Assembly (NCBI GenBank): GCA_944368945.1
Contig: CALVXH010000003.1
Location: 1-45,308 of the forward strand
Source: an uncultured Bacilli bacterium
GTDB lineage: Bacteria > Bacillota_I > Bacilli_A > RFN20 > CAG-826
DNA: 45,308 bases
Reading direction: 5' to 3'
Under the pieces are notes generated by a model that saw only the letters and a program-made list of their open reading frames with translations, did not search any database and had not been told where the DNA came from. The translations under genes and the position numbers were made by a program. Of this stretch, positions 1 through 45,308 are shown in pieces (position 1 is the stretch's first letter; each line of letters begins with the position of its first letter).

Positions 1-79
1 TTTTGCTTATCGCTACCGCTTTTTCAATTCTCGCCCCCATAGGAGGCGGTTTTATGTTGTCCCTTCGGTTCACATAACT

Positions 80-109
80 AAAAAACGATGCAAATATGCA
101 TCGTTTTTT
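80..109. terminator. Bidirectional intrinsic terminator
   Basis: Perfect inverted repeat AAAAAACGATGCA-aata-TGCATCGTTTTTT, 20 nt past the stop of the minus-strand gene ending at 130. Confidence 0.85.
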
Positions 110-129
110 GTTAATCAAGCTAGAAACTA

Positions 130-939
130 TTATCTTCTTCTATTTGCCGCAATAATCAATACAAATCTTAAAATTTGTATAAAGATTGCTATAAAATCGC
201 TATAAATGGTTAATGCACAATATAATGCGATATTATTTGTTTGAGCACCTGATTCAGCGATTTTTCTAATACGAGCAAAGTCAAATGCAGTCATTAAAAT
301 AAATATAACAAGAACAACCGCTTCAATGATCCAATAAATCATACCATAAGCAAAATAAGTTTCATAATTTCCACCAAATAAAGCAAATGGTAAAATTACT
401 AAATTAACAATTGCTAAAAGCGCTACAGCGATAAATAAAGTACCAATAATTCTTCCTAATGAACTAATTCTATTATGTGATAAATATCCAAATCCACACA
501 TAGAAAGGAAGATTAAGGCTGTCATACCAAGTGATATCCCTAATACCATTGGATCTTGAATTAAAGCAGCGATTGTTGAGAATAAAACTCCATACACTGC
601 TGAATACAATAAGTAAGGCACTAATATTGATTTTCCATTAGTTGCTACTCTTTTCATAATTGTAAAATTAAGAATAAGTAAAACAATAAAACTAGCAAAA
701 AATACAACTAAATATGTAATTAAAAAAGTGTCATAATTGCCATTATTAATCATCGTAACTTGGAAAATCCAACTTAGTAAAATCGTAATTACTGATGTGA
801 GTAATATTCCTAATCCAAAGTATAAAAATATTTTTGAATAAAATGACGATGTAGTAACTTGATCTTTATTTAAAAGCTCGTTTACTTTTTCACTGCTGAA
901 ATTACCATTTTCAGGATTTAAATTAACATTTCCTTCCAT
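130..939 (-). CDS. Bax inhibitor-1/YccA family membrane protein
   Basis: About 7 hydrophobic helices; family-type C-terminus 'AFDFARIRK...ALTIYSDFIAIFIQILR'; GGAGG RBS upstream. Confidence 0.85.
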   Translation of the reverse strand: MEGNVNLNPENGNFSSEKVNELLNKDQVTTSSFYSKIFLYFGLGILLTSVITILLSWIFQVTMINNGNYDTFLITYLVVFFASFIVLLILNFTIMKRVATNGKSILVPYLLYSAVYGVLFSTIAALIQDPMVLGISLGMTALIFLSMCGFGYLSHNRISSLGRIIGTLFIAVALLAIVNLVILPFALFGGNYETYFAYGMIYWIIEAVVLVIFILMTAFDFARIRKIAESGAQTNNIALYCALTIYSDFIAIFIQILRFVLIIAANRRR

Positions 940-1021
940 ATGATACCTCCTAGATATAATGATATTGTATTTATATATTTTTTAAAATATATAAACATCA
1001 ATCTAATTAAAAATTACTAAT

Positions 1022-1061
1022 AAAAAAGCGCATAATCGATAAAATTTCTCAATATGCGCTT
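1022..1061 (-). terminator. Intrinsic terminator after tpiA
   Basis: AAGCGCATA...TATGCGCTT stem followed by a U-tract on the minus strand. Confidence 0.65.
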
Positions 1062-1071
1062 AATTAACAAA

Positions 1072-1830
1072 TTAAAGTAATGATGTTAATAATTCTTTAT
1101 AAGAATTTACATCTAATGAAGCACCACCAACTAAAGCACCATCAATGTCTTTTTGAGTTAAATATTCTTTAACTGTTGCTGGTTTAACGCTTCCGCCATA
1201 AAGAATTCTTACTTTATTAGCAACTTTTCTATCATAAAGTTTTGTAATAACATTTCTAATAAAACCACAAATATCTTCAGCGATTTCTTTAGAAGCGTTT
1301 TTGCCGGTTCCAATTGCCCAGATTGGTTCATAAGCAATTACAACTTTTGCTGCATCATCATAAGAAACATCTTTAAAACCTGTAACAATTTGTTCTTCAA
1401 CAAACTCTTTTGTTTTATTAGCTTCAAATGTTTCAAGTGATTCACCACAGCAATAAACAGGAGTAATTCCATTAGCAAGTAATGCAAGAATTTTCTTATT
1501 GCATTTCTCACTAGTTTCGTTATCATAGGTTCTTCTTTCTGAGTGACCAATAATACACCAATCAATTCCGATATCCTTTAACATTGGAATTGAGATTTCA
1601 CCAGTATAAGCACCTTTTTCTAAATAGTGGCAATTTTCAGCACCAACTATTAAACTCTTTTTTAAGATTTTTTTAACTGGAACTAAGTCAACATAAGGAA
1701 CACAAATTCCCATATCAACTTTATTAGCACGTGCTAATTTGCCAAGTTCTTTAGCTTCTTTACAAAACTCAACAGCTTCGCTAGGAGTTTTGTTCATTTT
1801 CCAGTTACCTAATAATAATTTTCTTCTCAT
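1072..1830 (-). CDS. tpiA: Triosephosphate isomerase (start corrected to ATG at 1830, MRRKLLLGNWK)
   Basis: GNWKMN, IIGHSERR, AYEPIWAIGTG, YGGSV, LVGGASL motifs. Confidence 0.98.
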   Translation of the reverse strand: MRRKLLLGNWKMNKTPSEAVEFCKEAKELGKLARANKVDMGICVPYVDLVPVKKILKKSLIVGAENCHYLEKGAYTGEISIPMLKDIGIDWCIIGHSERRTYDNETSEKCNKKILALLANGITPVYCCGESLETFEANKTKEFVEEQIVTGFKDVSYDDAAKVVIAYEPIWAIGTGKNASKEIAEDICGFIRNVITKLYDRKVANKVRILYGGSVKPATVKEYLTQKDIDGALVGGASLDVNSYKELLTSLL

Positions 1831-1831
1831 A

Positions 1832-3049
1832 TTATCCAATAATATCAATTCCTGGTAAATGTCCATCATTTTCAATCATTTCAAGTGATGCACCACCACC
1901 TGTTGAGACGTGTGAGAATTTATCAGCAAATCCAAATTGTTTAGCAGCAGCAGCACTATCACCACCACCGATTACAGAAAATACTTCTTTATTTTCTGTA
2001 ATTGCTTTACAAACACCAATTGTTCCAGCTTGGAAATTAGGATCTTCGAAAACGCCCATTGGTCCATTCCAGAAAATTAATTTTGCTGAAGCAATAATTT
2101 TTGAAAATTCAGCAACAGTTTTTGGTCCAATATCAAGTCCTTGATAGCCATCAGGAATATCTTCGCTAGCTGCAACAACTTTAATATTTTCTTTATGATA
2201 ATCATCAAATCCATCAGCAATAACATTATCAAATGGTAAAACAATCTTACCACTAGCATAGCATTTTCTTGCGTAATCTAATTGATCATCTTCAACAGGG
2301 CAATGTCCAACATGTGCACCAAGTGCCTTTTTAAATGTATATGACATAGCACCACCGATTAAAATCTTGTCACATTTCTTGAGTAATGAATCAATGACTT
2401 TAATTTTATCTGAAACTTTGAATCCACCTAAAATTGCAATGTATGGATGAATATCACCTTTAACACATGCTCCTAAATTTTTAACTTCTTTTTCCATTAA
2501 ATATCCAAGAGCAACTGGTTTACCTTCAACTTTTAAAACTTCTGGGACACCATATGTTGAAGCATGAGCTCTATGTGCACTACCAAATGCATCCATAACA
2601 AATCCATCAACATAACTTGCCCATTCTTTTGCTAAATCTGGGTTATTTTTACTTTCGCCTTTTTCATATCTTGTATTTTGAACAAGCAAAACTTCTTTTG
2701 CTTTTAAAGAAGCAATTGCTTCTTTTAATTCTGGTCCGCTTGTTACTGGTGAAAATTTAACTGTATAACCTGCTAAATATTTTGCTAATACAGGATAGAC
2801 AAATTCCATATTATTCTTTGCCTTTTCATTAGCGATTTCAGCATCGTCAACTTTTCCCCATTTAATTTTTCCTAAGTGTGACATTAAAACTAAAGCTGCA
2901 CCTTTTTCTAAAAGAGCTTTGATTGTTGGTAAAGCTTGTACAATTCTATTGTCATCTCTTACTTCTTGTCCCTTTAAAGGTACATTAAAATCGACTCTGA
3001 CGAGAATTTTCTTGCCTTCAAGGTTAGTTAAACTATCGATTGTATGCAT
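1832..3049 (-). CDS. pgk: Phosphoglycerate kinase
   Basis: RVDFNVP, SHLG, DAFGSAHRAHAS, WNGPMGVFE, GGGDS, HVSTGGGASLE motifs. Confidence 0.98.
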   Translation of the reverse strand: MHTIDSLTNLEGKKILVRVDFNVPLKGQEVRDDNRIVQALPTIKALLEKGAALVLMSHLGKIKWGKVDDAEIANEKAKNNMEFVYPVLAKYLAGYTVKFSPVTSGPELKEAIASLKAKEVLLVQNTRYEKGESKNNPDLAKEWASYVDGFVMDAFGSAHRAHASTYGVPEVLKVEGKPVALGYLMEKEVKNLGACVKGDIHPYIAILGGFKVSDKIKVIDSLLKKCDKILIGGAMSYTFKKALGAHVGHCPVEDDQLDYARKCYASGKIVLPFDNVIADGFDDYHKENIKVVAASEDIPDGYQGLDIGPKTVAEFSKIIASAKLIFWNGPMGVFEDPNFQAGTIGVCKAITENKEVFSVIGGGDSAAAAKQFGFADKFSHVSTGGGASLEMIENDGHLPGIDIIG

Positions 3050-3070
3050 AATTTTCTCCTATTTATTATA

Positions 3071-3108
3071 AAAAATGCTCTAAAGGGTCTCTACCCATTT
3101 AGAGCATT
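3071..3108 (-). terminator. Intra-operon terminator/stabilising hairpin between gap and pgk
   Basis: AATGCTCTAAA-GGGT...ACCC-A-TTTAGAGCATT stem with U-tract on the minus strand. Confidence 0.7.
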
Positions 3109-3122
3109 AAAAGTTAATCAAA

Positions 3123-4157
3123 TTAAAGTCCAAGAACTTTGCCCATGTGAGCAACAAGTCTGATCATTTGGCAAGTATATGAATATTCATTATCATACCA
3201 AGAGACTACTTTGACTAATTCAGTTCCATCTGGTGAAGTGAAAATCTTTGTTTGTGTTGCATCGAAGATTGAACCATGTGTTTCGCCTAAGATATCGCTT
3301 GAGACGATTTCATCTTCTGTGTAAGCTAAAACATCTTTTAAGTATGTTTCACTTGCTTCTTTCATAGCAGCATTGATTTCTTCAGCTGTGACACCTTTCT
3401 TCTTTAAGACTAAGCTTAAGTCAACTAAAGAACCATCACAAACTGGAACTCTGATAGCACCACCTTGCATTCTTCCTTTTAAGCTTGGGATAACAAGGTT
3501 AATAGCTTTTGCAGCACCTGTTGAAGTAGGAACGATGTTAGCAGCAGCTGCTCTTCCTCTTCTTAAATTGCCTTTTTTAGCAAGGTCAAGTGTTGTTTGG
3601 TCATTTGTATATGCGTGGACTGTTGTCATAAATCCTGCATCAATTCCGAATTTTGCTTCGAGGACTTTACAAACTGGACCTAAGCAGTTAGTTGTACATG
3701 AAGCACCACTAATAATTGTATCAGCCTTTGTTAATGTATCACTATTGACGCCATAAACAAATGTTGGAGTTTCTTTATCACTTGGAGCACTAATAACAAC
3801 ACCTTTAGCACCACCACATGTCATATGAACACTAGCATCTGCTTTGCCTTTAAATCTTCCTGTACATTCAAGAACGATTTCTGCACCATAGTCTTTCCAA
3901 TTTAATTTTGTTGGATCAGGTTGTCCTAAGACTGGGACTTTTCTTCCATCAAAGATTAAACTATTTGTAGCTTCATCATAGCCAATTTTGTCAGCATTCC
4001 ATTTTCCATGAGCTGTATCATATTTTAATAAATAAGCGAGTGTTTTTGCATCAACTAAATCGTTAATAGCAACAACTTCAATTCCTGTTTCTACACAGCG
4101 TCTGAATGCGAGACGTCCGATTCTTCCGAATCCGTTAATAGCAACTTTTAATGCCAT
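3123..4157 (-). CDS. gap: Type I glyceraldehyde-3-phosphate dehydrogenase
   Basis: INGFGRIGR, ASCTTNCL, TTVHAYT, PTSTGAAKA, SWYDNE motifs; strong AAGGAGG RBS. Confidence 0.98.
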   Translation of the reverse strand: MALKVAINGFGRIGRLAFRRCVETGIEVVAINDLVDAKTLAYLLKYDTAHGKWNADKIGYDEATNSLIFDGRKVPVLGQPDPTKLNWKDYGAEIVLECTGRFKGKADASVHMTCGGAKGVVISAPSDKETPTFVYGVNSDTLTKADTIISGASCTTNCLGPVCKVLEAKFGIDAGFMTTVHAYTNDQTTLDLAKKGNLRRGRAAAANIVPTSTGAAKAINLVIPSLKGRMQGGAIRVPVCDGSLVDLSLVLKKKGVTAEEINAAMKEASETYLKDVLAYTEDEIVSSDILGETHGSIFDATQTKIFTSPDGTELVKVVSWYDNEYSYTCQMIRLVAHMGKVLGL

Positions 4158-4610
4158 AAATTTTAAATTCCTCCTTTAGAATTTTACCATTAATAGTATA
4201 TATCAAACTTTCTCAAATTAAAACAAATTACATTATGTTTTTTAACATTTTTAAAGTTTTTCTTCTTAATTAATATTTTTTTAAAATGAAATGTATTAAT
4301 TGCAATTATTACTATAAAAATATTTCATAAATTTTCTTAAGATTAATAGACGTTTTAACAAATAACTTTATAAAATACTGATTAGTGGAAGAATTTTTTT
4401 CATTACCTTGAAAATTTAAAAATCTTTCTAAAAAAATTTAACCATAATTGCAATATAAATATTGCTATAAATTAACATTATATTTTGATTTAATTTTCTT
4501 ATTCTTCTAATTGCATGAATGCAAGTAAATTAATTGCGAATTTATATTCATAGAATATAAATAGCTAAATAATTATTACAAGTTAGCAGATTTTAACTTC
4601 ACTTTTTATA

Positions 4611-4639
4611 TTGAATTTTAATAGATAAGTGTTTAAAAT
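4611..4639 (+). promoter_or_regulatory. Putative sigma-A promoter for the ferredoxin gene
   Basis: TTGAAT-17 nt-TAAAAT about 50 nt upstream of the ATG. Confidence 0.5.
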
Positions 4640-4687
4640 AAGTCTAAAGTTGACAAAGATGTTTACTTTTATGAGGAGGAAAATAAA

Positions 4688-4867
4688 ATGTCTGTAAAAT
4701 TAAAAGTTAATTCAGAAGCTTGCATCGGATGTGGATTATGTGTTGGAAATTATCCTGAAGCATTCGAATTCAACGATGAAGGAAAAGCTACAGTCGTTGC
4801 TGAATTAGATGAAGCAACTGCTGAAGATGCTATCGCTAATTGCCCAGCTGCAGCAATTGAAAAGTAA
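4688..4867 (+). CDS. fdx: Single-cluster [4Fe-4S] ferredoxin, 59 aa (not in the ORF track)
   Basis: Manual translation MSVKLKVNSEACIGCGLCVGNYPEAFEFNDEGKATVVAELDEATAEDAIANCPAAAIEK has CxxCxxC...CP; GAGGAGG RBS; terminator downstream. Confidence 0.95.
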   Translation: MSVKLKVNSEACIGCGLCVGNYPEAFEFNDEGKATVVAELDEATAEDAIANCPAAAIEK

Positions 4868-4886
4868 TTAAAGACAATTTGATTAT

Positions 4887-4920
4887 AAAAAATCCTGACC
4901 GATTTAAGGTCAGGGTTTTT
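4887..4920. terminator. Bidirectional terminator between convergent fdx and ribU
   Basis: AAAAAATCCTGACC-gatttaa-GGTCAGGGTTTTT. Confidence 0.85.
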
Positions 4921-5533
4921 ATTTATAAACTTTTTCTAAAACATATCTTAATGGTTTATAAGCAATAAATGTTACTGCTATAACAATTGCATTTTTAATT
5001 AAATTAAAGGGAAGCAATAAAATAGCTATTCTAGGATCCAAATCACTGGTTAAATTCCAACCAAATATGGCATTAAATGAACTTGCAATATAACCATCTT
5101 CAAGACCATATACAATTTTATAAAGTGGAAAAATTGTATATAAATTGACTATTGTTGAGAAAAATAATGTTGATACTAATCCTACTGCTGTACCAATAAT
5201 TGCGCCTTTAATCGTTCTATTCTTTTTATAAATTAAAGAAGCTGGAATTATTAACGCAGCTGAATATATCATATCGCCTAATTCTCCAGCACAAAGTGAT
5301 GAAGTCATAGGAAGTTTAATCAGCGTTTTTAATAAAATTTCAAAGATTCCGAGTAATGGACCATAGGCGAAACTTGATAATAATATTGGAATATCATCAA
5401 GATGAATGCTCATAAATGGTGGAGCAACAAACGGAAGTTGAAATTGCAAGCCAGGAACGCAATATAATATCGCTGCCAGGCCTCCAAAAACAGCTGTTAG
5501 CGTTATGTAACGTATTACTAATTTTTGTTTCAT
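4919..5533 (-). CDS. ribU: ECF transporter S-component, riboflavin-specific (start corrected to 5533, MKQKLV)
   Basis: About 6 TM helices; 'PPFMSIHLDDIP...YGPLLG...LLKTLIK...GELGD' resembles RibU; FMN riboswitch directly upstream. Confidence 0.85.
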   Translation of the reverse strand: MKQKLVIRYITLTAVFGGLAAILYCVPGLQFQLPFVAPPFMSIHLDDIPILLSSFAYGPLLGIFEILLKTLIKLPMTSSLCAGELGDMIYSAALIIPASLIYKKNRTIKGAIIGTAVGLVSTLFFSTIVNLYTIFPLYKIVYGLEDGYIASSFNAIFGWNLTSDLDPRIAILLLPFNLIKNAIVIAVTFIAYKPLRYVLEKVYK

Positions 5534-5563
5534 AAAAAAATGACCTCCAAACTTCAGGTCATT
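5534..5563 (-). terminator. Riboswitch expression platform: terminator hairpin containing the SD sequence
   Basis: Minus strand AATGACCTGAAGTTTGGAGGTCATTTTTTT immediately followed by ATG. Confidence 0.85.
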
Positions 5564-5575
5564 AAAAGTAAAAAC

Positions 5576-5689
5576 TACTTCTTTCATCCAGACTTTAACT
5601 GTTGCCACAAGAATTTCACTTGTTCTAATTACCATAGTAATTTCGTGGGGTTTACCACCAATAAGGAATTACACCTTTCCCTGAAGCAC
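5576..5689 (-). promoter_or_regulatory. FMN riboswitch (RFN element) aptamer
   Basis: Minus strand GCTTCAGGGAAAGGTGTAATTCCTTATTGGTGGTAAACCCCACGA...AAGTGAAATTCTTG...ACAGTTAAAGTCTGGATGAAAGAAG matches the RFN consensus layout. Confidence 0.95.
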
Positions 5690-5808
5690 TTCTATAATAC
5701 TACTAATTGTTAATATAAACATCATATTTTATATATAAGTGTTAAATAAAAATTCAAATTATTTTTAAAAATGCAGAATTATATTGATTAAATCAAATAA
5801 AAAATGAT

Positions 5809-6627
5809 TTATAAGTCTTTTAATGATTTTTTTATAATTCTATAAGCTTTGGCGATTTTTGTTTTCGATTTTCCTCTTACAATAATTTTATTATCTTCAA
5901 TACTAATTCTTAAACCATTTTTAAATTTTCGACTTGAAGATTTAATTCTTTGCACAAGGGCTTCAGTGTCTCTAACGCTTAGTTTTTTACTATATATTTT
6001 TTCAACAATATCTATAGTTTGTTCATTAGTTAATCTAGATATTGCTTTAGCATGCCCATAACTTAATTTATTTATTGAAACATCTTCGATAACTTTTTCA
6101 GGCAACTTTAATAAGCTTAGATAATTTGACACTTGTGCGCAAGATTCATGAAGAATTCGAGCTATATCAGTTTTTTTATAATTGAATTGCTCATTTAGCT
6201 GCTTGATAATCATTGAAATTTCAATCGGATTGACATTTTTATTTTCTCTAGAGTCTGCTAGTAAAATAAGTAGGCTCTCTTCATCGTTATAACTAGAAAT
6301 TATTACAGGTATGCTTTCTAATTTCATTTTTTTGCAAGCAACCCATCTTTTTCTACCAATCAAAACTTCATACTTTTCACTATTATCAATCTTTTTAACT
6401 ATCAACGGATTGTATAATCCATTTTTTTCAATAGATTGTACAATAGTGTCGATTTGTTTATTATCGTATTTAATTTTTTTCACATAGTGGTTATCACATA
6501 AACTTTTATAAGAAACATGTCTGATGTTTTCAATCTTATAATTACCCTCAATATGAGAGATAACATCAGCTTTAGAAAATTTTTCTATTAATTCTTCTAA
6601 ATTTGTCTTTAAAAGTTTATCTGACAT
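5809..6627 (-). CDS. parB: ParB/Spo0J family protein (divergent motifs)
   Basis: ParB N-domain ([18 protein letters not shown]), HTH, 'LSYGHAKAI', 'LSVRDTE'; downstream of parA. Confidence 0.9.
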
Positions 6628-7387
6628 TATCGATAACCTCTCTAGCTAATTGATTGTACGCCAAAGATCCAGCACTAGTAGGTTTATATAAATTACAAGG
6701 AACTCCTCTTGCTGTAGCTTCGCTTAAAGCGATATTTCTGGGAATCATTACATTAAAAGTTGATTCCCTAAATAAGCCTCTAACTTGGTCAACTACTTCC
6801 TTTCCAAGCTTTGCTCTATTTTCATACATTGTAAGTAGGAAGCCTTCAATAGTTAAATTCTTATTATAGTTTGCTTGAACTTTAGTTATAGTTGCTAAAA
6901 TTTGAGCAACGCCTTCCATCGCAAAATATTCACATTGTACAGGTATTAATACAGAATCAGCGCAAGATAATGCATTTAAGCATAATGCTCCTAACGATGG
7001 AGGGCAATCAATTAAAACAAAGTCATAACTTTTATTTAATGAATTTAAACTTGTTTTTAAAGAATAAAATGGATCCAAATTTAAACTTTGAATATCGCTT
7101 TCAAAATTTGAAAGTTTTAAATTTGCAGCGATTATATCGACATTTTTAAGCAATGTTTTTTTAATTGCGTCTTCAATTTTTATTTTTTTAAGTAAAACAT
7201 CATAAATAGTCTTGTTAACTAATGTAATATCAATTCCATATCCTCTAGAAGAATTTCCTTGTGGATCAAAATCAATTAAAAGAACCTTCTTATGAAGTTT
7301 TGCTAAACTGGCTGCTAAATTAATTGCAGTTGTAGTTTTACCTACACCACCTTTTTGATTGGCTATAGCTATAATTTTAGTTTTCAT
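6617..7387 (-). CDS. parA: ParA/Soj ATPase
   Basis: [12 protein letters not shown] deviant Walker [24 protein letters not shown]. Confidence 0.96.
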
Positions 7388-8082
7388 AACGGCCTCTTTT
7401 TAATTTCTTTATACAATCTAGGATATTTATTACTTGTTGATTTATTTTTTTGAATAATTAGATTAAATCTATTCTCGGTTGTAAAATCTAATGTATCTTC
7501 ATTTATTGCAATTAAAGTAGAATTTAATTCTTTTAGTGCATTTGTACTATCTAAAATTTCTTCTTTATAATTTAAACCTTTATATGCTACTAGTTTACCA
7601 TTAACTATAAGATAAGGAATAGAAAGTTCAAGCAAAATATTCAACTTAGAAACAGCTCTTGAAACAACAAAATCATATTTTTCTCTTTGATTTTCATTGA
7701 TATAATCCTCAGCTCTTTTACAAACTACTTTAACATTTTTAAGATCTAATTTATCAGCGACATAGGCAAGAAAATTTGCTCTTTTGGATATTGGCTCTAA
7801 TAAGACAAACTTTGATTCTTTATAATAAATTGCTAATGGAATTCCAGGTAAACCAGCTCCGCTTCCTATATCTAAAATTTTACTACGATTTAAATCAATA
7901 TTTTTGATAATTAATAATGAATCTAATATATTCTTGATAATAAATTCGTCATTAGTATCGTTGCGTGTCAAATTAAACTTTTTATTTTCCTCTAAAGTGA
8001 TATTCATATATCGCTCTAATTTATTTAAAGCATCATCGTCAAGAGATAAAAAGTCCAAACTTTTTAAATCATTGATAATCAT
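7384..8082 (-). CDS. rsmG: 16S rRNA m7G527 methyltransferase
   Basis: [25 protein letters not shown] motifs; follows mnmG. Confidence 0.95.
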
Positions 8083-9953
8083 AATTTGTTCCCTTTTCTT
8101 AAATTCATTACTAATATAGAAATATCACTAGGATTAACTCCACTAATTCTGCTAGCTTGTCCAATAGTTAAAGGCTTAACAGCGTTCAATTTTTGTCTTG
8201 CCTCTAATCTAAGACCATCCATATTAGAATAATCGGTATCTTTATTTAATTTAATATCTTCTAATTTTCTAAATTTAATAGCTTCTTTTCTTTCACTTTC
8301 GATATAGCCTTCGTATTTGATGCTAACTTCTAATTCGAACTCTCCTAAATTATCTAGTTCTAAATCACTATTAAGATTTAAATAATTCTTTAATTCATGG
8401 TAAGACACACCATTTCGTTTAAGTAAGTCTTTTCCACTTACACCATATGTCAATTTATCGTATCCTAGTTTAACTAAATAATCATTAATAGGACTTGTAG
8501 CACCAAAAAAAGTATCATTCAAAATAGAAGTTATTTCATTAAATTTCTCTTTTTTATTTAAAAATTTTTGATAACGCTCTTCACTAATTAAGCCATATTT
8601 ATGTCCAAAATCAGTAAGTCTTAAATCTGCATTATCACTTCTTAAAAGTAATCTATATTCAGCTCTACTTGATAATAACCTATATGGTTCTTTTGCACCT
8701 TTAGTAATTAAATCATCGATCATAACACCAATATATGCTTCATCACGTTTCAAAATAAATGGTTCTTCACCTTTAATATATAATGAAGCATTGACACCAG
8801 CCATTAAACCTAATCCAGCAGCTTCCTCATATCCACTAGTGCCACAAATTTGGCCACCAATAAATAATCCAGGATACTTTTTAATCATTAAAGTTGAATC
8901 ATATTCATCAGTTTCAAAAGCATCATATTCAATCGCATATGCATATTTTAATATTTTTGCATTTTGTAATCCTGGCAAAGAATGGACCATTAAATCTTGG
9001 ATATTTTCTGGCATACTTGTAGAAAAACCCTGCAAATATATACTATTTGTATCGTAACTTTCTGGCTCTAAAAATAATTGATGTCTAGGTTTATCACTAA
9101 ATCTAACAATCTTATCTTCAATAGAAGGGCAGTATCTTGGTCCGATTCCTTCTACTAATCCACCATACATCGCACTATCTTTTAAATGCTCACGTATGAT
9201 TTTATGAGTCTCCGCAGTTGTGTAAATTAAGTAACATGGAATTTGATCTTTTATTTTAATAAATGAGTGAGTTTCATAGCTAAAAGCTTGATCTTCTACA
9301 TTTCCATATTGGACTTCTGTTTGGCTATAATCTATTGACTCTTTAGCGATTCTTTGAGGAGTACCCGTTTTTAAACGTTGAAGTCTAATACCCATTTCTT
9401 TAAGACAATCACTAAGTCCAATTGAAGGCTTTTCTCCATCAGGACCGCCCATATATTTAGTATGTCCTCTAAGAATATCACTATTCATATATGTTCCAGT
9501 TGTTAAAATAACAGCTTTAGAATAAATCTTTTTATCTGAAGTAAATACACCTAAAATTTTATTTCCTTCGTATAAAATTCCTTTAACTTCATCTTCAAGA
9601 ACAGTTAAATTTGGTGTGTTTAAAAGAACCTCTTGCATATGATGAGGATAACGTTTTTTATCAGCTTGTGCTCTTAAGCATTGTACTCCAGGTCCTTTTT
9701 TGGTATTAAGCATCTTCATTTGTAGATACTCTTGATCACATACTTTACCCATAAATCCACCAAGAGCATCTATTTCCCTAACAACAATGCCTTTAGCACT
9801 CCCACCAATAGAAGGATTACATGGCATATTAGCCATCATCTTAATATTTAGTGAAATTAATAATGTTTTATCACCACGATGAGCACACGCTAAAGCAGCC
9901 TCGCTTCCTGCGTGGCCTCCACCAACAACAATAATATCGTAATCAAATTGCAT
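8079..9953 (-). CDS. mnmG: tRNA uridine-5-carboxymethylaminomethyl modification enzyme
   Basis: VVGGGHAGSEA, CNPSIGG, RLKTGTP, GPRYCPSIEDK, GTSGYEEAA, SRAEYRL motifs. Confidence 0.98.
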   Translation of the reverse strand: MQFDYDIIVVGGGHAGSEAALACAHRGDKTLLISLNIKMMANMPCNPSIGGSAKGIVVREIDALGGFMGKVCDQEYLQMKMLNTKKGPGVQCLRAQADKKRYPHHMQEVLLNTPNLTVLEDEVKGILYEGNKILGVFTSDKKIYSKAVILTTGTYMNSDILRGHTKYMGGPDGEKPSIGLSDCLKEMGIRLQRLKTGTPQRIAKESIDYSQTEVQYGNVEDQAFSYETHSFIKIKDQIPCYLIYTTAETHKIIREHLKDSAMYGGLVEGIGPRYCPSIEDKIVRFSDKPRHQLFLEPESYDTNSIYLQGFSTSMPENIQDLMVHSLPGLQNAKILKYAYAIEYDAFETDEYDSTLMIKKYPGLFIGGQICGTSGYEEAAGLGLMAGVNASLYIKGEEPFILKRDEAYIGVMIDDLITKGAKEPYRLLSSRAEYRLLLRSDNADLRLTDFGHKYGLISEERYQKFLNKKEKFNEITSILNDTFFGATSPINDYLVKLGYDKLTYGVSGKDLLKRNGVSYHELKNYLNLNSDLELDNLGEFELEVSIKYEGYIESERKEAIKFRKLEDIKLNKDTDYSNMDGLRLEARQKLNAVKPLTIGQASRISGVNPSDISILVMNLRKGNKL

Positions 9954-9963
9954 AGCGAATAGT

Positions 9964-9992
9964 ATTTTATATTTATTCCTTAATTAATGCAA
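9964..9992 (-). promoter_or_regulatory. Putative sigma-A promoter for mnmG-rsmG-parA-parB
   Basis: TTGCAT-17 nt-TAAAAT ending 10 nt before the ATG. Confidence 0.55.
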
Positions 9993-10006
9993 GAAAGTGT
10001 AGGTAA

Positions 10007-11410
10007 TTAACCTACACTTCCATCCATATCCATTTTAATTAATTGATTTAACTCAACGGCATATTCCATTGGCAATTCTTTTGAGAATGGTTCAATAAAT
10101 CCCATGACAATCATTTGAACTGCATCTTTTTCTTTTATTCCTCTACTCATCAGATAGAATAATTGATCTTCATCTATCTTACTGACTGTTGCTTCATGCT
10201 CTAAGTAAGAGGAGTTATTTTGACATTCATTCTTTGGAATAGTATCGCTTTTTGAGATTGAATCAAGAATTAAAGTATCGCATTCAATATGAGTTTTACT
10301 ATTTATAGCTTCTTTTTTAATTCTTGCTGTACCTCTATAGTTACTAATTCCACCATTTTTAACAATAGATTTGGAGATGATTGAACTTGTAGTATTTGGA
10401 GCTTCATGAATCATTCTTGCTCCAGCATCTTGGTATTGCCCTTTTCCAGCAACAGCAATAGAAATACAAAGTCCTTTAGCACCTTCACCTTTTAAAATGC
10501 AAGCTGGATATTTCATGTTGATTTGACTTCCAATATTTCCATCAATCCATTCCATAGTCGCATTCTCATAGCAAACTGCTCTTTTTGTAACTAAATTTAC
10601 AATATTATTAGACCAGTTTTGCACAGTTGAATATCTACATTTAGCGTTTTTCATAACAACGATTTCAACAACTGCCGCATGTAAACTTTCTTTACTATAT
10701 ATAGGAGCTGTACAACCTTCAACATAATGTACATCACTACCTTCATCACAAATAATTAAAGTTCTTTCAAATTGACCAGTCTTTTCATTATTAATTCTAA
10801 AGTATGATTGAAGAGGTTTTTCAAGTTTTACACCTTTAGGTACATAAATAAAACTTCCACCGCTCCAAACAGCACCATTTAATGCACTAAATTTATTATC
10901 AGCAACATTAATTACAGTTCCAAAAAACTTTTTTACTAAATCTGGATACATTTGTAAAGCCATATCAGTTGAAAGAAAAATAACACCTTTTTCTTCAACT
11001 TCTTTAAGCATATTATGGTAAACCATCTCACTTTCATATTGAGTAGCAGCACCACTTAAATATTTTTGTTCAGCCTCAGGAATACCAAGTTTATTAAATG
11101 TATTTTTAATTGTTTCAGGTACTTCATTCCAATCGTTTTTATCACTTTTAACATAACGCGTAAAATACGTAAAACTATCAAAATCTAAATGAGAAACATC
11201 TGGTCCAAATTTAGGAAAAGGCATTGCTTTAAATTTTTTATAAGCATCAAGACGATAATTAAGCATCCATTCAGGCTCATTTTTTGCTTTAGAAATTTCT
11301 TTAACAATTTCTTCATTTAAACCTTTGCCAGTTGTAAAAATGCTTTTTACATCATCTTTAAAATCATATTGATATTCTTTATCTATTTTAAGATTTGTAT
11401 CTTTCTCCAT
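10007..11410 (-). CDS. sufB: Fe-S cluster assembly protein SufB
   Basis: [46 protein letters not shown]. Confidence 0.97.
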
Positions 11411-11424
11411 TTTTACTCCTTAAT

Positions 11425-11862
11425 TTATTTATGCTTATCAATAAGTTCTTCAACTCCATTAAAGCCAATTGTCGCACATTTAATACGTGCAGCTTGTTTG
11501 TGAGTATTCACAAAAGCAACGAGTTCATCGAGACAATTTTCATCAAAATCTTTTTCAAAGATCATATTTTCATATTGCTCAATGATATATCTAGTTTCTT
11601 TTAAAGTTTTACCTTTAATCATTTCACATAAGATGTCAGTACTAGCTGTAGATATAGCGCAAGCTACTCCATCAAAACAAGCATCACTAATAATATCGTT
11701 TTCGACTTTTAAATAAATAGTAATATCATCAATACATGTATCACTATCCATTCTTATACTTTCATAACTAGTTAAATCATTAGGAACGTGTTTATTTAAT
11801 GGATGTGAATAGTGATCCATAATAATTTCACGCATCATATTTGCATCAAGAGAAATAGGCAT
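11425..11862 (-). CDS. sufU: SufU sulfur-transfer protein (start likely 11862)
   Basis: REIIMDHY, TCIDDI, ACAISTAS, ARIKCA; GGAGG upstream of MPISL. Confidence 0.93.
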   Translation of the reverse strand: MPISLDANMMREIIMDHYSHPLNKHVPNDLTSYESIRMDSDTCIDDITIYLKVENDIISDACFDGVACAISTASTDILCEMIKGKTLKETRYIIEQYENMIFEKDFDENCLDELVAFVNTHKQAARIKCATIGFNGVEELIDKHK

Positions 11863-13075
11863 CGAGAAAATTACCTCCATTTTTTAAAGCTTCATATAGA
11901 GCATCAATTTCTTCTTTAGTATTATAAAAATATAAACTAATTCTTACGGTTGCGACTGTTTTTAAGACATCTTTTAATAATTTAGCACAGTGTTCTCCGC
12001 TTCTTACACAAATGTTTTTACTATTTAAATAACTTGCTTCATCTTGAGCAAAGACGCCTTTAACATTAACAGTAATAATACCAGTATCAGCAGTTGGATT
12101 ATAAATAATTAAATTATCAATAGTCTTTAATTTTGAAATAGCATAATCGTGAAGTTCTTCTTCATACTTTTCAATATTATCCATTCCAATTTTTGATAAA
12201 TAGGTGATCGCAGCATCTAAACCATAAATTCCAGCAAGATTCATAGTTCCAGCTTCAAATTTTGCAGGTGGTTCTAAGTAAGCAACATTTCCACACATAT
12301 CAAAACGTGCGTTATCTCCTCCGCCAGTCATAAATGGTTCTACTTTTTTAAGTAAATCAAATTTACCGTATAAAACACCAATTCCAGTAGGTCCGCACAT
12401 CTTATGTCCACTAAATGCTAAAAAATCACAATCAAGATCTTTTACATCAATTTTTATATGTGGTGCGCTTTGAGCCGCATCACAAACTAAAATTGCTCCA
12501 CCTTCATGAGCTATCTTTGCAAGTGATTTAATATCATTAATAAAGCCTAAAACATTAGTAACTTGAGCAACACTAACAACTTTAGTGTTTTTAGTCATAA
12601 CTTTTTTAAGATTTTCGCTTGTTAATCTACCTTCTTGAGTTAATGGGATATATTTAATAATAGCGCCTGTCATTTCAGCAACTTTAAACCATGGTAAAAC
12701 ATTACTAGCATGTTCAGCTTCAGTTAATAAAATTTCATCTCCAGCTTTAAGATGCTTTACTCCATATCCATAGGCTACTAAATTCATTGACATTGAACAT
12801 CCACTAGTAAATACAATCTCAGTTTTATTTGCATTTAAAAATTTAGCTACATTTGCTCTACAACGATCAACTTCAGTATCAACTTTGAAAGCCAAATCAT
12901 AATCACCTCTATGAGCGTTAGCAGAATCTTCTAAATAATATTTTGATGTTGCTTCAATAACACTATATGGTTTAAAAGTAGTTGCAGCATTATCAAGATA
13001 AATTGGAACTTTTCTAGTTCCATTTTTATCATCTAACATTGGAAAGTCTTTTCTTATTTTATATACATCAAACAT
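11846..13075 (-). CDS. sufS: Cysteine desulfurase SufS
   Basis: YLDNAAT, EHASN, FSGHKMCGPTGIG, KFEAGT, RSGEHCA. Confidence 0.97.
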   Translation of the reverse strand: MFDVYKIRKDFPMLDDKNGTRKVPIYLDNAATTFKPYSVIEATSKYYLEDSANAHRGDYDLAFKVDTEVDRCRANVAKFLNANKTEIVFTSGCSMSMNLVAYGYGVKHLKAGDEILLTEAEHASNVLPWFKVAEMTGAIIKYIPLTQEGRLTSENLKKVMTKNTKVVSVAQVTNVLGFINDIKSLAKIAHEGGAILVCDAAQSAPHIKIDVKDLDCDFLAFSGHKMCGPTGIGVLYGKFDLLKKVEPFMTGGGDNARFDMCGNVAYLEPPAKFEAGTMNLAGIYGLDAAITYLSKIGMDNIEKYEEELHDYAISKLKTIDNLIIYNPTADTGIITVNVKGVFAQDEASYLNSKNICVRSGEHCAKLLKDVLKTVATVRISLYFYNTKEEIDALYEALKNGGNFLDAYFS

Positions 13076-13869
13076 TAAAAATCACCCTCCACATAATTAA
13101 CAATTTTATTTTTATCTTCTTCATCAAAATAATCTTTAATTGGTAAAAGATAACCCATAATGATTAATCTACGAGCCTCTTCTAAAGATAAGCCCCTACT
13201 TAATAAATAAAATATGTGATCATTATTTAATGAACCAATAGCACATGCATGGCTAGCAATAATATCATCACAATCAATCTTTAAAATAGGGTTGGCAATT
13301 GCTCTAGATTTTTCATCAAATAAAAGGCATTTAACCTTTTGATGGGCTTCGCTTTTAATGGCATTTTCTTTAATATGAGAAACTCCATTAATTTTAATAA
13401 AACTATCATCCATAGCTACGCCATATCCTTCAAAATTTGAAGTTGTATATCCTACTTCATGATTAAATGATATGTCATAATTTTTAAGATTAGTGCCTTT
13501 AGCTAAACTAGTAAAATATACATTAGTATTTGAATTATTTTTTAATAAATTAATGTTAGATTTAACTGTGGTATTTTCTTTACAATAATCTGCAAAATAT
13601 AAATTAAAAGTTGAGTTTTCGTTTAAATTTCCCTGCAAATTGATTGTTTTTTCTTCATTTTCAATTAAAAACTTAACTTGGCAAAAAGAGTTATCACTTA
13701 TATTAAAGCTAAGGCTAGTATTTTTATTAAAACCAATTAATAATAAATCTACTTTAATATTTTTAAGGACCTCAAAAGTTGCACTTTGATTATATTTTGT
13801 TAAATCAAAGACATATTTTCCATCCTTATTAATAGATATAATATTTTCTAAACTATTTACTTGTTCCAT
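13075..13869 (-). CDS. sufD: SufD (short form; start likely 13869)
   Basis: NPILKIDCDDIIASHACAIG, FYLLSRGLS; position between sufC and sufS. Confidence 0.9.
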   Translation of the reverse strand: MEQVNSLENIISINKDGKYVFDLTKYNQSATFEVLKNIKVDLLLIGFNKNTSLSFNISDNSFCQVKFLIENEEKTINLQGNLNENSTFNLYFADYCKENTTVKSNINLLKNNSNTNVYFTSLAKGTNLKNYDISFNHEVGYTTSNFEGYGVAMDDSFIKINGVSHIKENAIKSEAHQKVKCLLFDEKSRAIANPILKIDCDDIIASHACAIGSLNNDHIFYLLSRGLSLEEARRLIIMGYLLPIKDYFDEEDKNKIVNYVEGDF

Positions 13870-14689
13870 TTTTAACATACTCTTTAGTTGCACAAACACC
13901 AATTGAAACTTTATTCATTGGTTGTTCTTCTTTTTCAATATTAATTCCATATTCGTCTTTAATCCATTCGTATCCTTCTTTATCGATACGTTTATAAATT
14001 TCTGGACCACCTTCACATGCAACTTTTCCATTTACAATAACAACCGATCTAGTTGGTTTAATTAATTCAAATAGTCTAGCATAATGAGAAATAATTAAAA
14101 AACCTGTATGTTTTTCTTCAAATTGTTTATTTATGCAGTCACTTACAATATTAATTGCATCAACATCAAGTCCACTATCAATTTCATCAAGCATTGCAAT
14201 ACTAGGATTCAATAATAACATTTGAAGGATTTCATTCCTTTTTTTCTCTCCTCCACTAAATCCATCATTAAGTGAACGGTTAAACATTTCAAAAGGAATT
14301 TTAACTTCCTTTGTTGCTTGATCAAGTATTTTATAAAATTGATATAATGATACTCTTTTTTCAGAATGTTCATTGATAGCAGCCTTTAAAAAATCTGCAC
14401 TATTTACTCCAGGAATTTCGCTTGGATTTTGGAAGCATAAAAATAATCCTTTTTTACTTCTAGTTGGAACATCCATTTCAAGAACATTTTCACCATCAAG
14501 GAAAATCTCCCCTTTTGTAATTTTATAGCGTGGATTCCCCATAATTGCGTTGAAAAGCGTACTTTTTCCATGCCCATTAGGACCAAGTAAAGCAACTTTT
14601 TCTCCTTCGCTAACTTCAAGATTTATTCCTTTTAGAATCTCTTGTCCTTCGACTTCTACATGTAAATCTTTAATTACTAATTTCTTCAT
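13853..14689 (-). CDS. sufC: Fe-S assembly ATPase SufC
   Basis: GPNGHGKST, FSGGEKKRNEILQ, LDEIDSGLDVDA, ISHY. Confidence 0.97.
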   Translation of the reverse strand: MKKLVIKDLHVEVEGQEILKGINLEVSEGEKVALLGPNGHGKSTLFNAIMGNPRYKITKGEIFLDGENVLEMDVPTRSKKGLFLCFQNPSEIPGVNSADFLKAAINEHSEKRVSLYQFYKILDQATKEVKIPFEMFNRSLNDGFSGGEKKRNEILQMLLLNPSIAMLDEIDSGLDVDAINIVSDCINKQFEEKHTGFLIISHYARLFELIKPTRSVVIVNGKVACEGGPEIYKRIDKEGYEWIKDEYGINIEKEEQPMNKVSIGVCATKEYVKNGTSK

Positions 14690-14880
14690 CTTTCTGTCCT
14701 CAAGTCTATTATATTAAATCAAAATTCAAATTTATGGAATTATAATGACCATTTTTTTAACAAAAATTAATAAATTGAGTTAATAAACTAAATCAACCCT
14801 TAAAAAATCAATTTAAAAAAATTATTATTTATCAAATTCTATCAAACTTCCTGTATAATATGTAAGAATCAAAAAAGTTA

Positions 14881-14909
14881 TTGAGTTATTTATACTTAAA
14901 GTATAAAAT
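14881..14909 (+). promoter_or_regulatory. Putative sigma-A promoter of the lipoprotein operon with an overlapping 9-1-9 palindrome
   Basis: TTGAGT-17 nt-TAAAAT; TTTATACTT-A-AAGTATAAA at 14889-14907. Confidence 0.55.
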
Positions 14910-14959
14910 GATAACGCTATTTGATTGAGCAATATTTTTTTATTTGAAAGGAAAACTAT

Positions 14960-17077
14960 ATGAAGAATGGAAAAAAAGCGATAAGTTTAGTGTTTACTGC
15001 TTTAGCTGTTGTTTCTCTTTCAGGATGTAGTGATGTTACTACTAATAGTGATGGTAAAATTTTAACCTACACTTATCAAGGTCAACATTTAGATATTTCA
15101 ACAGATGATATCATCCAAAAATATCTTAACGAATCTAGAGATGAACATGCAAAAGCATTCTATGATGCACTTTATGAAATCGTTGTCCGCGCTAGCTTTG
15201 AAAAAGGTGGTGATTTAAGCACTTATAAAGACGCTGTAGAAGCTACTGCTAGAGATGCAGTCGAAGAAGCTAAAGATAGCGCAGATAATTCAGGAACAAG
15301 TTGGCATGATTACTTAGTTAATCAAGGATACAACGATGCTAACATGACTGATTCAGAAAGAGAAAATGAATTCTACCTTGATAAACTTTATACAGCAATG
15401 ACTGGCAGAGTTGACACTGAATTCAATAGCAAATTCAAAACTTGGGTTGTTTCAAATGATGAGGTACAAAAACAATATAATGCTCTTTGGGGCGTTAATG
15501 GTTATATCAATAAAAAACTTCCTTACCATGTAAAACACATCCTTGTTAAGGTTGATGCTAGCGATGATAATGGATATTCACGTGGTCACATCTCAAGTGA
15601 TAATGCTGCAAAGTTGTATAACACTATTACAAGTTTAGTTGAAGGCAACTCTTTTAGTAATGTCGCAAAGAACTACTCTGATGATACAGGTAGTAATACT
15701 AAAGGTGGTGAATACATTATGGATACTGAAGCTGGTTTCGTTAACGAATTCCAACTTGGTATTTATACCTATGACACAATTATTAATCCACAATATAAAG
15801 AACAGCCTAATTATGATGAAAAACTTGATGTATTAAATATTACTGAAGATGCACAAGATGAATTAACTGATTTTGGTGTCACATTCATTCCTTATGGTGT
15901 TGTTGATGAATTAAACAAAGTAAAAGATAAAACTACTACTGATAATGGCTTAACAATATATGATGGTGATGAAGACTACTTCCCAAGAAATATTTACTTC
16001 AATAAGTATTTCCAAAATCGTAATGTAGGCTTTATTACAAATGAAACTGCATTTGCAGAAGCAGATTTCCCTACTGATTTCGTAAATCCTGGTGAAACTG
16101 GCGATAATAATGCTGTTGGATATAGAAAATTTGAAGATAATGTCTCAGGAAGTTCAGTCTTTACAGATATTGATACTACAGGACACTATAAAACATCAGG
16201 TATAGAATTCTTTAAATCTGGTGATGATGATGAGCGAGCAAAAAGGTTTAAACCTTTAACAGTCTCGATTGAAGGCCAACCAGTCACTAAAAATGTTCTT
16301 TGTGATACAGAAGGAAACCCTATCTTAGTTGTTAGAAATCAAGAATCATCAGGTGGTGTCCATTTCATTATTGTTGAAAGATCAGCATTTGATGAAAATG
16401 ATGTTAACTTTGATTACAGTGGATATAAAGAAGCTGGTGCAACTGGTTCTTCTGATGAAGAAATTTATAATGAATATCACACTACTTTAAATGAATACTA
16501 TGCTGCTGCAAACCCTAAAGAAAAAGACGGAATTAAACCTACCACAAATAAACCATATTATGTTGGTGGTGATTTATTCCCAGCATATGAATATGAAAAA
16601 GGCGCATATGTTCCTAAGAAAACTTATGTGCAACAAAATATCGTCACCTCTTCTCCAACAAACTATGTAAACGATACTGTTGAAAATTACAATTTAAGAG
16701 TTGATGATATTGATAAAAAGATTGATGGTATGTCTTCAACAACACAATTCAGTAAATATGAATGGTTAAATAGCACATTGAATTTAAGTTTGAATGAATT
16801 CACAGATGCAAAAGTCGATGTACAAGGATTAGTTGACAGATACATTAATACACAAATGAATTCTCAAGAAAGAAGCTCAGCAAAATCCATGCAAGATAAA
16901 TGGACAGCGTATGTTGCTTCAATTAGAAAACAATCTTGGGAAAGAGAATATAACTTATTACCTGAAATTTTAGCAGCTGATTTCGGAAATCCAGAATTAT
17001 ATAAAAATGGTGCTCCAGGTTATAATGCAAAATATTATACAGTCAATGGAAATTTAACTACAGGAGGTAATAACTAA
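14960..17077 (+). CDS. Large lipoprotein with parvulin (PpiC-type) PPIase motifs; expanded PrsA-like foldase
   Basis: Lipobox LSGC; 'YHVKHILVK', 'FSNVAKNYSDDTGSNTKGGEY', 'FVNEF', 'GGVHFIIVE'; located beside hit and yhaM as prsA is in Bacilli. Confidence 0.75.
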   Translation: MKNGKKAISLVFTALAVVSLSGCSDVTTNSDGKILTYTYQGQHLDISTDDIIQKYLNESRDEHAKAFYDALYEIVVRASFEKGGDLSTYKDAVEATARDAVEEAKDSADNSGTSWHDYLVNQGYNDANMTDSERENEFYLDKLYTAMTGRVDTEFNSKFKTWVVSNDEVQKQYNALWGVNGYINKKLPYHVKHILVKVDASDDNGYSRGHISSDNAAKLYNTITSLVEGNSFSNVAKNYSDDTGSNTKGGEYIMDTEAGFVNEFQLGIYTYDTIINPQYKEQPNYDEKLDVLNITEDAQDELTDFGVTFIPYGVVDELNKVKDKTTTDNGLTIYDGDEDYFPRNIYFNKYFQNRNVGFITNETAFAEADFPTDFVNPGETGDNNAVGYRKFEDNVSGSSVFTDIDTTGHYKTSGIEFFKSGDDDERAKRFKPLTVSIEGQPVTKNVLCDTEGNPILVVRNQESSGGVHFIIVERSAFDENDVNFDYSGYKEAGATGSSDEEIYNEYHTTLNEYYAAANPKEKDGIKPTTNKPYYVGGDLFPAYEYEKGAYVPKKTYVQQNIVTSSPTNYVNDTVENYNLRVDDIDKKIDGMSSTTQFSKYEWLNSTLNLSLNEFTDAKVDVQGLVDRYINTQMNSQERSSAKSMQDKWTAYVASIRKQSWEREYNLLPEILAADFGNPELYKNGAPGYNAKYYTVNGNLTTGGNN

Positions 17078-18960
17078 TGAAAAAGAGAAATTTATTAATC
17101 ACATTAGCTTGTTCTACATTATTATTAACTTCATGTGATAAGATTACTGCTACTCTACCAAATGGAGATCATCAATTAGTTAATACACAAATTTATATTG
17201 ACCACAACACACTTTCAACAATTTATGACACTATTAAAGGCGGAGATAGTTACGCAAGTAATGTCAATGATCTTTTAACTCAAGGAATTGCTGAAGCTGT
17301 CTTAGGAAAATATGAAGTTGTTCTAGATTCAAATGCTGCTCATGGTTATAAAATTAACCTTTCAGGATACGATGATGTTGATGATGATAAGAAAACTGAA
17401 TTTATCAATAATCATCCTGCATATAACAATTGGCAAAGTAGTTCATATAAATTAACACTTGCTACTAAAGCTCCTTCTAAAGAAGAATTCGAAGCAAGAG
17501 TTAATATAATAAAGAATTTAATTGATAAACAAATTGTTACCACAATGTGGAGTGAGGCAAATGCTACATCATATAAGAGAAACAATAGATTCTACGAAGT
17601 TTTATACGCAAGAAATTTAAGTGATAAATTATATGATGTCACTGATGGAGCAGGAAAAGCAATTAGTGATGATATAATTTATAATGAGCAAATCAACTAT
17701 GAATATGGTGAAAATGCATTATATGAAGAAGTAAATGGTAAATTTAATGGCTTCAATGAATATGCTGCGGGTACAAACTTATTTGGTGGATATTTTACTC
17801 AATATGCATTGATTGACGGAAAATATGATTCTTCTACAGAAGCAGGTAGAGAAAATATTAAATCAATTCTCCACTTAAACTACTATCTTGATTACATTAA
17901 TTCTTCAATTATGCCAACAATTATGAAGAATTTACTCATTGAACAATATGTTTTACAAGAACAATATGTTGCAATTGGTAATACAGGTTCTAGAAAAGTT
18001 AACTACATCGCTATTACAAATAACGCTGATAAAGATGGCGATAAATTCTTCGATGAATTCTTAAATAAATATTTCACTGGTTCAGATGATAAATACTTAG
18101 AAAAAGACACATTTGATAAATGGGAAATAGCAAGTGATGCATGGAAAGGTGATCCAGCAATTATTGATCCAAACGCGGAAACTAAAGCACTTGCTGAAAG
18201 TGTATTTGGCACTGCAAGTAGTGAAAATCCATCTGCAAATTCTGATGGACACAATGCTAATGATAAAAATGGTGGATATATTGCTCAATATGGTGATAAT
18301 AGAACATTAACATATTATGATGGAACACCTTATGCTGACATTATTGATGACTTCTCAACATTAACTAATAATATCACTACAAATAACACCACAAATTACA
18401 CATCATTTACAGAAATTGATAGTATTTCATATGAACCAATCGTTGGTTTATCAATCAAGATTGATTCTAACACTGTAACTGATTACACAACTTATGGTTG
18501 GCAAACAAGAGATTCCTCTTCTTTACCAGATTCCGTTAAGAACAAATTATTCTCATACGGATTTGTCAACGAATGGAATAGCGCTATTGCTAGTGATAGC
18601 AAGCAATATTCAGGTTCATACCTTTATGAAGTTGGCAATACTGGCAAGTACTTATTAAGAAAAGATACATATTCAAATTTAAATGAATCTGTATTATGGG
18701 AAGAAAGTGGATCATATTATGTTGTCGAAGTCGAAGATATTATTACTCCAGACTCAACAGCTATTACTGAAAATTTAACCGCTGAACAAAAAGTGAAAAT
18801 TGAAACTAATGCTAGAGAAGCTGCTTATACATTAGCAAGTGGATCTACATATACTACAAACGCAATGATTTATTATCTTGAACAATGTAATATTAATTAC
18901 CACGATCAAGATGTATATGATTATTTCGTTTCAACTTATCCAAGATTATTTGAGGATTAA
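17077..18960 (+). CDS. Large uncharacterised lipoprotein, possible degenerate PrsA paralog
   Basis: Lipobox LTSC; TAATG coupling to the upstream gene; weak PrsA-like segments 'RKVNYIAI', 'GSYYVVEV', 'LEQCNINYHDQDV'. Confidence 0.65.
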   Translation: MKKRNLLITLACSTLLLTSCDKITATLPNGDHQLVNTQIYIDHNTLSTIYDTIKGGDSYASNVNDLLTQGIAEAVLGKYEVVLDSNAAHGYKINLSGYDDVDDDKKTEFINNHPAYNNWQSSSYKLTLATKAPSKEEFEARVNIIKNLIDKQIVTTMWSEANATSYKRNNRFYEVLYARNLSDKLYDVTDGAGKAISDDIIYNEQINYEYGENALYEEVNGKFNGFNEYAAGTNLFGGYFTQYALIDGKYDSSTEAGRENIKSILHLNYYLDYINSSIMPTIMKNLLIEQYVLQEQYVAIGNTGSRKVNYIAITNNADKDGDKFFDEFLNKYFTGSDDKYLEKDTFDKWEIASDAWKGDPAIIDPNAETKALAESVFGTASSENPSANSDGHNANDKNGGYIAQYGDNRTLTYYDGTPYADIIDDFSTLTNNITTNNTTNYTSFTEIDSISYEPIVGLSIKIDSNTVTDYTTYGWQTRDSSSLPDSVKNKLFSYGFVNEWNSAIASDSKQYSGSYLYEVGNTGKYLLRKDTYSNLNESVLWEESGSYYVVEVEDIITPDSTAITENLTAEQKVKIETNAREAAYTLASGSTYTTNAMIYYLEQCNINYHDQDVYDYFVSTYPRLFED

Positions 18961-18969
18961 TTAAAAAAT

Positions 18970-18998
18970 AAACTGCTTCAATTTTGAAGCAGTTTTTT
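18970..18998 (+). terminator. Intrinsic terminator after the lipoprotein pair
   Basis: AAACTGCTTCAA-tt-TTGAAGCAGTTT plus T-tract. Confidence 0.8.
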
Positions 18999-19014
18999 AA
19001 AAGGAGATATAAAT

Positions 19015-19437
19015 ATGGATTTTGATACAAATTGTATATTTTGTAAGATAGCTAACAAGGTTATCCCTTCTACTATTATTTATGAGGATGAAGATGTTTT
19101 AGCTTTTTTGGATGTCAATCCTGTTACCTATGGTCACACATTAGTTATTCCAAAAAAACACTATGAATCATTTTTATCATGCCCTAAAGACGTTTTACAT
19201 AAAGCATTTGACCTTGCTCAAAGAATTGGTCAAGTTCAAATAAAACAACTTGGCGCAAAAGGTGTTAATATTTTGACAAATTGTTTTGAAGCTGCAGGAC
19301 AATCAATACCTCATTTCCATATCCATGTAATTCCTAGATATGAAGCTAATGATGGCTTTAAACTAGAAATGAAAGAATTGAAAAATGTTAATTTACCTGT
19401 ATTAGCTGCAGAATTAAAAGAAAGTTTAAATAAATAG
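19015..19437 (+). CDS. hit: HIT family nucleotide hydrolase (HinT/Hit)
   Basis: CIFCKI, GHTLVIPKKH, AGQSIPHFHIHVIPR histidine triad; AAGGAG RBS. Confidence 0.95.
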   Translation: MDFDTNCIFCKIANKVIPSTIIYEDEDVLAFLDVNPVTYGHTLVIPKKHYESFLSCPKDVLHKAFDLAQRIGQVQIKQLGAKGVNILTNCFEAAGQSIPHFHIHVIPRYEANDGFKLEMKELKNVNLPVLAAELKESLNK

Positions 19438-19440
19438 TAT

Positions 19441-19492
19441 CAAAAAAGAATCGACTCAATCGAATAAATTCGAGAAATCGATTCTTTTTTTG
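19441..19492. terminator. Bidirectional terminator between hit and yhaM
   Basis: AAAAAAGAATCGA...TCGATTCTTTTTT. Confidence 0.8.
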
Positions 19493-19497
19493 TCATT

Positions 19498-20433
19498 TTA
19501 TAAACTTCCATTAAAGAAACTTCTATTGTCTAATCCAAACACTCTTTCAGAATAATCGTTTTCTTTAGTAGTTTCAAAAGCTTTTTCTAACATAACCATC
19601 TTAGCATCCATATCATCAATCATCGAAAGAAGTAAAGCTTCTCTAGTTAAAGGCAAAACTGGAGAACCATATTCTAACTTACCATGATGTGATAATAACA
19701 TATGTTCTAACAATAATGGTGCATTTCCTTCTATATGCAGTTTATCAGCAGCTTCTTTAACAATAGTCATTCCAATTACTAAATGGCCTAATAAGTTACC
19801 TTCATTAGTATATTTAGTTGCTTCAGTCCCACTTAATTCAACTACTTTTCCTATGTCATGAAGTAAGCATCCACTTATTAATAAATCTCTATTAACTGAT
19901 GTATATATTTTGCACACGCTATCAGCTACCTTACACATTGTTACTGTATGGAATAGTAAACCATTTATAAATTCATGATGATTTCTAACTGCTGCAGGAT
20001 AATCAACAAATTTATCTCCGTATTTTTTAAATACTTCATTTACAATTGCTTTTAAAGATTCATTTTCAATGCTTGAAACGAAACTATGAAATTCTTCTAC
20101 TAATGTTTCTTTATCAACTGGAGCATGTCTATCAAAATCTTTAGGATCTTTGTTGGACTTTTCTACTCTCTTTATAGTAATTTGATGCTTATTTTGATAG
20201 AGACGAAGCTCACCTTTTATTTTTACAACATTTCCTACTTTAAATAAGTTTTTTTCAGAATTCTCATCATAATCCCGTTTATAGCCTTCAATATCTAAAG
20301 AGCCATCTGTTAAAATAACTTTCAAATATTTTGATGCTGGATTTGTTCTAGATTGTTTTGGATCATCCATTGATTTAATCTTAAAATCGCTTTCAAATTC
20401 CTTTGTATTATTCATTATTAGATCTTTAATCAT
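19498..20433 (-). CDS. yhaM: 3'-5' exoribonuclease YhaM/Cbf1 (OB-fold plus HD)
   Basis: YPAAVRNHH, GLLFHT, LLHDIGK, GNLLGHL, SHHGKLEYGSP, IDDMDAK. Confidence 0.93.
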   Translation of the reverse strand: MIKDLIMNNTKEFESDFKIKSMDDPKQSRTNPASKYLKVILTDGSLDIEGYKRDYDENSEKNLFKVGNVVKIKGELRLYQNKHQITIKRVEKSNKDPKDFDRHAPVDKETLVEEFHSFVSSIENESLKAIVNEVFKKYGDKFVDYPAAVRNHHEFINGLLFHTVTMCKVADSVCKIYTSVNRDLLISGCLLHDIGKVVELSGTEATKYTNEGNLLGHLVIGMTIVKEAADKLHIEGNAPLLLEHMLLSHHGKLEYGSPVLPLTREALLLSMIDDMDAKMVMLEKAFETTKENDYSERVFGLDNRSFFNGSL

Positions 20434-21232
20434 CAAGTTTACCTTCCTTATCTAAACTCATAGCATGATGAATCATTGATAAAGAATAACCTTTATCAAT
20501 TAGTTTATTCACTATCTTGCTATATTTATCAATACCATTAGTACTCTTTGTCAAAACTTTATTTTTTATCTTTTTATAATCCTTAATTAATTCTTTTTGC
20601 TCTTTATCTACATCAATTTTTAGATTATCTAACACATTCAAAATTGCATCAACAGAAAATCCTCTTTCAAGCATTGCATCATAAATTTTTCTTTTTTGCT
20701 TTGCAAAAGTAAAACGAAGAAATTTATTTTTTATGCTTTCAAAATACTCTTTCGCTTTTAAAGCTTCTTTATTGTCGTCAAAAGTGATCTTTCTAATAGC
20801 AGTTTCCGTTACACCATGGCTTTTACAAAAATTTAAAATGTAATACTTACCATAAAGATTTTCATCAAAATAAGTTAGATAATTTTTTAAAAAAACTTCA
20901 TCATCTAAAATATTAGATTTTTTTAACTCTTTCAATGCTAATCTTAACTCTTTTGGACAAGCAAATTTCTTATTAATGAGTTTAATTAAATCACGTTCAC
21001 TATAAGGTTTTTTAGAGGCTAAAGATTTTGCATAACTTAAAATTTCTTCCTTTTTTTCAAAACTAGCAATCTCATAAGCTAAGCTTTCGCTAATAACATC
21101 TCCAACCTTTAAATCAAATTTATTAAATGTTGAACTATGTAATTTAACTTTTGCAAAAGGAAACTCAACAATATATTTATTACCTTTTTGTTTTATGGAT
21201 AATATCTTTCTACCAGTATCTTCTAATTGCAC
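20426..21232 (-). CDS. recX: RecX family regulator (divergent)
   Basis: 'KPYSERDL', 'NILDDEVF', 'YGKYYI', 'MLERGFS', 'LIDKGYS' helical repeats; about 270 aa as in Firmicutes RecX. Confidence 0.7.
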   Translation of the reverse strand: MQLEDTGRKILSIKQKGNKYIVEFPFAKVKLHSSTFNKFDLKVGDVISESLAYEIASFEKKEEILSYAKSLASKKPYSERDLIKLINKKFACPKELRLALKELKKSNILDDEVFLKNYLTYFDENLYGKYYILNFCKSHGVTETAIRKITFDDNKEALKAKEYFESIKNKFLRFTFAKQKRKIYDAMLERGFSVDAILNVLDNLKIDVDKEQKELIKDYKKIKNKVLTKSTNGIDKYSKIVNKLIDKGYSLSMIHHAMSLDKEGKLDD

Positions 21233-22382
21233 GTTTATATACCTCTATAATATTAATATAAAAACTTTGTTCACTAAAACTATCAATTGATTTAAGAGCA
21301 TTTTCACAAATTGTATTAATTTGTTCTTTATTTAAGTTTAGCACATAAAAAAGTTTGTCAGCAAAATCTAGTTCATCAATAAAGAAAAATCCAGTTTTAT
21401 TATTATCAATAACACCAACTAAGTTATTATCAAATCTGCATAAAACAGGCACACTACTAGCCATTGCTTCCATAAATGTTAAACCTTGAGTTTCACTAAT
21501 AGAAGCATTAACAAATAAATCAGAAATTAAATAGTATTTAAATACCTCTTCATTTGAAACCTTCCCTAAAAATTTAACATTATTACTTAGTTCAAGTTGA
21601 TTAACTAAATCTATTAAATCATTTTTTTCCGGACCATCTCCAACAAAAATCAAAATAGTATTCTGATTAGTATATTTTGTTAAATAATTTTTATAACCTT
21701 TTACAATGATATCAAAACTTTTCTCTTTAGCTAATCTTCCAAGACACAATAGTACTTTTTGTTCATTAGAAATACCTAATTTTTCTCTAAGATCTGCAAC
21801 TTTTTTTAAATTATCATAGCTTCTAGCAAATTTATTAAATTCAAACCCAGTAGGTACAACATTAACATATTTTTCTACACCAATTGATTTAATATAGGTT
21901 AAAGTCTTTTTTGAAGGAGAAATAATTTCTGTTGCTCTATTCATACAAGTTTTATCAAACTCTCTAATAGCCCATTTAGAAAATCTGTCAAAATATCCTT
22001 TTGTAGCATAATAAGTATAATCTTCATACATAGTATGATATGTATAAACAGAAGGAATATGCAAATTACTCGCCACAATAAAACCAAATTGTGATATACC
22101 AAATTCAGTATTAATGTGGACTAAATCAAGATTAAGGCTTTTTAAAATTTTGAATGCTTCTTTATTATAAAAAAATGAAGCCCTATATCCATAAAGCTTT
22201 TTAAGTTCTAATCCAGGAATTCTTAAGATATTGTCTTGAAATGTTACACTTTTATCCTTACTTGTTGTAACAATATAAGCATGATGTCCATTTTTTCTTA
22301 GTAGCATAAATAAAGAGTTAACACTAGTCGCAACTCCATTAATTTCTGGTAAATATGTATCTGAAAAAATAGCTATATTCAT
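21210..22382 (-). CDS. GT4 glycosyltransferase, probable 1,2-diacylglycerol 3-alpha-glucosyltransferase
   Basis: FSDTYLPEINGVATS, YTYHTMYEDY, GRLAKEK, SETQGLTFMEAMA. Confidence 0.88.
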   Translation of the reverse strand: MNIAIFSDTYLPEINGVATSVNSLFMLLRKNGHHAYIVTTSKDKSVTFQDNILRIPGLELKKLYGYRASFFYNKEAFKILKSLNLDLVHINTEFGISQFGFIVASNLHIPSVYTYHTMYEDYTYYATKGYFDRFSKWAIREFDKTCMNRATEIISPSKKTLTYIKSIGVEKYVNVVPTGFEFNKFARSYDNLKKVADLREKLGISNEQKVLLCLGRLAKEKSFDIIVKGYKNYLTKYTNQNTILIFVGDGPEKNDLIDLVNQLELSNNVKFLGKVSNEEVFKYYLISDLFVNASISETQGLTFMEAMASSVPVLCRFDNNLVGVIDNNKTGFFFIDELDFADKLFYVLNLNKEQINTICENALKSIDSFSEQSFYINIIEVYKRAIRRYW

Positions 22383-23992
22383 TCTTCGTCATCATCCCCG
22401 ATTACAATTTTATCTTCATATTCTCTTTTTTCAATATTTTCATTTTGTAAAGTAGATATTTCTCTAGTTTTTTTATTTTTATCATGATGAATAATTTTTT
22501 CCAACATTTGTTTTCTTTCTAAAGCTTTTGTTTCATAAATAGTATCACTAGAGGCTTTTCTTTCTGCGTATGTTTCAAGTTGAATAGTAAGCATCGTTTT
22601 TCTATTACCAACAGGAATAATTCTCTCTTTGACTGAAAGACCCCTACTTTTATAAGTAGCAGCGAAGATGCCATTAATAATAAAAGGAATATAGAATGTC
22701 CCAAATCTCCAAACAAGTAAAATAATATTAAGACCACCGCGTAAATAAAATTCATCACTATAGTAGCCACTTGATTGTCCAAATAAACTTGCAAAAACGA
22801 TTTCACTAATACCAGCACTTCCAGGTAAAGGTATTAATCCAGTTACCATTTGATGGAAATTAGAAAATACAACACAGTCATACATTTTTTGAAATATATT
22901 TATATCATTTAAATTAAAAGCGTTAAGTGCTAAACCACTAAAAAATGGAGCTAACTGATTAATAATTAAATTTACTAGCATTAAGAAAACAATTAATAAT
23001 GTAAATGGGATATTACTTTGTAAACGTCTAAGCTCGATTCTATAGTTTTCAACCTGAATTCTAATATTTTTTCTTTTTTCGTCTGCGTTTTTAATTATTC
23101 TTAGTTTTGCAAAAATATTGACTAAAGTTACTGTAATAAAGTCTAATACTTTTTTTGAATATGACATGAAAAGTAATAAGAAAATAACTAATAAATTTAA
23201 AGCGAAACCGAATATAGCAAAAGCCCATATAGGTATTGAAAAACTAATATCACCAATAGTTATTGGAATAGCACTTAGTGAAAATATTAAATCAAAACTT
23301 GTTATCAAAGAAACCAAGCCAACAAATATTAACACTGATTGACTTATGATAAAACTCATAACAAAAATAGAGGCACTATTACTAACTGGTATACCTTGTT
23401 TTTTAAATGTATAAACTTGGGCAAATTGACCTCCACTAGATCCTGGAGTAATAGCGCTATAAAATGAACCTATCGCATTATTCGCATATGCTTGATGATA
23501 CTTATAATGTCTTGTGTATAATCTTGCGAATAAAAAGATTATTAAGGATGAAAGTAAATAATTGACAAAAACAAAGAAAATAAATAGGAGAAAATACCAT
23601 AAGTTCATTTCTTTAAATACACTTCCAATTGTTTGATAAACATAAATTGGATTGCCATTTTCATCTACCATTCCAGTAACACTTGCTAAGTTATACCATA
23701 ATACAAAAACAGTAATTAATAAAATTAAAAAAAGATAGATGATGTATTTATAATTGTCACTTTTTTTAGCACCACTTATCGATGAAGCAGAACTAGTACT
23801 TTTTTCATTAGTTTTTTCCTCTTCTACATCTTCGCTAATGGATTCTCCTAAATTAATTTCCTTTTCTTCTTTCTCATTAATTTGAATTCCATCTTCGCTT
23901 TGAATTATAGTGTCATTATAAAAATTGTCATCAATTTTTGTCTCTGATGAATTATTTTCATGCAGTTCCTTGTTTTTTTCTTCATTTATCAT
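22379..23992 (-). CDS. Lysylphosphatidylglycerol-synthase TM (flippase-like/YbhN) membrane protein
   Basis: ITPGSSGGQ, IPLPGSAGISE, LLVWRFGTFY motifs; adjacent to a glycolipid GT. Confidence 0.85.
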   Translation of the reverse strand: MINEEKNKELHENNSSETKIDDNFYNDTIIQSEDGIQINEKEEKEINLGESISEDVEEEKTNEKSTSSASSISGAKKSDNYKYIIYLFLILLITVFVLWYNLASVTGMVDENGNPIYVYQTIGSVFKEMNLWYFLLFIFFVFVNYLLSSLIIFLFARLYTRHYKYHQAYANNAIGSFYSAITPGSSGGQFAQVYTFKKQGIPVSNSASIFVMSFIISQSVLIFVGLVSLITSFDLIFSLSAIPITIGDISFSIPIWAFAIFGFALNLLVIFLLLFMSYSKKVLDFITVTLVNIFAKLRIIKNADEKRKNIRIQVENYRIELRRLQSNIPFTLLIVFLMLVNLIINQLAPFFSGLALNAFNLNDINIFQKMYDCVVFSNFHQMVTGLIPLPGSAGISEIVFASLFGQSSGYYSDEFYLRGGLNIILLVWRFGTFYIPFIINGIFAATYKSRGLSVKERIIPVGNRKTMLTIQLETYAERKASSDTIYETKALERKQMLEKIIHHDKNKKTREISTLQNENIEKREYEDKIVIGDDDEE

Positions 23993-24026
23993 AATTCGAC
24001 ATCCATTTAAATTTTATCAAATAGAA

Positions 24027-24054
24027 TTGCAAAAAACTATATTAAAAGTATAAT
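24027..24054 (+). promoter_or_regulatory. Putative sigma-A promoter giving a leaderless ABC transporter mRNA
   Basis: TTGCAA-16 nt-TATAAT, ATG 7 nt downstream, no SD. Confidence 0.6.
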
Positions 24055-24061
24055 TTTCTAT

Positions 24062-25888
24062 ATGAAGAGATATTTTAAGATGTTACATATAATGACAGAA
24101 GGATGTAGGTTTTTATACTACTTTTATTTTGTATTAATGTTTTTTTCTGTTTTATTCTCTATAACTTCAACTTATATAACAAAAATATTAATTGATATTT
24201 TACAAACTCAAGACTATTTAGGAGGTATTGGAATTCCGATTGAAAGCATTTCTGAATTAGGGACTGATTCCAATTTTTTAAGTGTCTTTTTTATTAATTT
24301 ATTTGGCGGAATTAAATTTTTAAGTAGTAATATATGGTTTTTTGCAATTTTAATAATTGGTTTTGCTTTATTAGCAGCCATCGTTTCTGCAATTAGATTT
24401 TTATTCAGAACTAAATTTATGAATACAATGAGTAAAAATCTTCAAATGCTATTATTTAATCACATTGAACGTCTTCCTTATTCGACAATTAAAAGTATGA
24501 AAAATGGTGATATTATCCAAACATGTACTCGTGATGAAGATATTCTAAAAAGATTTGCTGGATTTGATACTTCAATGATTATGTATACTTTCTTTATTGT
24601 TAGTATTTCATTTATATTTTTATGCATTACAAATTATCAGATTGCTTTAATTAGTATGGTCTTAATGCCATTCATGTTTATATATTCTTTCTTTGTAATC
24701 AAAGAAGTCAGAAGAAGATATAGAAAGACAGATGACAGCGAAGGTGAAATGACTTCAAAAATTGAAGAAAATTTAGCGAGTGTTAGACTTGTTAAAGCTT
24801 TTAATAATGAAGAATATGAAATTCATGATTTTGAAAGATACATTAATGACTACAAAGGTAAATATATGAGATGGGGAAAATTAAGAGCCTTCTTCTTTTC
24901 AAGTAGTGATATATTAGTTTTTGGACAAATAGCTATAACAACAATTTTTGGCTTTGTTTTATGCTTTAATGGCTCAATTGGCGTTGGAACATTATATATG
25001 AGTTTTACATTTGTAAACCTAATGGTATGGCCAATCAGAGATGTCGCTACTGTTTTAAGCAATTTGGCTAGAGCAAATGCTAGTTTAGATAGAATTAACT
25101 TAATACTAAATGAGCCTTTAGAAGATGTCGAGACCGGCGTAACGCCTTCAATAACTGGTGATATAAAATTTGAAAATGTATCATTTAATTATCCTGATGG
25201 TACGGAAGATGTATTAAAAAATGTCTCTTTTAATGTTAAAAAAGGTCAAACAGTTGCGATTATGGGTAAAACTGGAAGTGGTAAATCCACTTTAGCTTAT
25301 TTATTAACTAGATTATATGACGCAACTAGTGGAAATATTTATATTGATGGCATAGACATTAATAAGATTCAAAAGCACTATCTAAGACAACATATCTCAA
25401 TTGTTTTACAAGACCCCTTCTTATTCTCAAAAACAATCAAAGATAATGTCTTAATTGCTAATCAAAAAGCAAAATATGAAGATATGATTGAAGCAACTTC
25501 TATTTGCCAAATTCATAAATCTATTATTAATTTTCCTAAAGGCTATGACACAGCTGTAGGAGAAAAAGGAACTACTTTAAGTGGAGGTCAAAAGCAAAGA
25601 GTTGCTATTGCTAGAACACTAGTCTTGAAATCACCAGTTTTAGTTTTTGATGATTCATTATCAGCTGTTGATACAGAAACAGATTTTAATATTAGAAAAT
25701 CAATGAAAGAAAGAAAAGAAAAATGCACTACCTTTCTAATTACACATAGAATTGCTACAGCAAAAGATGCTGATTTAATTATCGTTTTAGAAAACGGAAT
25801 GATTTCTCAAATGGGCAAACATGATGATTTAATAAAACAAGAAGGCTTGTATAAAAGAATTTATGATATTCAAACAAAGATGGTATAA
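24062..25888 (+). CDS. ABC exporter, fused permease/ATPase, heterodimer subunit 1
   Basis: 6 TM plus GKTGSGKS, LSGGQ, non-canonical Walker B VFDD. Confidence 0.93.
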   Translation: MKRYFKMLHIMTEGCRFLYYFYFVLMFFSVLFSITSTYITKILIDILQTQDYLGGIGIPIESISELGTDSNFLSVFFINLFGGIKFLSSNIWFFAILIIGFALLAAIVSAIRFLFRTKFMNTMSKNLQMLLFNHIERLPYSTIKSMKNGDIIQTCTRDEDILKRFAGFDTSMIMYTFFIVSISFIFLCITNYQIALISMVLMPFMFIYSFFVIKEVRRRYRKTDDSEGEMTSKIEENLASVRLVKAFNNEEYEIHDFERYINDYKGKYMRWGKLRAFFFSSSDILVFGQIAITTIFGFVLCFNGSIGVGTLYMSFTFVNLMVWPIRDVATVLSNLARANASLDRINLILNEPLEDVETGVTPSITGDIKFENVSFNYPDGTEDVLKNVSFNVKKGQTVAIMGKTGSGKSTLAYLLTRLYDATSGNIYIDGIDINKIQKHYLRQHISIVLQDPFLFSKTIKDNVLIANQKAKYEDMIEATSICQIHKSIINFPKGYDTAVGEKGTTLSGGQKQRVAIARTLVLKSPVLVFDDSLSAVDTETDFNIRKSMKERKEKCTTFLITHRIATAKDADLIIVLENGMISQMGKHDDLIKQEGLYKRIYDIQTKMV

Positions 25889-25891
25889 ATT

Positions 25892-27829
25892 ATGGCGAAA
25901 AGGGTTTTTGAAGAAGAATCAATTACAAATAAAATTAATATAGGTATATGGTCAAAAGCTTTTAAATATGTCTTACCAAAATGGCCATTATTAATTTTGA
26001 TATTGTTTACAATGTCATTTACATCTTTTTATGATGCTAGTTTTATTCCTAGTATGAGCGCTGGATTGATTAATGCTTTTAGTGAATCCACTTTTTATCC
26101 GAATGAAGACATACTAACTTGTATACTCAATGTCAAAATTTTAGGAATTCAATTATCTATAACTTTCTTACAATACATAATTTTATATATAGTTATGATT
26201 ATTTTAAGAAGTATAGCCATCTTCGGAACATTCTTTTTAACTAATTTTTTTGAAATGACTATTATGACTGGCCTAAGAAAAGACGCTTTTAAAAAGATCC
26301 AAGAATTAAGCTTTTCATATTTTGATAAAACGCCTAGTGGGTGGTTAATTGCTAGGCTTCAAAACGATGCAGCTAGTATCGGAGATGTAATTTCTAACTC
26401 AGTTTTGCGTATTTTTTGGATAGTTTGCGAACTTTTATTCACTTTAATAACAATGTTTAGTTATGAATGGAGACTATCTTTAATAATTCTTGCAACCACT
26501 CCTTTAATCTTTGTTATTGTTTTATTCTTCGAAAGACAAATTCTTAAATTCTTTAGAATCGCTAGAAACGCATATAGTGAATTTGTACGTTGGCTTGCAG
26601 AATCTATTAACGGAAATAAAACAATTAAAACTCTTGCTATTGAAAATACAATTTATGATGAATGCGATGAAATAACTGAAGATGTAAAAAAGAAAAGAAT
26701 TAAAGCAGGATATGTTAGCGCATTATTTCAACCTTCAATTAATATTTTAAGTGCATTAACAACTGCCTTAGTTATTTTAGTATTTCCTATTATTGGTATA
26801 AGTAATGAAACGACAAGCATGGTCGCTTTAATTGTTTTATTTATTGGCTTCGTTGGAAGTGTTTATAATCCTATTCAATCATTGGCAGAAATCTTTAGTG
26901 ATTTAATGGGCACACAAGCTAGTGTAGAAAAAATATTCTTATTAATTGATAAAGAACCTGATTTAGTGGATACACCTGAAGTAATAGAAAAATATGGTTC
27001 AATATTTGATAATAAAAAAGAAAATTTTGAAGAGCTTAAAGGCGATATAAAATTTGAACATGTTTCATTTTCATATAAAGAAGATTTAGAAGTCATTCAT
27101 GATTTAAATATTGCTATTAAAGCTGGAACTAGTTTAGCGATAGTCGGTGAAACAGGAAGTGGAAAATCCACTACTGTAAATTTATTATGTAGATTCTATG
27201 AACCTACAAAAGGAAAAATTCTTATAGATGGCGTAGATTATAAATCAAGAAGCGTTGGTTGGCTTAGAAGTAATATAGGCTATGTGCAACAAACTCCTTT
27301 TATATTTAAAGGAACTGTTAAGGATAACATTAGATATGGTAAACATGATGCTACAGATGAAGAAATAATCAAAGCATGCAAGATTGTTGACATTGATGAA
27401 TTTATTATGAGTTTAAAAAATGGATATGATACTTACTTAGAGGATGGGGGTAATGAATTAAGTCAAGGGCAAAAACAACTCATATCCTTTGCTAGAGCAA
27501 TCATAAGAAATCCTAAAATCTTAATTTTAGATGAAGCAACTTCTTCAATCGACACAGAAACAGAACATACAATTCAATCTGCAATCAATAAAATTTTAAA
27601 AGGTAGAACTTCGATTATGATTGCACATAGGCTTTCTACAATCATCAATTGCGATAGAATTTTAGTTATGAAAGACGGCAAGGTCATTGAAGATGGCAAT
27701 CATAAAGAATTAATGGAACTAAAAGGTTATTATTACACTTTATATATGAACCAATTTAAAGAATTGGATATCGAAAATCAAATATCTACTTATGAAACTC
27801 AAATAGAGGCAAAGAATATTATTTTATAG
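25892..27829 (+). CDS. ABC exporter, fused permease/ATPase, heterodimer subunit 2
   Basis: 6 TM plus GETGSGKS, LSQGQ, ILDEATS, IAHRL. Confidence 0.93.
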   Translation: MAKRVFEEESITNKINIGIWSKAFKYVLPKWPLLILILFTMSFTSFYDASFIPSMSAGLINAFSESTFYPNEDILTCILNVKILGIQLSITFLQYIILYIVMIILRSIAIFGTFFLTNFFEMTIMTGLRKDAFKKIQELSFSYFDKTPSGWLIARLQNDAASIGDVISNSVLRIFWIVCELLFTLITMFSYEWRLSLIILATTPLIFVIVLFFERQILKFFRIARNAYSEFVRWLAESINGNKTIKTLAIENTIYDECDEITEDVKKKRIKAGYVSALFQPSINILSALTTALVILVFPIIGISNETTSMVALIVLFIGFVGSVYNPIQSLAEIFSDLMGTQASVEKIFLLIDKEPDLVDTPEVIEKYGSIFDNKKENFEELKGDIKFEHVSFSYKEDLEVIHDLNIAIKAGTSLAIVGETGSGKSTTVNLLCRFYEPTKGKILIDGVDYKSRSVGWLRSNIGYVQQTPFIFKGTVKDNIRYGKHDATDEEIIKACKIVDIDEFIMSLKNGYDTYLEDGGNELSQGQKQLISFARAIIRNPKILILDEATSSIDTETEHTIQSAINKILKGRTSIMIAHRLSTIINCDRILVMKDGKVIEDGNHKELMELKGYYYTLYMNQFKELDIENQISTYETQIEAKNIIL

Positions 27830-29441
27830 TTTCACTTTCCATTTTAACAGCTGCAGGTACTTTTGGTAAACCTGGCATAGTTAAAATATTTCCAGTCAAA
27901 ACAACAATAAAGCCCGCTCCATTTGAAAGATGTATATCTTTAACATGTAAGGTAAAATTACGAGGCACGTTTAATAATTTTGAATCATCAGAAAAACTTG
28001 ATTGTGTTTTAGCAATACAAATTGGCAAATTTTCTCTATTAAGTTTTCTAATATTTTCAATTGATCTAAGAGCCTTTTCTTCATATTGAACATCACTTGC
28101 ATGATAGATTTCTTTAGCAATTTTAGCTATTTTGTTCTCAATTGTATCTTCATATTTATAAAGAGTGTGATATTTAGACTTTGTAGTTTCTAACGCTTCA
28201 ACTACTCTATTAGCTAAATCAATGCTGCCATCGCCACCATTTAAGAAACCATCTAAGAACGCAAACTTAATGCCTAATTTATTTAACATTTCTTTTAATG
28301 TATCAATTTCAAGTTTTGTATCATCTTTAAAATGATTAATTGCAACCACAACTGGAACATCATATTTTCTTAAATTGTAATAATGCTGCTCTAAGTTTTT
28401 AAATCCTTCTTTTAAAGCACCAATGTTTTCAACCGTTAAATCTTCAAACTTAGTACCACCATGCAATTTTAAAGCACGAATTGTAGCAACTAAAACTATT
28501 AGATTTGGAGTTAAATTGCCAACTTTTGCAGTGATATCTAAAAATTTTTCAGCACCTAAATCAGCACCAAATCCTGCTTCAGTGATTGTAATAGGAGCTA
28601 CTTTGAGACCTAATTTTATAGAAATTAGGCTAGAGCATCCATGAGCAATGTTTGCAAAAGGACCTCCATGAATCAAGGCTGGATTTCCTTCTGCAGTTTG
28701 TACAATATTTGGAAGTAATGCATAATGCATTAATTTCATTACAGCGTTTGATATTTTTAAATCACTTAAATAAACAGGATTATCATCATAAGTATATGCA
28801 ACAATAATCTTCTTTATTCTCTCGTAAAAATCCTCTTCCGAAGTAGAAATACATAAAATAGCCATTAATTCACTTGCAACAGTTATTTCAAAATGGTCAG
28901 TTCTTTTTATTCCATTTTTTTCACTACCTAACCCAATTTCAATCTCACGTAATTCTCTTTCATTCATATCGAGAGCGCGCTTCCAAACAATCTTAGTTGG
29001 ATCAATATTTAATTCATTACCTTGATAAATATGATTATCGATAATTGCAGCAATCAAATTAATTGAACTAGTCAATGCATGCATATCACCAGTAAAATGA
29101 AGATTAATATCTTCATGTGGCTCAACTGTGACTTTTCCTCCACCAGTCGCACCACCTTTAAGTCCAAATACAGGACCTAAACTAGGTTCTCTAAGCGATA
29201 AAATCGCTTTTTGATGGATTTTAGCAAGACCATCCAATAAAGCGATGCTTGTAGTGGTTTTGCCTTCACCAGCTTTTGTTGGTGTAATAGCAGTTACTAA
29301 AACAAGTTTCCCATCAGGTCTGTTTTTAACACTATCAATAAATTTTTTAGATATTTTCGCTTTATAGTTTCCATACTTTTCTAAAGCACTTTCAGGAATA
29401 TCAACTTTTGCTGCAATTCTTTCAATCTTCTCTAATCTCAT
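27819..29441 (-). CDS. fhs: Formate-tetrahydrofolate ligase
   Basis: TPTKAGEGKTT, REPSLGP, INLHFTGD, HGGPFANIAHG, TEAGFGADLGAEKF, MPGLPK. Confidence 0.97.
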   Translation of the reverse strand: MRLEKIERIAAKVDIPESALEKYGNYKAKISKKFIDSVKNRPDGKLVLVTAITPTKAGEGKTTTSIALLDGLAKIHQKAILSLREPSLGPVFGLKGGATGGGKVTVEPHEDINLHFTGDMHALTSSINLIAAIIDNHIYQGNELNIDPTKIVWKRALDMNERELREIEIGLGSEKNGIKRTDHFEITVASELMAILCISTSEEDFYERIKKIIVAYTYDDNPVYLSDLKISNAVMKLMHYALLPNIVQTAEGNPALIHGGPFANIAHGCSSLISIKLGLKVAPITITEAGFGADLGAEKFLDITAKVGNLTPNLIVLVATIRALKLHGGTKFEDLTVENIGALKEGFKNLEQHYYNLRKYDVPVVVAINHFKDDTKLEIDTLKEMLNKLGIKFAFLDGFLNGGDGSIDLANRVVEALETTKSKYHTLYKYEDTIENKIAKIAKEIYHASDVQYEEKALRSIENIRKLNRENLPICIAKTQSSFSDDSKLLNVPRNFTLHVKDIHLSNGAGFIVVLTGNILTMPGLPKVPAAVKMESETIK

Positions 29442-29444
29442 AAT

Positions 29445-30122
29445 TTACCATCCTATTATTTTTCTAATTACAAAACTTGCTATATTTAATCCTGCACTAT
29501 TTGGAACAAATACAACTGAACTTATAATCTTATCTTTTATTATAGGAGTTTCACTAGAAAAGGCCACGTCAATCTTTGAAAGATCAATATTTTCCTTTCT
29601 AAGTAAGTATCTAAATTTTTTAGCTAAAGGGTCATTTGTAGTTTTATTTAATTTGGTAATTTCTACTTTACTTGGATCAACTCTATTTCCCATTCCTAAG
29701 CTAGATATTAGAGGAATACTTCTCTTAAAAGTTTCTTTAGCAATTAAAACTTTTGCATTAATATCATCAATGCAATCAATGACATAATCTGCTTTGTCTA
29801 AAACACTAAAATCAAAATTTTCATCAATATTTGCAGGGATTTTAGTGATTTTGATGTCATCTTGAATTTCATATAAGTGACTATATAAGGCATCAACCTT
29901 AAATTTTCCTATATCATTTATATTATAAGCAATTTGCCTATTTAAATTAGACTGATCAACTTTATCTTTATCGATAATTGTTATATTTTTAATTCCAGTT
30001 CTCACTAAAGAAATTGGGATAATTGAACCAACTCCACCAATTCCAATAACAACTATTTTTTTGTTATTCAATTTAAAAAAATCTTCTTGCAACAATAACT
30101 TAGTTCTTGAATCGATATCCAT
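29445..30122 (-). CDS. tcdA: ThiF-family tRNA threonylcarbamoyladenosine dehydratase
   Basis: GIGGVGS, SNLNRQ, DCID, SSLGMGNRVDP, DPLAKKFR, FSSE. Confidence 0.88.
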   Translation of the reverse strand: MDIDSRTKLLLQEDFFKLNNKKIVVIGIGGVGSIIPISLVRTGIKNITIIDKDKVDQSNLNRQIAYNINDIGKFKVDALYSHLYEIQDDIKITKIPANIDENFDFSVLDKADYVIDCIDDINAKVLIAKETFKRSIPLISSLGMGNRVDPSKVEITKLNKTTNDPLAKKFRYLLRKENIDLSKIDVAFSSETPIIKDKIISSVVFVPNSAGLNIASFVIRKIIGW

Positions 30123-30123
30123 A

Positions 30124-30981
30124 TTAAATACCTAAAAAACCCTCTGCGTCTTTCATAGAATTAAACCATTTAACATTTTCAAATTGATGCTTAAAAAAAG
30201 TCATCTGCCTTTTAGCATAATTCCTAGTATTTTTCTTAATTAACTCTTTAATTTCTTCTATACTTCCTTCGTTATTAAATTCTTTATATCCAATAGCTTG
30301 AAAAGCTCTTAATTTATTTCCATAAAAAGAGAATAAAGAGTTAACTTCTTTTTCTAATCCATTATCAAACATAATATCGACACGCTTATTAATTCTTTCA
30401 TATAAAAGAGAGCGTTCAATATTTAAGCCAATAAAAATTACATTAGAATATAAAAGATTGTTTTTACCATTATTGTTTAATTCAGTTTTACTTTTTCCAT
30501 GAATCTTATAAACATATAAGGCACGTAATAATCTTTTTCTATTATTAGGTCCAATTTTAATCGCATCCTCTTTATCTATTAATAGTAACTTTTTATATAA
30601 TTCCTCATTTGATAAATCATTTAAAAAATCATCAGGCATTTTCTCTTCTTCTAAAAATTTATAATCAAAAAGTAAAGCTTTTAAATAAAGTCCAGTTCCT
30701 CCAACCAAAATAACATTATCATTATTAAATTTGCTTAATAAGTTTCTCGCATCTTCTTGATAATTCATTACATCATATGGTTCAAGTACACTTCTAAAGC
30801 CATACAAAAAATATCTTCCACTTTCGAGTAATTCTTTCGAAGGTTTTGCTGTGCCTTTATCAAGTTCTTTATAAACTTGAAAAGCATCAAAATTAATAAC
30901 CGGATAATTAAGTTTAAGACTCAATTTTTCAGCCAAATCACTTTTGCCGGAACAAGTAGGACCTAAAATTGCATAAATCAT
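30124..30981 (-). CDS. miaA: tRNA dimethylallyltransferase
   Basis: GPTCSGKS, GTAKP, VGGTGLY, AIGYKE, TRNYAKRQMT. Confidence 0.96.
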   Translation of the reverse strand: MIYAILGPTCSGKSDLAEKLSLKLNYPVINFDAFQVYKELDKGTAKPSKELLESGRYFLYGFRSVLEPYDVMNYQEDARNLLSKFNNDNVILVGGTGLYLKALLFDYKFLEEEKMPDDFLNDLSNEELYKKLLLIDKEDAIKIGPNNRKRLLRALYVYKIHGKSKTELNNNGKNNLLYSNVIFIGLNIERSLLYERINKRVDIMFDNGLEKEVNSLFSFYGNKLRAFQAIGYKEFNNEGSIEEIKELIKKNTRNYAKRQMTFFKHQFENVKWFNSMKDAEGFLGI

Positions 30982-31268
30982 ATTTTTAATAAACTTCTAA
31001 CTTCATCCTTTAACTCTTTAATATCTTTTTTTAACGAATTATAGTTAGCAACTATTGGATTATTTTCGTATTCCTTTTTTAATTTAAAATATTCTTCTTT
31101 TTCTTCATCAGTTGGATTGCATTTTTGAAGAAACAAAATCTTATTTTTCATTTGGGTTAAAGTTACATCATTTTCAAGTAATTCTTTATAATGAAGATAT
31201 TCTTTAACTAGTGACATTTCTTTTAATTCTTTATTTATGTCATCTGCTTTTAAATATAAATTATTCAT
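30978..31268 (-). CDS. YlbF/YmcA (RicA-like) family regulator
   Basis: Helical 96 aa protein with 'LVKEY' and 'NPIVANY'; directly downstream of miaB as ymcA is in Bacilli. Confidence 0.7.
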   Translation of the reverse strand: MNNLYLKADDINKELKEMSLVKEYLHYKELLENDVTLTQMKNKILFLQKCNPTDEEKEEYFKLKKEYENNPIVANYNSLKKDIKELKDEVRSLLKI

Positions 31269-32700
31269 TAATAAGTTCTCCGACTAAGAAATGGAGATGA
31301 CTTTCAGTAATTTTTACTTTAACAATTTGTCCAACCAATGACGAGTCGCCTTTAAAGTGAACAAGTTTATTTGTTTCAGTATATCCACTTAATAGTTCTT
31401 TATTCTTTTTGGATTCTCCATCAACTAAAACTTCATAAACATTTCCAACCATTTCTTTGGAATGCTTTTCAAAATTAACTTCTAATGCACTAACAAGTTC
31501 TCTAAATCTTTTACTTTTTTCTTCATAAGGAACATTGTCAACAAGTCTTGCTGCTGGAGTGCCTTTTCTTGGCGAATATATAAAAGTATATGCACTTGTA
31601 TAATCAGCCTTTAAAGAAACTTCGATTGTCTTTTTAACATCCTCGTAAGTTTCATTAGGGAAACCGACAATAATATCTGTTGATAATGCAATATTTGGGA
31701 TTTTAGCTCTAATTCTGCTAACAAGATTTAAATATTCTTCACTTGTATATCTTCTTCCCATTCTTCTTAATACATCATCACTGCCACTTTGAATTGGTAA
31801 ATGGAGATATTTCATAATGTTTGGATATTTAGCCATAACATCAATAACATCATCTTTAAAATCACTTGGATAACTAGTCAAAAATCTTAGTCTTGGGATT
31901 CCTAATTTAGCAACCTCTTCTAAAAGTTGCGCAAAAGTTACACCATTTTTTAAATCTTTACCATAACTATCAACATTTTGGCCCAATAAAGTAATTTCTT
32001 TAAAGCCTTCATCAACAAGAATTTTACATTCATCTAAGATGTCATTAATGTCTCTACTTCTTTCTTTTCCTCTTGTATAAGGAACAATACAATAAGTACA
32101 GAATTTGTCACAGCCATAAGTGATATTAACAAAAGCTTTATAGTTATCTATACGAGTAACAGGCATTTTTTCAATAATATTACCTTCAAAACTAGACACA
32201 TCAACATAACGTGACTTCTTAGTTATATATTCATCTAATAATTTAAGTAAATCTTGAATATTATGAGTTCCAAAAAATACATCAACATGAGGATATCTTT
32301 CTAGTGTTTGTTCGATGATATGTTTTTGCTCAACCATACAACCACAAAGCATCAAAACTAAATTTTTATTCTTTGCCTTTAAATTCTTAAATTCCCCAAT
32401 TTCACCAAAAACTTTATCTTCAGCATTTTCTCTAACAGCGCATGTATTAATAATAGCGACATCTGCCTTACTAGGATCATCAGTTTTAATCATTCCAATT
32501 GATTCTAAAAGACCCATCATTGTCTCTTCATCTCTAACATTAGCTTGACAACCATGAGTATGTATATATGCATATTTGCCTGAAAAACGATCAATTAATT
32601 CTTTACTTGGCTTATAATCATAGTAAATTGTTTTAATAGAATCTACTCTCTTTCTAGCTTTGTCCATGTCTGGCATATTTTCAAATATTGTTTTTTTCAT
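31261..32700 (-). CDS. miaB: tRNA-2-methylthio-N6-dimethylallyladenosine synthase
   Basis: GCQAN, NTCAVRENAE, radical SAM CDKFCTYC, C-terminal TRAM domain. Confidence 0.97.
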   Translation of the reverse strand: MKKTIFENMPDMDKARKRVDSIKTIYYDYKPSKELIDRFSGKYAYIHTHGCQANVRDEETMMGLLESIGMIKTDDPSKADVAIINTCAVRENAEDKVFGEIGEFKNLKAKNKNLVLMLCGCMVEQKHIIEQTLERYPHVDVFFGTHNIQDLLKLLDEYITKKSRYVDVSSFEGNIIEKMPVTRIDNYKAFVNITYGCDKFCTYCIVPYTRGKERSRDINDILDECKILVDEGFKEITLLGQNVDSYGKDLKNGVTFAQLLEEVAKLGIPRLRFLTSYPSDFKDDVIDVMAKYPNIMKYLHLPIQSGSDDVLRRMGRRYTSEEYLNLVSRIRAKIPNIALSTDIIVGFPNETYEDVKKTIEVSLKADYTSAYTFIYSPRKGTPAARLVDNVPYEEKSKRFRELVSALEVNFEKHSKEMVGNVYEVLVDGESKKNKELLSGYTETNKLVHFKGDSSLVGQIVKVKITESHLHFLVGELINE

Positions 32701-32702
32701 AA

Positions 32703-33497
32703 TTAGTTTTGTGCCTTTCTATTCAAAATATTAATTGGGATAATTTCTAATGGTTTTAAAGTTAAATCATCAAATTTTAATACAACAGCATTAAAAATTG
32801 AATCATCATCTTCTAATAGTTTAAATCTTGCTTTATCATTGTGTAAAATAACACGCTCAACAACGCTATTAATCTCATCTCCGAGTACACTATTATACGA
32901 ACCACACATACCTACATCAGATATAAATAATGTGCCATTATTTAATACTTGGGCATCACTAGTTTGAACGTGTGTATGAGTTCCTACTAAAGCACTAACG
33001 CAACCCTTGAGTGCATATGCTAACGCCTTTTTTTCTCCAGTAGCTTCTGCATGAAAATCTACAATGTGAATGTCACTTTCATCTTTAGAAATAACATTAA
33101 TTAATTCTAAATAAGGATCCTTAACTTCAAACTTGCTAAATGCAGCTCCAAGAACATTAGTAACCCTTATTTTTATACCATTAACGTCAAATAATTTTGT
33201 GCCTTCACCAGGAAAGTCATCCTTTAGATTTAATGGTCGAACTATTTCATCACTAAAATTTATATAGTTTTGAATCTCCTCTCTATCCTTATAATGATTT
33301 CCTAAAGTAATGCAATTAACACCATTATTTATTAAGAAATGATAATGATTTTCATTCATGCCTCTTCCATTTGAGATATTTTCTCCATTAGCAATAGTAA
33401 AATCAATATCATATTTTTCCTTAACAAAAGAAAGGTTCTTACTAAGAGCCTTCCTTCCAACTTTACCTACTATGTCTCCGATAAATAATATATTCAT
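32703..33497 (-). CDS. ymdB: YmdB family metallophosphoesterase
   Basis: GDIVG, NGEN, LGNH, DFHAEAT, GTHTH, DVGMCG; follows rny. Confidence 0.94.
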   Translation of the reverse strand: MNILFIGDIVGKVGRKALSKNLSFVKEKYDIDFTIANGENISNGRGMNENHYHFLINNGVNCITLGNHYKDREEIQNYINFSDEIVRPLNLKDDFPGEGTKLFDVNGIKIRVTNVLGAAFSKFEVKDPYLELINVISKDESDIHIVDFHAEATGEKKALAYALKGCVSALVGTHTHVQTSDAQVLNNGTLFISDVGMCGSYNSVLGDEINSVVERVILHNDKARFKLLEDDDSIFNAVVLKFDDLTLKPLEIIPINILNRKAQN

Positions 33498-35104
33498 TAC
33501 TTAGCAGTCTCTTGCGCACGATATTCTCTAATGACATTAACCTTAATTTGACCTGGATAAGTCATTTCTTTTTCGATTCTGTCTTTAATATCTCTTGCTA
33601 ATTTAAACGCTTGTAAGTCGTCAATCTTTTCTGGTACAACCATAACTCTTACTTCTCTACCACTTTGCATAGCATAGCATTGGCTAACACCATCATAAGA
33701 TTTAGCAATTGATTCGAGCTGTTCAACTCTCTTTATATAAGTTTCTAAAGTCTCACTACGTGCTCCTGGTCTTGCAGCACTTAATGTATCAGCAGCAATA
33801 ACAAGATAAGCGATTACTGATTTTGGTTGAACATCTCCGTGATGAGCTTCAATAGCATTAACAACTAAATCATTCTCACCATATTTCTTAGCCATCCTTG
33901 CACCTAACTCAATATGACTACCTTCAACTTCAAAATCAAGTCCTTTTCCTAAATCATGTAACAAGCCAGCTCTTTTAGCAAGTTGTTGATTTAAGCCTAA
34001 TTCAGCTGCCATTGCTCCACAAAGTTTTGCGGTTTCAACACTATGATCTAATTGATTTTGACCATAACTAGTACGATATTTTAAACGTCCAACTAAAGCC
34101 ACTAAATCTTTATTCATATTACTAATACCAAGTTTAAAGACTGCATCTTCACCAGCTTTTTTAATGGTATCATTTACTTCTTTTTGGCACTTTGCAACTA
34201 CTTCTTCAATTCTTCCAGGTTGAATACGTCCATCTTTAATCAATACGTTTAATGCTCTAGTAGCGACCTCTCTTCTAATAGGATTAAAGCAGGAAACTGT
34301 AATTGCTTCTGGAGTATCATCGATAATAATATCTACACCAAGCATTTGTTCAAGAGACTTAATGTTTCTACCTTCTCTGCCAATGATTCTACCTTTCATT
34401 TCATCACTAGGTAATGTAACTGTAGAAACAGTTCTTTCAGTCGTAACTTCTTGAGCATGTCTAGCAATAGCGCTGCAAAGAATTTCTTTTGCATCTTCAT
34501 CAGCTCTAGCCTCAGCTTCTTCTTCACGTTCCTTCATCATTTTAGCAATATTTTGTTGCTCTTTTTCTTCAACACGTCTAAAAATCTCATCACGTGCATC
34601 TTTTTCAGTTAATTTTCCAATGTTCTCAAGTTCAGCAAGAATAGAATTAATTTTTTCATCAAGAACTTTTGATTTTTTCTTATTTTCTTCAATTTGATTA
34701 TCAATCTGTTGCTCTTTAATTTCGAGGTTATTTTCTTTTTTTAGAAGAGCTTGATCTCTAGCATCAATTGATTGTTCTCTTTGAAGAAGTTTTGCTTCTT
34801 GTGAAACAATTTCTTGTTTCCTCTCTTTAATGTCTTTTTCAGCTTCTTGTTTCATCTCGAAAACAGTTTGCTTTGCATCGATTTGAGCATTCTTCTGAAT
34901 TTTTTCAGCCTTAACATTAGCGTCATTAATTATTTTTTCAGCGTTGTTTTGCGCTCTTTTTGCCTTCATATTAGGTAAAACTACACAAATTGCAAATCCA
35001 ATAGCAGCGCCTATTAGTAAGCAAACAATTAATAATATTACCCAAATATAAGTAGGTAAGGCATTATCAACTAAGACGTTAATTGTGCCAAATACACTAT
35101 TCAT
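33497..35104 (-). CDS. rny: Ribonuclease Y
   Basis: N-terminal TM, coiled coil, KH ([13 protein letters not shown]), HD (LLHDLGK), [12 protein letters not shown]. Confidence 0.98.
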
Positions 35105-35253
35105 AATAAAATCTCCTTTATCAAAAAGGTATCATCAGACACAAATCAATAAAATAAAGTTTATTTATCTATATATAACAAATTATATTAATAATTAATT
35201 AGTATCTTTTTGATACTAAATTATTATATCTTAATTTGTTCTGGCCTTCTACA

Positions 35254-36282
35254 TTAAAAAATAGGATTTTGTATAGGCGCAGGATCTACTACGCCGTTCA
35301 CTATCTCGTCTTTAAGTCTTTTAAATATATCGTTATTTTCTCTTAAAAATTGTTTAGCAGTTTCTCTGCCTTGTCCCATTCTTTGTCCATAAACCTCATA
35401 CCATGAACCACTCTTTTTAACAATTCCTTTTTCAATTGCTAAATCAAGCAATTCACCTTCTTTTGAGATTCCTTTTCCGTATATGATATCAACTTTACAA
35501 CTTTTGAATGGTGGTGAAACCTTATTCTTTACCACTTTAATTGTTACAACGTTTCCAATAATATTTATTCCATCTTTAATCGCTTCGCTTCTCCTAATAT
35601 CAATGCGAACACTTGAATAGAACTTTAAAGCTCTCCCGCCAGTTGTTGTTTCATTATTTCCATAAATAACACCAACCTTTTCTCTAAGTTGATTTATAAA
35701 AATTAATGTACAACCATTTTTATTTAAAACTCCAGTAATTTTTCTCATTGCTTTTGACATCATTCGAGCCTGCAAACCAACGCTAGAATCAGTCATTTGT
35801 CCTTCTAATTCAGCTTGAGGAACTAATGCAGCAACGCTATCAACTACAATTAATGAAAATACACCACTTTTTGCAAGTCTTTCAACAATTTCAAGAGCTT
35901 CTTCACCAGTATCAGGTTGACTTAAAATAAGGTTATCAATGTCTACACCTAGTACTTTGGCATAATCAGGATCGATACTATTTTCAGCATCAATATATGC
36001 CGCATATCCTCCTTTAGCTTGTACTTCAGCAACCGCAGTTAAAGCAAGGGTGGTTTTACCACTACTTTCTGGACCATATATTTCAATGATTCTCCCTTTA
36101 GGATAGCCACCAACTCCAAGGCAATTATCTAGAAGTATACTCCCACTAGAAATCGCATCGCAATCAACATTAGGATGATCTCCTAATCTAACAACCGACC
36201 CCTTGCCAAATTCTTTTTCAACTTGGAATAAAATATTTTTTAGTGCGTCGCTACTAATAGTTTTCTTTTTTTCTTCGTTCAT
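35254..36282 (-). CDS. recA: Recombinase A
   Basis: [31 protein letters not shown]. Confidence 0.99.
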
Positions 36283-36337
36283 TAAAAACTCCTTTCACTA
36301 TGCACAACAAACAGAATAACAATTTTTTTCTTTTTTG

Positions 36338-36814
36338 TTATTTAGATTGTGTAATAATGCTTAAAACTGTTGAAATTACAGCTTCAACACAATATTCTCT
36401 TAAAACATTTCTTTCCATTTGTAAATGTAATGGGATTGGCCATGCTTGTCCATTGAAGACGATACACATAAAGCATGTACCAACATCTGTACCTTCTTCA
36501 CAAACTGCTGGTCCTGCATTTCCAGTAAATGCAACACAAACATCAACACCTAAAAGTTTTTGACCTTTAATAGCCATTTGTTGACAAACTTCATAGCTAA
36601 CAACACCATATTTATCGATATATTCTTGTGGAATACCAACAACATTAACTTTTACTTCTGGTGAATAAGCGACTATGCTTCCTTTAAAAACTTTACTTGC
36701 ACCACTTACATCTGTAAATGTTTTTGCAAATAATCCACCTGTAAAAGATTCAACGGAACCAATAGTTAAATTTCTATTAGCTAATTCATCAATAAGTTTT
36801 TGGACATTATTCAT
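36338..36814 (-). CDS. cinA: CinA C-terminal domain-only protein (PncC-like NMN deamidase)
   Basis: VESFTGG, SGAS, GVVS, TGNAGP; between pgsA and recA. Confidence 0.88.
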   Translation of the reverse strand: MNNVQKLIDELANRNLTIGSVESFTGGLFAKTFTDVSGASKVFKGSIVAYSPEVKVNVVGIPQEYIDKYGVVSYEVCQQMAIKGQKLLGVDVCVAFTGNAGPAVCEEGTDVGTCFMCIVFNGQAWPIPLHLQMERNVLREYCVEAVISTVLSIITQSK

Positions 36815-37484
36815 TATTTTCCCCTCCTAAAACATGAATGTTTTGTTTTACATAAATTACGCCACTTAAAACACTAAAGAATGTGGCAATATAACAAAGC
36901 CAATCACTAATATGCAAATACATTGGCCAATTATAATCAAAATATGAAAATGGGAATCCATTTAATAAAACAATCAAAATAGCAAACATTTGAGTAATTG
37001 TTTTAACTTTTCCAAATACATTAGCAGCAATAACAACTCGTTTTTGAGCAGCCATGAACCTTAATCCATCAACTACTAAATCTCTAACAACCATTATAAT
37101 TACGCAAAAGAATGGAAATTTAGCATCAAGACCTAAACTTGTGAAATTTAGTGCTAAAAATATCATCATTGAATTAACTAACATTTTGTCAGCAATAGGA
37201 TCTAAGAATTTGCCCAAATCAGTTACTTCGTTATTTTTTCTTGCTAAATATCCATCAAGTGAATCTGTAAGACTAGCTAATGCGAATACAGCAAAAATAA
37301 TAATCATAATCCAATTAATTGTTGGACCATCTAATGATGAAGTTAAATTTATATTTCCTGAAAGTGCGATACTGATTACACCAAATTGATCTAATAAATA
37401 AAGAATAATTAAAGTAATAATTAAAAATAATGCCATTATAATACGGCAAATTGTTATTTTTGTAGGTAAATTAATCTTCTTCAT
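36807..37484 (-). CDS. pgsA: CDP-diacylglycerol--glycerol-3-phosphate 3-phosphatidyltransferase (start corrected to 37484, MKKINLP)
   Basis: TDSLDGYLARK...GKFLDPIADK CDP-alcohol signature; GKVKT. Confidence 0.95.
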   Translation of the reverse strand: MKKINLPTKITICRIIMALFLIITLIILYLLDQFGVISIALSGNINLTSSLDGPTINWIMIIIFAVFALASLTDSLDGYLARKNNEVTDLGKFLDPIADKMLVNSMMIFLALNFTSLGLDAKFPFFCVIIMVVRDLVVDGLRFMAAQKRVVIAANVFGKVKTITQMFAILIVLLNGFPFSYFDYNWPMYLHISDWLCYIATFFSVLSGVIYVKQNIHVLGGENNE

Positions 37485-37510
37485 AGTTAGTGCACTTTCT
37501 TCATGAGTAC

Positions 37511-37848
37511 TCAGTCCGTAAGCCATGTTATGTTTTATGCAATCATTTATCTAAACTTACGTTTACTAGTTGGGATTCAGTTCTCCTTCCTAATCTCCTC
37601 TACCAAAATTTGAGTTTCTCGCTTAAGGGGTTTACCAACGTTTCATTTTACTCTTTCAAGTAAATTCGTCACTGTGGCACTTTATGGATTCCAATCATGA
37701 GTAATCTTTTAGATCTTCATCCGCCGTTACTTTCTCCAAAGTACCTAGCCTTATTTTTTAAGCTAGCATAATCACTACTTCCATCGCAGGAAGTGCGAGC
37801 ATGGACTTTCCTCTAATTCATAAAAGAATCAGCGATTGCATGGACTGA
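37511..37848 (-). ncRNA. rnpB: RNase P RNA, bacterial type B (about 338 nt)
   Basis: Minus strand GAGGAAAGTCCATGCT, AAGTGCCACAGTGACG, GGTAAACCCC, TAGATAAATGATTG, AACATGGCTTA; P1 TCAGTCC/GGACTGA closes the ends; downstream of gpsB as in Bacilli. Confidence 0.96.
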
Positions 37849-37852
37849 AATG

Positions 37853-38209
37853 CTATTTAATCTTGCTAGGATCAATACCCATTTGATAAAGTTTCTTCTC
37901 ATAAGCACTGCAGCGTTGTAACAACTCTAAGTTATCAAGAGAGGATTGATGAGATGTTGATAATGCAATATTTTTACTCTTCTGAATAGAAATAACAGTA
38001 TCTTTTTCTCTAAGTGATGCTTTTAATGTTTCATTATCTCTTTTAAGAGAAATAATTTTTCCGTTTAGCGCATCAATTTCTTTATCAATGGACTTATAAT
38101 CTTCAAGAATTTTATCTAAAAAAGCATCAACCTCATCAGGATCATATCCCTTTTGATTTTGCTTGAATTTTTTATTTAAAATATCTTTCCAATCTAGATT
38201 AAGTTTCAT
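37853..38209 (-). CDS. gpsB: DivIVA-domain protein GpsB (start corrected to 38209)
   Basis: DILNKKFK...GYDPDEVDAFLDKI; C-terminal 'NLELLQRCSAYEKKL' like GpsB; upstream of rnpB. Confidence 0.85.
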   Translation of the reverse strand: MKLNLDWKDILNKKFKQNQKGYDPDEVDAFLDKILEDYKSIDKEIDALNGKIISLKRDNETLKASLREKDTVISIQKSKNIALSTSHQSSLDNLELLQRCSAYEKKLYQMGIDPSKIK

Positions 38210-38228
38210 TGTATTTCCTAACATATAA

Positions 38229-38257
38229 ATTATATTCGAGAACTTGAATATTATCAA
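38229..38257 (-). promoter_or_regulatory. Putative sigma-A promoter for gpsB-rnpB-pgsA operon
   Basis: TTGATA-17 nt-TATAAT. Confidence 0.65.
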
Positions 38258-38367
38258 TAAATTACAGTTCTTTTACTAGATAAAATGCACTCAATTATTA
38301 AGTTAAAAAAGAGCAAGAATTAATTTAAAAATAGAAAAATAAAATCTTTTGAAATGTTTTACTTATG

Positions 38368-38396
38368 TTGAAAGAGAAATCAAAAGTTTTTATAAT
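38368..38396 (+). promoter_or_regulatory. Putative sigma-A promoter giving a leaderless exonuclease mRNA
   Basis: TTGAAA-17 nt-TATAAT, ATG 7 nt downstream, no SD. Confidence 0.65.
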
Positions 38397-38403
38397 TCAT
38401 GTT

Positions 38404-39129
38404 ATGAAGTTTATTAACAAGTTATTAAATGATGCAAATGAAATTATTTTCATGGATTTTGAAGGTACGCAATTAACTCAGGAAATAATTGCTATTGGTG
38501 CAATTAAAATCGAGTTAGACAATAAAAAAAGAATAAAAAAGACGCATAAACCATTTAAAATTTTTATTAGAGCTGAGGGAGTGGTCGGCCCAGTTGTTGA
38601 ACATTTAACAGGTATAAATGATCTATTTTTATTTCAACATGGTGATAAATTTGTTGATGCTATTAAAAAATTTAAAAACTATTGTGGCACTAATTTAAAC
38701 CAAACCGTTTTTATGACTTATGGAAATTTCGATATGAGATTGTTACATCAAACTTCCATAATTAATCACCTAGACGATGATGATTTTATTCACCTTATTT
38801 ACAAGAAAAATATTGATTTTTCAAATATTGTGGCAAAATTTTGCCGTAGTTCTAGAAATGAAATGCTCTCATTATTTGATGCTTTAAAAAAATTTGAAAT
38901 TACCCCTACTGGAGATGCTCACGACCCTCAAAGTGATGCTATCAATTTATCACTATTGTATAACGCCTTTTTAACAGAAAAACGTATTTTAAAAGAAGAA
39001 TATTTAAAAGTTTTATTAAATAATCCTCATTTGCCTGCACCTATTTATAAAATTATGAAAAAGATTGTAACTGATGGAGTTGCTACTACTGATGATCTTT
39101 CAACATTTATTGACGAGGAAATTAGGTGA
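38404..39129 (+). CDS. DEDDh 3'-5' exonuclease (KapD/ERI-1-like); start likely 38404
   Basis: ExoI MDFEGT, LTGI, ExoII YGNFD, ExoIII HDPQSDA. Confidence 0.85.
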   Translation: MKFINKLLNDANEIIFMDFEGTQLTQEIIAIGAIKIELDNKKRIKKTHKPFKIFIRAEGVVGPVVEHLTGINDLFLFQHGDKFVDAIKKFKNYCGTNLNQTVFMTYGNFDMRLLHQTSIINHLDDDDFIHLIYKKNIDFSNIVAKFCRSSRNEMLSLFDALKKFEITPTGDAHDPQSDAINLSLLYNAFLTEKRILKEEYLKVLLNNPHLPAPIYKIMKKIVTDGVATTDDLSTFIDEEIR

Positions 39130-39683
39130 TTAAAATAAATTTTGAAATAAACAAAGAAAATAATATTATCAGATATCAAAATCGTGGGATGTCATTAGAA
39201 CAAGAAATCAATGAATCAAATGAATATTACTTAAATAATGAAATAGCTATAATCTATAAAAAACCAACACCAATAAATATTGTAAAGTGCCAAGAAAATA
39301 AAATTAGTGAAGCATATTTTGAAGCTAAAAGTACAACGGATTATAATGGAGTATATCAAGGACTTTATATTGATTTTGAGGCTAAAAGTACACAATCAAA
39401 AACAAGTTTTCCTATCAAAAATATACAAAATAATCAATTTTTGCACGCAAAAAGAATATTTAAGGCACTAGGTGTATCATTTTTCATCATTGAATTTTCA
39501 AAATTAAATCGTTATTTTATATTACCAACAAAACTTTTACTTTATTTTATAAAAGTAAATAAAAGTTCATCAATACCACTAAGTTTTTTTATAAAAGAAT
39601 GTATAGAAATTAATAGAAAAATAAATCCTCCATTAGATTACTTATCTTTAATAAAGGATCATTTAGATTTATTTTTAATGTAA
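39126..39683 (+). CDS. recU: Holliday junction resolvase RecU
   Basis: NRGMSLE, YKKPTPI, STTDYNGVY, DFEAK; GTGA overlap with the upstream gene. Confidence 0.96.
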   Translation: MIKINFEINKENNIIRYQNRGMSLEQEINESNEYYLNNEIAIIYKKPTPINIVKCQENKISEAYFEAKSTTDYNGVYQGLYIDFEAKSTQSKTSFPIKNIQNNQFLHAKRIFKALGVSFFIIEFSKLNRYFILPTKLLLYFIKVNKSSSIPLSFFIKECIEINRKINPPLDYLSLIKDHLDLFLM

Positions 39684-40300
39684 TTACAAAAGCCACTTAA
39701 TTTGCATTCATTGCATTTTGGAGCAAGTGCTTTACAAAAATATCTTCCAAAATGAATAAACTGATGATGTAATAGAATCCATCTATCTTTTGGAAATTCC
39801 TTTTTAAGTTTTCCTTCAATAGCTAAAACATCATCATCTTCTTTTACTAAACCAAGTCTCTTAGATACTCTAGCAACATGTGTATCCACTGGAAATTCTG
39901 GTATCTTAAATAATTCAACCCTAACGACATTACTTGTTTTATTTCCTACACCACTTAAACTCATTAAATCATCTTTTGAAATAGGAACTACTCCATTAAA
40001 TTTGTCTAATAAATCTTTTGTAATTGACTTAATATTTTTTGCTTTATTTTTATAAAGCCCTAATGATTTAATCATATTTTCAATGTCCGCGAGTGAAGCA
40101 TTATTCAATTCTTCTAATGTTTTGTATTTTTCAAAAAGCGCATCAGTCACCTTATTAACTTTTTTATCTGTGCATTGGGCGCTTAGCATAACACTAATTA
40201 AAAAACCATAATCAGAATAATAAGTTAATTCACATGATGCGTTAGGCAAAATCTCATCAAAATATTGCTGTATTAAAAAGACTTTATCACTTAATTTCAT
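39659..40300 (-). CDS. nth: Endonuclease III
   Basis: LSAQCTD, HhH LSGVGNKT, VDTHV, C-x6-C-x2-C-x5-C Fe-S motif. Confidence 0.96.
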   Translation of the reverse strand: MKLSDKVFLIQQYFDEILPNASCELTYYSDYGFLISVMLSAQCTDKKVNKVTDALFEKYKTLEELNNASLADIENMIKSLGLYKNKAKNIKSITKDLLDKFNGVVPISKDDLMSLSGVGNKTSNVVRVELFKIPEFPVDTHVARVSKRLGLVKEDDDVLAIEGKLKKEFPKDRWILLHHQFIHFGRYFCKALAPKCNECKLSGFCNYIKNKSK

Positions 40301-40862
40301 TTCCAAAATTATCTTCTTCTCTCATTTTTTTAACAATAATTCTATCGATAGAATTAATATTAGTTATATTTTTTGCTTTTGCATCTTTAATACTGTCTAA
40401 AATGATTTTTCTATTTGTTCCACTAGAAATCCAATCATCAATTCTATTTATTTCTAAAGGTGTTAATGATCTTTGGAATAATTTTTGCATTTCATCAAAA
40501 ACTTGAGTTCTTGTTTCTTCTAATTCGTTATTTTCATCAATTTCAGCTTCATTAAAAATAGTCTCTTGAAACAATTTATAAACTATCTTTTTAATTGGTT
40601 CTAAACTAGTAAAAGCTTTTTTACCATCGTTTCCGATATCAATATATTTTTTTAAGAAAAGGTTCGATAATCTTTCATCAATAAAATCTTTTGATAAAGT
40701 TGTTTTTAAAGCTATATCATCAGCAGTTATAAATGAAGAGTCATCATTAGTTAAATGGTCTATCATAAGTAAAATGACTAAGTCTGTTTCGTCAAGATTT
40801 AATTTTTTGTAGTATTCAACTAATAAAAATTGAAAATTAATTGCATTTCCATTAAATATCAT
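40287..40862 (-). CDS. dnaD: DnaD-domain replication protein
   Basis: 'LLVEYYKKLNL', 'FQRSLTPLEI...W'; upstream of nth as in Bacilli. Confidence 0.85.
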   Translation of the reverse strand: MIFNGNAINFQFLLVEYYKKLNLDETDLVILLMIDHLTNDDSSFITADDIALKTTLSKDFIDERLSNLFLKKYIDIGNDGKKAFTSLEPIKKIVYKLFQETIFNEAEIDENNELEETRTQVFDEMQKLFQRSLTPLEINRIDDWISSGTNRKIILDSIKDAKAKNITNINSIDRIIVKKMREEDNFGNEIK

Positions 40863-41484
40863 ATTCTTCCTCCAAAACTGCGTTATATTTCTTATTCTCT
40901 TCTTCTACTTTGCATTTATTTAGAAGCGTGACTAATCTTTCATTATCCTTTAAAAGTTTTCTTAAAGATTCATCAACGTTTAAATTATATTCCTTAATGA
41001 ATCTTTTTGCTCTTAAAATTCTTAACGGATCTTCTTGGATTCTTGTTAAAGGATCACCAATAAACTTAAGGCGCCTATTTTTAATGTCATCTAAAAATGG
41101 AAGCGAAACTTTTTCAACTTCATATTTTTCGTTAATATAAATTGCATTAATTGTAAAATCTCGGCGTTTAACATCAATGTCAAGGCTATTAACAAATGTA
41201 ATGACATTTGGATGCCTATGATCAATATAGTTTTTTTCTTCTCTTAATGTAACTATATCAACATTTTCATTATTTATTTTTAATTTTAATACACCATATT
41301 TCTTAAAAGTTTCATTAGCTTTTAAAAATTTTAATGAATCAAAAGGTGTTGCGTCAGTAACAAAGTCAAAATCATGTATTTTTCTTCCAAATAAAAAATC
41401 ACGACTTGTACTTCCAATCATATAAAGTCTAAAACCATGTTTATTAAATATTTTTTTAAGCAAATCAAAAATTTCAACGTTCAT
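40852..41484 (-). CDS. cca: Class II tRNA nucleotidyltransferase, half-length (catalytic head/neck only)
   Basis: GSTSRD, DFD, DHRHP, RRDFTINAI, EDPLRILRA motifs; only 210 aa. Confidence 0.8.
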   Translation of the reverse strand: MNVEIFDLLKKIFNKHGFRLYMIGSTSRDFLFGRKIHDFDFVTDATPFDSLKFLKANETFKKYGVLKLKINNENVDIVTLREEKNYIDHRHPNVITFVNSLDIDVKRRDFTINAIYINEKYEVEKVSLPFLDDIKNRRLKFIGDPLTRIQEDPLRILRAKRFIKEYNLNVDESLRKLLKDNERLVTLLNKCKVEEENKKYNAVLEEEYDI

Positions 41485-41540
41485 ATTAAGTAACGTATAA
41501 AAAAGAGGCTATTTCGCACCTATATTTTTTTGTTATATAA

Positions 41541-41816
41541 CTATTTTACAGATTCTTTTAAATTTTTGCTTGGCTTGAATCCAACAGTCTTTGTAGCAGG
41601 AATTGTGATTCGGCCGTGGTCTCCCACTGGACTAGTTCCGACTCTTTCTTTTCTAGTTTTTACTTGAAATACGCCAAAGCCGGAGATCTTAACTGAATCA
41701 CCAGAGCGTAAAGAGTTTTCCATTTGATCAAATAAAACATCAACTACTCTTTCTACTTCTTTTTTGCTAAGCTCACAGATTTCAGATACAGCAACAACTA
41801 ATTCAGCCTTATTCAT
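41541..41816 (-). CDS. hup: DNA-binding protein HU
   Basis: MNKAELV, ISGFGVF, IPA, FKPSKNLKE; GGGGAG RBS. Confidence 0.96.
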   Translation of the reverse strand: MNKAELVVAVSEICELSKKEVERVVDVLFDQMENSLRSGDSVKISGFGVFQVKTRKERVGTSPVGDHGRITIPATKTVGFKPSKNLKESVK

Positions 41817-41873
41817 AATAACTCTCCCCTTTCGATTTTATTAAAACATAGATAGATTTTTTTATCAATATTA

Positions 41874-41901
41874 ATAATAATTAAGTAAATTTACTTGTCA
41901 A
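41874..41901 (-). promoter_or_regulatory. Putative sigma-A promoter of hup with a perfect 14-bp palindrome in the spacer
   Basis: TTGACA-16 nt-TATTAT; AAGTAAATTTACTT at 41883-41896. Confidence 0.55.
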
Positions 41902-41943
41902 TTATATAAAAATTTTTTTGTTATCAAAAACAGATATATTTTT

Positions 41944-42945
41944 TTAAAAAGTTTCTAATTTTAGCGGTCTCAGCATTGTTTCTTTGACAACATCACTTGG
42001 TTTTTTATACTCAAAAAGTATGTTATATAACGCAAAAATAATAGGCATATCAATATTATTTTCTTTTGCTATCTTATATACAACTTTAACTACATTTAAA
42101 CCTTCAACTGTCTTCTCATTTTCATTAAGTGCCTTTAATACACTATTATCTTTACCTACTTTTTCGCCAAACGAAAAATTTCTTGATTCTTTAGATGAAG
42201 CAGTCAATATTAAGTCACCAACTCCAGTAAGCCCAAAAAAAGTTTCTTTTTTTGCGTTAAAACGAGTGCCAAATCTAGCAAGTTCTGATAAGCCCCTGGT
42301 TATTAATGCGCTCCTAGAATTTTCTTTATATCCTAATCCGTATAAAATTCCACTTGCAATAGCGATAGCATTTTTTATACTTGAAGAATACTCAGCACCA
42401 GCCTCGTCTGTTAAGGCATAAACTCTAAAATAAGAATTTGAAAATAGTGTTTGAACAAACTTTGCAACCTCTAAATCGCTGCTAACAGAATTAATGCATG
42501 TTAAATCATGGTTTAAAATATTTTTGGCAAAACCAGGTCCTAAAATTGAACATAATTTATAATCAATATTTGAAGACAACTTTTTCCTTAAAAAGTCTAA
42601 AATTCGCGAATTAGTCGATGGTTCAAGGCCTTTGGTCGCATTAATAATTAATACTTTCTTACCTGATAAGTATAAATTAAAAACATCAATAATGTCTTTA
42701 ATAGACTTTGATGGAACAGCAATAATAATTGTCTGAAAATCTTTAATCTTTGAAACATCAGAAGTAAACTTAATATTTTCATTTAATTTAAGATTGTCAA
42801 AATATTTATTCTCAATATGCGATGAATTTAAAGATTTAGCCCTGGCTTCATCTCTACAATAGAGCAAAACATTATTACCATTATCATTTAAGACATTAGC
42901 AATTGCTAATGCAAAAGCACCACATCCATATATAAAAATATCCAT
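41944..42945 (-). CDS. gpsA: NAD(P)H-dependent glycerol-3-phosphate dehydrogenase
   Basis: GCGAFA, AVPS, TKGLE, KNAIAIASG, GVGDLILT, SRN. Confidence 0.95.
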   Translation of the reverse strand: MDIFIYGCGAFALAIANVLNDNGNNVLLYCRDEARAKSLNSSHIENKYFDNLKLNENIKFTSDVSKIKDFQTIIIAVPSKSIKDIIDVFNLYLSGKKVLIINATKGLEPSTNSRILDFLRKKLSSNIDYKLCSILGPGFAKNILNHDLTCINSVSSDLEVAKFVQTLFSNSYFRVYALTDEAGAEYSSSIKNAIAIASGILYGLGYKENSRSALITRGLSELARFGTRFNAKKETFFGLTGVGDLILTASSKESRNFSFGEKVGKDNSVLKALNENEKTVEGLNVVKVVYKIAKENNIDMPIIFALYNILFEYKKPSDVVKETMLRPLKLETF

Positions 42946-44255
42946 TATTTTCTCTTTCTTAAAACTAGATTAATTGGTGAACCAATGAGTTCAAATGAGT
43001 TTCTTATTCTATTTTCAATATATCTCATATATGAAAAATGCATCCATGTAGGTTCATTAACGAATAAAGCTATTGTTAATGGCTTAGATGATACTTGTTG
43101 TGCATAATAAATTCTACATCTTCCACCATTAAATTCAGGCGTTTCGTTCATCATTTGTGCTTCTTGAATAATATCATTTAAAACACTAGTTTGAATTTGG
43201 AAGGTATAACTCTCATATACCTTTTCAAGCATATCAAAAATGTTATCAATTCTTAATTTATTAATCGCAGATGTATAAATCACAGGGGCATAATCAAGGA
43301 ATTTAAACTCTTTACGAATTTCCTTGGTAAACTCATTCATTGTGTTATTGTCTTTTTTAACTAAGTCCCATTTATTTACAATTATAATAATAGCTTTTTT
43401 TGCTTCGACAGCATAACCAACAACGTGCTTATCCTGTTCTTGAATGCCAGCGTTTCCATCAATGACTAATAAGCAAACATCACTAGCATCAATCGCTCTT
43501 AAAGCACGTAAAGCTGCATATTTATCAATTGCTTCATAAATTTTGCCTCTTTTTTTAAGTCCAGCAGTATCTATGACAACATATTCTTTTCCATTTCTAG
43601 TAAACTTAGTATCAACTGCATCTCTAGTTGTGCCTTCAACGTTAGAAACAATTACTCTATTTTCATTTAAAATAGCGTTACACAAACTTGATTTTCCAAC
43701 ATTTGGCCTACCAATAATAGAAAATCTTAAACCTGTTAATTGAGATTGTTTTTCTTCATTTTTATTTAAATACTCTAAGATTTTATCTAAAATTTCGCCT
43801 ATGCCAACACCATGAGCACCACTACAAGGTATTGGTTCCCCAAGTCCTAATGAATAAAACTCATATATATTATTAATTAAATGTGTGTCATCAATTTTAT
43901 TAACGGCCAAAATTACTGGTTTTTTACATTTATATAACATCTTAGCAACCAAATAATCATCATCATTTAGTCCTAATTTTCCATCAACAACAAATAAAAT
44001 AACATCAGCTTCATTAATAGCAATTTCTACTTGCATTCTAATTTGCGATTGAAAAGTTGAATTTTCAAGTTCAATACCGCCAGTATCAACAATATCAAAA
44101 TATTTAGTTAGCCAAGAGGTATGAGCATAAATACGATCACGTGTTACCCCTCTTGTTTCTTCAATAATGGACTTCTTTTCGCCAATAATTCTATTAAAAA
44201 TTGTTGACTTGCCAACACTTGGTGACCCAACAATAGCAACAAGACCTAACGACAT
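42945..44255 (-). CDS. der: Ribosome biogenesis GTPase Der (EngA)
   Basis: Two G-domains (GSPSVGKS/DTGG/NKID and GRPNVGKS/DTAG/NKWD) plus KH-like C-terminus. Confidence 0.98.
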   Translation of the reverse strand: MSLGLVAIVGSPSVGKSTIFNRIIGEKKSIIEETRGVTRDRIYAHTSWLTKYFDIVDTGGIELENSTFQSQIRMQVEIAINEADVILFVVDGKLGLNDDDYLVAKMLYKCKKPVILAVNKIDDTHLINNIYEFYSLGLGEPIPCSGAHGVGIGEILDKILEYLNKNEEKQSQLTGLRFSIIGRPNVGKSSLCNAILNENRVIVSNVEGTTRDAVDTKFTRNGKEYVVIDTAGLKKRGKIYEAIDKYAALRALRAIDASDVCLLVIDGNAGIQEQDKHVVGYAVEAKKAIIIIVNKWDLVKKDNNTMNEFTKEIRKEFKFLDYAPVIYTSAINKLRIDNIFDMLEKVYESYTFQIQTSVLNDIIQEAQMMNETPEFNGGRCRIYYAQQVSSKPLTIALFVNEPTWMHFSYMRYIENRIRNSFELIGSPINLVLRKRK

Positions 44256-44923
44256 CAATATATTCCTCTCTCTTTAGCGATTTTCAAAATTTCATTAACT
44301 ACTTCATCAATTGTCATATGAGTTGTATTTATTTCTATACTATCATCTGCCGGATGAAGTGGACAAAATGAACGGTGCGAATCAATATAATCTCTTTTGT
44401 TTACATTATCTAAACAATCTTCATAAGAACTTTTGATTCCTTTTTCTATATTTTCTTTGTATCTTCTATTAGCTCTTTCTTCAGCACTAGCAATTTGATA
44501 GATTTTTAAATCAGCATTACTTAGCACATAAGTGCCAATATCTCTTCCATCCATAACAACATTTTTATTACTTGCTATTTTTCTTTGCGAATCAACTAAA
44601 AATAGACGTATATTTTTATAACTAGCAATATAACTAACATTATCAGCTACTTCGTTTGATCTAACTTCTTTGCTGATGTCAACACCATCTAAAGTAATAT
44701 GATTTTTTTCATTAAAAGAAATTTCAATTTTACCAATTAATGATTCTGAAGCTTTCTCATCTTTAGGATCTAAACCAGCCTTTAAAACAGCGTATGTAAA
44801 AGCTCTATACATTGCACCAGTATCAACATAAATAAAATTTAATTTATTAGCGATAATTTTTGCAACTGTTGACTTACCACTAGCACTTGGCCCATCAATA
44901 GCAATAGAGTAACTTTTTTCCAT
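44255..44923 (-). CDS. cmk: Cytidylate kinase
   Basis: IDGPSASGKST, DTGAMYRA, MDGRDIGT. Confidence 0.97.
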   Translation of the reverse strand: MEKSYSIAIDGPSASGKSTVAKIIANKLNFIYVDTGAMYRAFTYAVLKAGLDPKDEKASESLIGKIEISFNEKNHITLDGVDISKEVRSNEVADNVSYIASYKNIRLFLVDSQRKIASNKNVVMDGRDIGTYVLSNADLKIYQIASAEERANRRYKENIEKGIKSSYEDCLDNVNKRDYIDSHRSFCPLHPADDSIEINTTHMTIDEVVNEILKIAKERGIY

Positions 44924-44937
44924 CTTTCTAAACCATC

Positions 44938-45306
44938 CTAAAAATTCCTTAAAGATAATATCAAAATAGTAACAAGTAAGCCAATAATAATTAATACAAA
45001 AATAAAATATAGAAATCTTTTTACCAATTTTGATCTTACATACTCATCATAAATAGTTTTTTGTTTTACATAGACTGGTTTTTCTTTATGTTCGTAAACA
45101 TGTTTATTAGTTACAGGCTTATTATTTTCAACTTTAATAGTTCTAACTTCTTTTTTCACACTAACTTTTGGCTTTTGAATTTCAGGCTCAAAAAAATTAG
45201 AAGGAATTTTAGTTTGTGAAGGAGTTTCAATCTCTTCTTCACAACTATTTTTAATTTCCTCTCGATACTCTTTAAATTTTTCAGTCCTACTTTGAATTTT
45301 TGCCAT
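44938..45306 (-). CDS. Hypothetical protein with a charged N-terminus and one C-terminal TM helix
   Basis: 122-aa ORF co-oriented with cmk, 14-nt gap; C-terminal FLYFIFVLIIIGLLVTILILSL; start lies at the window edge. Confidence 0.7.
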   Translation of the reverse strand: MAKIQSRTEKFKEYREEIKNSCEEEIETPSQTKIPSNFFEPEIQKPKVSVKKEVRTIKVENNKPVTNKHVYEHKEKPVYVKQKTIYDEYVRSKLVKRFLYFIFVLIIIGLLVTILILSLRNF

Positions 45307-45308
45307 GC

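Follow-up and report, generated by a model that had tools for sequence, protein, structure and literature searches.

Two enlarged PrsA-related lipoproteins encoded ahead of hit in an uncultured Bacilli lineage: a putative active/inactive foldase pair with a probable relationship to Mycoplasma P80

PrsA, a homodimer, is the main post-translocational foldase in Bacillota, and to our knowledge lineages with reduced genomes were long thought to be without such a foldase. What are, in this light, the two unusually large lipoproteins (P1 and P2 in the following) encoded between the suf operon and hit in an uncultured lineage of gut Bacilli, and are they related to the surface proteins P80 and P60, which are encoded together with HinT in Mycoplasma hominis? 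The window, i.e. the whole stretch of DNA analysed, comprises 45,308 nucleotides and contains the following locus:

13853..14689, minus strand: sufC, which opens the divergent suf operon and forms the conserved left flank
14960..17077, plus strand: P1 gene, lipoprotein of 705 aa
17077..18960, plus strand: P2 gene, lipoprotein of 627 aa, putative PrsA paralogue with degenerate parvulin domain
18970..19001, plus strand: hairpin and T-run between P2 and hit, terminator- or attenuator-like (perfect hairpin 18970-18995)
19015..19437, plus strand: hit, Hint-type histidine triad protein of 140 aa, motif HFHIHVI
19443..19491: inverted repeat in the gap where hit and yhaM converge, likely a bidirectional terminator, seen by eye in the sequence
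19498..20436, minus strand: gene of a yhaM-like 3'-5' exoribonuclease of 312 aa, conserved right flank

Open reading frames and junction sequence bear out the arrangement described in the earlier note, two TAATG-coupled lipoprotein genes followed by hit and facing yhaM: at the P1/P2 junction (AACTAATGAAA), the last A of the P1 stop codon TAA is at the same time the first A of the P2 start codon ATG, and AGGAGG lies 9 nt upstream. That hit follows the pair "directly" holds for its adjacency, but not in the sense of simple direct coupling, a 54-nt spacer with the hairpin and T-run lying in between. The hit product matches Pfam HIT (2.5e-27) and scores 98.4 bits with NCBIfam M_plasma_HinT, under the 130-bit cut-off; the convergent gene reaches 304 bits with the NCBIfam YhaM model NF010007, under the cut-off of 460 bits. 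In most related loci, relatives of sufC (identified by BLASTP) are found divergently upstream of P1, and yhaM is likewise convergent in most of them.

The evidence for the nature of the two proteins is located in these segments:

14960..15028, plus strand: P1 signal peptide with its lipobox LSGC, in which Cys23 is invariant in 24/24 sequences
15518..15769, plus strand: first part of the P1 parvulin domain, residues 187-270 (PYHVKHILVK .. YSDDTGS .. FVNEFQLGIY), matched by Pfam Rotamase_3 at residues 189-265
15770..16315, plus strand: about 180 aa inserted into the P1 parvulin domain (residues 271-452), with the motif PRN..FNKYF invariant (family alignment)
16316..16387, plus strand: last two strands of the P1 parvulin domain, residues 453-476, NPILVVRNQESSGGVHFIIVERS (family alignment, structural match to 1zk6)
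17986..18741, plus strand: parvulin-like pseudo-domain of P2 (residues 304-555), interrupted by large insertions, strands RKVNYIAI (first) and SYYVVEV (last), no histidine
18862..18957, plus strand: conserved PrsA-like C-terminus of P2, ..YYLEQCNINYHDQDVYDYF.., the most conserved block of the P2 family alignment

P1 had been noted to keep parvulin motifs, and this is substantiated by a partial match to Pfam Rotamase_3 (35.3 bits, above the cut-off of 22.5), which covers profile positions 16-86 of 116, as well as by the retained catalytic-type residues H193, S240/D242 and H468. Nearly invariant in the P1 family alignment are H190, H193, D242, M254, F260, H468 and F469, and P454, I455 and G466 are invariant. 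The structure 1zk6 aligns with the P1 model over 88 of 91 residues (rmsd 2.3), and parvulin structures span positions 187..475 of this model with just 88-106 aligned residues. An N/C chaperone domain (SurA-N/trigger-factor-like) flanks the PPIase domain; the cut-offs of the NCBIfam PrsA models are not passed (NF002846, 24.0 bits, cut-off 361; NF000809, 32.5 bits, cut-off 303). Taken at the sequence level, P1 shows the PrsA architecture in full, and its parvulin domain is split and apparently active. It is also the sole match to Pfam Rotamase or Rotamase_3 in the whole genome, so that the pair would replace a canonical PrsA.

P2 carries the lipobox LTSC, whose Cys20 is invariant in the P2 family alignment. 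Both parvulin histidines are lost and the Ser/Asp (S-D-D) loop is deleted. Searches with P2 in Pfam, NCBIfam (including the PrsA models) and PDB sequences gave zero matches; a search of the ESM Atlas returned its own family and, in 5 of 30 matches (score 0.95), clusters bearing Rotamase, which should be regarded as a lead only. More than half of P1 as well as of P2 is insertion without a fold match, the Foldseek E-values of both are all >0.001, and whole-chain alignments have an rmsd of 6.6-11.6 Å.

The affiliation of P2 becomes clearer from another order of the same class, in which two compact proteins, A (about 330 aa) and B (about 290 aa), are encoded as a pair in the same place, between suf on one side and hit and yhaM on the other. 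Compact A and compact B are clear paralogues (hhalign 99.3% over 280 columns). The P1 family aligns with compact A (hhalign 99.7%) and the P2 family with compact B in three colinear hhalign matches (95.5, 92.1 and 51.7%), the C-terminus of P2 matching its compact paralogue at 95.5%; the strands corresponding to the catalytic ones of P1 read RKVNYIAI and SYYVVEV in P2, PRKAVVLSF and TTYIIKI in compact B. The earlier impression of P2 as PrsA-like, based on faint strands and the C-terminus, is thus supported: judged from these alignments, P2 is a PrsA scaffold, a pseudo-isomerase. Direct comparison of P1 with P2 yielded a BLASTP E-value of 0.22 and an hhalign value of 87%, which covers the signal peptide and N-terminus alone and falls to 0.4% after trimming; direct pairwise similarity is thus lacking, and the paralogy of P1 and P2 rests on the compact intermediates. 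Both proteins are PrsA-derived as seen at the fold level of the models and via profile links, and the profiles indicate that the pair is not the product of a recent duplication, the duplication predating the expansion. The proposal that prsA had been duplicated and expanded therefore stands as to PrsA origin and expansion, but not as to a duplication in this lineage. As another order has the compact pair at this locus, the lineage enlarged an existing pair rather than duplicating prsA anew, and the comparison of loci supplies, in the compact pair, the ancestral form.

The complex was modelled with a natural stand-in pair of 523 and 402 aa from another family of the window's order, the window's own pair having 1332 aa. 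This stand-in pair obtained an ipSAE of 0.80 (0.78, 0.80 and 0.83 in three runs), the best of three controls 0.00, and this ipSAE mark was attained in 116 of 157 solved complexes and in 2 of 215 mismatched pairs; PrsA homodimers have been solved, hence the score may reflect likeness to those structures. At least 89% of the contacts were common to the runs, with a partner pLDDT of at least 87. In the predicted interface, each chain contributes chaperone segments from its N- and C-terminus; the most conserved C-terminal motif of P2 is part of it, and the P2 C-terminus would pair with P1's N-terminal strand (stand-in interface residues 380-387). According to this model, a heterodimer through the N/C chaperone domains is most likely. 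The suggestion of an active and an inactive partner in one heterodimer is accordingly upheld by the observed split at the residue level and, for the stand-in pair, by prediction.

PrsA of Bacillus, Listeria and Streptococcus (4wo7, 5htf, 5tvl, 9ibn) shares with the pair the N-terminal lipobox and extracytoplasmic location, the parvulin domain placed between the halves of an N/C chaperone domain, the catalytic-type His, Ser/Asp and His retained in P1, and the dimerisation through the chaperone domain that is predicted for a P1/P2-type pair. Compared with PrsA, both proteins are larger by a factor of 2.2-2.5 and carry about 180 aa inserted within the parvulin domain as well as other insertions; one of the two, P2, is a pseudo-enzyme, and the predicted dimer is a hetero-pair instead of a homodimer. 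For M. pneumoniae, hetero-oligomers of giant proteins derived from PrsA are already on record: according to the available text of two preprints (bioRxiv 10.1101/2025.04.25.650208, 10.1101/2024.09.05.611430), the giant lipoproteins Mdp436, Mdp444 and Mdp489 (Mpn436/444/489), of the Mdp family MG307/MG309/MG338, derive from PrsA and form a dome on the Sec translocon. As described there, these greatly enlarged lipoproteins resemble P1 and P2 in the PrsA-like chaperone domain, in the parvulin domain broken by insertions and in a hetero-oligomer with catalytic residues in one subunit only (for P1/P2 a prediction); their proposed role is that of extracellular foldase in a Bacillota cell that is wall-less or reduced. 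They differ, on the same accounts, in their size of about 1300 aa, an internal duplication and a heterotrimeric assembly; they are reported only in Mycoplasmoidaceae, and hit is mentioned in the available text of neither preprint. When 5 genomes from a presumably Mycoplasmoidaceae-like family were searched with the P1 family profile, no match was obtained, which shows little. The same evolutionary solution, active and inactive partners with massive insertions, would be met in an unrelated uncultured gut lineage.

We consider it quite probable that P1 and P2 are an old PrsA paralogue pair, with P1 active and P2 a pseudo-isomerase, assembled as a foldase heterodimer. Both would be extracytoplasmic, lipid-anchored, ATP-independent foldases, which grew by insertions from about 300 to 600-700 aa in this gut lineage; P1 would retain a parvulin that is catalytically competent by its residues, P2 the scaffold alone. 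Translational coupling would provide both in a fixed ratio, and the heterodimer, via the N/C chaperone domains, would receive unfolded proteins leaving the Sec channel. It seems unlikely that the two, although PrsA-derived, form separate homodimers for different clients, the coupling merely balancing expression: two independent PrsA paralogues do occur in Listeria and other Bacilli, as the accessible part of one report has it (PMC12826049), and the heterodimer rests on a single prediction, which covered the hetero-pair and its controls, yet P2 has no catalytic-type residue and nevertheless stands beside P1 in every locus with enough sequence, its most conserved motif falls within the predicted hetero-interface, and TAATG coupling implies a fixed P1:P2 ratio. 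A non-chaperone surface role (adhesion, nutrient capture or antigen) of P2 or of the large insertions in both, with the PrsA scaffold as an anchor, would agree with the extent of insertion without fold match and with the description of Mycoplasma P80 as a secreted antigen in the available text of Hopfe et al. 2004 (PMC539234); we regard it as quite improbable, however, as the family has retained the sequence of the insertions (PRN..FNKYF, for example, is invariant), the chaperone domains and predicted interface are retained, and no adhesin or binding-protein family was matched in Pfam or NCBIfam.

Another reading, to which we attach rather little probability, takes P1, P2 and HinT as one functional unit encoded by a true three-gene operon, with HinT binding or regulating the surface pair. 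The survey of the gene triplet does reveal a tight linkage across the order, P1-P2-HIT being found in 20 of 23 loci of a first set and in 55 of 65 related loci of a second one, where 9 of the 10 misses are cuts at contig ends; the same order recurs in code-4 Mycoplasmatales with overlapping or abutting genes, and binding of HinT to P80 is reported for M. hominis (PMC1173108, available text). Assembled metatranscriptome contigs cover parts of P1, P2 and hit, one of them crossing the P1/P2 junction; a further contig bridges P2, hairpin and hit, but its library, although it bears an RNA-Seq label, is only presumed to be RNA. Against such a unit, P1 and P2 have no transmembrane or cytoplasmic segment that a cytoplasmic HinT could reach, a hairpin with T-run separates P2 from hit in the window as well as in the equivalent spacer of 17/17 same-order loci folded, with differing stem sequences, and the adjacency could be inherited synteny, like that of the equally conserved suf and yhaM flanks. 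A promoter scan was uninformative, because its 28 sites were no more than the 31 expected from shuffles. A physical tie of the pair to HinT is judged unlikely from the sequence, since neither lipoprotein has a cytoplasmic tail and hit comes after a terminator-like hairpin. Returning to the foldase heterodimer, hit would be an ancient syntenic partner of the pair, parted from it by a leaky terminator-like hairpin, so that the link would be a genetic one, and we infer some read-through into hit. In at least three orders, PrsA-type genes have kept their linkage to hit, which makes the unexplained role of bacterial HinT approachable by genetics.

Does this extend to P80 and P60? In M. hominis, hitABL encodes P80, P60 and HinT (Hopfe et al. 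2005, PMC1173108, available text), in the order large surface protein, lipoprotein, HinT. Correspondingly, the P1 gene lies two upstream of HinT and is followed by a lipoprotein gene, the position of P80, and P2 is, like P60, the lipoprotein encoded immediately upstream of HinT. Code-4 Mycoplasmatales have lipoprotein pairs upstream of HinT, and some of these families, taken to be Spiroplasma, Entomoplasma and the mycoides group (taxon names of code-4 families being inferred), share the suf and yhaM flanks of the window. The genes overlap or abut in Mycoplasma, whereas the window has a hairpin ahead of hit, and P80 has a signal anchor without lipobox and no parvulin signature that we could see, whereas P1 has both. 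Pairs were found at 0/6 hit loci of the Mycoplasmoidaceae-like family, and lipoprotein neighbours at 0/12 hit loci of a family taken to be Acholeplasma-like, which reads under table 11.

At the sequence level, neither P1 with NF045833, the NCBIfam P80 model for a HinT-interacting membrane complex protein, on which genuine P80 proteins reach 545-673 bits, nor P2 with NF045835, the P60 model for a HinT-interacting lipoprotein, gave a match at E up to 1, and PDB sequence searches with P80 and P60 profiles found no foldase. Direct hhalign comparison of the P1 family with P80 gave 24.7%, and 3.5-9.1% after trimming of signal peptides and anchors, which is not significant. Two intermediate Mycoplasmatales families, f44A and f45A, do connect them in a profile chain after trimming: P1 family-f44A 83.0%, f44A-f45A 97.6-98.4% and f45A-P80 83.9-88.6%, with 48-76.5% for f44A against P80 and all 12 control pairs at or below 0.2%. 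On these profiles, P1 and Mycoplasma P80 probably share ancestry, a link that appears to be unpublished. The P2 family aligned with P60 at 21% over 20 columns, 3.3% after trimming, and none of 24 trimmed B-lineage pairs linked P2 or compact B to Mycoplasmatales B proteins or P60 (best scores: P2 family-f18B 22%, f44B-f45B 48%, f45B-P60 9%). The profile and fold comparisons called for in the earlier note hence yield a PrsA link for both P1 and P2, and one to P80 via intermediates, but none to P60; its idea that P80 and P60 derive from PrsA gains support for P80 from the profile chain, gene order and, in part, suf/yhaM flanks, and finds for P60 agreement in position alone.

It may well be, although we advance it tentatively, that P80/P60 and the large twin lipoproteins before HinT in Spiroplasma-, Entomoplasma- and mycoides-type families descend from one ancient PrsA paralogue pair, which was already flanked by suf and hit/yhaM when Mycoplasmatales, the order of the window and the third Bacilli order had yet to diverge. 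If so, P80/P60 would be the extracellular foldase of those mycoplasma families without the Mdp dome proteins of M. pneumoniae, and the very old linkage of PrsA and hit would point to a conserved functional tie between HinT phosphoramidase and post-translocational folding. For P80 of M. hominis, known for more than 20 years, in the available text of PMC1173108 and PMC539234, only as HinT-binding and a secreted antigen, a testable function emerges, as it may be a degenerate PrsA-type chaperone. As a side observation, all 24 P80 and P60 open reading frames analysed contain in-frame TGA.

The locus encodes two PrsA-like lipoproteins, named here P1 and P2, a HIT protein and a YhaM-like protein, arranged as follows:

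14960..17077, forward strand: P1 lipoprotein gene (705 aa)
17077..18960, forward strand: P2 lipoprotein gene (627 aa)
19015..19437, same strand, 3' of P2: HIT gene
19498..20436, convergent: yhaM-like gene

The suf operon lies divergently upstream of P1, the two lipoprotein genes are translationally coupled, the stop codon of P1 overlapping the start codon of P2 (TAATG) with AGGAGG just 5' of the junction, and the lipobox Cys of each lipoprotein is invariant in the alignment of its own family. ORF positions, junction sequence and domain matches agree with the earlier note, which had described coupled lipoprotein genes followed by hit and facing yhaM. Downstream of yhaM, the reverse strand (20426-23992) carries a RecX-like 268-aa, a glycosyltransferase-like 390-aa and a polytopic membrane 537-aa ORF; the synteny of the first two with the locus extends to many relatives and even to the order with the compact pair discussed below. 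Contigs that match P1, P2 and hit (positions 16500-19600; runs X1, X2, X3 and X5) at 90-99% identity are present in RNA-labelled animal gut, feces and bird libraries of three studies; being assembled contigs, they give no reading of expression level or read-through.

P1 retains the parvulin motifs attributed to it at first reading. Pfam Rotamase_3 matches residues 189-265 with 35.3 bits (cut-off 22.5), although only partially (profile positions 16-86 of 116), and a weak match to the parvulin domain of Listeria PrsA1 (E 4.5e-4) was obtained among PDB sequences. An alignment of 24 family members reveals a complete yet split domain, of which the first block (PYHVKHILVK .. YSDDTGS .. FVNEFQLGIY) spans residues ~187-270 and the last block, NPILVVRNQESSGGVHFIIVERS, residues 453-476, with ~180 residues in between; the catalytic-type residues H193, D242 and H468 vary hardly at all. 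Pfam finds no parvulin other than P1 in this 1.6-Mb genome (92.9% complete), and P1/P2 is its only PrsA-type system. For P2, searches of Pfam, NCBIfam and PDB sequences gave no match, and no likeness between P1 and P2 is detectable by sequence. A profile search collects a P2 family of 315 cluster representatives at E <=1e-3 (190 at E <=1e-30), ~400-700 aa long. Among 400 genomes of the class, it occurs in 40/40 genomes of the window's own family, and in 6/6 and 2/3 genomes of two sister families of the same order.

The relation between the two proteins emerges from another order, where ~290-aa ORFs of one family (f11) were weakly matched by the P2 profile at their N- and C-termini. All eight loci examined there (L036-L043) encode first a membrane-anchored protein (compact A, 324-356 aa) and then a lipoprotein (compact B, 283-311 aa); HIT is the next gene downstream in four of them, on the same strand, and is adjacent on the opposite strand in two more, sufC is divergent and upstream in 4/8, and yhaM is nearby in 2/8. 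Parvulin models of Pfam matched compact A in all five proteins scanned, strongly in three (Rotamase_3, E 2.6e-20 to 1.6e-11), while four of five compact B proteins gave weak Rotamase or SurA_N matches under the cut-offs. By hhalign, the P1 family aligns with compact A (99.7%, E 2.4e-26), the P2 family with compact B in three colinear matches (95.5, 92.1 and 51.7%), and compact A with compact B (99.3% over 280 columns); these links make P1 and P2 paralogues. In the alignments, RKVNYIAI and SYYVVEV of P2 map to the first and last parvulin strands, which read SHILV and GKHLIKV in compact A, and compact B has a deletion in place of the Ser-Asp-Asp loop. The second protein of the f11 pair carries a degenerate parvulin domain. 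P2, a predicted pseudo-isomerase, is built on the PrsA scaffold, and insertions lengthen its parvulin-like domain. The proposal that prsA was duplicated and expanded holds as far as paralogy and enlargement are concerned; judging from the compact pair, the duplication is older than the divergence of the two orders, and both members grew in the window's lineage. The locus encodes an old pair of PrsA paralogues, both expanded, of which one is putatively active and the other putatively inactive.

Whether the two members pair was addressed by complex prediction on a stand-in, a natural 523 + 402 aa pair from a genome of the same order rather than the window's own proteins, with signal peptides removed and family alignments supplied. 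The median ipSAE was 0.80 (runs 0.78, 0.80 and 0.83) and that of the best of three controls 0.00, the mark applied being reached by 116/157 solved complexes and 2/215 mismatched pairs. The runs share at least 89% of contacts, with a partner pLDDT of at least 87. In the predicted model, the interface is formed by N-terminal strands and helices together with C-terminal helices of both chains, and strand pairing joins the N-terminus of the P1-type chain to the conserved C-terminus of the P2-type chain. Structures of PrsA homodimers have been solved, and likeness to them may account for part of the score. The active/inactive heterodimer suggested earlier is accordingly upheld as a prediction for the stand-in, and P1 and P2 probably act together as an extracytoplasmic foldase in heterodimeric form.

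The locus is another form of a kind recently described in Mycoplasma pneumoniae, in which, according to two preprints, the ~1300-aa lipoproteins Mpn436, Mpn444 and Mpn489 (Mdp proteins) combine a PrsA-like chaperone domain with an insertion-split parvulin, have PPIase activity, and assemble on the Sec translocon into a hetero-trimeric dome with catalytic residues kept in Mdp444 only (10.1101/2024.09.05.611430, 10.1101/2025.04.25.650208). The preprints report homologues in Mycoplasmoidaceae only and contain neither HinT nor P80.

Linkage to hit, also claimed in the earlier note, is conserved. The order P1-P2-HIT was found in 20/23 loci of relatives (two exceptions are at contig ends, one has no HIT downstream) and in 55/65 loci from named MAG records (nine exceptions are truncated at contig or locus ends, one has an inserted ABC-ATPase-like ORF), most being flanked by sufC and yhaM. 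In B. subtilis, prsA, yhaM and hit presumably also lie within a few genes of one another. In a sister family (f8, L044:1419-5192), a P1/P2-type pair of 642 + 608 aa has no hit downstream, the gene being located elsewhere in that genome; the linkage is therefore not absolute within the order. In a few loci, ORFs lie between the second protein and HIT: L010:559-1167 (202 aa), L102 (ABC-ATPase-like, 235 aa), L152:5316-7947 (286 and 551 aa), and the f45 loci L133:2926-3870 and L157:7108-8013 (~300 aa).

The 54-nt spacer between P2 and hit contains a perfect hairpin with a T-run (18970-19001), immediately 5' of the hit ribosome-binding site. A strong hairpin with T-run was present in all 17 equivalent spacers folded from the same order (L002-L009, L011-L013, L015, L017-L021), with differing stem sequences, so that conservation lies in the structure and not in the sequence. 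This element within the gene cluster resembles a leaky terminator, an attenuator or a stabiliser of the mRNA 3' end; since the spacers are so short, hit is probably expressed via read-through of a leaky terminator.

A comparable gene order is known from Mycoplasma hominis, where hitA, hitB and hitL encode P80, the lipoprotein P60 and HinT; in M. mycoides and Mesoplasma both proteins upstream of HinT are lipoproteins and larger, as stated in PMC1173108. Among genomes using genetic code 4, one family (12 loci) has the succession P80 (701-881 aa), P60 (431-709 aa), HinT. The NCBIfam P80 or P60 model was the top match in all eight proteins scanned, six of which passed the curated cut-off (347-673 bits); both proteins of the most divergent locus were under it (91.5 and 76.2 bits). 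Three further code-4 families, whose lipoproteins bear spiralin-type signal peptides and which we infer to be the Spiroplasma/Entomoplasma/mycoides group, have lipoprotein A (654-983 aa), lipoprotein B (486-809 aa) and HIT in 23/23 loci, including one with two extra ORFs ahead of HIT (L125-L129, L138-L143, L147-L154, L160, L161, L165, L166). The best sampled of these has the same flanks as the window, with sufC divergent upstream in 6/13 and yhaM convergent downstream in 10/13 loci; in 6/13 its B gene overlaps HinT by one base. In f44, a small code-4 family of four genomes, HIT is preceded by two lipoproteins (565-574 and 457-462 aa; 4/4 loci), and in f45, also code 4, by two membrane-anchored proteins (603-774 and 491-606 aa; 10/13 loci).

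The first HinT-linked protein of f44 (f44A; L130:4241-5938, reverse strand, L131, L132, L156) is the best bridge from PrsA-like proteins to the Mycoplasmatales hit loci: it keeps the parvulin remnants VSVQHSLVKF, SYSEDTGS..GYLG and KDGFHFF, and matches Rotamase_3 below threshold in 3/4 members (best E 0.0017, 19.4 bits). After trimming of signal peptides and anchors, hhalign connects the P1 family (83.0%, E 9e-6, 220 columns) and compact A (84.1%) with f44A, compact B with f45A (86.4-91.7%), f44A with f45A (97.6-98.4%, E 4e-15), and f45A both with P80 (83.9-88.6%, E 2.6e-6, 104 columns; a second colinear match 23.6%) and with spiralin-type A proteins (78-93%); f44A and P80 gave 48-76.5%. The three main links were higher before trimming (96.4, 97.9 and 97.3%). 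Controls were B-type proteins of the same genomes and of the same composition: 39/42 pairs of a first set scored <=0.7% (exceptions f44A versus f44B 20.7%, f32A versus P60 2.8%, P80 versus f44B 1.7%) and 12/12 of a second set <=0.2%. The core common to this A lineage is a PrsA N-domain segment around ..QYG..W...W...L...GY....EY... Compared directly, P1 and P80 show no significant similarity by hhalign (24.7% untrimmed, 3.5-9.1% trimmed). Taking the chain as a whole, P80 quite likely descends from the PrsA-like A lineage. A full-text search, with most subscription journals outside its reach, found no published statement relating P80 to PrsA among the papers listed, judged in part by title or abstract, and the words chaperone and isomerase are absent from the accessible part of the P80 paper (PMC539234). 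The main added value of the locus is evolutionary: the path that leads from compact PrsA pairs to the surface proteins linked to HinT in Mycoplasmatales is well supported, and the position of the locus on it provides a testable function for P80.

The earlier suggestion that P80 and P60 both derive from PrsA is thus probable for P80, while profile comparisons linked P60 to no B-lineage family and gave no chain like that of the A lineage, so that P2 and P60 agree in gene position but not in sequence profile. Between the P2 family and spiralin-type B proteins, hhalign returned weak matches (14-33%), which coincide in place around a YIN..I.P...LL...Y helix.
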